A stretch of DNA of 64,000 nt from the NCBI GenBank assembly GCA_964016885.1, contig OZ024745.1:68820001-68884000 (forward strand). Direction: 5' to 3'. Every line of letters starts with the position of its first letter. Positions within the stretch are counted from its first letter, which is position 1. Source of the DNA: Eledone cirrhosa (Eukaryota). Below, piece by piece: positions 1 through 64,000 of this stretch. The translations under genes and the position numbers were made by a program. Under the pieces are notes generated by a model. That model was given only the letters and a program-made list of their open reading frames with translations. It had not been told where the DNA came from and did not search any database.

Positions 1-390
1 ACACACACACACACACACACATGTACGAATGTGTATGTGTATTTTTTATATAAACATACACATGAGTCGGCGAGTGAATCCGAACCCTAACGAACCTTCA
101 TCCCTACCGTAGCTTTGACGTCTATTATGCAATGAATTTGTTGAATCTAACGAGATATTTTGTTTTATTATTGAGAGCTCTAATGTCAAGGACCCCCTGT
201 TCCCTTATACAATCCATACTATTTATTATTCATGTAGAAGCATCAGAGAAGGTCAAAGAGTTAAAGATTAGATTCATTACTAACATATTCACGAAAATAT
301 AGGAAGATACTACTGATTCAATGAATTCTTTTTCATCTTAAATAAGAATCAGTCGTCCTATCAAAAGGATTGATGTATGATGTGGTTGAT

Positions 391-522
391 TGAATCTAAC
401 CAGTAGATTAATAGCAAAGTAATATTGAATCTGTTATATCATGGGTACATCATTTTGTAATCTAACCAGCAGATTAATGGTAAAAATAACATTGTAACTG
501 TTATACCATGGATCCATCATTT
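391..522. repeat. Two diverged tandem copies of a ~65-bp unit
   Basis: aatctaaccag(t/c)agattaat...ctgtta(t)a(t/c)catgg...catcattt occurs at ~391-455 and ~456-522. Confidence 0.75.
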
Positions 523-800
523 CTGATGGATTCGTAAGAGCATTTTAATTTGACGGAGTGCAGCCCTCTCTAGATCTTAACACGACCGATTTCTGAGGGA
601 GAGAGAGAAAGAGAGAAGGGGGCAAGGGGTTATTCTACCTTAGTGCGAGAATTTTTTTACCGACCTCGAAAAAAGGAAGGAGATGAACTCTGAGTGCTGA
701 GAATCGGAACGAATACCTCCAAATATTCTATCCGACTTTAATCCTTTGCCTTTCACTTGTGAAAGAGGATATTTGCTTCCATGAATGTGTGCAGGTCTTC

Positions 801-834
<34 letters not shown>

Positions 835-1239
835 GCCCTGTCCAGGCGTATACCTCGGAGAAAGAAACTCTAGCAGTTAAGTATGGGAGAATAACCTATG
901 GCCAGTCATGACTAAAAGGAGCCTTTTCCTTCCTTTCATTTCTTATAACAAAGAAACAGCTGTAGTTGTGCACTTCAAGCCTTTGGTTCCACGAGCTATT
1001 GAAACCGTGTCCCAGGGTCAAATTGTTCAAAGTTTACATCCTTTAACTCACATGGGTGAGTAAATTTAATCAGATAATAATGAATAATGAGCTGTTGCAT
1101 TGACAGATAATATTTTACTAAATGAGCAATAAATTAAATTTAAAATAAATCTTCCGCTCCATCTAATTCTAAGATATTTTTTCTGCTCTATATAATTAAA
1201 AATTATTCATATCGAAAAATTTATATCAAAAATTCATAT

Positions 1240-1410
1240 AGGTGAAAGCATGACTACGTTTTAAGAGCTCGTTTCCTAAACACTTGCTTTTGTGTTCAGT
1301 CGCGTTGCATGGCACCTTAGGCAAATGTCTTTTACTATAGCCTCGTTTTGACCGTTGCCATGTGAGTGAAATTTGGTAGACGGAACAAACAGAAGCCCGT
1401 CATATATATG
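1240..1410 (+). mobile_element. Old tRNA-derived SINE (family B; diverged copies also near 6990, 19860, 22605, 33555, 49395 and 50840-50995 on minus)
   Basis: Shared motif gttcagtc...catggcaccttaggcaaatgtcttttactatagcc...gtgagtgaaatttggtagacggaa...gaagcccgtcatatat recurs across the window. Confidence 0.7.
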
Positions 1411-1711
1411 TACATGTGTGACCGTGTCTATGTTTACATTTGTATCTGTGTTCAAATCACATCGAGGTTAACTTTCAGGGTCGATAAATAAAGTACCAAT
1501 TCAAGGGCGGTGGATTAATGGAATTGTTAAAAAATTACAGAGAATGCTTTGCGGTAATTCTTCTGGATGTCCACGCCTTGAGTTCAAATTATGTCGTGAT
1601 CAACTTTGCCTTTTATCCTTTTGTAGTCAATAACTAAAATCCCAGTCGTGGGTTAGTGGAATGGTGGAATTATTAGTGTGGAACAGGACCTTTTGCGTTA
1701 TCTGTCTCGAC

Positions 1712-1900
1712 TCATAGCTGGATTTGTCTTAGACATGGCAATAGCATGTAGGATGGTTCCGTTACCCCACTTGTTTCTCGGGCATATCCAGCTGCAGGCA
1801 CGTGCTTGTAGAGTTTGTCCCGAACTGTTAGAGCCCCTGTGTAGCACTGCCATGTCAAACATTTTGGAAACTGTCCATAATCCCCGATCTGAAAATCCTT
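1712..1900 (-). mobile_element. Decayed Tx1/L1-clade LINE ORF2 C-terminal (zf-RVT) fragment
   Basis: Minus-strand frames read LTWQCYTGALTVRDKLYKH then (frameshift) WICPRNKWGNGTILHAI, resembling the W..hhGALP.R..L....CP.C...ET..H....C knuckle of L1/Tx1 ORF2. Confidence 0.55.
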
Positions 1901-2251
1901 GCTAACACCCAGAGCCACCCTCAGTCAGTTGTCATTCTTACTACACACTAACCCACTATAAAAAAACAACTGTTATTTTCAGGCTGCCTATCACGTTGTA
2001 CTGTTGCTAAAGCGCCTTGAGCGCTTGCTTGGCGGCACTCATGTGAGGAGAGGGAAAAGTCGATAACTTTGAGCCCAGTGTGTGACTGGTACTTTATTTT
2101 TATTGACACAGGAAGGACGAAATGCAACGTTAACCTTGGCGAGATTTGAACTCAAAACATAAAGGGTTGTAACTAAATACGCCAAATTATTTTGTCCGAC
2201 GCTCCAACTATTCCGTCAATCCACCTCACCCTAAGTATACACACACACACA

Positions 2252-2285
<34 letters not shown>

Positions 2286-2289
<4 letters not shown>

Positions 2290-2660
2290 ATAATAATAAA
2301 TTTGAAGACTAAAATCCAAAGAGGGCTCGATAAGGATAAATATATATCAAATATATAAGAACCGTAGAGCAAATATTTATTAAAATAACAGATTAAAGTT
2401 TAAGCAAAGAATCGCTGCTTTCACCCTTAACGGGATCTTCTGAAACTAACAAAGTCAATCTGTAAACGCAGAACTGGATATTTGAAAAAACGTTGCAACC
2501 GGAGGAAGACAGGAAGACGATACTTTGGTTCGTCTTCCTCCGGTTGCAACGTTTTTTCAAATATCCAGTTCTGCGTTTACAGATTGACTTTGTTAGTTTC
2601 AGAAGATCCCGTTAAGGGTGAAAGCAGCGATTCTTTGCTTAAACTTTAATCTGTTATTTT

Positions 2661-2665
<5 letters not shown>
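2286..2665. mobile_element. (TA)n-inserted fold-back element with 134-bp perfect inverted arms carrying a hammerhead-like fold (Penelope pLTR-like)
   Basis: 2377-2510 is the exact reverse complement of 2532-2665 with a 21-nt spacer; (TA)n on both sides; related fragments at 9695-9880 and 34963-35050. Confidence 0.75.
2595..2645 (+). ncRNA. Hammerhead ribozyme-like motif, core variant CAGAAGA (mirror copy 2397-2447 on minus)
   Basis: Stem I agttt/aaact; core CAGAAGA (2600-2606); stem II ccc/ggg; GAAA (2620-2623); stem III agca/tgct; CUU triplet. Confidence 0.55.
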
Positions 2666-2714
<49 letters not shown>

Positions 2715-2805
2715 TGAGCGGAACAAGTAAACATTGAACAACAACTATTATAGACACCATGAATATTTCCGTGGGTACTTAGTACCTACTGGAATTTTTA
2801 TATCA

Positions 2806-2851
<46 letters not shown>

Positions 2852-3249
2852 AATTTTACTACAGCATTAACGAAGCTTTAGTTTGCGGCCAAGCTAACGA
2901 ACGCAAATTCGGTTTGTAGCTTTAGCACTTGAATGAGAATAGTACCTCAGAGTAATAATAATACGTTTAGACAGATTAGCAAATCAAGCTAGGTTTCTGC
3001 AAATCCAAGATCGACAAATTCCGCTTGCAGGGGTCTGCAAGTTAATGGTCTCTGACGACAGAATAAAGGATTTACTTCTTCAACAAGTCTTGTGTTCTTT
3101 AACCTCTGCGGGTATGTTCTAGCAGTAAATTTCGCTATAGACACGTGGTTTTCTCGAAGGGAGGTAACCCCCGTTTTGGCGGTGAATTCGAAATTTTGAG
3201 ACAAAGGAATGAAATTCCCTTATACAAACCGAATTAAGCACTCAACCAG

Positions 3250-3280
<31 letters not shown>

Positions 3281-6229
3281 CACACACATGTGTGTGTGTG
3301 CGCGGGCGTGTATAAACATGATTATATATATATATAAATATATATATAATATTCAAACATCATTTCAGTGTATGTGTTATACAAAGCAATTAACTTAGAT
3401 TTGTACATGCATGAAATTTGCTTGCTTGTTTGTTTTTTTTTTATATTCAGAAAGGAACCAGCAAACGTGTGCTTTCTTCAAAAGCAAAGCGAAGAGGCGG
3501 CAATATATTTTTTCTCCTTATTCTCGTATTTTAAGATGACAATGATGATGTAGTTATAGACGACTCAAGTACTTAGAATAATTGAAGTGTCCAGTTTTGC
3601 AAACTGCTTTACATTCTTGAGTGATGTCATTAAAACCGACCACGCGAGTGTGTGTGTGTGTGGTGTGGTGTGGTGTGGTGTGGTGTGTGTATGATAATGT
3701 TTAATGAATGAAATGTAGATAACATCTGCGCACGCCTACACATACATAGAGATGACAGATACACGCGCAAACATACTGACTTACCTACATAAACACATAC
3801 GTATGTACACACACACACACTCACGATGACAGAGATATACACACACACACGCACACATGTGCATCAGCAGACACTGATGTATATGTATATATATATACAC
3901 AGAGAAGACAAACACAGACTAGCGTATATACACCCACATACTTTTGTATGTACATACACACACATTGACGTATATGCACAGACACTACACATACAATGAT
4001 ATACATACACACATATACAGTGACGTATATGAACAGACACTACCCATACACACTTACACATTGACGTATATGTGCAATCACTACGCATACAATAATATAT
4101 CATACATACACACATACGCTATGACGTATATATATACACACACACTGCACATACAATGATGTACCTACAAACTACACATACACAAGACAATGATGTATAC
4201 ACCTACACTCACTCACACACACATAGATACACAGAAGAACGACACATATATATACTAATATAAAAGACTGGGTGTAATGGCGTACTTTCTTTTCATATTA
4301 TTTGTTTCAATAATTTTAGTCACTGATTCATTAACATATTTTATTTTCTGTCGGAGAAATTCTGCTGAAATGAGAATCACAGGTGGATACAACAATATAT
4401 TCACCAAGTAATATATTAAGGAAATTCTAAAACTGCATTAATCTTTGAGACAGGTGTCATGACCCAGTGTCTGATAACCCTCTGTGTCTGAGAAACATTT
4501 GTAATAGCTACTTTCCACATTTTACAAATGTTTTAAGTCTTTTCGCCATCATTTACCATATAAGCGCATGTAGTATTTGATACAAAATGTAAAGTTACTG
4601 CATGAAATTAGATTTAGATGTGTACAAAATTAGATTTCGAGGTACACAAGCAGGTGTCAACTGCATATTAAAATAATTACTGAGATTCACACTTCATAGC
4701 ACACACAACACATGCAAACAATATTTCTTTCGGCGCTTAACACCTAATGGAGACATAGGAACGTCGAAGCAATATGCTTGATATTTTGGGCATTGAAACC
4801 TTTCCGAGACATTCCCGTTTCTTGCCTGAGTATAGCCGATTTCTTCGATCCATCGAGAGAGATTCGACACCAAGACTTGTACTTTATTTATCGACCTTGA
4901 AAAAATGAAAGGCAGAGTTGACATAAATGAATACTGAAATGCATTCTATCCGCCGCCTCACAAACACAACGCTCACATACATAGACACGCACACACACAC
5001 CACAAACTTATAACATACACACGCGGAAAGAACTAATAACAATCAAGCGTAAAAAATCAAACCTTAAACTTTCTTTCTTGACGCTTGCATGTCTCTAGCC
5101 ATAAAATAAAATTAGGTAAAGTCTGCTTCAGTCCCAGAGGCTTAACAGGCGAGAGTTTATCCCGGTTTCGTTGGTGTTACGTGACTGAAGTAGAATCCCC
5201 ACTGAAATGGACGGTAGTCCATCAGAAGACTATTCTCCACGTTTATAAACGAAGTCTTAAATTATTCCAAAGTCTTACGTCAGCTCTGGCTAGAGAAGTT
5301 ATCTCCCTCACTTGTCCCTCATGATCTAAATACCCCAAAAGAGAGTATTTGTTTGAAATTGCGAGGATGTTTTTAGATAGTTGAAGCTTTCACTCACTTA
5401 TTTTGTTTCAGATGAATGGACGAGGGCAATGTAAAATGAAGTGTCTTATTGCTCAAGGACACGATACGCCACCATATTCAGGAATGGAACACACAACTGT
5501 ATATGAATATATTTGACGTGGAGTATTAGAGAACCCAACATGAGAGTTATTAGCCTGAGATATAATGGTTTCCATGAAAATATTACCAAAGTATCAGGAG
5601 TTAATATGAGAGGTTATTGCACAAAAGTGAAAATGTTAATAAAAGAATGTATTGCCGGACATAATGATTCCCATGACTAAGGCTGATTCAATATTTGGTA
5701 ATATATCTCTATTTGGACTGCTTTAAGCTTTTCAATTACCATATATTTCTCATGAAAGACACTGATTGTGATTTCCAAATAATTTGGAAAATATTGAAGA
5801 AGAGTTTGGAGGGATTTAGAAATATAGCTTAACTTAAAGGTTTTTACATAACATTATGATGGAACGATTTAATACACGCAGCTTTGCTTCATTAAAGCAG
5901 GGGCAGTTTCAGGAAGGTTGTTATGAAAAGGGTTAAGTATTTCGTCGAGTAACTTCCTTCTTTAGTGTAGAAGAGAAAACTGGTATTATTAGTCCGTCCC
6001 TATAACGTGATGAAGTTGTTTGGACGTCGGATAGAAGGTGGTATTCGTTCAAGCGCTCTACATTCTGAATTCAAATTGTTTAGACTCCGATAAATAAAAT
6101 ACCAATCCAGTAGTGGGGTCGATTTTTCCACTGTATCTTTCTCACACACACAAAAGAAAATCTGCTGAGGTTTAAACCTGAAGAGAAATAGGCTCCGGTG
6201 GATTTAAAATGAGACGGCGCTGAAAATCC

Positions 6230-6367
6230 ATGGACAGATGGATAGATGGTTATATCGGAGCGGAGGTGGCCACCCACAGGTGTGAGCCCCGTGAGGTGGA
6301 GTGGTTGCTCCAACGCCTCTCCCTCGCCGTCATTCGGGGCAATGTATTCGCCATCTTGTCGTTCTGA
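6230..6367 (+). mobile_element. C-terminal fragment of a CRE-like (restriction-like endonuclease) non-LTR retrotransposon
   Basis: Translates to ...IGAEVATHRCEPREVEWLLQRLSLAVIRGNVFAILSF*, matching the EPRE..(F/W)L.QRLS.A..RGN terminus of CRE-clade ORFs; locally GC-rich. Confidence 0.7.
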
Positions 6368-7322
6368 ACCCGGAGGTAGAGGGTAAGTTAGTTGGAAGCG
6401 AGGAATACTCGTTCTGACGTCACTTTTTATTTCTTTAAGTCTTCCTTATTTATGTTGTGTCTGCCAAGATAACCTATTGTTTGCTTTTATACTTCAAGTG
6501 CCTCCTTATTATCGATTGCATAATTAAACCCTCTGCAGAACTGAACTCTTCGAGTCATATCTGACAATATGGAGAATAGGAGATATCCAAGATCAGAACA
6601 TTATGTAATTTAGTTGTTTATTAGATATTTCGCTGATAGTATACTATTAACTACAACCATTCAGTGGCTAGTCTAGGCATGCCTAAACCCGAGTTATCCT
6701 TAAATATCAAGGATTTTCAATGAGTAGCATAGAACGACTCTTTGTCACAAACATTAGCAACGTCTGAGTAAACACATCAGCATTTGCACCCATAATGTTT
6801 CCATCACTCTGAAAACCTGCATATTTGATGAGAAAATTAACACGGAGCTATACAAACAAAATATAATGTAAGAAAAATATTGTGAACAAGCTGACAAGAT
6901 AGCTTTTTTTATTCTGGGTGATTTTTTATATACTTACATACACTCTCATTTATTGTGTAGATATTTATTTATTTATTCTAATGCAGTTTAGTCGAATGGT
7001 TAAGAAGTTTGCTTCGCAACTATGAAGTCTTGGATTCTATCCCACTGCGTGGAATCTTGGTCAAATGTCTTTACTACAACTTTGGATCGACCCAAACCAT
7101 ATAAGTGAAATTGGGTAAACGACCTCAGCGAGGAAGCCAGTCAGATGGATTGTACCAGTAATTCAATTTGTCACACTAATTTGGCTTGGCGATTACGTTA
7201 AGGGTGCACATGACTGTATAGTACTAAACCATTTAGACTATAATACAAGGAGGATTATATTTATAACTTAAATGGTCAGAAATGTCACATATTGTGTCGC
7301 ACTGATTCTGCCTGAGAATTAT

Positions 7323-7580
7323 GTGTGTAGTTCAGAGAGTCACTTCAGGTAGAGCCGCTACTTCTTCAAATACTATGGGCATGGCATTAGTATGTTTCAG
7401 CAAAGAATTGCTGGACAGATTTTACTGGCAAAATATCCATGAGCTTCGCTGGTCTCACTTGTGGATCCAGCCGGATCAATTGGAGACGGTTGCTTCTGAC
7501 AGGACCTGCTGGGAGGAGTATTTGAGGACTTTGCTTCCACGACCCTCCCAGTAATAAGTGGGTGAAGAAGAAGAATGAAG
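7323..7580 (+). mobile_element. 3' end of a decayed Rex3/Expander-like RTE LINE
   Basis: NIHELRWSHLWIQPDQLETVASDRTCWEEYLRTLLPRPSQ* followed by a (gaa)n tail; homologous to 53150-53476 and 53787-54023. Confidence 0.65.
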
Positions 7581-8379
7581 AAAGAGAAAAAAAAGAATAA
7601 AAAAAAAGAAAAAAGAAATATATGGAATATTCAACCGCTTTCACGTCTATTTAATGAGTCCGACATTCAGCTAATCCAACAACTGAATTACTCTTCGTCA
7701 AAAACGACGGAAGCTGGGTGGTCCTCATCGATATCATCAATATTGCCACAACTCTATTCAATGGGTTCTCGAGAAAGTATGAGATTAATATTAAACGAAC
7801 TGAACTAATTACCATATAAATTAATGACAAAAATTAGATCAAAACAACAGAGGAAGGATTTCATTGATGATAAAACTGCGTCTTCAAAGGCATCTAAAGT
7901 GTAAAGATAACGGTTCATTTCAGTTTCATTATTGAATATCTATGATAGAGATGCTTCATTTTAACTACATACCTATATACACATGCACGTCGTGCGTGCG
8001 TGTGTATGTGTGTGCATGCACGCGTGAAAGGATCAGTCAAATGGTTAAGCTGTTTGGCCTAACCATTTAACTGATGCCGAGTGTTCAATTCCAAGACTGG
8101 GCGATGCGCTGTGTCGCTAAGCAATACATTTCCTTTCATATTGCTCAAGTCAATGGAATCAACAGATAGCGTTAACTCTGCAATTGATATCAATGGAATT
8201 CGGATCAATCCCAGGTTAATGAACATCAAGGTCCAACAGACACTAAAATTATATAATTTTATTTCATATATATTACTTCTGTGCGAAATAAAGAACCTCC
8301 TCTACTCGATATATTGTATATCTTACTTTCGTTACTTAACAGAAAACAATTCTATTCCATTTATACGTGCGCATATGTG

Positions 8380-8425
<46 letters not shown>

Positions 8426-8988
8426 TTTTTTTTTATACGCTAATACCTACGTACAGTACGTCCGACCGTGTATCACGCTTTCAGTAAAACAATGGAAGTG
8501 GGGTGGTAAACATTCTACGACAATCAACGGTCAAAGAAAATCAAAGAGCGTTGCAACGTTTGGAAAGGAGAGAGAGAGGGGGTTATTATATATACTAGCA
8601 GAAAAACCACCCTCGGGTGGTTTTCTGCTAGCATGTGTAGTGTGTATATTGATATTATACGCAAGTATATATACATGTAGATATGATACATCAATTAAAA
8701 TCGTAATTGACAATATACACAGAAATTGAACGAAGACTGTGTTACACTATTTTATGTAATCAGTAAAGTAATCCATGATACATTAAAAAAAGACGATATT
8801 ATATATAAACTACATTAGGAAAAAAATTAGTGACAGAAAATTAGTATGTTTATTCAAGCGATCGCCAACCGGAAGTGTTGACATTTCAGAAATTTTAAAG
8901 AAGTGAATCTTTAAATAAACAAGATATATTTAATCAACAGCCACGAAATTTAGTAGATAAATTATGTAATATTCATTCTTTATTTATT

Positions 8989-9180
8989 AGGGCGGTGGAT
9001 TGGCAGTATCGGTAGAGGGTCGGACGCCATGCTTTCCAGCATAGTTACGTCCCTTTACGATCTGAGTTCAAATCCCACCGAGGTTGACTTTATTTTATCG
9101 ACCCCGTAAGGATGAAAGACAAAGTACCAGTAATGCACTGGGTAATTGCTGGCCTTGTGCCTAAAGTAGCAACATTTATT
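8989..9180 (+). mobile_element. Young SINE family A copy (small internal deletion)
   Basis: ggcggtggattggcagtatcggtagagggtcggacgcc...gagttcaaatcc (B-box-like)...aagtaccagtaatgcactgggtaattgctggccttgtgcc...; near-identical to copies at 30654 and 54509. Confidence 0.9.
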
Positions 9181-9214
9181 CAAAGTAATCCAACTTATTT
9201 TACTAATGGGATAA

Positions 9215-9578
9215 ATTATAAACCGTACGCAGTCCCGTGCTCCTCCCTTTATTATAGTTTAAATATAGCGAAATGGGGTTATAATATATATATATATAGA
9301 GAGAGGGCGTTATACTATATTTAAAGAGAGAGGTTTATAATATAAAGAAAAGGATGAGTTATAATATATATAGAGACGAAGGGGTTAAATATATATATAT
9401 ATATAGAGAGAGAAAGGGGTGTTATAATATAGAGAGAGGGTGGTTTTAATAGAGAAAGGGATGGGTTTATATATATATATATAGAGGGGGATTTTAATAT
9501 ATTTAGAGAGAGGGGGGGGGGGTTAATATATTTAGAGAGAGGGGATTATCCGTGAATTTTTTCACGGGTCCAGATAGT
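9215..9578 (+). mobile_element. Possible non-autonomous Helitron 3' portion with internal degenerate repeats
   Basis: Subterminal hairpin ccgtga...tcacgg (9550-9567) followed by atagt (CTAG-T-like end); internal ggggttataatatatagagaga repeats. Confidence 0.4.
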
Positions 9579-9694
9579 ACATATTATAGTTGAAAGAGTA
9601 AACAAAAAAAAAAAAACAACAGCGTGGAAGCGAAGAGGCAGTACATAATATTGACATTAGTTTCACGCTTGAGAATATATATATATATATATAT

Positions 9695-9880
9695 AATAAT
9701 AATAAAGACTAAAATCCAAAGAGGGCTCGATATAAGAACCCTAGAGCAAATATATAAGAACCCTAGAGCAAATATTTATTAAAATAACAGATTAAAGTTT
9801 AAGCAAAGAATCGCTGCTTTCACCCTTAATGGGATCGAGCCCTCTTTGGATTTTAGACTTCACATTTATTATTATTACTA
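9695..9880. mobile_element. Rearranged copy of the 2286-2665 family with inverted ends
   Basis: aagactaaaatccaaagagggctcga at the left end and its reverse complement at the right end; internal 23-bp duplication; starts at (TA)n. Confidence 0.8.
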
Positions 9881-9917
9881 TTTGGCTCCCTCTGTTGAGC
9901 ACTCTATTGACTTATAG

Positions 9918-10033
<116 letters not shown>

Positions 10034-10633
10034 AATGGGGGGGGGGGGGAGGTCGGCATTTATGTTTACTGGTTGTTTGTGTCTTGTAACGTAGCTGTTC
10101 AACAAAAAGAGATCGATAAAATAAGTACCAGTCTTGACAAAATATGTTTCGGGGTCGATATGATCGACTAAATCATATCGGTGCCTCAAGTATGGTCCCA
10201 TACTAGTGAATGAATCCAATGAATATATATTTATATACACACACACACACACACATTGATACGGTTTCTAATTTAGGCACAAGGCCAGAAATTTGGGGCG
10301 TGAGGGATACGTCGTTTACATCCAACCAAGTGGTTGACTGGTACTTTATATTATCAGTCCCAAAAGGATAAAAGCTAAAGTTGACACGAACGGGATTCAA
10401 ACTCAAAACGTAAACGGTCGTAATATATAGAGCTAAGCATCTGACCAATGCGCTTACAGAAGAGTAGGTACGAATGATACAAGTACAACCACATAAATAA
10501 TGTGGTACGGACAGATAATACATACAAACATACATTATATATACGTAGACACACACACTATGTATATACATACATAGAGAGTGACCTGCATACGCATACA
10601 TATGTTTGTATATGTATATATGTTTGTGTGTGT

Positions 10634-10671
<38 letters not shown>

Positions 10672-11045
10672 CTAGAGTTAAATATGATTTCTAATGGATA
10701 ATTGGATATCCCTGTAGCTGTAAGGTCATTTTAACAAGTACAATATGTAAATAGAGTGGCATGGCGCTGAGTGATCTAATTCAGTTGTGGCAATGCTTAT
10801 ATCTCATATGTGATTCTCCTCTTCAGTGAAATACTACTTGATATAACTTGCTTCAAATCTACGTCAGTCATATTAGTTTTAATGATGTGAAATGTTGGCC
10901 ATCAGAAGAGGATACCATGTTGTACTTCATATTACTCATAAATAGCTATGTATGTCGTTTTTACTATACACACAAAAAGAGATATTTGTTAAGTGATTAA
11001 GTATACAGTGGATACGCATCTTACACGGTCAATTGGTTCCCTAAC

Positions 11046-11408
11046 TCACTGCATTAATAAAAAAAAAAAATAAAATAAAGATGGTATGTTGACAATCCTT
11101 AGTGCCTGTTCTCTTCTCTTCTTGAGCTCCTTGAAACTACCTAGCTCCGAGGAGCGGAGACCACTGTAGCAACGGTGGATGGGGCAGAAAGAGGCGTCAA
11201 TACCTGTGTATGTTCGAGGCCTGAGAGAGTTTGTTGTTGGCAGTGGTGATAGTGACTTTCTCCTTTTCTTTTTCTTCGTCTTTAGATTAGTAGACTCCGG
11301 GGATGAGAAATTATTGTTGTAACAGCAGAAAATACAGAGAGGAGAGACATCCCGTCTCTGGACCGGAAGCTGTAACATGTCTCTGAGTGAGTGACTATAT
11401 ACCGATAT
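11046..11408 (-). CDS. Candidate coding exon of an unidentified host gene (Lys/Arg/Ser-rich)
   Basis: Acceptor cttttcag at 11416-11409 in phase 0 with a 120-codon open frame ISVYSHSLRDMLQLPVQRRDVSPLCIFCC...KTKKKKRRKS...; non-repetitive and more GC-rich than flanks; no homology recognised. Confidence 0.35.
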   Translation of the reverse strand: MSVYSHSLRDMLQLPVQRRDVSPLCIFCCYNNNFSSPESTNLKTKKKKRRKSLSPLPTTNSLRPRTYTGIDASFCPIHRCYSGLRSSELGSFKELKKRREQALRIVNIPSLFYFFFLLMQ

Positions 11409-13965
11409 CTGAAAAGTTTACAAATCCAAATTATAAAATAAACAAAAATTCGTTTGGTACCATTTTTAATTATTGCCTTATTTCAATGCACCGATCTTTA
11501 AAGAAAGAGTTAATTGATTTTGTCGTTAATTTCCTGCTTTAGTGAACGGACAATCCAAAATGTACACTTAGTTCTAGGAAACAGTTTTAGAATTATTAAC
11601 TCGTCAAACTACACATATACCTAATAATACTATAAAAAGATATGATCTGAGCAATTTTCATCATTAAAAATAATAGTCATTATTTTCGGCGGACTAATAA
11701 AAATATGAATTGTATCTAAATAGGATTTTTTGTTTTAATGTTTAATAATTATAAAGAAGCATCAATGCATATCACTTTGGTTGGGATAATTGAGCCAAAG
11801 ACTATTCCCCGTTAATATCCTTCACTAGAATCGGTTAGAAGTGCTTCAAACGAGAGATTAATTAATCTAATTAGTCGCATTGCTCTCCAAGCTTTTAAGC
11901 CCTGTATTTTTAAATATTGAATGTGGATCGATTATAAAAATTAAAACACATACTCACACAACAAGCAGACATAAAACAACAACAATCCCGCAATGAATTC
12001 GGAAGCACAAAGTCATGAACCAGTAATATCATTATCAGACAGCATCGGGTTTGTATTGTTCATTAGGTCAACTAGACTGGAACCATGGGCTCTGCAAAGA
12101 CTAGAGGCTTATGAATTCTTTTCACTGAAGTGAGGTGAAAGATTGAAGTTCCAGAAAGGGTTCAAAATACCTGGAAGCCTAGGGGCCCGAACATGGGTTA
12201 ATACAGTCTAGGACTGCTCTGTCGACGGTTACAGTTTTGTTCTATCCTGGTACAATCCCAGGACAAAGTGGAGATTTCCTTTGTCGTCCAGTCAGTCTCG
12301 GTCTCCTAGGTGGGCTCGTGACACTCTCTTTCGCACACCTTACTGTGGCACTTATATGTCGTATTTAAACATGGTTACAGTTTCTGGGGTGATGTTCTCT
12401 AACTCTTGTCAGTAAATTTATAATATATCTAGTGAGTAATATATAGTATATTTAGTGTATAATGTCCAAGTATATAATATCTATTATATCTAAATGTGTA
12501 GTATACCTTGTGATCCATATATAGTACATCTAGTGTATAATATATACTATATCTGGTATATGGTAAATAGTATATCTAATGTATAATAAATATAAAGTGT
12601 CATCTTCATAATCATATTTTAGTTGCCCAGAAATCTGAGCTGGTGTGAGACTAACGATTTGAAGAAGGGTGACGTTCCGGTCATTTCGTATGGATCGATG
12701 TTTGACGTAGGATAGCTTACATATATGAGGATTTTAATGTGTGCATGCTGTTTTCTATCTTTTTTTTTATGGTCCGCGATTTGCAGTCGTAGAGTATGAC
12801 AGTGGTACAAGTAACGTTAGTTAGGGTAATTTAATAGACTTATTTGACTATTTTATATTCATTATATGAATTGTGGCAACAAAAAAAAATTTTTTATTTA
12901 CGCACAAAATCGACTCCTAGCACCCACACATATATAAAGTTGCTTGAATGTAGGCCAGCCATGGATTGCTCAAAGAAACTGACCCTTGGAATAATGAGTA
13001 CAACTTATTTTTGAACTGGAGCAATGTGTCTTAATAAGACATACAATGTGCTTCCGGGAAACGAACATATTACCCCACCAGCGTGAATCGAACACACTAA
13101 CCACTCAGCCACACACTATATTCGATGTGAATGTATACTAGACAGATGACAGGTGTTTATCTTTAGATATGTGGGAGGAAGGAGTAGTATTTCATGTAGG
13201 AGTAGTAAATGTTGGTGGCGATCTTCAGTTAAAATAGCAAGATGGATTTATTTTCAACATAATAATTTAGATGTTATGTTATGTCTAGGTAAACACATAT
13301 TATTTCATATTTAATTTAATTTAGTTCTTGTTCTTGTTTGTGTCATTAAAGCTCGCTTTAAATCTATTAAGCTAAAAAGATATGTGGTATTATGTAGCAA
13401 GCTATACAACTACTGGAATCGAAAGAAGAAAAAACTGAGCATAAATGTTTAGTAAATAAATTTAGCGTTGCTAATAGTTCGTTTAAGAAGTGGAGCAAAA
13501 GTAAAGTTCCAGTTAGGGGTCAGTGGATTGGCAGAATGCACAGTACCTGATTCGGCTCAGAACATTCTGAGTTCAAATCCCATTCTCTTCCGCTAGAAGT
13601 TACAATCGGTGTACAATATCAGTTAAGGAACAACCAAAGGAAACATTGTTTTCTTGGTTTAATCTGACAATCGGTATCATTATTAAAATGTGAAGGCGGG
13701 TGTCCTTCTGGTTAGGATGTTCGGCTCACATGGATTTCCTGGACCAGATGGTACTGTGTGTTCTTGAGCAAAGCACTTCATTTCACGTTGCCCTAGTCTT
13801 CTCAGCTGAAAATAAATAAGTACCAACAGCCCTTTGTGGTTCATTGTGCAACAGAATTGTACTCTCTCGCTTCACACCAAGGAAAACGGGATAAATTTGA
13901 AAAGTCACTGGCCTTTGAAATCTCTGCAACATTTTAGAAGTACAAATAAAAAGGGATAATGATAA

Positions 13966-14151
13966 TAATTGTTCCTACTTTTTGGCACAAGGCCAGCAAT
14001 TACCCAGTACATTACTGGTATTTTATTCTATCGACCCCGTAAGGATGAAGGGCAAAGTTAACCTCGGCGGGATTTGAACTCAGATAGTAAAGGGACGTAA
14101 CTATGCTGGAAAGCATGTCCGACCCTCCACCGATACTGCCAATTCACCGCC
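13966..14151 (-). mobile_element. SINE family A copy, followed by a partial copy at ~14160-14295
   Basis: Reverse complement of the family A sequence. Confidence 0.88.
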
Positions 14152-16343
14152 ATTTGATGATAATAATAATGATTTATAGTATAGGCACAAGGCCAGTAGT
14201 TTGGGGGGGGGGGTCGATTAAATCGACCCCAGTGCATTACTGGTGCTTTATTTTATCGACCCCGTAAGGATGAAAGGCAAAGCTGGCCTCTGTGGGTTAA
14301 TAATTTTGTGGTAAAGCTGCATGATGAGAACCTGTGGACACCTCTACCCGCTGTTGTAAGCTGTGAACAGCTCCACTCCCATCATACTTGTCCTGCCCGA
14401 CGGTTTCACTGCTGGTTGCCACCAAGAAATTCCCATCAAGTGTTCCAGCCCCATAGCAATTTAAATTCATATTTCTCCTTTTCATTTTTTTTCATGTCAT
14501 TTGCGTTTATGAGGTTGCGCAACTATCAGTGCTGTTACATTTATGTCAAAATTGTTGTGGCACTGACACTGCTCTACGACCATTCTTTGAATTGTGTCAT
14601 TGACCAGGTCACACTATAAATGTAAAGTGAATTTAACAGATTTTTGCATATTTGTTGGATGGCTAAAGTGACACATCGATAATGAAATAAATTACTTCTT
14701 TGTTTTAACTGATATTTGGTTCTTAGAGTTAGTACTTCAGTACAAGACAACATGAAACATGTTTAGAAGAGAAAATGGGGAAGATAGGGCATGAAATCAG
14801 CCTTGTCACACAATATCACGCTTAATCTGCTTGAGAATTACGTTAGAGGTACATGTCTTTGGAATGCTCATTCACTTGCTCTATCATAGTATCAGGACTA
14901 GCCTTGTCACACACTGTTCTACACTGAATCTCCCTGATAATTACATAAAGGGTACATGTGTTTGTGAAGGTGGTGCCCCAGCATGGCCTCAGTCTAATGA
15001 CTGAAACCAATAAAAGCGTAAAAGAGTAAGTATGTGGGATGCTGAGCTGTTTACACTATAATACAAAATGGACTGTACCAGTAATTCAAAAAGCCAGCCT
15101 TTTCACACAGTGCCACATTGGATTTCTCTGGGGATTGCGCTAAGGTTACCAGTGTCAGTTAACAGTTTAGCCATATGCACGTTAATTTCATGACGAGGCT
15201 ATTCTGTTGGTCGTACGACTGGAAGAATACTTCGTCGAAAACGACGGAGATCCAATCCAGCTTCTTTCTACTATAATCCTTGCTCGTCTTGATTTATATC
15301 TTTGGTAAATATAGAGCTGTTTGTTGACAAGTTTATGGTTTTGATATTTAAAGCACGTTTTTGAAGCAGCAAGGAAACCAGTTTGTCTTTATTTGTTTAA
15401 TGTTTATGTTCGTTGTTGTTGCTGCTGCCTTTACATATTTAGTTGTCAGGGATGAACTGAAGTAGATAAACATTCCGAATACTATGGAGGTGAAAAAGAG
15501 AAAATGGACAAGTATTTCCAAACAGAAACAATGACTTTAATTTATAACTCGCTTAACCCGTGGAAATTCCACAGATTAATTAGAAATAACCATCAAATAT
15601 TGAAGACCACCACCTTCTTTTTCACCCACTTATTCCTGATAGGGTTGTGGAGGCAGCGTACTTAAACACTCCTTCCAGCGGGTCATGTCAGACGCAACCA
15701 GCTCCAACTGATCGGAGTGGACCCCTAAGCGAGACCAGCCAAGCTCAAGATGACATTTTAAATGTTTTATTTCCTTATTATATATACATGCACACAAGTT
15801 ATTTTTGGTTTAAAAAAAAAATCTTTTTTTAGGTGCTACCTCTAGCAGCAACACCACAAACACACTTACCATCCGATTTTCGCAAAGGCTTGTTACACCG
15901 TGGCATTAAAAAGTTGTTTTGCGGCGTTGCCGCTACCTCCACCAGGATTACAATATCTCTCTCATTCTATCCACTTTCCAGATAATAAATTATCAGCATT
16001 ATATTAGAAATGCCCTCGATTCATGGGTATGAACATAAAAGTTTCTTAATATAAGCGCGTGTGTATGTGTGTGTGTAGGGGGGGGGGGGGTCAGAAATTG
16101 AAGGTGTATTTTCAAGGGTCAAACTCGTCTAACACAGTGGTACGCTGAATCTTCCTGAGAGCTGCTACGGCAAAAGTGCACGTGTCAATGCGATGCTCAG
16201 CAATTTGGAACACACGTCCTCGGAAACGAAGGACGTTAAAAAACAAAAAAAAAAACATGCACACACGTGTATATATGTTTATATACATAAATATTTATGT
16301 AAATACATACATAAATCTATATACATACAGACAAACATAAATA

Positions 16344-16435
16344 TACAGGGTATCCCCCCACCCCCCAAAAAAATGTATTCACACTTTGATTACCTATACA
16401 GCAATATTTATTAGAAGTGTGTGGGACACCCTGTA
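16344..16435. mobile_element. Tiny Tc1/mariner-type MITE
   Basis: TIRs tacagggtatccc / gggacaccctgta with terminal TA. Confidence 0.65.
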
Positions 16436-16445
16436 TGTGTGTGTC

Positions 16446-16479
<34 letters not shown>

Positions 16480-16480
16480 C

Positions 16481-16511
<31 letters not shown>

Positions 16512-16916
16512 CATATATATGTGTGTGTATGTATGTACGTTTGTATGTATATGTACTCGCATCTCATAGCAACGATACGACGTAACTATTTTACTTCAGC
16601 TGTCTTGCTTTCTTTAATATTTTACCGAAATACATCAAGATAGAAACAGATCCCATAATATTCAAATGTTCCCTGGATAAATTCATTCAATCACGGATAA
16701 AACCCCTATAACCGGATATGTCCCAGAAAACAAAAGCTCTCTATTGAGTGAGCTACGGTGTCAAAAACATGAATGACTAAATTGTGACCCCATAAGTTGC
16801 AAGACGTCGCCATGTGGTGCTATTAAGTTAAACATGGCCAGGGTCAACACTGGCTGAATGTTATCGAATTTATATATAAATGTATATATGTATACACACA
16901 CATTTTATATACAGAT

Positions 16917-17109
16917 GGCGGTGGATTGGCAGTGTCGGTAGAGGGTCGGACGCTATGCTTTGACTCATAGAGTTACGGCCCTTGCCAGTCTGAGTTCAAA
17001 TCCCGCCGAGGTTAACTTTGCCTTTCATCCTTACGAGGTCGATAAAATAAAGTACCAGAAACACACTGGGTAATTGCTGGCCTTGTGCCGAAAGTAGAAA
17101 CACTTATTT
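16917..17109 (+). mobile_element. SINE family A copy
   Basis: Full-length match to family A. Confidence 0.9.
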
Positions 17110-17232
17110 AATATACATCTATACATACGTACATAGATACATAAATATATACACACACATACATATATGTATATATATATATGTACTTTTATACATATAT
17201 ACATACACATCTATACATGCGTACATAGATAC

Positions 17233-17268
<36 letters not shown>

Positions 17269-17485
17269 ACACACATATACATGCATATATATTACATTCA
17301 TACAAATAAAATAGTTACCACGAGAATGAATACCGGTACATTTTGATTGTCACTCTCACGAGCACTAGGTACAAGACAAACAGAAAAACCTGGCGTTACT
17401 GTTAGGTTAACTAGGCAGGCACCTATGATAAAGACCTCACAGTAGCATATTACTGAACCTTAGCAGATCACAGTGTTATACATGT

Positions 17486-17846
17486 TCTCGGGTTCCGAAT
17501 AATATGGTGGTTGGGGGGGGGGGACTAGCTTTTCAGTAATTTTAATAGGTTGTCTCCGTTGACTTTTAAAAAAAAACCAGAATTAATCATTTAGCTTAAA
17601 TATCGAGACTCCAACCTATTCTATTTATTTTATAACGCATGGGATTTCTAGGTATATAGAAAATTAATTGTCACTACCGCTTAAAATCAAATTTCGCCGG
17701 AGGTATATTAGCAAAATTTAATAAGTGGGGAAAGGATAAGAGAAGGAGGGAGGGATGAGGGGTTTTGAAAAAAATCTTAATTTAATAAGTGTGTGTGTGT
17801 GTGTGTGGAGGGGGGGGGGTGTTTAGCGATTATTCGAAACCCGAGA
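17486..17846. mobile_element. MITE-like element with 18-bp terminal inverted repeats
   Basis: tctcgggttccgaataat (17486-17503) vs attattcgaaacccgaga (17829-17846), one mismatch. Confidence 0.55.
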
Positions 17847-20018
17847 GTATGTGCATAATTAAATGTATATTGATTTGCTGGTATCAATTAATAAATCTCT
17901 AAATCTCTTTTTTTCGCGTAGCAATATTGTAGAAACATCCAAAGCTATAGAGAGGGTCATACGGTCACATGATTTGGGACTGATGAGTGTGGACTGTGTC
18001 GTAGAAAATGGGCCAAACACTAGGTTCCTATGTTTACGAAACTGTATGTTGAAATTATTTTATTTAGGGAAAATAAGGTACACATTGTAGAGCAAGCCTT
18101 GGACTATAAATACCCAGGCGACGGTCCTGCAGACACACACAAACATAGGGCTCTAAGGGATAAAATATTGTCCGGTATAAATGCAAGTAATAGACGGATG
18201 TTTACATATATAGGAATAAAAATCAGACAAAATATTTCAGATTTTTTTTAAAAGAGACTAGATAAAAAAAAATCAAATAATAATAACGATTTCTGATTTC
18301 GGCACAAGGCCAATAATTTGGGGGAGGGGCAAGTCAATTAAATCGACCCATTACATTACTGGTGTTTTATCTATCTACCCCATTAGGATGAAAAGTAAAG
18401 CTAATCTCAGCGGGATTTAAACTCAGAACGGAAAGTGATATAATTAAATGCCACAAAGCATATTGTCCATTTCACTACCCTCACGATAATGATAAAAACA
18501 AAAACAATCACTATAGGGGCTCTGGGAGTGATGAAAAATCACAATAAAAACTCCAGGACTTACAAATATATACAACATACAAAATAATATTACTACGCAC
18601 TACATGCATACATACATACATACATACGAAGTGTATTTAGAATAAAACAGAAACAAAACCACCAAAAGCAACACTGCACATATCCAAGGCGTACAGAGCT
18701 GTGCTCGGTAATTCAGTGACCACGCAATGAAAATATGACTAATGATAAAATAAATAATAATGGTTTATAGTTTAGGCACGAAAGATAAGTCGATTAAACC
18801 AAGCGCAGGACTTGAGTTGTTGTCGCTCGACTTTGGGAACAATATAAAAACAAAAAGCAACACAAACGAAGGGCAACTTGACAAAGGAAAAAAAGGATAG
18901 ATATAACAACAACATCAATAATAACAAAACAGCATATTTGAAGAGTTCTTTCAATACAATAGAAACAACAAAAAAAAAAAACAGCACTGCATGTTGCCGA
19001 GGACCACGGTGCTGTGCTCAGTAATTCATGGCAGATCACAATGAACATAAAATGATAATAACAACAATAGTTATACTATACCTATTAAAACCAAAGAGGA
19101 AAGGGTTCGTTGTATACATAAACGAGTGAAGACTTCTTTTAAGGAACTTCATACTGCCGGTACGCTGCGTCATTCTAAACACACCCCGGTACCACCCGGA
19201 ATACACATGGATACATTTACTGGCTGTTTTCTGTGATTCAGTTTTCTTCAAATAAATATCTTCTTTGAATTCTAAAACGTTGTCTTTTTCTTTCTTTTTT
19301 CTTAAATGTTTATCCTTGGATGTTTTTTTAAAAATGTTAACCCCAAATAATCAAGTTAGATTCATACGTATCAGAGATAATAATTTTTAAATAGTTTTCA
19401 TATGTTTTTAATTTGTTCACAAACCGTTTCTGTACAAAAGTTGAGAATTCTACCAGAGTGGTGGTTAGCAACATGTTTAGAAGTTGATTCAGTCTAAGGG
19501 CAAATGGACAGAGAGAAGAGAGAAAATATCTCTTTCCTGTATAAGCTAGAAATAAAGCCCTTGATAACCCCAAATTAATGGACGTGAGAAGTTATGTAGG
19601 TGAAAACAAAATATATTTAGATAAAATACTATATACATATGTGTGTATATATATATATATACATATACACACATATATCTATATATATATATATATTCTA
19701 AAATATGTAAGCTATAACATGTGGAAAGCAACCAAGGTAGGTGTCTGGTGTTGCTAGAATTGGTTTTTAAATTAACAGAGGTCAGAGAAGGAAGAGGAGA
19801 AGTAGATTGATATTGAACTTATGTAGTAAAGGAAGTAGAGTTAAAGAAATTACGAATCTAGGTGCAGCTATGGCTGTATAGTTAAGGAATTCGCTTCACC
19901 ACCACGTGGTTTTCGGTTCACACCAACTGTGTGGTGCATTGAGCAAATGTATTCTACTGTAGTCTTAGATTGACAAATGCTTTGTCAGTGAAATTGGATA
20001 GAAAGAAACTGCAGAAGA

Positions 20019-20070
<52 letters not shown>

Positions 20071-20331
20071 TGTGTGTGATTACGTCTGTATGTTTAAGTC
20101 CCGTTACCCAGTTGTTCGACAAAACAACCACCAGGTATGGAAAAATAAGAAATGGGGTTAATATGATAAAAAAATCCCTTAAGATGGTGCCGTAGCATGA
20201 CCTTATCTAATGACTTAAATCAGTAAAGGTGTCAGCTAGAAATTGGTAGTTCCTTTAGTATAGGAATAATCAGTTTCTAGATAGAGAGAGACAGAGAGGA
20301 ATTTGGGGAAATGTGTTGAAGTAACTTTCAT

Positions 20332-20437
<106 letters not shown>

Positions 20438-21388
20438 TAACTGATGGAATTACAAATGCTTTACATGTTCAGTAAGTTTTTATAAACATTTATAACATTA
20501 ATAATAACGAAGGTGCGGCGGCGGCGAAAATGAAGATGGCGGCGATTGGGGAAACTAATCATTTCTTAATGATGTATATTCGTTTTCACATGAATTCAAA
20601 TAAAGAGCCACATTTATAACACATAAAAATAACAAAACACATGAAACCTTTAAGACATACAGACACGTGCACACACAAAGTGTATGTACGTATGTATGTA
20701 CGAGCGTATGTATGTATGTATGTACTACTGGCTCTACTGCCTGTATAAGGTACTATATAGAAACACCAGTAAACTGGACGGTTGCTCCTAATAAATCTTA
20801 TTTCTATCCTGTCTAATATCCAGTCTTGTTAGATTGCTTCTTCCTTCACTCCCCTTACCATTTCTCTATAATTATCTCTATGAATTCAACTCTGGGTTTT
20901 CAATATCGGTAGATCGTTGAATAACATGTTTTGCAGCATGTAGTTACGGTCCTTTACGTTCTGAATTCAAATCTCGCCGAGGTTAGCTTTGTTTTTCATC
21001 ATGACAGGGGTTGATAAAATAAAGTACCAGTTACGCACTGGAGTCGATTCAATTGACTTTCTACCCCCCCCCCCCATTGTTGGCCTTGTGCCAAATATAG
21101 AAACCATTGTCTATATAAACTGAATTCTACGGAAAATATGTAAATAAGACATGTTTACATGTTTGTATCTATAGAAACGTGTATGTTTACATACACATTT
21201 ATTGCGGCTTCGGTAATATCCTGTATTGTCATTGGACTGATATAGATTTATTGTATATTTCTGCCGGCCATTGGACTGTATTTGGCACCATAAGCGAGCC
21301 CTCTATTGAAATATTGTATTGTAATATCGTTAGATATTGTTTATGGTATTGTTGTAGATGATAATGATAAATATGATAAAGATATGAG

Positions 21389-21675
21389 CAGGGCTGGATT
21401 TAATGGGAGGGGGCAAAGGGGACCTCGCCAGCGACGCCGTAGCAATACATTTGTGCCCTCAACTGGGATTTTTAGTTTTAGGATCGTTTGAATTTTTGAA
21501 TTTAATACCTCTATGTATAAGTTTTCAATTGCAATTACTTGCGCCAAGCTAACTTTGATATGGACAATTGAGGGGTGGGGGGTGGCAGAGGCGTGTATTC
21601 TAATTTTTGTGTGTAATCGCCCCTCCCCATCCATCCTGAAGTGCCCCGGGCCCCCTAAGGTCTAAATTCAACACC
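21389..21675. mobile_element. Decayed hAT-like MITE
   Basis: Starts cagggctggattta, ends with ggccccc...taaattcaacaccg (degenerate TIR); GC-rich subtermini. Confidence 0.35.
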
Positions 21676-23129
21676 GTGTGCATCCCCTTCTCCCAGTTAG
21701 TCGAACCATTCTCCTAAATGAAATAATTTCAACTTACAGTTTGGTATCCTGATATATTTAGGTTTTGACAATTTTTACCCTGATCACACTAATAAAATGC
21801 CAAAACTTCCATTTTTCACAACACAGAGTTTACTCAACCACAACAAATCATGTTACAGGTCATAAAAATCATATGATCCTCTCCACCGCTTTGAATATTT
21901 CCACAACGCTGCTACGCAGCAAAGATGTTTATTCATTTGCAGGAAATTATTATATTTAAGTTATACTAATGTGAAAATAACCAAGATTCTTTAAAGTTCG
22001 GTAAAGTACCTAGTTGGCATTAGGGTAGTGCCACTCTTGGGTATACTTCAGCTGCTTACTGCACGATTTAATATAAAACTGAGAGATGTTAATATTTTTT
22101 ACATCACTAATCTAAATAAATGAGTTTACTTGGCATTTTGGTTTGACTTTCAATGAGAAAAACACAGATAAACAACATGGAAAATAAAAAATATACAAAA
22201 ATATATAAATTGCAACTTGGAAACCAGGGGAACGGTGAGATAAAAATAGATACCTGAGGTAAAATGAATGAAAAAAATAATAAAAATCCGGAGATATATA
22301 GCTGTTCATAAACTAAAGTTGGTCTGAGATAAAACTGACAAATGTAGATTTAAAGGAACTATTCACTAGAAATTAGAAATTTGAGATTTCTGGTGGAACG
22401 GACCTCCGTCGGTTTCGACAATGAGTATTTCAGTTGTTCGCTCAACGAAACAGCTTATTCATGAAATTAATGTAAGTGACTGAGCATCCTTAGACACGAG
22501 TACTCTTAACGTAATTCTCGTTAACCATTCAGTCATGCTTCTACCACAACATTTCACAGTATATATTTTAGGAATATACACAAAATGTTTCAAATGAAGA
22601 AGGGTGCAGGTACAGCTGTGTGATTAAAGAGTTCGCACCCATATTGTTTTGAGTTCCCTTCCATTGCAAATAGTTCCTACTATAGTTTCGTGTCCACCAA
22701 TGTTTTGTGAATGAAATTTAGTAGCTGGATATTATGCAGAAGCCCCTCGTAGTTAAGACGGTGAATTGGCAAAGTCGTTAGAGCGTAGTATTAAGTGCTT
22801 TAGAATTTGTTCAAATACTACCGAGGGTAATTTTGTCTTTCATTTCTTCAGGGCTGACAGAACACTAGATCTAGTGGATTGATGAAATTGTTAGAGTCAG
22901 ACGGGATGCTTTGGTATATATCTTCCGGCTTTGTGCTTGGTGAGTTTAAATCCTGTCAATCGAAAAGTGGTCAGGAGTCTGTCAGTGGATGCAACAGATA
23001 GAGAGTATCAGAATGGAAAGATTATCGGAAACATTATTTCCTTGGTTCAATCAGGTGATCATCTCTTTTCCATATGTATTTACTGCTTGTTTGTGTTCTG
23101 TTATGATTGAGACTAATAAAAGCATGTGT

Positions 23130-23443
23130 ACGACCTCCGTCCGTTCCAATGACGAGTGTTCCAGTTGATTCGAACAACAGAAGAACTTGCTCCTGAAATT
23201 AATGTGCAGGAGGGTGAACATTCCGATATGTGCACCCTTGACGTAACTTTCAGGGAGATTCTTCGTGACACAAAGACTGGCTCTTTGAATTTGAGGTGCA
23301 AATTATTTGTGCCAGCTGAATAAACAGGAGCAATGTGAGATAAATTGTCTCGCTCAAGGACACAAATCGTCGCCCAATCCAGGAATCAAACTCGTGTTCT
23401 TTCGCTCCTATGCCGAACACACTATGAAACTATGCGCCTTCAC
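23130..23443 (-). mobile_element. tRNA-head SINE (family C)
   Basis: Minus strand begins gtgaaggcgca..., B-box-like gtttgattcc, then tgtccttgagcgagaca; homologous to 27497-27615, 13690-13810 and 59200-59450. Confidence 0.7.
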
Positions 23444-24106
23444 AAAGTTAAAAAATAAAGGAATACATAAAGTTGAAAAAAGGAAATGCGTAAATTATAT
23501 TTTATAATAGACATCTGGCATTCCGAATGAGGAAATGGTTCCCAGGTGTTATTTAAATGGTGTAGCCACAAATGTATCACTAATACATAGTTTTTATATG
23601 TCGCTAAAAATAATTAGGTTTCTAATATAGGCATGTTTTGTACCCATGATTGACGGACCATGGATGTGCCTCTTCGAAGTACAAGCCTTAGTAGAGCCTT
23701 CTGTGAAAGACCAGCAGTTACCTATGCAGGTCTGTTTTCTCTCTCCACGACACCCATGTTATCCAATGAAAAGGACAGGGCCAATACAACTTTACACCAG
23801 TAACGTCGAAACTCATTTTGTTCAGCTAAATAACTGAAACAACGTAAAATAAAGTGTTTTTACATAAAGACACAACACCCTGCCAGGTCCGGGAATGGAA
23901 CTCATGTCGTTACAATCGTGGGACCAGCACCTGCATCACGTTTCCATAATTCACATCAGTGACAGAGAAACACTTCAACACATTATTTTCCATTATGAAG
24001 AACACGGACAGAGAAAAAACTTTAACCCATTTCATAGCGTCTAAAGTCACTTGGATTCCATGCCATGATACAAAAATGTTTATTTTAACGTGCTTATATT
24101 TATCTA

Positions 24107-25131
24107 AGACTAGCAGTAAAGCCCGGCGTTGCTCGGGGTCGCTCAGTAGCTGTGTTAAAGTTACAATGTTAAGTTTCTTTCTTGGCTTAAAAACTGTAGT
24201 GTCTACTGTGCAGACTTGCATGTGGTGTTTTTGATTAATATTCCCTCAACCAACAATATGCCTTATGAAGTTAAGAAAACATAACGATAACCCGAATGTT
24301 ATAACAAAAGAGGATGCTGGGGATAGAAACTGCACTGGTTATTTATTAACAAAGATCGAAAATGTAAACACTGCAACGCAGAGAAAAACATTAGCGTAAC
24401 CAAATTATCAGTTATGTCTGTCTGCACGCCTATATCACCTCTCTGCACGACTGTCTGTCTGCACGCCTATATCACCTCTCTGCACGACTGTCTGTCTGCA
24501 CGCCTATATCACCTCTCTGCACGACTGTCTGTCTGCACGCCTATATCACCTCTCTGCACGACTGTCTGTCTGCACGCCTATATCACCTCTCTGCACGACT
24601 ATCTGTCTGCACGCGTATATCACCTCTCTGCACGACTGTCTGTCTGCACGACTGTCTGTCTGCACGCCTAACGACGAAATATTTGCTTGTTTTACGTAGT
24701 CTTTAAATAGACTTGTTTTCAAGTAAAAATATTGTTTTAAAATGCTTTTAAATGGAAATGAAGCAAAACGGAAGCTTAGTGTTCGAACTGATGAATTTTG
24801 CAGGTCAATATTTTGCTGGCTCGACAACTGTTCGTGTATTGTGTTAATGTCATTTTAAACGCTGAGAAAGCCAGCGTAATTTTTTACGTAAGACGCTCAA
24901 TGTAAACAGAACAAAGGGAAATAACTGATAACTTACGCTCAAAAATCGATACATTATATTCGATTTCGTCACATAGGGTGGGTCAATTTGAAATATTTTT
25001 TTCCGATGTTTTCGCTAGGGCTCAATGTACAAGTATAGCAATTTCGGTGCAATTCCGTGAGAGATTCTAAGAGGAGATGTGTGCCAAAAATCGATAGACA
25101 GACAGACAACCACAGTTTTATATATATAGAT
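24107..25131. mobile_element. Non-autonomous Helitron/Helentron-like element with internal minisatellite
   Basis: Left end actagcagtaaagcccggcgttgctcggg (ACTAG + GC hairpin); right end (gaca)n...ttttatatatatagat, the layout of DINE-1/Lep1-type elements. Confidence 0.6.
24415..24670. repeat. 37-bp minisatellite, ~6.5 copies
   Basis: Unit tgtctgtctgcacgcctatatcacctctctgcacgac, period 37. Confidence 0.95.
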
Positions 25132-25759
25132 AGATATATAATTGGCGAATTGGCGTTAGAGCGTGGATGGAATGTTTTGTGGTAATCGTTTCTGTTCTTT
25201 GAGTTCAAATCACGCCAAGACTTTACCTTTCATTTTTTCCAGGTTGATGAATAAAGTACCAGTCCAATAGTGAGTCGATTCTGACTGCCCCCTGATCTCT
25301 CTCTCGCCTGTGCTTAGACCTGGAAAAGTTATGGTTCAATGAAGATAATGATTTATCTAAATTAAACCTTCCATCATAAATTTATTTAAAACCATTTAAG
25401 TTAAGCTCCAAACACCAAGTTAACGAGAAAATTATGTTAATAAATCACTTCAAGTTCTTGATTATTTTCAAAATTATTTGAAAATCATTGGTAGTGTTTC
25501 TCATTTGAAATAAGGTAACGAAATAGTGAAGTAACGAAATAGTTAAGCAACGATAACAATATCCTTATCGATGGTAGGCGGTCGATTTGGCAGGCACGTT
25601 AGAGTTTGGGTTTATATAGTTCTGGGTCTCTACCTTTTGACGTCCAATGTCACTCTGCCTTTGATCTATTCAGAGTCGATAAAGAAGGTACCAGTTTATT
25701 GCTGGTGCAGCCTTCTTTCCTTTGCAGCTGCTACATGCTGGATGTTCCGCTAGATCAAA

Positions 25760-25938
25760 TAATTGTTTCTACTTTTGGCACAAGGCCAGCAATTACTCAG
25801 TACATTACTGGTACTTTATTTTATCGATCCCGTAAGGATGAAAGGCAAAGTTAACCTCGGCGGGATTTGAACTCAGACCGTAAAGGGACGTAACTATGAT
25901 ATAAGACATGGCGTCCAACCCTCTACCGATACTGCCAA
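25760..25938 (-). mobile_element. SINE family A copy
   Basis: Reverse complement match. Confidence 0.88.
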
Positions 25939-26775
25939 TGAGGGCTTCTATGTCTACTCACGACAGCACGGGCAATAAAACTCTTAACAAAAGCATGGTA
26001 CATACTACCAAGTCATACTCGATTAGCACTGGTGGCTGGAGTTACCTGTAGCTACGCTAACATCTTCAGTTTAGTGGAAAACTCAGTTATGTTTTGATAT
26101 TAAAGGGGCGTTGGAAGCATTTCTGAATTGGGGGGGGGGGGGGGGGCCAAATTTAGTTGTAGTGATTAGTTTAGCTGTTATCAAATATCAACCAGGATAT
26201 AAAAACTTCGATATGCGATAAACATAACATATACATAAATTGTTGCGCATATACAAATAGATGTGTTTCTGTAGTTTGGAAAGAAAAATATAATTATAGG
26301 AGAGTGGGTATTGATCCCCTTGGCTCCCCCAGTTCCTCTACTCCTGTATTATACGCGTATAATACCCGTATCATGTGAAAACAAAAGGTATTATCTTCCA
26401 ATAAATTGAAAATAAAAGTTAATTCAAGATAGTTCAAGAACTGACGTTCCTGTAATAAGTGTAAGGTAGCATTTGTCGTTGCAGTTAAGGAGACTGTCTG
26501 TTTCAATCATAAATCTGCCTATTACTGGTTCATATCCCATCTTTACTTAATTTGATACAGGGACGTCACTATTTTGTAGAGAATAAATGTCGTAGTATAA
26601 AATTAAATAGACCACAAGACGAAATATGCCGGTGCGAATTCGTATCGTATACATTGATAGATACGTTACAAAACATGCATTCACAGACATAGTTACTTAA
26701 GTTCAAAATCATCCGGTAGGCGGTGTTTCTGGTAGTGTGTGTGCATGTGTATATATATATATTGACCAAAAATAT

Positions 26776-26830
<55 letters not shown>

Positions 26831-26834
<4 letters not shown>

Positions 26835-27374
26835 CTACTGTACGTCTGTATACATATAAGTATGTACGTGTACATACTTATATTTAAGTAACAGCCGTAC
26901 TAAGACCGGGAAATGAAATTTCGTTTCATTTTTCCGTTTATAGTTTTCGGTGCACCCGGCCGATTAACCCACTCGATATGCAAATTGGGCTTCTCAGCTG
27001 TTAATATGCATAAGGTAAGTATATACGTTCAATAATCTGGCAGGAAGGTATACCTTGCTGACGATAGCTAATAAGCTTGAAACTAGTACAGCGTTCCTTT
27101 GTCAGTGTTGAACAAACGAGCAATGGTGGTTGCTAGACACTACGGCTTAATACGGGATGTTTGTTTACAAACACACCGAGCATTATAATAAAGGTTCGGT
27201 GAATCCATACGTACATATATATATGTGTGCATGTATGTATATATATATATATATATATATATACATACTACTGTACGTCTGTATACATATATGTATGTAC
27301 GTGTACATACTTATATTTAAGTAACAGCCGTACTAAAAGTGGATAATGAAATTTCGTTTCATTTTTTCCGTTTA
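26831..27374 (+). mobile_element. Retrozyme/Penelope-pLTR-like element: 433-bp unit plus ~110-bp partial second copy, embedded in (TA)n
   Basis: 26831-26940 repeated at 27264-27374; hammerhead core inside the unit; (TA)n at all junctions; no ORF. Confidence 0.65.
27055..27091 (+). ncRNA. Minimal type I hammerhead ribozyme
   Basis: ttg-CUGACGA-u-agct(aata)agct-u-GAAAC-ua-GUA|cag; palindromic stem III ACUAGU as in minimal PLE hammerheads. Confidence 0.65.
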
Positions 27375-27496
27375 TATATATATATATATATAAATATATA
27401 AATAAAACAATATTTTTGATCAATACTCAAAATATCCGTCGTATTGTCTAGCAATTGTACAGACCAACAGGAATGCTAGAAATAATATATATACGT

Positions 27497-27615
27497 GAAG
27501 GCGTGTGGCTGAGTGGTTAGAGAATTGGATTCGCAATCGTAAGTTTGTGAGTTCGATTCCTGGACCAGGCGATGCGTTATGTCCTTGAGCAAGACACTTT
27601 ATTTCACGTTGCTCC
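27497..27615 (+). mobile_element. tRNA-derived SINE head (family C) with Pol III A and B boxes
   Basis: tggctgagtgg (A box), gttcgattcc (B box), then tgtccttgagcaagacacttta. Confidence 0.75.
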
Positions 27616-27708
27616 TTCTACCTGGAGTTGCGACCGATAGATAGTATTAGCAATTGGAAAGACCAACGGAAACATTGTTCCCTCGGTCCGATTTGATGAA
27701 AGTCGATC

Positions 27709-27741
<33 letters not shown>

Positions 27742-27747
<6 letters not shown>

Positions 27748-28530
27748 AGATCAAAAGATGGTTAAAGGAGTTCCATGTATTTTATTATGCGCATTTCAAA
27801 AACAAACATCATCATGCAATAATATTTGTGTTTTCATCAGATAAAACAGGAGAACATGATATGAAGGCTAAAAAACACTTGTGGATAGTGCAGTTTTAAA
27901 TCAACATATGAAAAGTGGTTTTAGATTGATGTGTGATATTGGGAAAAATATTTTATTTAGAGAGGGGGTGGGGGGGTGGAAAGGATGAAAAAGGGGAGGA
28001 GATGAGAGGGAGAGATGGGTGATAGAGAGAAAGAGATAGTTTTTATAACTGAGAGGAGATATATTGTTTTACATAGAGAGGTTGAAAACCGTTGGAAGAT
28101 AATGTATAAATTAAAAAAATTTGAAAATTAACGAAAGGAGGATATGTGCGAGGAAAAAGTATTTTATTTAGGGAGGGGGGTGGAAAGGATGAAAAAAGGG
28201 TGAGGAGATGAGAGTGAAGGTGGAGAGGGAGAGATGGGTGATAGAGAGAAAGAGATAGTTTTTATAACTGAGAGAAAGATATATTGTTTTACATAGAGAG
28301 GTTGAGAACCGTTGGAAGATAATGTATAAATTAAAGGAATTTGAAAATTAACGAGGGGAATTTATGTATGAAGATAGAGAGAAGAAATAATAATTGTGGA
28401 TGAATATTCTAACGTCAAAAAAGGGTATGTTGATAAGTATTGTGGCAATTTCAAAATTAACGAAGAGAAAAATTATTAAGGTTTGTGTGTAGAAGGATTT
28501 GAGAAAAATAAGATATCTTATCCGATATCT
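27742..28530 (-). mobile_element. Decayed Penelope-like element with hammerhead and internal ~200-bp tandem duplication
   Basis: Hammerhead at 27770-27855 near the (TA)n-abutting end; ~27945-28135 duplicated at ~28155-28353; faint RT-thumb-like remnant (NIPFFDVRI) on minus. Confidence 0.5.
27770..27855 (-). ncRNA. Type I hammerhead ribozyme
   Basis: Minus strand: tgttttat-CUGAUGA-long stem II (aaacacaaatattatt/gatgatgtttgttttt)-GAAA-UGCGC-AUA|ataaaata; stem I 8 bp plus gttc/gaac; palindromic stem III AUGCGCAU. Confidence 0.8.
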
Positions 28531-28842
28531 GCATTGCTTTATTGTACTACAATAAAACTCAGCTCCTACATATATATATATATATGAATATTTAGTGGCA
28601 AGAACACTGGTGGCTAATATCCGTAGTAGTAGAGTACCCAGTCCATGGGACGAGTTTGGTAGAAGTAGTTCTACAACAGTTAATATACTTTTCGGAAATG
28701 GTGTACTAATTGTTGTGGAACTACTTTATATATATAAAGGAAAACCACATCGTTTTCCTTTATAGATCCTGTCTGTTCATCGGGTACTTATTTTGTTATC
28801 CCCACCAGTAATTCATTGAATCACACACTATATATATCTATA

Positions 28843-28872
<30 letters not shown>

Positions 28873-28876
<4 letters not shown>

Positions 28877-28943
28877 TTTGATTTACCTTAATTTTGGATA
28901 TATATATATATATATATATATTCATTTGATTTAACTTAATTTT

Positions 28944-28987
<44 letters not shown>

Positions 28988-29327
28988 GTTTGATTTACCT
29001 TAATTTTGGATATATATATATATATTCGTTTGATTTACCTTAATTTTGGAGATATATATATATATTCATTTGATTTACCTTAATTTTGGATATTTATATA
29101 TATATTCATTTGATTTACCTTAATTTTGGATATATATATATATATTCGTTTGATTTACCTTAATTTTGGAGATATATATATATATTCATTTGATTTACCT
29201 TAATTTTGGATATTTATATATATATTCATTTGATTTACCTTAATTTTGGAGATATATATATATATTCATTTGATTTACCTTAATTTTGGATATTTATATA
29301 TATATTCATTTGATTTACCTTAATTTT

Positions 29328-29366
<39 letters not shown>

Positions 29367-29777
29367 TTTGATTTACCTTAATTTTGGATATATATATATA
29401 TATATATATATTCATTTGATTTACCTTAATTTTGGATATATATATATATATACATTTGATTTACCTTAATTTTGGATATATATATATATATTCATTTGAT
29501 TTACCTTAATTTTGGATATATATTTATATATATATTCATTTGATTTACCTTAATTTTGGATATATATTTATATATATATTCATTTGATTTACCTTAATTT
29601 TGGATATATATTTATATATATATTCATTTGATTTACCTTAATTTTGGATATATATTTATATATATATTCATTTGATTTACCTTAATTTTGGATATATATT
29701 TATATATATATTCGTTTGATTTACCTTAATTTTGGATATATATATATATATATATTCATTTGATTTACCTTAATTTT

Positions 29778-29808
<31 letters not shown>
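28873..29808. repeat. Compound minisatellite: 26-bp core ttcatttgatttaccttaattttgga alternating with variable (TA)n, ~21 copies
   Basis: Direct reading; period varies ~38-64 bp with TA length. Confidence 0.97.
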
Positions 29809-29839
<31 letters not shown>

Positions 29840-30653
29840 TATGCCTGTTTTTATGCTATCCGCTCGACAAATATAGAAAGATAAAATAAGTATCAGACCT
29901 GAAAGATTGGTGTACTGAGGTCGATATAATCGATTAAATCCTTACAATGGGGGATGATGGGGGGCATGGTCGCAGTCAAATCACAAACCGATTAAAGAAT
30001 TACTGAGAAAACAATTCAATATACAATAAACAGAATAGTTTGAAAGAAACTACTATGTATTTCTAGACATAACACACACAAAGACACAAAATTGTATTAG
30101 AAAATACTTTGCACCGGATGTAGAGCTAAGGTGAATATTTCAGTGCATGGAATTATTTCAGGATTAATAACAAACATTTGGTTCGGAATCTCTCGCTTAT
30201 TCAATCATCGCCAATGAATAGTTGAAGTAGAAAGCAATGTGTTACAGAGTACATAGTTGGCAACTTTGACAAACTGATGGAGAAACCTAAATGGAAACAG
30301 CTGTGTTGACTGTAGCATTTACTTACGTAGTATGCCTTCACAAGCACAACATTTCGCCCCCACCCCACATATTTCTAATGAAAAATGCCGTCTATGAAAA
30401 ATATTCAACAATTTTGTGGGATTTAGTGAAATAAGGATTTTATTGTTAAGCTGGTGTTTGGAACATAACAGTTCTTACATGAAATTGTTATGGAAAGCTT
30501 TAAGTTAATAAACACTTTTAACACCTTTCTAATGAAAGGATACTGCCTATGATTTTCAAATGACATTTAAAATATTCGAAAATTTGGAGGGATTTCGTAA
30601 AATAACTTTCTCATTATTAAACTTGTGTTAGGTATATAATTGTATAAAATAAT

Positions 30654-30839
30654 TGTTTCTACTTTAGGCACAAGGCCAGCAATTACCCAGTGCATTACTG
30701 GTACTTTATTTTATCGACTCCGTAAGGATGAAAGGCAAAGTCAACCTCGGCGGGATTTGAACTCAGATCGTAAAGGGACGTAACTATGCTGGAAAGCATG
30801 GCGTCCGACCCTCTCCCGATACTGCCAATCCACCGCCCT
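30654..30839 (-). mobile_element. Young full-length SINE family A with 15-bp target-site duplication
   Basis: attgtataaaataat at 30639-30653 and 30840-30854. Confidence 0.93.
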
Positions 30840-31519
30840 ATTGTATAAAATAATGATGAAAGGTTGTTAGATTAATGTAAACGCTTAAATTCTTTCGTTG
30901 TCATGTGTCTAATGAAAACTGTCGATAATTTTCAGAACATTTTGAAAATAATTCGCAGTTTGTTAGATATAGCATTATTTCTAATGGAACATAACTTAAC
31001 AATTACATAAAATAATGATGCAAGTATTGTTTAGATAAATATAAACAGCTTTCTATCAAAAAACCAGTGGTGGTTTCGGGTGAATTTTGTAAATTTGACA
31101 AACTGATGAAGACGAATAAATTTGACCGAAAACAGCTGTGTTGACTGTAAGTTAGGGAAGAGGGATTTATTTATGTATGCCTTCACAAACGCATCATTTG
31201 ACGTGTAAATACAGATTACCAAAACGGAAGAGAGCTATCAAGAAAAAAGGGGTAGAAATAGCGTATTGCTTCACTAAATAAACAAATATTATCAAAATAC
31301 TGTTTATAGTGTTTTATTTTTAAAATAACTGAAGAAATAGCGAGGAATATTTGAGTAGAGTATTCTATACTTAATTATTTGTTTGAATATATCAATAAAC
31401 GGACTGAAATGAAAATTCATCCAAGCTTTTAACAAACATTTATTTCACACACCATACATATACAAATATGTGTATATTTCGTTTTTGTATTTGTTTTGTA
31501 AGATTTTTTTTATCAGAAA

Positions 31520-31755
31520 AAGTGTGCTCAAACATATATTGTTATACTTATTTTTTCTGTTTTTAGTTCTCTCTATGATATTCCAATATATGCTCCTATA
31601 CATGGCGCAACTCCCATTCGCATCATTTTCTATAATATTTATCCATTTGGTCCAGGCATCTTTATACACCCTGATCATGTCTCTCTGATTGTAGCCAGAG
31701 AACTGCATGCGGTGGATGAAGCGTTGTACGTGTCTCTAATTCTTTAGGATCGTAC
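31520..31755 (-). mobile_element. Penelope-like element ORF fragment (RT thumb/linker region)
   Basis: ILKN*RHVQRFIHRMQFSGYNQRDMIRVYKDAWTKW...DANGSCAMYRSIYWNIIERTKNRKNK resembles the RMQ.SGY...G..P.YR...W...ER..K linker of PLE ORFs. Confidence 0.6.
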
Positions 31756-34269
31756 ATGCAGGAGACATTCTTCCTCATTCTTACATCACATCTAGTGACA
31801 AGTAGGAAAAAAAGATAGCAAATCAATAAATAAATAAATCAGTGTATAAATAAACAAATAAAAAGCAAACACATCCGGATGTAACGCATGCGCAGCCCAG
31901 ATACACCGATAAAAAAAAAAAAATGACGTAAAACGAACCGTATGCGTGACTCTCGCCAATAATTCTGTTAGGGTCATTTCAATTAATTTTCTATTACCTA
32001 TTCTTACAAGACCTTCCTCAGAGCTACCCTGCAATAGTTCTGTCAGGGTTGTTTCCCTTATCTATCTGTTATCCCTTGCACTTATACGACCTCCCGTGTT
32101 GCACTTCATTATGTCTGCCAGGGTTGTTGCCCTCATACCTAATATTCACAAGATAGTAAGACGATATGATCTTTAGCTGGAGGTCTGCCAATGGCAATTG
32201 CGTGCTACAATCTTACTCGCAAGGAAATGGAGGTTTAAATCTGAAGCTTTACATCTCCTGGACCAAAGATAGAGAAACTGTGGCACTTTCGACTATCTCA
32301 AATAGCTCTCTGGCGCTCAGTATTCATTCAGTTTACTTTATTTTATTTTTTTAATTAAACTAAAAGCTAAGACTTGTAACTCTGGCGTTGAAGCAATTTC
32401 AGGTACGATTAAAAGTAATAGATCACTTTGAGTAAGAAAAGTTAAGTAAATTCCTGTCTTCTTGTATGTGCCTTTGTGTTTAATAAATTAGGCATTTATA
32501 GTTAAAAATGTTTTTTTTCGGATTGAAACGGTTCTCAACCCCTGTCGTAGACAGATGAACTGACTAGAACTAGCTCCCCACCTCCATGGTCTTACTCCGC
32601 GGTCGGGGACTAACTCGAATAATAATTCAAGATCATTTTCCCTCTGCTGGTTCCATCCATCGCTTTGTCAGCTCTTGTTTTTGTCCTGCTGGGTTTTCTA
32701 ACCCTCCTGACAAGGCTAGCATGGTAAGGAAAGTGTCAGTTTAGTCTCATCAATACAAGCTAGTTAACAATTGAATGTATTATCGCACGTTTTCACCTTT
32801 CAGCTATAGTTTTCCTTGGTATTCTCTAAACGAATGTCAATTGCAACAAAGCTACAACTCATAAAAATTAATAATTTATTTCCATAAACTGACAGATGAA
32901 TTGATTTTCAATCCCATTAGCAGATAACAGGTTTTCTGTGTTCTTGAAAACGTTACGTAATGATAATTGCGCAGAAGAGGCAATCAGACAACTTGAGTGA
33001 GTGGACTGCGTAGAAACTATTTTAGGTCACAATGTCACAGTTAGTAAAACAACCCAGTATTTTTTCTTCAGATTTTAAATGTAACATAAGTTGAACGGTT
33101 CTAATTTCATTCTCTTTTGTTTGTATACAAGCATAGCATTATTTGAGTCGTTAGGAAATTGGATTAAGCGTCTCACTGCGTTCTGAGTTCAAATCCCAAT
33201 CGAAGTCAACTTTAACTTTCATAATTTCAAAGTCGATAAATAAATTTCCAGTCCATTATTCCCCCCCCCCCCCCCCCCCCACACACACTCTCTCTCCCTG
33301 GAAAAAATCGGGTGTTTGTGTTCCAACACGAAGAGTAAAAGGCTCCGTTAGGTTTTAAATGCCCAGAATATGTTGTGTTTCTTGGCAGCACCACGCGACT
33401 CCATCAGAAGTTAAGTGACATTCTTTTCCTTTGAGTAGTGGCTATAATCATATATTCATTTCATATTCAGGGGAGACGGAACCATTGTTAGTTACCTTAC
33501 TGAAGATGGAAAATTTGGAAATATATATATTACAAGGTTTAAAGTGTTTTTCATGGTTGTATGGATAAAGAGTACGCTTCTAAACTATGTGATTTCGGGT
33601 TCGCTCCCACTGCATAGTCACTTGGGCAAGTGATTTTACTGACCAATGCCTTTTGAATAAAATTTAGGAGATGAAGACGGGGTGGAATCCCCACAACACA
33701 CACTCGTGTGTGTGTATGTATGTATGAGTTAGAGTATACGTTTACTGTTTGTTTATGGGCTATAATTTAGCGGTTCAAGTTTAAGAGAATACAAATTATC
33801 GCCTCTGTACTGGTACTTTATTTATCCGCTCCGAAATGATGAAAGGCCAAGTTGACCACGGCAGAGAGCCAAAACAAATAGTAAGGTGTTAAATTCAATG
33901 CACAAACAACTCTGTTAATTCAGTCTTTACACTAGAATCAGGAATACGATGTAAGAAGAATTATGAGTCTAAAGAATATGAAAGCTGAAATAAGCAGAAC
34001 TGAGAATGTAAATAGAAGGAAAAAAGTTTGAAGATAATGCGTAGAACCAATCCAAAAATGAGATCACGCAAGCATTATGAATTTGAATTCAATGAAATAC
34101 TTATCGTGGCAGAAATACCCCCCCCCCCCCCCATGGTGTAAATTCTAATATCAATAGTTAGCACAGCATTAACAGGCAGAAAGTATCATAGTTGTTGCAG
34201 TGGGTAAAGTTAAATTGTTATTCGTCAGTACTGTTTATAATAACATTAGAAAAGTAAGATTTTCTTTTA

Positions 34270-34432
34270 AATAATTGTTTCTACTTTTGGCTCAAGACCA
34301 GCTATTACCCCAGCGCATTACTGGTACTTTATCTTATCGATCCCGTAAGGATGAAAAGCAAAGTTAACCTCGACGGGATTTGAACTCAGACCGTAAACGG
34401 GCTTAACTATGCTGGAAAGCATGGCGTCCAAC
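34270..34432 (-). mobile_element. 5'-truncated SINE family A copy
   Basis: Reverse complement match. Confidence 0.85.
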
Positions 34433-34710
34433 ATGCTAAGATATTTTTCTCGTTGTACACACAGCTTATATAAACAACTGACACTAATATATAAAAAGAG
34501 AAAGATAGAGAGAGAAATAGGCAGGTAGATAGATATTCATTGATTCATTACGAGCAGGCCTGTTGGCCTGTCGAAACGAAAGAACCTTGCGTTGAGATTT
34601 TACTGAATATTGATACAGACTCTGTACCGAGAGTGTGTCGATTACTACCATAGTTTGTGGTCATTCCGACATCAGAAAATACATGAAAATGTGGGGATCC
34701 CAAACACAGA

Positions 34711-34942
34711 AAATAACTGTAACATTAAATCGGTATAAATAAAAGCTTATGAAAAAGTAGATGGGAAAAATAGCGACTTCGGTAATTCATATATAATGTG
34801 TGTGTACAATAAAATCCCAAATTGAAAGCTTTTTTCACACACACACACACACATATATATATATGAATTACCGAAGTCGCTATTTTTCCTATCTACTTTT
34901 TCATAAGCTCTTATTTATACCGACCTAATGTTACAGTTATTT
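34711..34942. repeat. ~80-bp inverted repeat around a TA/CA microsatellite core
   Basis: 34711-34790 vs 34863-34942, few mismatches. Confidence 0.9.
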
Positions 34943-37819
34943 TTCATGTGTATATATATATATTTATTTAGGGTTCTTATATATTTGATATATATTTATC
35001 CTTATCGAGCCCTCTTTGAATTTTAGTCTTCACATTTATTATTATTACTATATATATATATATGAGAGAGAGAGAATAATTTTTATGTGTGTACATCAAT
35101 AAAAAAGCAAATATGCCCAAGTTTTGTTTTATTAAGTATTTTCTTCTTTCCTTATTCTGCCTGCAGCCACATTTTTAAATCCATCGATATCTTTAGACCA
35201 TTCTGGTCTTATTTTGACTCACCTGGTAATTGAGAGCGTTTGTTATCGATCTTTTATACCAGGAAAGAACCATAAGGAATGATCTTGTGTTAATATCGAT
35301 GTCATTATCACCAGATTTGAAAATGCTTGACCGTTAAATCAAAGATTCTTTCATCAACAAGCAATAAATTAAATTACATTAACAAAATCTATTCGATGTA
35401 CAGAAATGACGAATACATTACCAATTTTCTACTTTTTTATATCAAGCAGATTGCAACATGCATTACTTCTAATGCTAAACTAGCAAGCAATATATATAGT
35501 TCTAATATACAGAAATAATAAATATACAATCTGCTGAACAAATTTCAGGCACGTAAATGTCATTTAGATATTTCTATGCATACATGAAAGTTGTTAACTT
35601 CATACCTAATTGCTAGATTAGATATAAAAATATGACATGTTCTCACTCTTTGTGTATATTTAACAAAGATCTAGTGAAACATAACGCAATACAAAAGAAA
35701 ACATTAGCTGATGATACAATAATCCTGCATAAAATTCTTCACTATTACAACTAGAACGTTAATCGTGGATGCTATCCATTTTATATAAATGAAATATGAC
35801 AACTTGTAATACACGCATAGGATCAAATTAATACACATCTTAATATCTAAGTCTCAATTTTGATTGCTGAAAGAAACCTGGAATTTTTCTTTTTATCTTA
35901 CTAAGCCATCGGCCCTTTTTATCGTACTTAGCCTCGCCAGCACCCGCGGTAATGCTGCGAGCGTGTTGGTTTGTCACAAAATATTCCGTTGACCTTTGTG
36001 GTGTGGTGTGCAGCCGATTGTCGCATCATTTGATGGTTACTTGGTGGTCGTTTTTGTTTGAATTTCCCTTTTTTCTTTCTCCAGAATAAGACCAGAAAGG
36101 AGACAGAAGAACAAATATTACAATATCATTTCTAATTAGTTAGCTTTTTCGGGTATGTTTTCTTTTGCTTTATGTGTTTTTGCCCATCTTTCCTGCACAA
36201 CACATACAAGCATGAATGCTATTCCATATATTCTTCGAACTTTCATAACATACGGTGTATTTTACAATATATTTAAATGCATTTATTACGAATTTGTGCA
36301 TGCCAGGTGGTAGCCAACAGTAACAGCACGAACCAGTGTATGAAAAATTGTCACCCCCACTCGTCTGTGCTCTCTCTCTGCTTGTTTTATATTCTTTAAC
36401 GTCATGAGAAACTGAATATTGTAGTGAGATTTCGTGTACGATCGAGATTTAGTTTACAAACTAAAGATGCATTAAAAAAATACATAGATATGGCTACACT
36501 CATAGGTCGTATTACACAAGAAGTTAGGAATTTTTTGTTTAATGTTTAGTTATTTGATCAGAACTTAGTGAACGATTAGTTTTTTCTAACTTTTCTTGAC
36601 TTTATATTTGGTTTTCAAAACTAAAATATGTATTATTTTGTTTTCCATCACTGCACACACTTTGTGAACTTTTCTATGATCTGTAGTGAAAAATACAAGA
36701 AGCTGTAATTTATTTTTGTTCTTTCTTTAGCTTCAGAAATAGGTGTTATATTATACTCAAGTCATATACACAAATACAGTATTATTTACTTATCTAACAT
36801 TGTTTTATATAGTGCGCTTGCTTATTCTGGTACAGCACAGTAATTTTACTTTGATATTTCTATACAGAAGAATTAAATATTATACTGCAAGGAAAAAGAA
36901 ATCAAATAAGGTTGAGACTTTTTCATTGATAGGGGCCTGTTAACAACCCCATAACTCTTGTACTGTAATAACGTGTATATCGATTGTAATTTACTGACAA
37001 AAGGCCTATCGATCCTTTACACAAGACTGATCTAACAAACGGTATATCCATTCAGAGCCAGTTGAAAAGTTCCCCATTATGTACCAGAAAATATATACAC
37101 GAAGTAGTAAAACCTGGTTTGTTTCGTTCTATATCACGAACAAGATAAATATATATCATTACCTTTAGATGTAAACATAAAGTAACATATACAACTGAAC
37201 TAACATTTTCAATCGAACAAATTGAATAGGTGCAGGTATGGCCATAGGTATATGCATAGATATTGTGGCAGGCGTGGCTATAGGCACCAACATAGAAATA
37301 AGCATAGGTATAGCTATAGTTATAGGCGTGGTTAGAGGTACAGACGTAGCTATATGGGCAGATATGGCAATGGTTACAGGCATAGCTATAGTTGTAGGTG
37401 TGTTTTTATTCACAGACATAAGCATAGGCGCAGGCATTGGTTTGTAGTTAAAGAGTTAATTGCAGAAACATATGATTTCAGTGCCGTCCCATTGTGTTAC
37501 AACATGGAAAGTGACATACATCTACAAAAGCCTCAAACTGACCATGCGGAAAATGTCAGCAAGTATGTGTGTGTATATATAGATATAGTATTGGTGAAAA
37601 GACAAATGAGGACCTGATATCACAATAGAGCTTGGAGCAGCCTTAATAAACTCGGTATGAGTGTGTATATGTGGTAGTTGCCACAAAAATATGAATACTG
37701 TTTATAAAAATATCAGTGGTGATATTTGTTTATGTCTACAATAAATAATACATTCTGCAGCGTTGTGGCTCGACGAACACCAATGGAATATATATATTTA
37801 AGTTATTTCGGGTTCAAGC

Positions 37820-37868
37820 GCTTCCTGATGATTTCTCACGAATGAAACAGTTCTAGAGCTGTAGAAGC
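37820..37868 (+). ncRNA. Type I hammerhead ribozyme, intact core
   Basis: gcttc-CUGAUGA(37825-31)-u-ttc(tcac)gaa-u-GAAA(37844-47)-cagttc-ta-gagct-GUA(37861-63)|gaagc; stem I 5 bp, stem III 7 bp near-palindromic; (TA)n ~12 nt downstream. Confidence 0.8.
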
Positions 37869-37877
37869 TTTTCTATA

Positions 37878-37920
<43 letters not shown>

Positions 37921-38045
37921 CAGACGAAAGCTCAAATCGTTCGTTTGTTTTATCTCGGACTGCTTCAGCCCTGCATCTGAAAAGAGGATATAGCCCTGAA
38001 ATATCATGCCATAATACACTGGGTTAAATATTACTTTACTTTGTT

Positions 38046-38094
<49 letters not shown>

Positions 38095-38820
38095 CGTTGA
38101 CGTGACGATCGACACAAGAAATCCAGCCTCAATAAGTTTTATCCAACCCATTCAAGCATGGAAAAATCAGGCGCAAAACCGATTATGACGAGGATGATGA
38201 TGTTAGCGATGATACCAGATTTGCCCATACGCCCATCCACCCATTACTTTCCAGTGGACAAATTGATGCAATTACAATGTTAGAAAATATTGTATGATCA
38301 GTAACTATACTCATTGAATCAGTTTCCATATAATCAAATAAGCCATAGCCAATCATTTTTACACTAGAAGAGAAAAATGACTATATAGAAATTCCTTCAG
38401 AGAAAAATAAAGCAGAAAGAAATGATAGGTTTATAAAAAAATTGCTTCCGCTGTTTTTATCTACCAACTTAAAGAACCCATTATTGAAAGCACGAGTGTA
38501 ATTGTGCCGTTTTATATCGTCTTATCTAAGCAAAAGCGATGTAAAGTGCTTTCCTATTCAGAGCATTTTTTCTTTCTAAAGGCAAGGCAACATTAAAAGT
38601 GCAAGTTATGATAGAAAACAGGGTCATAGTGAGTTGATGGGATGTAATAATGTAATAGTATCCTGTTGATTAAACAAAAAACTATCTGGTTGAACAATTA
38701 TTAATCTATATTATAATAAATGCACAGCTTTTTTTGTCCACCTGTCACACGAACACGGTTTTTTCAAAACGTTCTAGAATGCATTCTGTCAACGGTGTTG
38801 TCTATTTGTCTCCTTCTACT

Positions 38821-38958
<138 letters not shown>

Positions 38959-39147
38959 CGGTACTAGCTTGGATAGTATACATAAAATAGTGTACGAGGG
39001 GGGGGGGGGGAGAAATAGAAGAAACTTTGAAGTTACTGGCAATTTTTCTGCGGATAATCTTACACTTTGCTCATGTGTATTGAGTGCTTATTTAGTTAAA
39101 GTTTCAAAGGTTTGTGTGTGTGAATATATATATATATATATATATAT

Positions 39148-41928
39148 CAGATAGATTATATCCTTTCAGAAGACGTGCCAGAGTGTCGGTTGTAAACACT
39201 AAATCCCTCCCCCGCGAAGAATGCACCTCCCAACATAGCCTCATAGTTAGTGACCTCATAGTCAGGACGAGACGTACTCGACAACAGAGGAGGACTACCC
39301 TGAGAAGAAGAGTATGGAAGTTAAAGGACCCCACAGCCAGTAACAAATTTAAAAGCATACTACTTGATGCTTTTGACAGTAAGGAAGAGCAATTAGAGAC
39401 GTACAGTATAGAGGAACAGTGGGAATTCCTGAAAGTTAACCTGCTGAAGGCGACAAATGAAATCTGTGGCTGGAGCAGACCTGTAAGCAGGAGGAGGGTA
39501 ACATGGTGGGGGAACAGTAAGGTGGAGGAGTCAATCAAGGCCAAAAAGCAAGCTTGGAAAGTAAGGTGGGATGGGGGAAGTAGAGAACACTATCAAGTGG
39601 CCAGGAGGGAAGCTAGGAGACAAGTGTACCTTGGAAGAAGGGCAGCAAAGGAAATAAAGTTCAAGCATGTTCTACAACGTGAGGACCAAAAACGTGAGGT
39701 GTTCAAGATTGCCAGGCAATGTGTCAAGGAAAACCGTGATATTGTCGGGGACGAGTGTGTCCGTAATGATGATGGTATATTTGCCATCACTGATACTGAT
39801 AAGAAGGTAACTTGGAAGAGGCTACTAAATGAGGAGATAAGTGGGAAAAAGATAGTCTGCTCCAAATCGATCCAATAGAGGGACCAGCAGTGCAAGTTGA
39901 AGGTAGTATAATAAGTAAGGTAATCAAAGATATGAAGACAGGCTAAGCAGCTGGGCCTTTGGAGATAGTTGCTGAAATTCTGAAAGCATCTGGATTGGTG
40001 GGACACACCATGGTCTCCCGGATAGTAAACCAAGTCATACAGAATGGGGTCATACCAAATGACTGGTGTAGCAGCAGCATCATTAACTGTGTAAAGGAGA
40101 TGCCCTAGATAGGAGAAACTATAGAAGCATTAAATTAATTGATCAGGTCATGAAGGTCACAGAAAAAGTTATCGCGCAACTAATCAGAGAGCGAATCGAT
40201 CTAGATGAAATGCAGTTCGGGTTTGTGTCAGGTAAAAGTACCACAGACGCTCTTTTCCTTGTACAACAACTACAGGAGAAGTACCTAGCTAAAAGTAAAC
40301 CCCTGTACTTAGCTTTTGTTGACTTGGAGAAAGCCTTTGACAGAGTCCCCTGCTCCATTATCTGGTGGGTTCTTAGAAAACTAGGTGTTGATGAATGGCT
40401 CGTGAGAGCTATACAAGCCATGTATAAAGAAACAGTCAGCAAGGTTAGAATTAACAACGAATATAGTGAAGAATTTAGCGTAAAACTCGGTGCTCATCAG
40501 GGCTCTGTCCTGAGCCCCCTCCTATTTATTATTGCCCTTCAGGCTATAACAGAGGAGTTCAAGACCGGCTGCCCATGGGAACTTCTATACGCAGATGATC
40601 TAACGCTCATAGCTGAATCAATGGCTGAACTAGAGGAGGAATTCCAAACTTGGAAGCATGGCCTAGAATCAAAAGATCTTAAAATTAACTTGTCTGAGAC
40701 TAAAGTTCTAGTATGTAGGGAGGAAAATAGGGCACTGGTCCCCTCTGGGAAATGGCTAAGCTCAGTGTGTAGGAAAGGAGTAGGCAGAAACTCCATCTTA
40801 TGTCCCAAATGCAAAGTATGGGTGCATAAAAGATGTAGTGGGATCACAGGTAAACTAAGAACATAGATTTTATATGTGGCCGGTGCTCAGGTGCAATAAG
40901 TAGTAGCAAGTGCCCACAGGATACTATCTCCTTCCATTGCCCAGATGGTTCTATAGAAATAGTGGACACCTTCCATTACCTGGGTGACAAAATCAGCAGT
41001 GATGGAGTATGCTCTGAAAGTACAGTAGCTAGAGTCAGAACGGGATGGAAAAAGTTCAGAGAGCTTATACCACTATTGGCCGCTAAAGGTTTCTCCCTAA
41101 AAATGAAAGGCAGACTGTATGATGCCTGCATACGAACAGCAATGTTACATGGCAGTGAGACATTGGCATTGTGTGCAGAGGATTTGCGCAGACTGGAGAG
41201 GAACGAAGCTTGCATGCTCCATTGGATGTGTAATAGTAATATACGTGAACGGTAAAGCATAAATGAACTGAGTGAGAAATTAGGAATAAGAGGCATCAGA
41301 TGTTGTTTACTTGAGAGAAGACTACATTGGTATAGTCACGTGATGTGCATGAAAGACAACAGCTGTATAAAAAAGTGAAGTGCGATCAAAATAGATGGAA
41401 GCTACGGAGTAGGCAGCCCCAGAAAAACCTGGGACGATTTGATAAATTCCGACCTTACACACTTACACCTCTCCAAGACAATGTCACTGGACCGAGATCT
41501 TTGGCACTACGCAGTAATACAGAAGACCCGCCTTGCCCAAGTACAAAGTGAAACTTACAGCAGTAGGCACCTCCTAACCAAAAATACACCCCCATCCCAC
41601 TACCCCTACCCTCAACCCCATCTACACCACCCTTTCTCTGTAAAGTTATGTCGGTGCCACAACATCCAGTCCTAAATAAATGAGGTCATGTAGGTGTCAC
41701 GGCAAAAAACACACAGTCCACGCTGTAATGTGGCCGTGTAGGTAACACGGTAAAAACCTCCCAGTCCACACTGTAAACGTAGTTGGTGTTAGGAAGGGCA
41801 TCCAGCCGTAGAAAACCTGCCAGACAGTCCTATACAAGCAAGACAACGAATCTTGCCTCACGTGGGACAATTCCCATCTAAACCCATGCTAGCGTGGAAG
41901 ATAGACATTAAACGATGATGATGATGAT
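39148..41928 (+). mobile_element. 5'-truncated, frameshifted RTE-clade LINE (end of AP endonuclease, RT, PHD-like finger, 3'UTR, (GAT)n tail)
   Basis: EEC..QH.L.V.D endonuclease end; RT motifs QFGF, FVDLEKAFD, HQGSVLSP, LLYADD; CRKGVGRNSILCPKCKVWVHKRCSG; stops and frameshifts between ORFs 39114, 40150, 40962; flanked by (TA)n. Confidence 0.95.
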
Positions 41929-42252
41929 ATATATATATACGCATGGTATTTGGATACATATTTCTAGGCAATATTTTCTGTTTTATTATTGTATATATAT
42001 ATATATATAAGTTTCGCTTTTTCTACCCTCTGAATTGCGATTCTTGCTGAATTTATATTTGTATATATATAATAAAACAGTAAACATTGCCTAGAAAATG
42101 TATATATATATATATATAAGTAAACAAGGACAAAACACAGAACATCATCATCATCATCATCATCATCATCGTTTAACGTCCATGTTCCACGCTTGCATGG
42201 GTATACAATACAATGATGATATATATTAGTTTAGCACAAGGGAAAGAGACTT

Positions 42253-43085
42253 TAATGTTTCAGACATAAAGGCTTCAAAGTAAATCTATCAAAGACTGAA
42301 GTTTTAGTAAGTAGGAAAGTGGACTCTAATACCATCAGATAAGTGACTGTACAAAATATGTGAAAAGGTAGAAATTCTATAAGGTGGGCAGTTGTCAAAC
42401 AAGAGATGCTGTGGGATAACAAGAAGGCTGTCAGCAAAAATAGACTTCAAGTGTAAGAGGTACACAGAAGTAGTCAACAAGGTCAACAATAATATTGCTT
42501 ATGAAATAAACTCTCAAATGTCCAGATTGCTCACTAGCAGTAGTAAAAAGCTTTTTTGCTGCCTAGGGAACCTCATTAATTGTGGAGTTGTATGTACCGA
42601 ATGTGTAGTAGCCAGAGTGAAAACAGGGTTGAGGAAGTTCAAGAAGTTGTTATCTTTGCTAGTAACAAAGGTCTTCTCACTCAGAGCAAAAAGTAGATTA
42701 TATATGATGCTTGTATTTGAACTGTTATGCTGCATGGCTGCGAGATTTGAGCCTTGAATGCAGAAAATTTGTGATGGCTAAAATGAAATGAGGTATGCAA
42801 TTTTTTCTGGATGTGTAATGTTATTGTATAAGAATAACAAGTGAACTGAGAGGAAATCTATGTGTAAAAGTAATTGAATGTAACATGCAAAAGCAACGAC
42901 TGTGCTGATTTGGTCATGTCATGAAATGCCAAGAGTTTAAAGTAGATGGAACATGTAAAAGAGGGAGACCAAGCAAGATATAGAATGAAGTTAGCATAAA
43001 TGACTTTAAGAAACCAAATCCCATGAAGTAAATTATATAAGACCGAGATGACTGGTAATATACCATAATACAAAAGGCTTGTACT
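42253..43085 (+). mobile_element. Older, highly decayed RTE LINE 3' fragment
   Basis: CTECVVARVKTGLRKFKKLLSLLVTKVFSLRAKSRLY aligns with CSESTVARVRTGWKKFRELIPLLAAKGFSLKMKGRLY at 40962. Confidence 0.85.
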
Positions 43086-43611
43086 CTATCTAGTACAAGC
43101 ATTGCAACACTTAAATGTATATATAACGAGAGACTGGAGACTACATGAAATGCAGTGTCACAATGTTATACACACACACACAGTAATCCCTCCACCCAGT
43201 TATGACGAGGATGAACAGACAGAGACAACATAAAGTAGAGAGGAATCTCTGGCTTTGTCGAGTACCAGACGAGACGAGCCTCCCTAGTATTGGTGCCACA
43301 ATAGAATGCACCCAGTACTCTTTGAAAAGTGGTTGGTGATAGGAATGGAAGCAATATAAGGTATAGAGGACTTTTCAGTGTTGGTGAGAATATGACAGAA
43401 GTGATGCCATGATAAAATATTCACTCCATAATGTGGTAGTGTTGCTGCCATGATAAAATACACTTGGTAAATACTGTAAGGTGTTATGAAAAAATGGCGA
43501 TTGTGACAACCTGTCCAAATCATACTAACATGGAAAGAGGATTTAAAATGATAGTTAAAATGCATTCTATGCATTTTTTTAATCTTATATATATATATAT
43601 ATGTGTGTGTG

Positions 43612-43800
43612 TGTCGACTGAAAAGTTCATAGGCTGACCAGGATACTCTCATGCAATAACCAAATGAGGTTTATTTTTCAACATGGTCTTTGGAAAGAAA
43701 CACTGCAGTTATTCATAAAAGTTGAACTAAATGCATGCAACATTTCACAGCTCTAGCATCACTCCTTTGTAGTCAGCCTATGAACTTTTCGGCCTACTCT
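43612..43800. mobile_element. mariner-type MITE (second copy at 63058-63247)
   Basis: TIRs ctgaaaagttcataggctgac / gtcagcctatgaacttttcgg. Confidence 0.8.
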
Positions 43801-43851
43801 CATGTGTGTATATATAATAATAGATATTATATATATATAATAATAATAATA

Positions 43852-43921
<70 letters not shown>

Positions 43922-45189
43922 CCAAACCTATTATGATAATGAAGAGGAAGAGAATGGCAATGATGATGATGATGTCCATGATCTACTTTTTATCTTATCT
44001 GTCCCAATTACTGTAGAAGGATTTACAAAAGAAAGAACATGACACTTTAGAAGTAGATCAATATTTCACAATAACACAATTATTATATTTTATACAAAAA
44101 ATGAAACAATATGAAAGAAATAATAAAGAAAATTGAAAGAATCATCACAATTTGTATTTCTTTACAGTTCACTATTGATCAATATACTTCTGTGATTGAT
44201 AGGAGTTGCAAAAACAGAAACTAGATCAGTAATTTCTTCAATATTTCTGGTATATTTTTCATTGTATAGACTTATTATTAATATTATTATCAATAATAAT
44301 ATTATCATCATCATCATGATTCGACCCTAGTGGGAAAATCATTATTATAATGATTAACCTTTCACTACCATATTTCTAATGAAATATGCTATCTAAGGTT
44401 TTCAAATAATTTCAAAAATAATCAACAATTTGGAGGAATTTAGAGATATAACTAACACTTGCATTATTAATATAGTGTTTGGAACATAACTTAATGAATG
44501 TTCTTGCAGAAAATTATGGTGAAAGGATTTTAGATGAATATAAACACTTTAAAATTGTTTTGTATCATAGAATCATGGGCCGTTTCATGTGGTTTGATAT
44601 CAAAAGTGTTAATATCATTCATCACAAACATTATTATTTAACATCGCTTTTCTCTTCTAGCATGGGATGAGAAGATCACCACAGATTATGTCAACACATG
44701 ATCATAGCTACTGGCCTGTCAGATAGACCAGAATCCTACATCTTATTTACAAACATTTCTACACGCTAAAGAGGGAAACAACAATTTTGTACTAACACCC
44801 AACTTTACGCAGATTTCATGCCTTTGACCCAACTGAAGAGTTCTCCCAGCCATATTATACAGTTGACTAGCTGTATTTATTATATAGAGACACCACTGTC
44901 ATAGCATTGCCAAACCCAAAGAGTCCTTTCAGCCCTATGTTTGGCATACTTTGTATAGGATGTACTGGGTGCATTTTTTGTAGCCCCAGATTAAGTGAAT
45001 TTTTCAGTCATTGACTAGACTGAAGAGCCCTGTCTACACTCTAAGGGAGGTGGAAATGGTGTCAGAGTTAAGAAGGATAAGTTTGATATCATGGATGTAT
45101 GACAAGTGTTGTGGTTTTCGGGTAGAGTCTGAACTTGAACAGAGTGGAGTATACTGTGATGTTATGTGTGTGTGTTTGTGTGTATGTGT

Positions 45190-45878
45190 GCATAACGAAC
45201 AGCAATGTTACATAGTAGTGAGACCTGGGCGCTGTCTGCAGAAGACTTGCGTAGAATTATAAGAAACGAAGCCTGCATGCTCTGATGGATGTGTAATAGT
45301 AATATACGCGAACGGCAAAGCATAAACGAATTGAGAGAGAGACTGAGCATAAGAGGAATCAAATGCTGTGTGCAGGAGAGGAGGTTGCATTGGTATGGAC
45401 ATGTGATGCGTATGAAGGATGACAGCTGCATAGAAAGGTGCAGAGCACTAGAAGTCGATGGAAGCCACGGAGTGGGGAGACCCAAGAAGACCTGGGATGA
45501 GGTAATAAAAGCCGACCTTAGCCAATTACACCTTTCAAAGGCGATGACACACGACCGTGACCTCTGGTATCACGCAGTAATACAGAAGACCCGACACCCC
45601 ACGGGTACAAGCTGAAGCTGAAGCATATAGACAATATGCCTCCATACCTTCCCACTGCAAAGTGGTCGTGGAGGTGCCACGGTAAAAAAGCACCCAGCAC
45701 TCACTGTAAATGAGGTTGGTGTTAGGAAGGGCATCCAGCTGTAGAAATCAAGCCAGATCAGTTACTGTATCAGCAAGGCATGGTCAGCCGACCAGACACT
45801 GCCCACAACAGGACAACCCGTCTAACCCATGCTAGCGTGGAAGAACGGACGTAAAGCGGTGATGATGATGATGATGAT
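45190..45878 (+). mobile_element. RTE LINE 3' fragment, same family as 39148-41928
   Basis: RRLHWYGHVMR...GRPKKTW motif, shared 3'UTR and (GAT)n tail. Confidence 0.92.
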
Positions 45879-45966
45879 ATATTTGCGTGTGTGTACGTTT
45901 ATTTATGTGTGGACCTATCATCATCATTATTATCATCATTTAACATCCATTTTCCTGCTAGCAAAT

Positions 45967-46524
45967 TATATATATATATATATATAATTATATATATATA
46001 TATATAATTATATATATATATGTACATTATATATATATATATATATATATAATTATATATATATATGTACATTATATATATAGATATATATATATAGATA
46101 TAGATATATATATATGTACATATATATAAATGTACAGATATATGTATATATATATATATGCATATATATATGTATGTATATATGCATATATATATGTATA
46201 TATGCATATATATATGTATATATATATGTATGTATATATGCATATATATATGTATGTATATATGCATATATATATGTATGTATATATGCATATATATATG
46301 TATGTATATATGCATATATATATGTATGTATATATGCATATATATATGTATGTATATATGCATATATATATGTATGTATATATGCATATATATATGTATG
46401 TATATATGCATATATATATGTATGTGTATATATATATATATATGTATGTATATATGCATATATATATGTATGTGTATATATATATATATATATATGTATG
46501 TGTATATATATATATATATATATG

Positions 46525-46596
<72 letters not shown>

Positions 46597-46598
46597 AT
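45967..46598. repeat. Compound AT-rich microsatellite with a 24-bp higher-order unit (atatatgcatatatatatgtatgt)
   Basis: Direct reading; source of the spurious YI/YM ORFs. Confidence 0.95.
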
Positions 46599-49089
46599 TC
46601 CACTCTCTTTCTCTTGAGAACTAAAGAAATCTATTATGAGTAGTAAAAGAATTGTATAAGATTTGTAGTTAAAATTATTGAAAACAAACTATATTTGTAA
46701 ATTTACAGAATAAAAAATAAAATCAATCCAAATGATTGATAGCTAACTCCCTGAAGACTTATTAAATATTGTTAAATAAAAAATAAGATTAATATAAAGG
46801 ATTATATAATGTGGTTTGTTTGTTTATTTAAAGCATTATTGAAGTTAGACATAAATAATGAAAAAAATAATAATAGAAATATTGTTTTAGAATTGTAGTT
46901 GGAAAATGTGTAATAATTTAGAATTCATCATCATCGTCATCATTTTATGTCTGCTTTCCATGCTGGTATGGGTTAGATGGGCTGTGGCAGTCCAGGTCAA
47001 GGTGGTTCGGAATATCACATCTTGACTCTTATATTTTATATTTAGCTTTGTTTCAATGGCTGGATGCCTTTCCTAATAATAAAACCACTTTACGGGGTGT
47101 ACTCTTTGCATTTTATTGTGGCAGTAACACTATCACTTTACAGAGTGTAGCAGATGCATTTTAACTTGACACCATCACTATCATTTTATAGTACTAACTA
47201 GGGGTATTTTATTGTGAACCAGCACTACCACTTTACAGACAATACTTTATGCAGTAAATAAATATATAATAACAAAAATATTGTTTTAAAATAACAGTTG
47301 TTGAAAAATATGTATTATTCATTTACTTGTATCAGTGTTTATCCGGGATGGGTTGAGCCAGCTCCAACCAATGCATTGACAGCATCACATTCAAAGACTG
47401 CCCATACATGGTGATCATTGATGTCTAACATAGATATTACCAGCCACTCATGATTGCAACAATGGATGCCATATATACTGGCTCCAGCCAGTGCATCAAC
47501 AACATCATGGAAAGTGGATACCCATATATGTTAATCACAGTCATGATTTCAATGGCAGACACATTACATGCAAGGACCAACATTAGCTGAAATCTAACTA
47601 ATTGAATCATGCCAATCTACAGCTTTAGTATTAAAAATAAAAGCAATACTTCCAGTAAACATTTTATTGTGATACGGTATATGTTCAAATAAGTTTTCAG
47701 TGTTTTATATTATCTATTTATATGTGAGAATTGGTTTCCAAAACACACTGCATCATCATCTTATGCTCTCAACATAATCCTCAATACCTACAATTGGATT
47801 AATATTCTAAAATAACATATTTCTAAAGAGAAAAGAATATTCTTAAATAACTCACTTCAAAAAGACAAAATAAAGCTGCCTATTTTATTCCATATATCAG
47901 TTTTATAAAGTTTTACACCAACTTTAACTCTTTATAAACTAAAAAGGAGGCACCATACATACAAACAAAAAATGATATGATAAAATAATTTAATGGCCAT
48001 ATTAAAGAACTGTGTATAACCGGTTTAGAATAGCTACACTAAATTCCTACATGTCATAAGAGGTGACTAAAAGTGTTTGTACCAGGAAGGGATCGAGCTA
48101 GAAAAACATTGCTTCAAAAAGGAACCTATGGTGAGTATGAAGCTCGTCATGAGGCTTGCAGAAACTCAGAGAAATAGCCCTTTAAACACTTATATTTGGA
48201 ACATTATCATGAAGAAATTGATGTTAATAGTAGCTATAAAAATGTTGAGAGCAGGAAATCCTTGAGTTCAATAACTGTTTCAATACCAAACCGCCCCTAG
48301 TTTCATGATACTAAACTGTTTGTTTTAAAATGCTTATACTTATATCTTAACTCTCTATTACAATTTCATGTAAAAATATTTTATCAAGTTGTTCCAAACA
48401 CTGGCTTAAGAATAAAAAATTTAGTTATATTACTTTCATTGTCTTTGCTACATTGTCTTTCATTACAAGTATGGTAATGAAGGGATTGATACACTGTTTA
48501 TCCCCAGGTCAGCACCAATCAATCAGATCTATGATTAAATGCATTCCAGCTATGACCATTCTCTTTAGAACTAGATTATCCAATATGTCAGTCTTACTTT
48601 GTTTTAAGATGGATGATGGAATATGATGTAAAAGGAATTTGGCTGGTATTTCTAGCAGCTGAGCAACACTACAAAAGCTTTCTTTTTGGCTTGAATATTT
48701 TGCATTTCAGTTGACAATCAGGAGTTCATGCAGACCATTTAACCCATCTAAAGTCAGTTTTCAATGGAAAACTGTATATTTTAAAATGTTTATATTTATC
48801 TGAATGAGAACCTTTGTTAAGTAATGGTCCAGATAGCAGTATAAAAATGAGAACATTATATTACTTAATCCATCCGAATTGTTGATTATTTTCAAAATGA
48901 TTTGAAAATTATAGGTACAGTATTTCTTTAGAAATCATCATCATCATCATCATCATCTTCGTTTAACGTCCATTTTCCACGTTAGCATGGGTGGTAACAA
49001 AAGTGTTTATATTTATCTACAAGAAACTGCTGATATAATTTTATATAAGAACATTGATTAAACTACTCTATTCACCAAGTAAATAATGA

Positions 49090-49300
49090 TTTCTCCTCTA
49101 GACACAAGGCCAACAATTTTGAGGGCAGGGAAAATCAATTAAATCTATCCCAGTACATTTTTGGTGCTTTATTTTATTAAGCTCATGAAGATGAAAGGCA
49201 AAGTTAATGTCAGCAGGATTTGAACTCAGACTGCACAGTGCCATAACTCTATGCTGCAAAGAATGATGTCCGATGCTCTACTGATGGTGTCAATCCATGC
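49090..49300 (-). mobile_element. Older SINE family A relative with 22-bp target-site duplication
   Basis: ctattcaccaagtaaataatga at 49068-49089 and 49301-49322. Confidence 0.85.
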
Positions 49301-49492
49301 CTATTCACCAAGTAAATAATGAGAAAGTTAATTCTTGATAATTTTCATTGTCTTTCATTATAAATATGATGAAAAAAAGAGTTGATACATGGATGTAGCA
49401 TGGTCAAATATTTAGAGGATGTTTGCTTTGCAACCATTAAATCTTGGGTCCAATCCCACTGTATAGCATTGTAGGCAAGTATTATTTATCAT

Positions 49493-49680
49493 GGTGAATT
49501 GGCAGTATCGGTAGAGGGTTGGACGCCATGCTTTCTAGCATAGTTACGCCCCTTTATGGTCTGAGTTCAAATCCCGTCGAGGTAAACTTTGCCTTTCATC
49601 CTTACGGGGTCGATAAAATAAAGTACCAGTAATGTACTGGGTAATTGCTGGCCTTGTGCCAAAAGTAGAAACAATTATTT
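49493..49680 (+). mobile_element. SINE family A nested inside an older family B SINE
   Basis: attatttatcat duplicated at 49481-49492 and 49674-49685; family B sequence resumes after the insert. Confidence 0.88.
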
Positions 49681-52478
49681 ATCATAGCTTTGGGTTGACC
49701 TAAGCATTGTGAGTGAAACTGGGTAGAGGGAAACTGTTTGAAAGCCTGTTGGATGGACTGTACCCATGATTCAAAGGGCCAGTCTTGTTAAACACTGTGC
49801 CAGGCTGAATCTCCCTGAGAATTTCACATGAGAGGTAAATGCATCTTTGGAATGTTCAGCTACTTACACATTAATTTCAGGAGCAGCCTACTCCATTGAT
49901 CAAACAAAATGAACACTCATCATGGAAACTGATAGAGATCTATTCTATTTCATTTAATTATTACTACCAGTCAATAATAGAATGGCCAATATCATGAAAA
50001 AAGCCTCCAAGCAAATATTTCAATTGTAAGTCCACCAAGGAGAGAAAGAGAAATTAAAAAAATATATATATATTTAAAAAAATTATGTTTCTAACTGACT
50101 GCTTCCTTTGAGAATAAAGTCAGAAACTTTAATGAAAATTAGTGATTGTTGGTTGGAATTTTTTCTTTTTGAAATCCAATTAATAACCTGATTTTTCTCC
50201 TAATATTCCTACAAATAAATATTGTTTGTCATAAGAATGAGGAGATGGAGCATTTAAATTATCTTTTATCATCATTTTATGTCTGCTTCCCAAGCAGTCA
50301 TGGGTTGGATAGGTTGGAGAGGCCTATTCTTGTTCATACATTTCATATTTGGCATGGTTTCTACAGTTAGATGCCATTCATTATACCAACCAGGTTACAG
50401 TTTGTAATGGGTGTATTTCATCATGGTACCAACACTAGAGATGTTATATTCTCAGCCAGACTGAAGGCTTCTCTCTGCCATATATTCTATTCATTTGATT
50501 GCCAATCAGATTACAGAGTGTACTGGGTACATTATATAACGATACCAGCACTAGAAAAATAATCAGATATTCAAAAAGATCAGAGGTACCTCTCTATTCG
50601 TAGTTGTCTTGGTCTGATCACCACCACTCAATAAGTGGGGCTACTGAGTGCTTTCTATTCTAACACAGAGTTTGTCCTGTTCACTACAAATTACAGGGTC
50701 CTCTCCACTCTATGTAGACTCCAATCTAGAATTTTAAAATGAGCCAATTAGCCTAATTTCTGATTCCAATATAATTCACTGAATAAACAATATGTTGTTT
50801 AGATATATTCAAATTTAATATATATATATATATATATGATAGGCTTCTGCCATTTCCATCGACCAAATTCTACTCTCAGAGCATGGGTCAACCTGAGGCT
50901 CCTGTAGGAGAGACTTGCTCAAAGTACTATGCAGCAGAACTGAACTCAGAACCATATGACTGCAAAGTGAACTTCTTAACTTCACAGCCATGCCTACATG
51001 TATATATATATATATATATCTAATTTCATTTTTAATCCAGTTATAAGCAAAGCAACTCAAGCGATAGTAATATATAACTTTTATATTTTGGAGGTATGTG
51101 AGCTTAAAATTCAAATTTTCTCAATTCTTCATAAAACAATTAATTCTTTGTGTATATATATGTATTTTTTTTTCAAACTATACTACCTGTAATTTTACAT
51201 CACCAACAGTTCACACCTTCAATAACAATATGATAGAAATTACATGACTGCTGCTATAATAATGCCTTCTGTTAGAATAGGAATCCTTTCTTAATGAGGT
51301 GTTTATTTGTTTCTAAAGACTATAGGCTAACTTTGCTGATTATACTTGCTAAATGAAGGGTGGATGAAAGTAATTTCACTGAATATATGTAATTTACTAC
51401 ATACCCTCATTAACATGGCAAATAATTCCATAGAAATATAAAATAATAAACTAGAAATGATTTTATAATCGCAAATCAATACTTTCATTTGTCTTTACAA
51501 TGTATATTTTATTTGCTTTAAATTCCGAATTAATGTTTTATAAAATCAACTCTGGTGAGGTTACTTTTCCTCTTGATTTATATGGAACCACCAAAACGAA
51601 AAAGCCCTTCATTAGTCATCACTGGCCTTGGGGATATACCCTCAACTGATTGCCCATGGGTTTGCTTCTGTGAGGGACAAGACTGGACTTTAGAAAACTA
51701 GCAGTTGAACATGTATGCAAGTCTTCCCTCTGCTCAACACTCACATTGTCTTAAGGAATGGCAAAGGTCAATACTGCTTTGCACCAGTAATGTCAAAACT
51801 CGTTTTTTTCAGCTGAATATACTATAGGAACATGAAATAAAGTACTTTGCTGAAAGAGAAAATGCTGAGACTGGTCAGAGAACCCAGTACACTAACCACT
51901 AAGCAATGTGCCACCTTCACTGATGAACAACACAATAGAAGTTTCAATACTATTTTCCTCGCTAAAGGGAAAATGGTTTTGTGGTTCACATGATAGGCTT
52001 CTTATTGATCATGGGTGCTTTTTGGGGAAAGGTTTTACAGGCAAATGCTCTTCTTGGCACTAATTCTATATGGAACAAAATGAAATGAGAAATATTATAG
52101 ACCAGTGTTTCTTCAAGAGGATTCTGCAAAATAAATTATGGGGGTCAACAAGATGGAATGTCTTTTAACCAAAATATGTTGTTTTTTTTTATACAAATAA
52201 ATTTTCTATATAAAACAATTTTTGTTTCATTGAATACAACAAGCATTTTAAAGTCACTTTTCTAACTAAAGCAGGGGTTAACCACACCGACCCAATGACA
52301 TGCATATGCATTTTGCCCTTTCCTCAGAATTTTCCTTCCATCATCTTTAACCATATCTTTCTTGTTTTTTTTACTATCACTATTCTAATTTAGTGTGTGT
52401 GTGTGTGTGGTGGGGGAGAAGATATGTGTTTGGGGGGAGGGGTTAGATGTGTGCATGCATGTTTCTCCTTGTCTATGT

Positions 52479-53131
52479 TTAACTCTTTAGCATTTAAATT
52501 GGCCATATCCGGCCAGAATTCTCTCACTTCTCTTTGTTCAAACTGGCTGTAACTGGCTGCTCATACCTACATTAAGGTATTGTTCTCAAAATAAATAACA
52601 TTAAAATCTCATAGATTGGATGTTATGTGAGATAATTATGTAAGATAAAGCCTTTACTGGAAAAATACAGTAGTGAATATAGAGTAATGTGAATACTAAA
52701 AGGTTAAGTCACATTTTAGCAAAAAAGAGATTGATAAAATAAGTACCACAGTTAAAAAATAAGTATGGTACATCTGCATGGCCATAGTTTAATGAGTGAA
52801 ACCAGTAAAAGGATAAATGATCAAACAATAACCTAACCTATCCAAACAACAATGTTAAAGCAGCAAAGAATATACTTCACTATATTTATTCCAGTTCCAT
52901 GCATCCTGAGTTGAAACCCTTTAGCATTTACATTACTCTATATTTACTATTGTATTTACACTTTATCACATAATTATCTCACATAATATTGAATCAATGA
53001 GATTTTAATGTTACTTATTTTGAGAACAATACCTTAACATAAGTATGAGAGGTCAGTTATGGCCAGTTTTAACAGAAAGAGGTAAGAGAATTGTAGCTGG
53101 ATATGGCCGGCTTAAATTCTTAAAGGGTTAA
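52479..53131. mobile_element. piggyBac-like MITE(s)
   Basis: ttaactctttagcatttaaattggccatatccggcca at left and near reverse complement ending aaagggttaa at right; TTAA ends; may be two adjacent copies. Confidence 0.6.
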
Positions 53132-53149
53132 GGTTAATTTTGCCTCTAT

Positions 53150-53476
53150 ATGGGAGTGGAGTTCCACTGAAGCAGGTAGAGAAGTTCAAGTATCTCAGGG
53201 CTTTGTTCATGAGTGATGGAAGGCAGAAGGCTGGATTAAATGCAAGAACTGCAGGAGCAATACTTACCTATGGTCATGAGTCTTGGGTTATGACTGAAAG
53301 AATATGATTGCCAATGCAAACGGTCAAAATGGCGTTTCTCTGAAAAGTCATTGATGTAACATTACTCGACAGAGTGCATAGCTCAGAGAGCAGAGTCATT
53401 CCAGGTAGAGCCACTACTTCTCCAAATTGAGAGATTACAGCTCAGATATTATGGACAAGATAAAATGTCTCAAGAA
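53150..53476 (+). mobile_element. Decayed Rex3/Expander-like RTE fragment
   Basis: VPLKQVEKFKYLRALFMSDGR...ILTYGHESWVMTERI. Confidence 0.8.
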
Positions 53477-53786
53477 ATATATTTTTCTTTTACTGATTAA
53501 TCAGAGAGGAAAGACCTGAGCACAGCACCATTTTTCAAACCTCTGAAACTGATGAGAGGGTGGAAGTGAGTTATTTTCAATATGAAGATCTGTCCCAGAA
53601 ACTTGAAATAGTGGACTCTACTAAAGATACGCCAGGTTCAAGTGATGGGGTTAAACTCAACAAGGGAATAACTCTACAGTGTGAGTAAGTCATGGAGGGA
53701 TTTGAACTTTGAATGAGAATAGCCAGAACAAATACTGCAAGACAACCTATTTGAATTTCTGGAACTTTGACAATTATTGTAATTTT

Positions 53787-54023
53787 TCTTCACCCATTTG
53801 TTCCTGGGAGGATTGTGGGGACCAAGTCCTCAAGAACGCCTTCCAGTGGTTCTTGTCAGAAGCAACCGTCTCCAATGGATCTGGCTGGATACCCAAGCAA
53901 GACCAGCCAAGCTCAATGATGTTATCCAAACATCTTGATCAGGATATACCCCTGGGTCTCCTGCCAGTTAGTTTTGTCTATAACATCTGTTCAGAAATTC
54001 TTTTCTGATATATTCTAACCATT
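53787..54023 (-). mobile_element. Decayed Rex3/Expander-like RTE 3' end
   Basis: TGRRPRG...CLDNIIELGWSCLGIQPDPLETVASDKNHW on minus; homologous to 7323-7580. Confidence 0.75.
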
Positions 54024-54508
54024 ATGAAAATATACTATTCACACAGAGTGCTTATCTATAGCACAGGTGTGCATTTAGATCTATTTACAGCTTCTGAAAC
54101 TGGGCAATACCAAATATTCTGCCCAGTTCTTGGTTACAATTTTATATAACAGTATAGGCATTATAGAAACGCATGTTTAATTACTTGTATTATATATCAA
54201 AACAGAGTATTACAAATGTTAAAGCACCCAAATAAAGAACATACACTGATAAAGGAGTAAATTAATACTGAAAAATAACCTTCCTTAACTCTATCCCCTT
54301 CACTATATCTCACCTCTAACTCTAAAACAATACATCACACCAAACTTCTTAAAACCACTGCTGGTTCTACAATACAAAGTTATATGTTGTATCATCCTTG
54401 TTATCATCATCGCCAAGCTGGTATGGCTTAGATGGCTTATCACATCCTGAAACCAGTCAATTCAGATGATCATGTCTTACCCATACATTCCACTTTCTAT
54501 TATTACAG

Positions 54509-54698
54509 AGCAGTGGATTGGCAGTATCGGTAGAGGGTCGGACGCCATGCTTTCCAGCATAGTTACGTCCCTTTACGATCTGAGTTCAAATCCCGCGGAG
54601 GTTGACTTTGCCTTTCATCCTTACGGGGTCGATAAAATAAAGTACCAGTAATGCACTGGGTAATTGCTGGCCTTGTGCCTAAAGTAGAAACAATTATT
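54509..54698 (+). mobile_element. Young SINE family A copy
   Basis: Nearly identical to the 30654-30839 copy; short attattac duplication at the flanks. Confidence 0.92.
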
Positions 54699-55174
54699 AC
54701 CTATATATTAAACCTATTTAAGTAAAATATTGAAAAAGAAAAAGAAGATAGAGTTGGTCAATAGTGGGACATCATTATCATCATATGTCTGTATTTCTAT
54801 GCTTGCACATGTTAAATGATACAGTATCATTTCTTCTCCCAACATGCCGCTACCAGTGTAGTCTCCACTCTTGCATACTACACTCAGTTTTCCTCTGCAA
54901 TCGTCATGGAAAATGATTGATTCATTTATATGTGAATGAATTTGATCCCATCTAAAAGTCAATTTCCTGTTTTTGTCCCCCCAAAAGAAAAGAAAGAATT
55001 TTTTCCATGCATCTCATGCAAAAGTCAACCCTGAACTTTTACGGACAAGAAAGCAGCATTTGAGGATCAGGATATTATTCTGAACATAAATGTTGCAATG
55101 AAGAAATTAATTTTACTATACTATTATATTTTAGTGTACAAACTATACTAACGTGGAAAATGGACATTAAACTA

Positions 55175-56850
55175 TGATAATAATAATAATAATAATAATG
55201 AAATTATGTGTACAGTGCTCAGGTGCACTACAACTCATCAAAGGTGCATGTATAGTACATAGAATAATGTACAAATGTCAGGAAAATAAACAGTGTATGA
55301 GTCATGATATAATAACAATAACGAAATATTGTGCACAGTGCCCAGGTGCACCACAACTCATCAAAAAAGTGCATGTACAGTACATAGGGCAATGCACAAA
55401 CATCAGTAAAATGAACAGTGCACGAGTCATGATACACACATGTGTGCATGTGTATGGAAGGGATACATCAGGTGTAGTTTTGGCGTATTTTGGGAAGCAT
55501 GAGTGTCTTAAAGGATGCAGTGTCTCGGCAGCTAACAATTGACGCAGGCAGTTTGTTCCATGCTTCAGCAACTCTGAGCGTGAAAAAATGTCTGCGAAAG
55601 TCATGGGAGCTGTGCTGTTTTCTTATCTTGTAGGCATGTCCACGTGTGTTAGACACATGGAGATCAAAGAGGCGCTCAGGGTTGCAGTTGGCGAGATGGT
55701 TAAAAACTTTGTGGGTATTCACCAAGTCCATTGCCAGACGTCGGAGCTTCAATGAATCCATGTCCAGGGAAGCAAGGCGTTCAGAGTATGGTAGGTGTCT
55801 GATGGAGGGTATGCGCTTGGTTGCACGTCTCTGAACAGTTTCCAGGAGGTCAATGTTCCGAGCAAGATAGGGGTTCCAGACTGATGATGCGAATTCCAAG
55901 TGTGGTCTCACCATAGCTGTATACAGTTTTAAATAGATGGCTGGAGAGCGGCTAACAAAGGTCTTGCTGAGTGATGCCAAGACACCCTCGGCCTTCTTGA
56001 CAATCTTAGAGACATGCTTTGTCCAATGCAAATCGTTGCTGACAGTAATGCCCAGGTCACGTTCACAAGAGGACTTTTTGATGTCAGTGTTGTGGAGGGA
56101 GTATGTGGACGCTGGATTTTTCCTTCCAAAATGCATGGTGGTACACTTGTCCACAGCCAGCTTCAGTTGCCAGTCTGTGATCCATTGCTGCATTGTGTCC
56201 AGGTCTGATTGTAGGAAAGAGTTGTAAATTTCAGGATCAGTCCTTTTGATTTCAAGGTACAGCTTGATGTCATCTGCATATTTTAGTACCGTGGCATTCT
56301 GTAAGTTGGCATCTATGTCATTAATATATGCCACAAACAAAAGAGGACCAAGAACAGATCCCTGTGGTACACCAGATGACATCTCATATGGTGAAGAATG
56401 CTGTCCTAGAACCGTGACTACTTCCTTTCGGCTGAGAATGAAGGATTTCAGCCAGTCGAAAAGATCATCCCTCACACCCATTGCAGAGAGTTTTGCCATA
56501 AGTCTTTTGTGTGGCACAGAATTAAAAGCCTTAGCAAAGTCAAGGTAAACAACATCCACCCATGAGCCGCTGTCAGTGATCCGGGTGATGTCCTCAAGAA
56601 ACTTGATAAGCTGATCACAGCAGCTGGAGTTAGGGATAAATCCAAACTGTGAGGGCCGGATGAGGCTGTGAGAGCTCCAGAAGTTCCAAAGTGTTTCTCT
56701 GACACAGGATTCCATCAGTTTGGCCATACAGCTAGTAAGACTGACTGGACGATAGTTGACAGGTGACATGCGGTTGCCCTTTTTGAACAGGGGAATGACA
56801 CTGGCAGTTTTCCACTGCTCCGGAGTAGCACCATTGCTGAGACAGTATTG
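55175..56850 (-). mobile_element. 5'-truncated CR1/L2-group LINE with duplicated 3'UTR unit and (ATT)n tail
   Basis: RT ORF 56850-55468; UTR repeats 55199-55309 and 55322-55434; tail 55175-55198. Confidence 0.92.
55468..56850 (-). CDS. Non-LTR reverse transcriptase (partial ORF2; the ORF-track Met at 56901 lies in flanking DNA)
   Basis: Uninterrupted ~460 codons: WKTASVIPLFKKG, NYRPVSLTS, QFGF, YLDFAKAF, GVPQGSVLGP, YADD, ERDLG, VRPHLEF...WNP, VQRRATK. Confidence 0.9.
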   Translation of the reverse strand, partial: QYCLSNGATPEQWKTASVIPLFKKGNRMSPVNYRPVSLTSCMAKLMESCVRETLWNFWSSHSLIRPSQFGFIPNSSCCDQLIKFLEDITRITDSGSWVDVVYLDFAKAFNSVPHKRLMAKLSAMGVRDDLFDWLKSFILSRKEVVTVLGQHSSPYEMSSGVPQGSVLGPLLFVAYINDIDANLQNATVLKYADDIKLYLEIKRTDPEIYNSFLQSDLDTMQQWITDWQLKLAVDKCTTMHFGRKNPASTYSLHNTDIKKSSCERDLGITVSNDLHWTKHVSKIVKKAEGVLASLSKTFVSRSPAIYLKLYTAMVRPHLEFASSVWNPYLARNIDLLETVQRRATKRIPSIRHLPYSERLASLDMDSLKLRRLAMDLVNTHKVFNHLANCNPERLFDLHVSNTRGHAYKIRKQHSSHDFRRHFFTLRVAEAWNKLPASIVSCRDTASFKTLMLPKIRQNYT

Positions 56851-59800
56851 AAAGAAAAAAGAATGATGATGATGATAAGTGAAAATATTTATGGAAGCCA
56901 TCTCTTTATTTATGTGCTTTGACCCATAAAAACATCGGTATTATTATAGTAATTCATTGTTTTACTTTTATTCATTTAGAATCCATTGGGGCATCTGCTT
57001 GTTCATACATTATTTTGGATTGTAGTATTAATTTCAACACCTCGAAACTAGTATATGTGAAATAGTCAATTTCATAAACTTAACCGTAAAAAAAAAAAAA
57101 TTTCAAAAAAATATTACTTTTACACAAGTATAAATGGTAAGTATTTTTCTTTTATATGTGTATAAGAGACGTGTAATTGTGAAGAATATACTTCAATAAT
57201 AAACAACAACTGAATAAAATATTGTTTAAAAAATGCCTCATTTAGTACGGATGCTCTTGCTACTGTTACTAATGCCCAAAGCATCATGTTTCAATTTTCA
57301 TATACATATGTACATATATATATATATATGAATATAGAAAGATAAATATATTCTAGCTCATATGTGTCAGTAAAAGACCAAGAACAAGAAAATGAAAACA
57401 ACCCTCAGTAGACTCATATCAGATGACCCACTAACTAAATTGATATATTTCTATAATTGAGATCAATTGTACACTAGAGTTGAATAGATTTATAGAACGA
57501 TTCTTTTCTTTTTTTTTCTTGCAATTTTATCTACAATGTTTTTCAATTGATATATTCTAAGGATAGCAAATTGACAGAGTTTTAGGGAATCAGATTAAAT
57601 GCCTTGTGAAATATGTTCTGGAACGTAAGTTTCACTGAGGTTAGCTTTGCCTTTCATCCTTTTGAGGTCAATATAGAATCAATCCAAAGAGGCAAAATTG
57701 GAGGAGTGAAAGAACATTGAAGAAGCTATCTTGTGGTATATATTTCAGCTCTGTGCATTCTCAGTTCAAATCCTGTCACCTGTCTCATGGAAAACTATAA
57801 TGAATCTCTCATGACCTAGTGAAGATGGAGATGAGCTTAGGAAAGACCATAAGTCTTAACATCTTGTATCACATGAAACCACATTAGCAAGACATTCTTG
57901 GAAATTATAAAAAAAGCATTACATTAAACATTTACATCTTTACTTTAATATAGCAAATGTTCACAACAATGTCTCCACTATTAAAGATACTATAAATATT
58001 TGAACAAACCAATTAAAAAAATATTTAGTGCCAAATCCTTATCGCATGTTAAAGGTTAAGCAAATACTAAAGTATTTCAGCTGATTACACTTATTGTCAG
58101 CGCACACTAGCTGGCAGGTATGAAGGGATGTTCAAGTGCTGTCCACTCACTTCTCTTCATTCTAGGATTACCATTTCATGCTTAATTTGACACATATACA
58201 CACACACACTATTGTTATAATATTATATTTGTCAATGCTTGCGTAGACTAGACTGGTCTTTCGCAACACAGAGTTTCAGCATATGCTGCAAATATTTGGT
58301 CTTCTTTATTATGTTCAGCCTCTTAAGATAATTTTTTATCACTTTTTCCCTATATCATCCTTGGATTTCCTGTTTCACAAATTCCTTTTTCTTGGATTGC
58401 CAACTACTTCAGTACCAAGCTGTCATCTGCTATACTTATTGCATGTTCATACTATTTAGTCAGGGAGACAGTAGTATGACCCATGGTCTTTTTCAGGGCC
58501 TCTGAAACTGATCAGAGGAAGGTATGCTGAAACTTGATACGTAGTCTGAATGCTTCCAACAAAATAGACTCTGTTAAAAGCACCTAAAGACCAGGTGGGG
58601 ACATTAAACTAGGCAGCAAATTAAGTCTACTACTTGAGAGAGAAATGAAAGAAGTTTTATTATTAGACTAGAAAATCATAGTTGATCTAGTTATTCGTTT
58701 GATATTATAGAAATCTGTTATTTACGAAAACAAAGAAACAAAGAAACAGATGACATGTAATTACTTATGTTTAATGTTTTTTTAATACTCTCATTATAGT
58801 ATAGTTCTGTTCACTAAATCTTTCATTTACTGAATAATTTCAATTTGTAAGTGTAGAAGATTAAAAATAAACTCAAACATAGGCTCATTATGTCTTTCAA
58901 TTCTATGTTGATAAAATCAGGATAAAGCGTTTTATTGAAACAAAGTAATTTCTACATTTCTGCATTGTAATCTATACCTTCAACATAATTGTAATCTATA
59001 CCTTCAAAGGTGTATATCTGCAAAATGTCATTAAAAAAATATGCATTATTAAGAAAGTTATGAGGAAACAAATTCAGTGAAAGTGGGCTAAATGGAGATT
59101 ATGCCACCAAACCACCCACAAATACTTGAGGTAACAAGTTATAAATATTCAAGAAATACAAATCAACTACAAGCATAAAATTAATATTCTAACCTCTCTC
59201 GGTTTCAACAATAAGTGTTCCACTTGTTCGATCAATGGGACAACCTTCTTGTGAAATTAACATGTAAGTGGCTAAGTATTTCACAGGCACACATAACCGT
59301 TACATAATTTTCAGCACAAAACAGTGTGTAATAAGGCTGGTCCTTTGAATTTCAGGTACAGCTCATTTCTTACCAGCTGAGTAGACTGGAGCAACACGAC
59401 ACAATGCTCTGGTGGGAATCAAAACCACGACTTTACAAATGTGAGTTGATGACTCTAGTTCTATGAAATAAAACCATTCATTTTAAAGGTTTCCAATTTA
59501 AAATAAAAATCTTCCAACATCATTTTATATAAGAACTTATCATTAAGTTACTATCTTGGTAACGAAATAGTTAATAATTTTAGTAAATTCCTCAAAATTC
59601 TTCATTAATTAATTAAAATAATGTGTATTTTATTAGAAATGTGGCCATGAAAGAGTTAAACACTGTCACACACCTTTACAATCAAGAAAGAAATAACAGG
59701 AAATGACTGGTAATACAATAGACTGCAGTTTACATAATCAATTGGTTCCTCAATCCCAGACATTATTACAAAACATATATGCTCAAGACCCTTTATATAA

Positions 59801-61087
59801 ATGTTCTTATCTACATTATATTTTAAAGGGAACATAACAGCAGATTCTCTGGAGGTTGAGAAAACTCAGGAAAAGAACAATGTAGAGTTTTCTCCCTTAT
59901 ATTAAGTGATACAGTTTCATGTGGAACAGGATATTAAGAGTTTTGCAGCTTCTTAATTTTTTAAAAATATTCGTGCTGGTGACATGATAAAATGCACCCA
60001 CTACACACTGTAAAGTGGTTGGCATTACCCATAGAGATTAGGCCACAAATAGAACATCAGCAAGACTAGATTACTTGTCAAATATCTGATCATGACAATC
60101 TGTCGAACCCATGCAAGCATAAAAAGCAGATGTAAAAATGATGATGATGATGATTTTCCAATCATATATGTTCAAATTCATATGAGATTTGGGTTCATCC
60201 TAATAAATTATAGAAAAACAGTTTTCAAGAACTATAAAATGGTGAGAAATATGATATCAATATGCCCTTTTCTTCTTAATATAGGTAACAAACCAGAATA
60301 GACACAGCTGTTGTAAAATATAGTGGGGGAAGAAGGGCAATAGAAGCAATAGAGCAATAAAGACAGAAACCCCAGCCACAGCTGCAACTAACAAGCCTGT
60401 AATCAATGTTGATTTCTTTTTACCTTCTCCTCCACTGACATTTCAAACATATTCAACTCACATTTTGGCGAAGAAATCAAAATACATTTTAGCTTTATTT
60501 TTATCAGAGCAAACGTGGGAACAAAAAATGTGATGAAAAATTGAACTTGAAAAATATATTTAACTGTTTTGTTACCATGTTTTAAATAAAAAAAAAGTAT
60601 TGCCTATAGTTTTCAAATCATTTTGAAAATAATAAAAAATAATCTAGAGAGATTTAATAATATTTTAAAGCTGATGTTTGGAGCATAATTTAACAAACAT
60701 TCTTTCTTCCAGAAACTTATGATGGTAGGTTTTTTTTGTATATAAATACTTTAAAATATATGGTTTTGTATTATAGAACTAGAGTGTTTAAGGTAGTTGG
60801 TATTAAAAGGGTTAATTTGTAACAAAACAGTGCATTTGAAAAAAACTGTTATAAAGCATACAACTAATTGTCATTAATCTAAAATTTCATTCTGGTTGAT
60901 GATGGATTACTGGAGTAATTAGAGCATCGAACAAAATGTTTGTAGTATTGATTTAGAGTTCTTTATGTTTTAAGTTCAAATCTTGCTGGGGTCAAGTCTG
61001 ACTATCACCCATCATCGTTATAATTTTTGTATTAATTTTGTTTCATTCTGGCATGTGTTGGATGAATTTTATGAGACTGTGTTTTGA

Positions 61088-61707
61088 AAGTGGTCGTGTA
61101 GGAGTCATGAAAAAAAGCACCCAGCCCACATTGTAATGTGGTCGTGTAGGGGTCATGAAAAGAAAAACACCCAGCCCACACTGTAAAGTGGTCATGTAGG
61201 AGTCACAACAAAAAGCACCCAGTCTACACTATAAAGTGGTCATGTAGGAGTCACAACAAAAAAGCACCCAGTCTACACTATAAAGTGGTCATGTAGGAGT
61301 CACAACAAAAAAGCACCCAGTCTACACTATAAAGTGGTCATGTAGGAGTCACGACAAAAAAGCACCCAGTCTACACTATAAAGTGGTCATGTAGGAGTCA
61401 CAACAAAAAAGCACCCAGTCTACACTATAAAGTGGTCATGTAGGAGTCACAACAAAAAGCACCCAGTCTACACTATACAGTGGTCATGTAGGAGTCACAA
61501 CAAAAAGCACCCAGTCTACACTATAAAGTGGTCATGTAGGAGTCACAACAAAAAGCACCCAGTCTACACTATAAAGTGGTCATGTAGGAGTCACAACAAA
61601 AAAGCACCCAGTCTACACTATAAAGTGGTCATGTAGGAGTCACAACAAAAAGCACCCAGTCTACACTATACAGTGGTCATGTAGGAGTCATGGCAAAAAG
61701 CACCCAG
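61088..61707 (+). repeat. 48-49-bp minisatellite, ~13 copies, derived from an RTE 3'UTR segment
   Basis: Unit aaagtggtcatgtaggagtcacaacaaaaagcacccagtctacactat; similar to 41680-41776 and 45660-45710; RTE 3' end with (GAT)n follows to 61849. Confidence 0.92.
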
Positions 61708-61896
61708 CTGTAGAAATCTAGCCAGAAACAGCTCTGTATGAGTAGGATTCGTTCACCTGACTCAATCTGCCTCAAATAGGGCAACCCATCTAACCCATGC
61801 TACCCATCTAACCCATGATGAACGTTAAACGGTGATGACGATGATGATGGTCACTGGACAATATGCCTACATTATTGAATAACAGCCCATTATATC

Positions 61897-62092
61897 AGGG
61901 TGGTGGATTGGCAGTATCAGTAGAGAGTCAGACACCATGCTTTGCAGCATAGAGTTACGGCCCTTTATGGTCTAAGCTCAAATCCCGCTGAGGTTAACTT
62001 TGCCTTTCATCCTTACGGGGTCGATAAAATAAAGTACCAGTAATGCACTGGGGTAATTGCTGGCATTCTGCCAAAAGTAGAAACAATTATAT
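61897..62092 (+). mobile_element. SINE family A copy with multiple CpG>TpG/CpA changes
   Basis: gggtggtgg, tatcagt, gtcagacacc, cgctgagg versus gggcggtgg, tatcggt, gtcggacgcc, cgccgagg in other copies. Confidence 0.9.
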
Positions 62093-63057
62093 TTTAAGTT
62101 CAAATCTTGCTGAAATCAAGTCTACTTATCATCCTTCAATATTATTATTGTTTTGTGTCCACTCATTCATGCTGACATGGGTTGGACAAAACTTTATGAA
62201 AATCATTTGTAAATATATCAGCTGGTCACTCTTTTCTATCTATCGTGGTATTTCACCTGATTTATAACAATCAACTGTGTTTACATTTATTTTCTGCATT
62301 TGAGAATTTCTACATTTTCTAAGAATTTATAAACAGTGTTTTATAGCCAACACAGGAGAATATGGTAAACCTATTCTCAAAACTGAGGGTCGATAAAATA
62401 AGTATTGGTGAAGTACAGTGATCAATCTATAAGCATATCATACATCCTGGATGTGAACAATGAGAGTTTAAAGCCATTTTCCCTGTTAAAGCAGGAATTA
62501 GCCTTGTGAGCCCTATAGTATGTACTCATCAATGGGATCCTTTTTGAAGCAAAGTTTTACATGATGTTCTTCATGGCACTAATCCTTTTAGTTTGCTTCT
62601 AACAACAAGCAAGGATACAGTATACTTATTCTAAGCTGGATACACACATATTCTAGATGTGAATGGAATTATAATAGAAGATACTTATAGAAAAGTTTTA
62701 CAACCAGATGAATTGCTTGGCACCAACCCTGTTAATTTGCTTCTAACAACATGTAAGGATATGTTGTAAATATTCTAAACAGAATACACACACACATTGT
62801 AGACTTGAATAGAATGATAAGAGGAGATATTGATACAAATAAATTGTCTCTGATATTTCAATAACTATTTTATGACATTCATTCAGCAAAATGATTGGTG
62901 CTGTTCTTTAATATCTTCTTGCAGATGAAAATACCTACTTAAAAATTCTTATCAACTGCATTTTCATAAAGCAAGTTGTTTGTTTTTCCCCACAGCTAAT
63001 CTTTTCAATAAAGATGAAGGGTATATACCATACTTAGAGATAAAGTATGCTAAATAG

Positions 63058-63247
63058 AAGGGTTGGCTGAAAGGTTCATAGGCTGACCATGGAATGACCA
63101 AATCAGGTTTATTTTTTCAACATAGTTTCTAGAAAGAATCAAGGCAGTTATTAATAAGAAGAGTTGAAATTATTGATGCAAGATTCACAGCCCTAGCATG
63201 ATTCCTTCTTCATAGTTAGCCTATGAACTTTCCAGCCCACCCTTGTA
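63058..63247. mobile_element. mariner-type MITE
   Basis: TIRs agggttggctgaaaggttcataggctgac / gttagcctatgaactttccagcccaccct; internal sequence homologous to 43612-43800. Confidence 0.8.
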
Positions 63248-64000
63248 CAACATAATTTTACCTTTAGGTTTTCCTAAAGTTAAAAATAATGCATCTGCTT
63301 ATTCAAATCTTATCATATTGCACTGCATAAATCCACACCAGTAAGACATTCTTGAAAAGTACAAAACGGCACTATATCTGCATTACATTAAAAATTAATG
63401 TTTTTATTCTGTTCACTATTGACAATTGAATTAACAAACCTGCTTTTAGATATTTTTTGCAGAAACGTGACAGTGTGTTAAAAGCTAAATGATATATTTC
63501 TCAAACAAAATTATATTTAACTAATTATCTTCTTTGATACCTACTTTTACCAACAAGTAGATGAAATGGACAGTAAAGTAAAAAAACACACAAAAAAAAA
63601 CAAAGGTAAGAAAAACAAGACTTAGATTCAGTGATATTTTTAATCACATCTTCAGTTTTTCTCAACTATTTTATCACAACTTTATTTGTGGACAACTCCA
63701 GCTCTCTGCTATTAATCCATAATTGATTTTTCATCATCGACATTCATTATTCATAAAAACTTGAGCATATAAAAAATTTCAATATAAATACATAGAGTGT
63801 GAACATATAGGTGTGTAGAAAAAATAAGTGTTAAATAGTTTGATTATATTTTTAAGTGCTTTGGTTTGACAAATATTCTTAACAGTACTTAGCATAGGCT
63901 GATTAGTTTGTTGACATTTGCAATGATGATGAAACCAAACCATCATCACCATCATCAAGATGCTTTTTCATGCTAGCATGGGTTGGACGAAATGTTACAG

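What the first reader, a model, noticed from the sequence alone, without database searches (positions are those of the whole stretch)
37820..37868. Textbook hammerhead ribozyme just upstream of a TA tract
All core nucleotides are present (CUGAUGA, GAAA, GUA), with stem I gcttc/gaagc, stem II ttc/gaa and a 7-bp near-palindromic stem III. Predicted cleavage is after 37863. This is the best single candidate for an active ribozyme in the window.
Basis: seen in the sequence. Interest (0 to 1): 0.75.

Follow-up and report, generated by a model that had tools for sequence, protein, structure and literature searches.

The report
Hammerhead stub of Hydra-clade Penelope retrotransposon
This is a real hammerhead-ribozyme sequence, but it is one likely dead stub among about 22,000 such motifs left in this genome by a known kind of jumping gene, and the way the stubs end suggests that the element's RNA likely starts at the ribozyme's first base and is likely copied into DNA without having been cut.

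Summary
The type I hammerhead at 37820-37868 is real (0 of 200 shuffles as strong) but not textbook. U·U replaces G10.1-C11.1, and stem III is 6 bp, not 7. Its extra pairs are private to this copy (1 match in the genome). The motif belongs to the pseudo-LTR of a Penelope-like retrotransposon with Hydra-clade protein marks and TA-repeat targeting: 21,935 core matches, and intact 758-759-residue RT/GIY-YIG frames directly behind it. The window copy is an 82-base, promoterless remnant of a head-to-head double insertion and is predicted to misfold in the proposed test construct. Family-wide, 38 of 69 truncated copies stop within 3 bases of the first base of stem I, 30-31 bases behind a TATA box, often with an extra G. 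Only 1 of 69 stops near the cut site. The template was therefore likely capped, sense and uncut. This scan reported the same reading before on other DNA of this and other genomes. No RNA data were available; cleavage is untested.

The parts
37789..37799 (.). short TA-rich target remnant, left flank
   Evidence: sequence; family copies sit in (TA)n
37800..37817 (-). inverted outer end ('tail') of the pseudo-LTR, left arm; one substitution against sister copy L015 and one against the common form
37816..37819 (-). relic of the opposite-strand hammerhead's stem I; the rest of the left arm (about 110 bases) is missing, joined at a shared AA (inferred deletion or template jump)
   Evidence: side-by-side with intact two-armed copy L015; the same joint is seen in L004, L010, L011, L014, L015
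37820..37868 (+). type I hammerhead motif of the pseudo-LTR (stem I 5 bp, stem II 3 bp with U·U closing, stem III 6 bp + CUAG loop, GUA site, predicted cut after 37863)
37857..37858 (+). copy-specific AG that lengthens stem III (family: mostly TC, a sub-lineage AC)
   Evidence: 1 match genome-wide; 95 of 100 TC; AC seen in several loci
37869..37881 (+). element sequence up to the inner fixed 3' end (inferred inner start of reverse transcription)
   Evidence: inner arms of 24 of 25 two-armed copies end in this stretch; L125 is cut off by the analysed segment
37881..37918 (.). (TA)19 target tract, right flank
37920..38048 (+). separate, older repeat: 3' end of another Penelope-type family with a minimal hammerhead variant at 37973-38010; a neighbour, not part of this insertion
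   Evidence: 44 matches at 83-100% identity from 40 of 938 candidates scored; 12 loci read

Best explanation
The motif is the hammerhead of the pseudo-LTR of a Penelope-like retrotransposon with Hydra-clade marks, and this copy is a likely inert, partly deleted stub of a head-to-head insertion in a TA tract. Shown: full-length elements read pLTR(hammerhead) - 758/759-residue RT + GIY-YIG frame - long TG/TA-rich 3' region - pLTR(hammerhead). The 85 bases behind the hammerhead are both the element's leader and the 'tail' of insertions. Inferred: RNA polymerase II starts at the first base (A) of stem I, 30-31 bases behind TATAAATA. The element's protein nicks (TA)n and starts reverse transcription at one of two sites, about 55-70 or about 130 bases behind the core. 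When it starts in the RNA's front repeat it copies through the uncut hammerhead and runs off the capped 5' end after at most about 140 bases. Two such arms from one template (both ends of the break, or one cDNA folding back) are joined head to head. The window copy is such a product that lost most of its left arm. In the parent element the ribozyme likely cuts slowly and only with help (element protein and/or pairing of two RNAs through the CUAG palindrome in loop 3). A cut in the front repeat would remove a capped 45-base piece, so it likely acts as an off-switch or a late circle-making step, not as the maker of the template for these stubs.
For: Copy number: 1,369 exact 32-mers; 21,935 core-pattern matches, control 0. 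Hammerhead directly before a same-strand RT frame of 696-811 residues in at least 9 of 20 fetched 10-kb stretches (output for L097-L098 partly cut). Protein P0001 has RWR, DKT, YRDD, a CxCx5C linker, KTYIG, CxxC before E and CxH after N, the marks Craig et al. 2021 give for Hydra (PMC8557442 section 11). Their File S2 lists U·U at 10.1-11.1 in 14 of 25 Hydra families (my count) and the same ACAG/CUGU-A stem III in 3. Structure kept: one stem I pair is A-U in 27 and C-G in 15 of 46 promoter-bearing copies, 4 discordant; loop 2 has 17 sequences among 100 listed matches while U·U stays in 98. Start site: TATAAATA lies 30-31 bases before the A in 33 of 46 copies from both subfamilies, though the 34 bases before stem I are only 65% alike. 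Of 90 copies picked by the tail alone, 21 keep the upstream pLTR, 51 are two-armed, and 38 of the 69 truncated ones reach furthest to -8..-3 (p 2e-26 against uniform). Non-C base before the A: G 76, T 13, A 11 of 100 listed; 39 of 40 fetched G loci lack the upstream pLTR. Uncut template: 1 of 69 ends at +37..41; direct TA joints at the cut site 10 vs 7 at a control site 8 bases upstream. One template: loop 2 is the same in both arms in 22 of 25 two-armed copies, chance 0.28. Frangieh et al. 2024 (PMC11167929, parts 1-2 of 4) found two internal RT starts, a protein-assisted hammerhead and unprocessed RNA as main substrate for a Poseidon element in vitro.
Against: No RNA evidence and no cleavage assay. 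The extra G is confounded. In the young subfamily a C follows stem I, so fold-back or deletion between the two stem I strands also gives G (seen in L135, L241, L242). In the window's subfamily G is 36 of 100 listed non-C bases against A 54 (mostly overlapping palindromes) and T 10. In most of the 32 G loci read, the inverted arm or flank could supply the G; only L276 is clean. The hammerhead is barely more conserved between subfamilies (92%) than the tail behind it (88%), so conservation may reflect the whole transcribed repeat; covariation rests on one event. 29 of 69 truncated copies end at -2 or further inside. Some sampled loci are duplicates of one another (e.g. L142/L183, L192/L194), and all 90 come from the first 43 Mb of contig C1. 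Copies that begin at the cut site could be rare because such RNA is unstable or circular rather than because cutting is rare. No tree against named Hydra sequences was built.
Confidence: 0.8

Rival explanations
1. This copy is an active, autonomous monomeric ribozyme that cuts host transcripts passing through it.
For: Complete core; private changes lengthen stem III to 6 bp (hairpin -3.6 vs -1.4 kcal/mol in the family); in the bare 49-mer stems I and III have mean pair probabilities 0.93 and 0.80; a short TA run lies about 30 bases upstream and could by chance act as a TATA box.
Against: Stem II pair probability 0.06 because UUC prefers the core's GAA; hammerhead share under 0.01% with flanks; U·U in place of G10.1-C11.1, which Cervera and de la Pena 2014 call highly conserved (PMC4209133 part 2); its own promoter is gone; the longer stem is a one-off; metazoan PLE hammerheads were weak in vitro in that paper.
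Confidence: 0.07
2. The stubs end at stem I because the finished cDNA folds back on its own stem I complement or because the structure releases the enzyme, not because the RNA starts there; the head-to-head joints come from self-priming, possibly on antisense RNA as proposed for rotifer Penelope elements.
For: Arkhipova et al. 2013 read junction palindromes as self-priming on an antisense template (PMC3846280, passages); 3 of 90 loci (L135, L192, L194) are stem-I fold-backs; arms share one template; the extra G can be templated in many loci.
Against: A structural stall should stop the enzyme at the 3' strand of stem I (+45), before the motif is copied, not at -6; stem-I fold-back predicts a second arm starting near +39, seen in only 3 of 90; the end cluster coincides with a conserved TATA spacing in two subfamilies; single-armed copies also start at G-A (L215, L246; L187 at A).
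Confidence: 0.12
3. The short units are an independent non-coding element (retrozyme, SINE or MITE-like hairpin) that multiplies on its own account using the Penelope enzyme.
For: Two-armed stubs are the most common form (51 of 90); a roughly 1-kb ORF-less unit with two hammerheads exists (L061).
Against: The stub sequence is the front end of the autonomous element itself; joints differ from copy to copy, so they are independent events rather than copies of a master stub; stubs lack the TATA box; a two-armed RNA folds into one long duplex (-102 kcal/mol for L011) that would block both ribozymes.
Confidence: 0.05

Closest known systems
Hydra clade of C-terminal EN+ Penelope-like elements (Craig et al. 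2021, PMC8557442; passages, section 11 and supplement part 2 of 59 read)
   Same: Single RT + C-terminal GIY-YIG frame; RWx, DKT, CxCx5C linker, CxxC/CxH around E and N; (TA)n targeting; type I hammerhead with U·U at 10.1-11.1 (14 of 25 listed families) and a 4-bp stem III; inverted 5'-truncated copy and a tail at one end.
   Different: Unit is about 4.5-6 kb because of a long TG/TA-rich 3' region (published: mostly under 3 kb); loop 3 is 8 nt with a CUAG palindrome (listed Hydra rows: 1-3 nt); tail about 70 bases rather than 30-40; hammerhead sequence differs from the listed Hydra-1_oBim; about 22,000 motifs.
Poseidon element of Anolis carolinensis, PAc (Frangieh et al. 2024, PMC11167929; parts 1-2 of 4 read)
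   Same: Two internal starts of reverse transcription that define the tail; AT-rich target; hammerhead in the front repeat; unprocessed RNA as template; no ends at the cut site.
   Different: Different clade; there the frame starts inside the hammerhead, here the first ATG is about 180 bases behind the core; transcription start not mapped in the parts read.
Minimal PLE hammerheads (Cervera and de la Pena 2014, PMC4209133; parts 1-2 of 4 read)
   Same: Type I, in pLTRs, mostly orphan copies, pairs on opposite strands, palindromic loop 3, low predicted activity.
   Different: Short stem II (3 bp, not 7-8), real 4-bp stem III, U·U instead of the conserved G10.1-C11.1.
Penelope of Drosophila virilis (Schostak et al. 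2008, PMC2377424; passages read)
   Same: Transcription starts in the pLTR upstream of the frame.
   Different: Internal TATA-less promoter and a 75-bp intron before the hammerhead; here an upstream TATA box and a predicted start at the hammerhead's first base with no room for an intron before it.
Non-LTR retrozymes (Li et al. bioRxiv 10.64898/2026.07.22.740005, part 1 of 5 read)
   Same: Type I hammerhead, non-coding, linked to PLEs.
   Different: Those are head-to-tail tandem units; this is a single truncated pLTR in head-to-head form.

Membership tests
Type I hammerhead ribozyme | Core CUGAnGA and GAAA, NUH site, three stems, ends in stem I | tested here: met
Type I hammerhead ribozyme (canonical) | G10.1-C11.1 pair closing stem II | tested here: not met
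   U·U here and in 98 of 100 listed family matches; also in 14 of 25 published Hydra families
Type I hammerhead ribozyme (canonical) | Loop 1-loop 2 tertiary contact | tested here: inconclusive
   loop 2 takes 17 sequences in 100 matches and, if RNA starts at stem I, no loop 1 bulge can form; no conserved contact seen, none modelled
Type I hammerhead ribozyme | Match to an Rfam hammerhead model | tested here: not met
Type I hammerhead ribozyme | Site-specific self-cleavage | not testable with these tools
   no assay; genomic ends show no excess at the cut site
EN+ Penelope-like element | Single frame with RT and GIY-YIG endonuclease | tested here: met
   P0001, 759 residues, YRDD and KTYIG motifs; 1000 relatives at E<=1e-20, one listed with PF00078 and one with PF01541. 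Pfam gave no hit above cut-off for P0001 itself and only E 0.017 for GIY-YIG on a fragment
EN+ Penelope-like element | pLTRs with hammerhead at both ends of the frame | tested here: met
   L094, L097, L099, L105
EN+ Penelope-like element | Inverted 5'-truncated copy and one-sided tail | tested here: met
   51 of 90 two-armed
Hydra clade | RWK-type motif, DKT, CxCx5C linker, CxxC and CxH around E and N | tested here: met
   RWR, SDKT, CNCLNKEAC, CDLC, CMH in P0001; RWK, DKT, CxCx5C and CRH in most of 7 aligned relatives
Hydra clade | Absence of the CCHH motif of other clades | tested here: inconclusive
   not seen by eye; no reference alignment was available
Hydra clade | Insertion into (TA)n | tested here: met
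Hydra clade | Length generally under 3 kb | tested here: not met
   hammerhead-to-hammerhead 4.5-6.0 kb; the frame itself is of Hydra size
Hydra clade | Placement in the RT phylogeny | not tested
Non-LTR retrozyme | Head-to-tail tandem non-coding units each with a hammerhead | tested here: not met
   one copy in the window; TRF shows only TA tracts there

The most novel reading that the evidence does not exclude
In this Penelope-like family the capped RNA begins at the first base of its own hammerhead. The thousands of head-to-head stubs are run-off ('strong-stop'-like) cDNAs made from one uncut sense RNA, and the ribozyme, detuned by a U·U pair kept across much of the Hydra clade, is a protein- or dimer-gated self-decapping switch rather than the maker of the template. 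This would explain the inverted pLTRs of PLEs without an antisense template.
Probability: 0.55. Interest if true: 0.55.

Novelty: new member of a known kind. Interest (0 to 1): 0.33.

Why it matters
As a ribozyme the locus is ordinary debris of a known clade. The family is useful because its many short insertions record where the RNA began and whether it was cut. They point to a capped, sense, uncut template and to a start at the hammerhead's first base. That bears on two open points in Penelope biology: how head-to-head pLTRs form (antisense self-priming was proposed, PMC3846280) and what the hammerhead is for (called unclear in PMC8557442). I did not find this start-site reading in print in three searches or in the passages read, but Lunse et al. 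2017 was not held and most subscription papers are not searched. The scan itself has reported the reading several times.

Tried and rejected
Rfam: no hammerhead at gathering score or at E<=10. Free folding of 37810-37880 gives no hammerhead fold, z 0.69. Pfam names nothing for P0001. Lunse et al. 2017 on PLE hammerhead variants: not held, so whether U·U or U4A variants were assayed there is unknown to me. Of the Craig supplement I read 1 of 59 parts plus one search; consensus sequences and figures S2/S7 were not seen and may bear on the clade call. Neptune (my first guess from the cysteine linker): rejected, since DKT, RWR and CxCx5C fit Hydra. A 3' splice site at the CAG before the core (as in D. 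virilis): rejected as the cause of the end cluster, because ends include the AG and often a further G, whereas a splice product would begin after AG. Frame on the strand opposite the hammerhead (suggested by L041, L049): these are inversion joints; full elements have both on one strand. The 37973-38010 motif as a partner in the same element: it belongs to a different, older family. A first automatic end-mapping mis-scored several loci through TA-rich upstream matches and was redone with short references. The G test in the older subfamily was meant to separate cap from fold-back and stayed largely ambiguous. No P0001-like frame lies in the window (tblastn empty).

Full report
Observation. The window at 37820-37868 reads GCTTC / CTGATGA / T-TTC-TCAC-GAA-T / GAAA / stem III / GTA / GAAGC. 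A descriptor scan of both strands found it as the only compact hit with an exact core; the other exact-core hit, 27848-27778, has a 36-base AT-rich arm and was not pursued. None of 200 shuffles gave a hit as strong. The predicted cut is after 37863. The pair that closes stem II is U·U. Stem III is 6 bp with a CUAG loop, not 7 bp. Rfam has no matching hammerhead model, and free folding does not give the hammerhead form.

It is a repeat. The window is G000:C5:68820001-68884000 in a 3.0-Gb genome. A 32-mer from the motif occurs 1,369 times. A pattern with free positions at N7, 10.1, loop 2 and 11.1 occurs 21,935 times, reversed control 0. Among the 100 listed matches U·U is kept in 98 and loop 2 takes 17 sequences (my count). 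In a second pattern (20,039 matches) the two loop-3 positions are TC in 95 of 100 listed and the GUA site is kept in 98. The window's AG at 37857-58 occurs once in the genome. The family therefore has a 4-bp stem III with an 8-nt loop holding a CUAG palindrome. Two such stems are predicted to pair better as a duplex (-12.8 kcal/mol) than as hairpins (-1.4 each).

The parent element. Two of 30 loci had a GIY-YIG-like frame next to the repeat (L041, L049). A search with one of them returned 55,632 candidates, 150 scored, many in long open frames. I fetched 20 stretches of 10 kb around long frames. In at least 9 of them the hammerhead lies directly before a same-strand RT frame of 696-811 residues, and in L094, L097, L099 and L105 a second same-strand hammerhead follows 4.5-5.8 kb later (output for L097-L098 partly cut). 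The protein P0001 (L093, 759 residues) has RWR, SDKT, YRDD, CNCLNKEAC, KTYIG, CDLC before the conserved E and CMH after the conserved N. Relatives at 39-53% identity share these motifs. Craig et al. 2021 define the Hydra clade by RWK, DKT, a CxCX5C linker, CxxC/CxH around E and N, and (TA)n insertion (PMC8557442 section 11). Their File S2 shows a T after CTGANGA and a T before GAA in 14 of 25 Hydra families (my count) and ACAG/CTGT-A stem III in three. The U·U pair is thus a clade habit, not damage. No tree was built. Pfam does not name P0001.

Selection on structure. Between the young subfamily and the window's older one, a stem I pair changes on both sides: A-U in 27 and C-G in 15 of 46 promoter-bearing copies, 4 discordant. 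Identity between one copy of each is 78% far upstream, 65% just upstream, 92% in the hammerhead and 88% in the 84 bases behind it. The hammerhead is kept, but not much more than its downstream neighbour, and the covariation is one event.

Anatomy of the window copy. It is TA-rich flank, 18 bases of inverted tail (37800-17), AAGC, hammerhead, 13 bases, then (TA)19. Sister copy L015 has the same two outer ends and the same central joint, but carries a whole inverted hammerhead arm between them. The window copy is best read as such a two-armed insertion that lost about 110 bases of the left arm at a shared AA (inference). It lacks the upstream pLTR. The hammerhead fold has a computed share of 2% in the bare motif and under 0.01% in 37790-37885 or 37740-37920, mainly because stem II's UUC pairs with the core's GAA and stem I is taken by flanks. 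Family copies score as low (0.1-1.4% as 51-mers), so low monomer stability is general. These are secondary-structure energies without Mg2+ or tertiary contacts. That losing G10.1-C11.1 slows hammerheads is recalled, not from a call; Cervera and de la Pena 2014 call that pair highly conserved and report low activity of metazoan PLE hammerheads (PMC4209133).

Where the copies end. To avoid bias I picked copies by the tail alone (12,082 matches) and mapped the first 90 of the 100 listed, all on contig C1. Twenty-one keep the upstream pLTR and 51 are two-armed. With C3 as 0, stem I starts at -6 and the cut lies between +38 and +39. Of 69 truncated copies, 38 reach furthest to -8..-3 (expected 6/88 of them; p 2e-26), 29 end at -2 or further inside, 2 at -12 and -23, and 1 at +37..41. 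Three second arms begin at +37..39 (L135, L192, L194), but their first arms reach -6, so they are fold-backs through stem I. Some loci are duplicates and not independent. Genome-wide, direct joints of a TA tract to the cut site number 10, against 7 at a site 8 bases upstream with the same TA overlap (27 matches in all). Cut RNA has left no visible excess of insertions.

Why they end at -6. TATAAATA lies 30-31 bases before the A at -6 in 33 of 46 promoter-bearing copies of both subfamilies; 7 lack the exact octamer and 6 have other spacings. In the young subfamily 2,284 copies have a base other than the genomic C before that A: G 76, T 13, A 11 of 100 listed. Of 40 regions fetched from the G rows, 39 lack the upstream pLTR, and one (L230) continues after the G into upstream pLTR sequence, as a template jump would. 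Untemplated G at full-length 5' ends is the accepted sign of a copied cap in LINE-1 and SVA (PMC4859970, passages). The G is confounded, however. In the young subfamily stem I is followed by C, so fold-back also yields G. In the older subfamily (796 matches) G is 36, A 54 and T 10 of 100 listed. The A rows read are mostly overlapping palindromes, and 6 of 8 T rows read are simple C-to-T changes with the promoter intact. All 32 G loci read are truncated there, but in most the inverted arm or flank offers a G at the joint, and only L276 is clean. The start-site reading therefore rests mainly on the end cluster plus the TATA spacing, with the G as partial support.

One template and two starts. 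In 22 of 25 two-armed copies both arms have the same loop 2, against 0.28 by chance; all 17 neighbouring opposite-strand pairs agree (my count). One arm ends at the outer tail (about +130) and the other at about +55 to +70, as in the window copy. Frangieh et al. [quoted passage not shown]

Mechanism. Shown: family, element layout, protein motifs, target, end positions, arm identity. Inferred: start at the A of stem I; capped, uncut sense template; run-off and head-to-head joining; slow, assisted cleavage that would remove a capped 45-base piece or make circles late; inertness of this copy. Full-length copies keep some 350 bases upstream of the front hammerhead, which a linear RNA starting at -6 cannot template, so a jump, a tandem read-through or a circle is still needed for them; my data do not decide which. 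Arkhipova et al. 2013 proposed antisense self-priming for head-to-head palindromes and did not exclude a sense template (PMC3846280); the data here favour sense run-off.

Known and new. The motif, its clade and the insertion shape are known. The start-site reading was not found in print, but one relevant paper was not held. I wrote the reading down before looking at the scan's notes. The notes then showed the same reading for other places in this genome and in other genomes; these are unchecked and are not independent support. No RNA holder was listed, which says nothing either way. Verdict: real motif, ordinary locus, new member of a known kind; interest 0.33, up to 0.55 if the start-site and switch reading is shown by experiment.

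Noticed in passing
window 2397-2447 (-) and 2595-2645 (+), inside a fold-back insertion 2286-2664 between TA tracts: A second hammerhead family with the core changed to CAGAAGA (U4 to A) and again U·U closing stem II: 18,652 matches, A4 in 100 of 100 listed. One of 8 loci (L326) has a Hydra-type endonuclease frame beside it. A fixed core change in a successful family may mean a dead or variant ribozyme; it also creates a TTTCAG splice-acceptor-like word.
   Followed up: partly
window 37920-38048 (+), motif 37973-38010: 3' end of an older Penelope-type family with a minimal hammerhead (2-nt palindromic stem III); position 8 is A in 11 of the 12 loci read, with C or U at position 3, recalling the U3-A8 variant of Cervera and de la Pena 2014. 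It sits in the same TA tract as the finding.
   Followed up: partly
L230 (G000:C1:94685734-94686254): Extra G at the predicted start followed by upstream pLTR sequence from about 16 bases behind a repeated TATA box: looks like a run-off cDNA that jumped back into the repeat.
   Followed up: no
L236, L243, L251, L252, L253: Perfect head-to-head joints in which both arms carry the extra G with a single A/T between them; too tight for a hairpin loop, which favours joining of two cDNA ends.
   Followed up: partly
L102 (G000:C1:83689100-83699099): Three same-strand pLTR units about 1.1 kb apart without a long frame between them: a retrozyme-like tandem made from this family's repeat.
   Followed up: no
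L064-L092 downstream of the frame: The element's 3' region is a 1-3 kb TG/TA low-complexity tract into which other elements insert.
   Followed up: no
window 39096-40863 (+) and 55471-56940 (-): Frames that look like non-LTR (LINE) endonuclease/RT fragments (judged by eye, not searched).
   Followed up: no
window 24415-24650, 28854-29799, 61087-61707: Young minisatellites of period 37, 40-44 and 48.
   Followed up: no
L096, L100, L101, L103, L112: Several further hammerhead-like cores of unrelated sequence near these elements, showing more PLE or retrozyme families nested in the same tracts.
   Followed up: no
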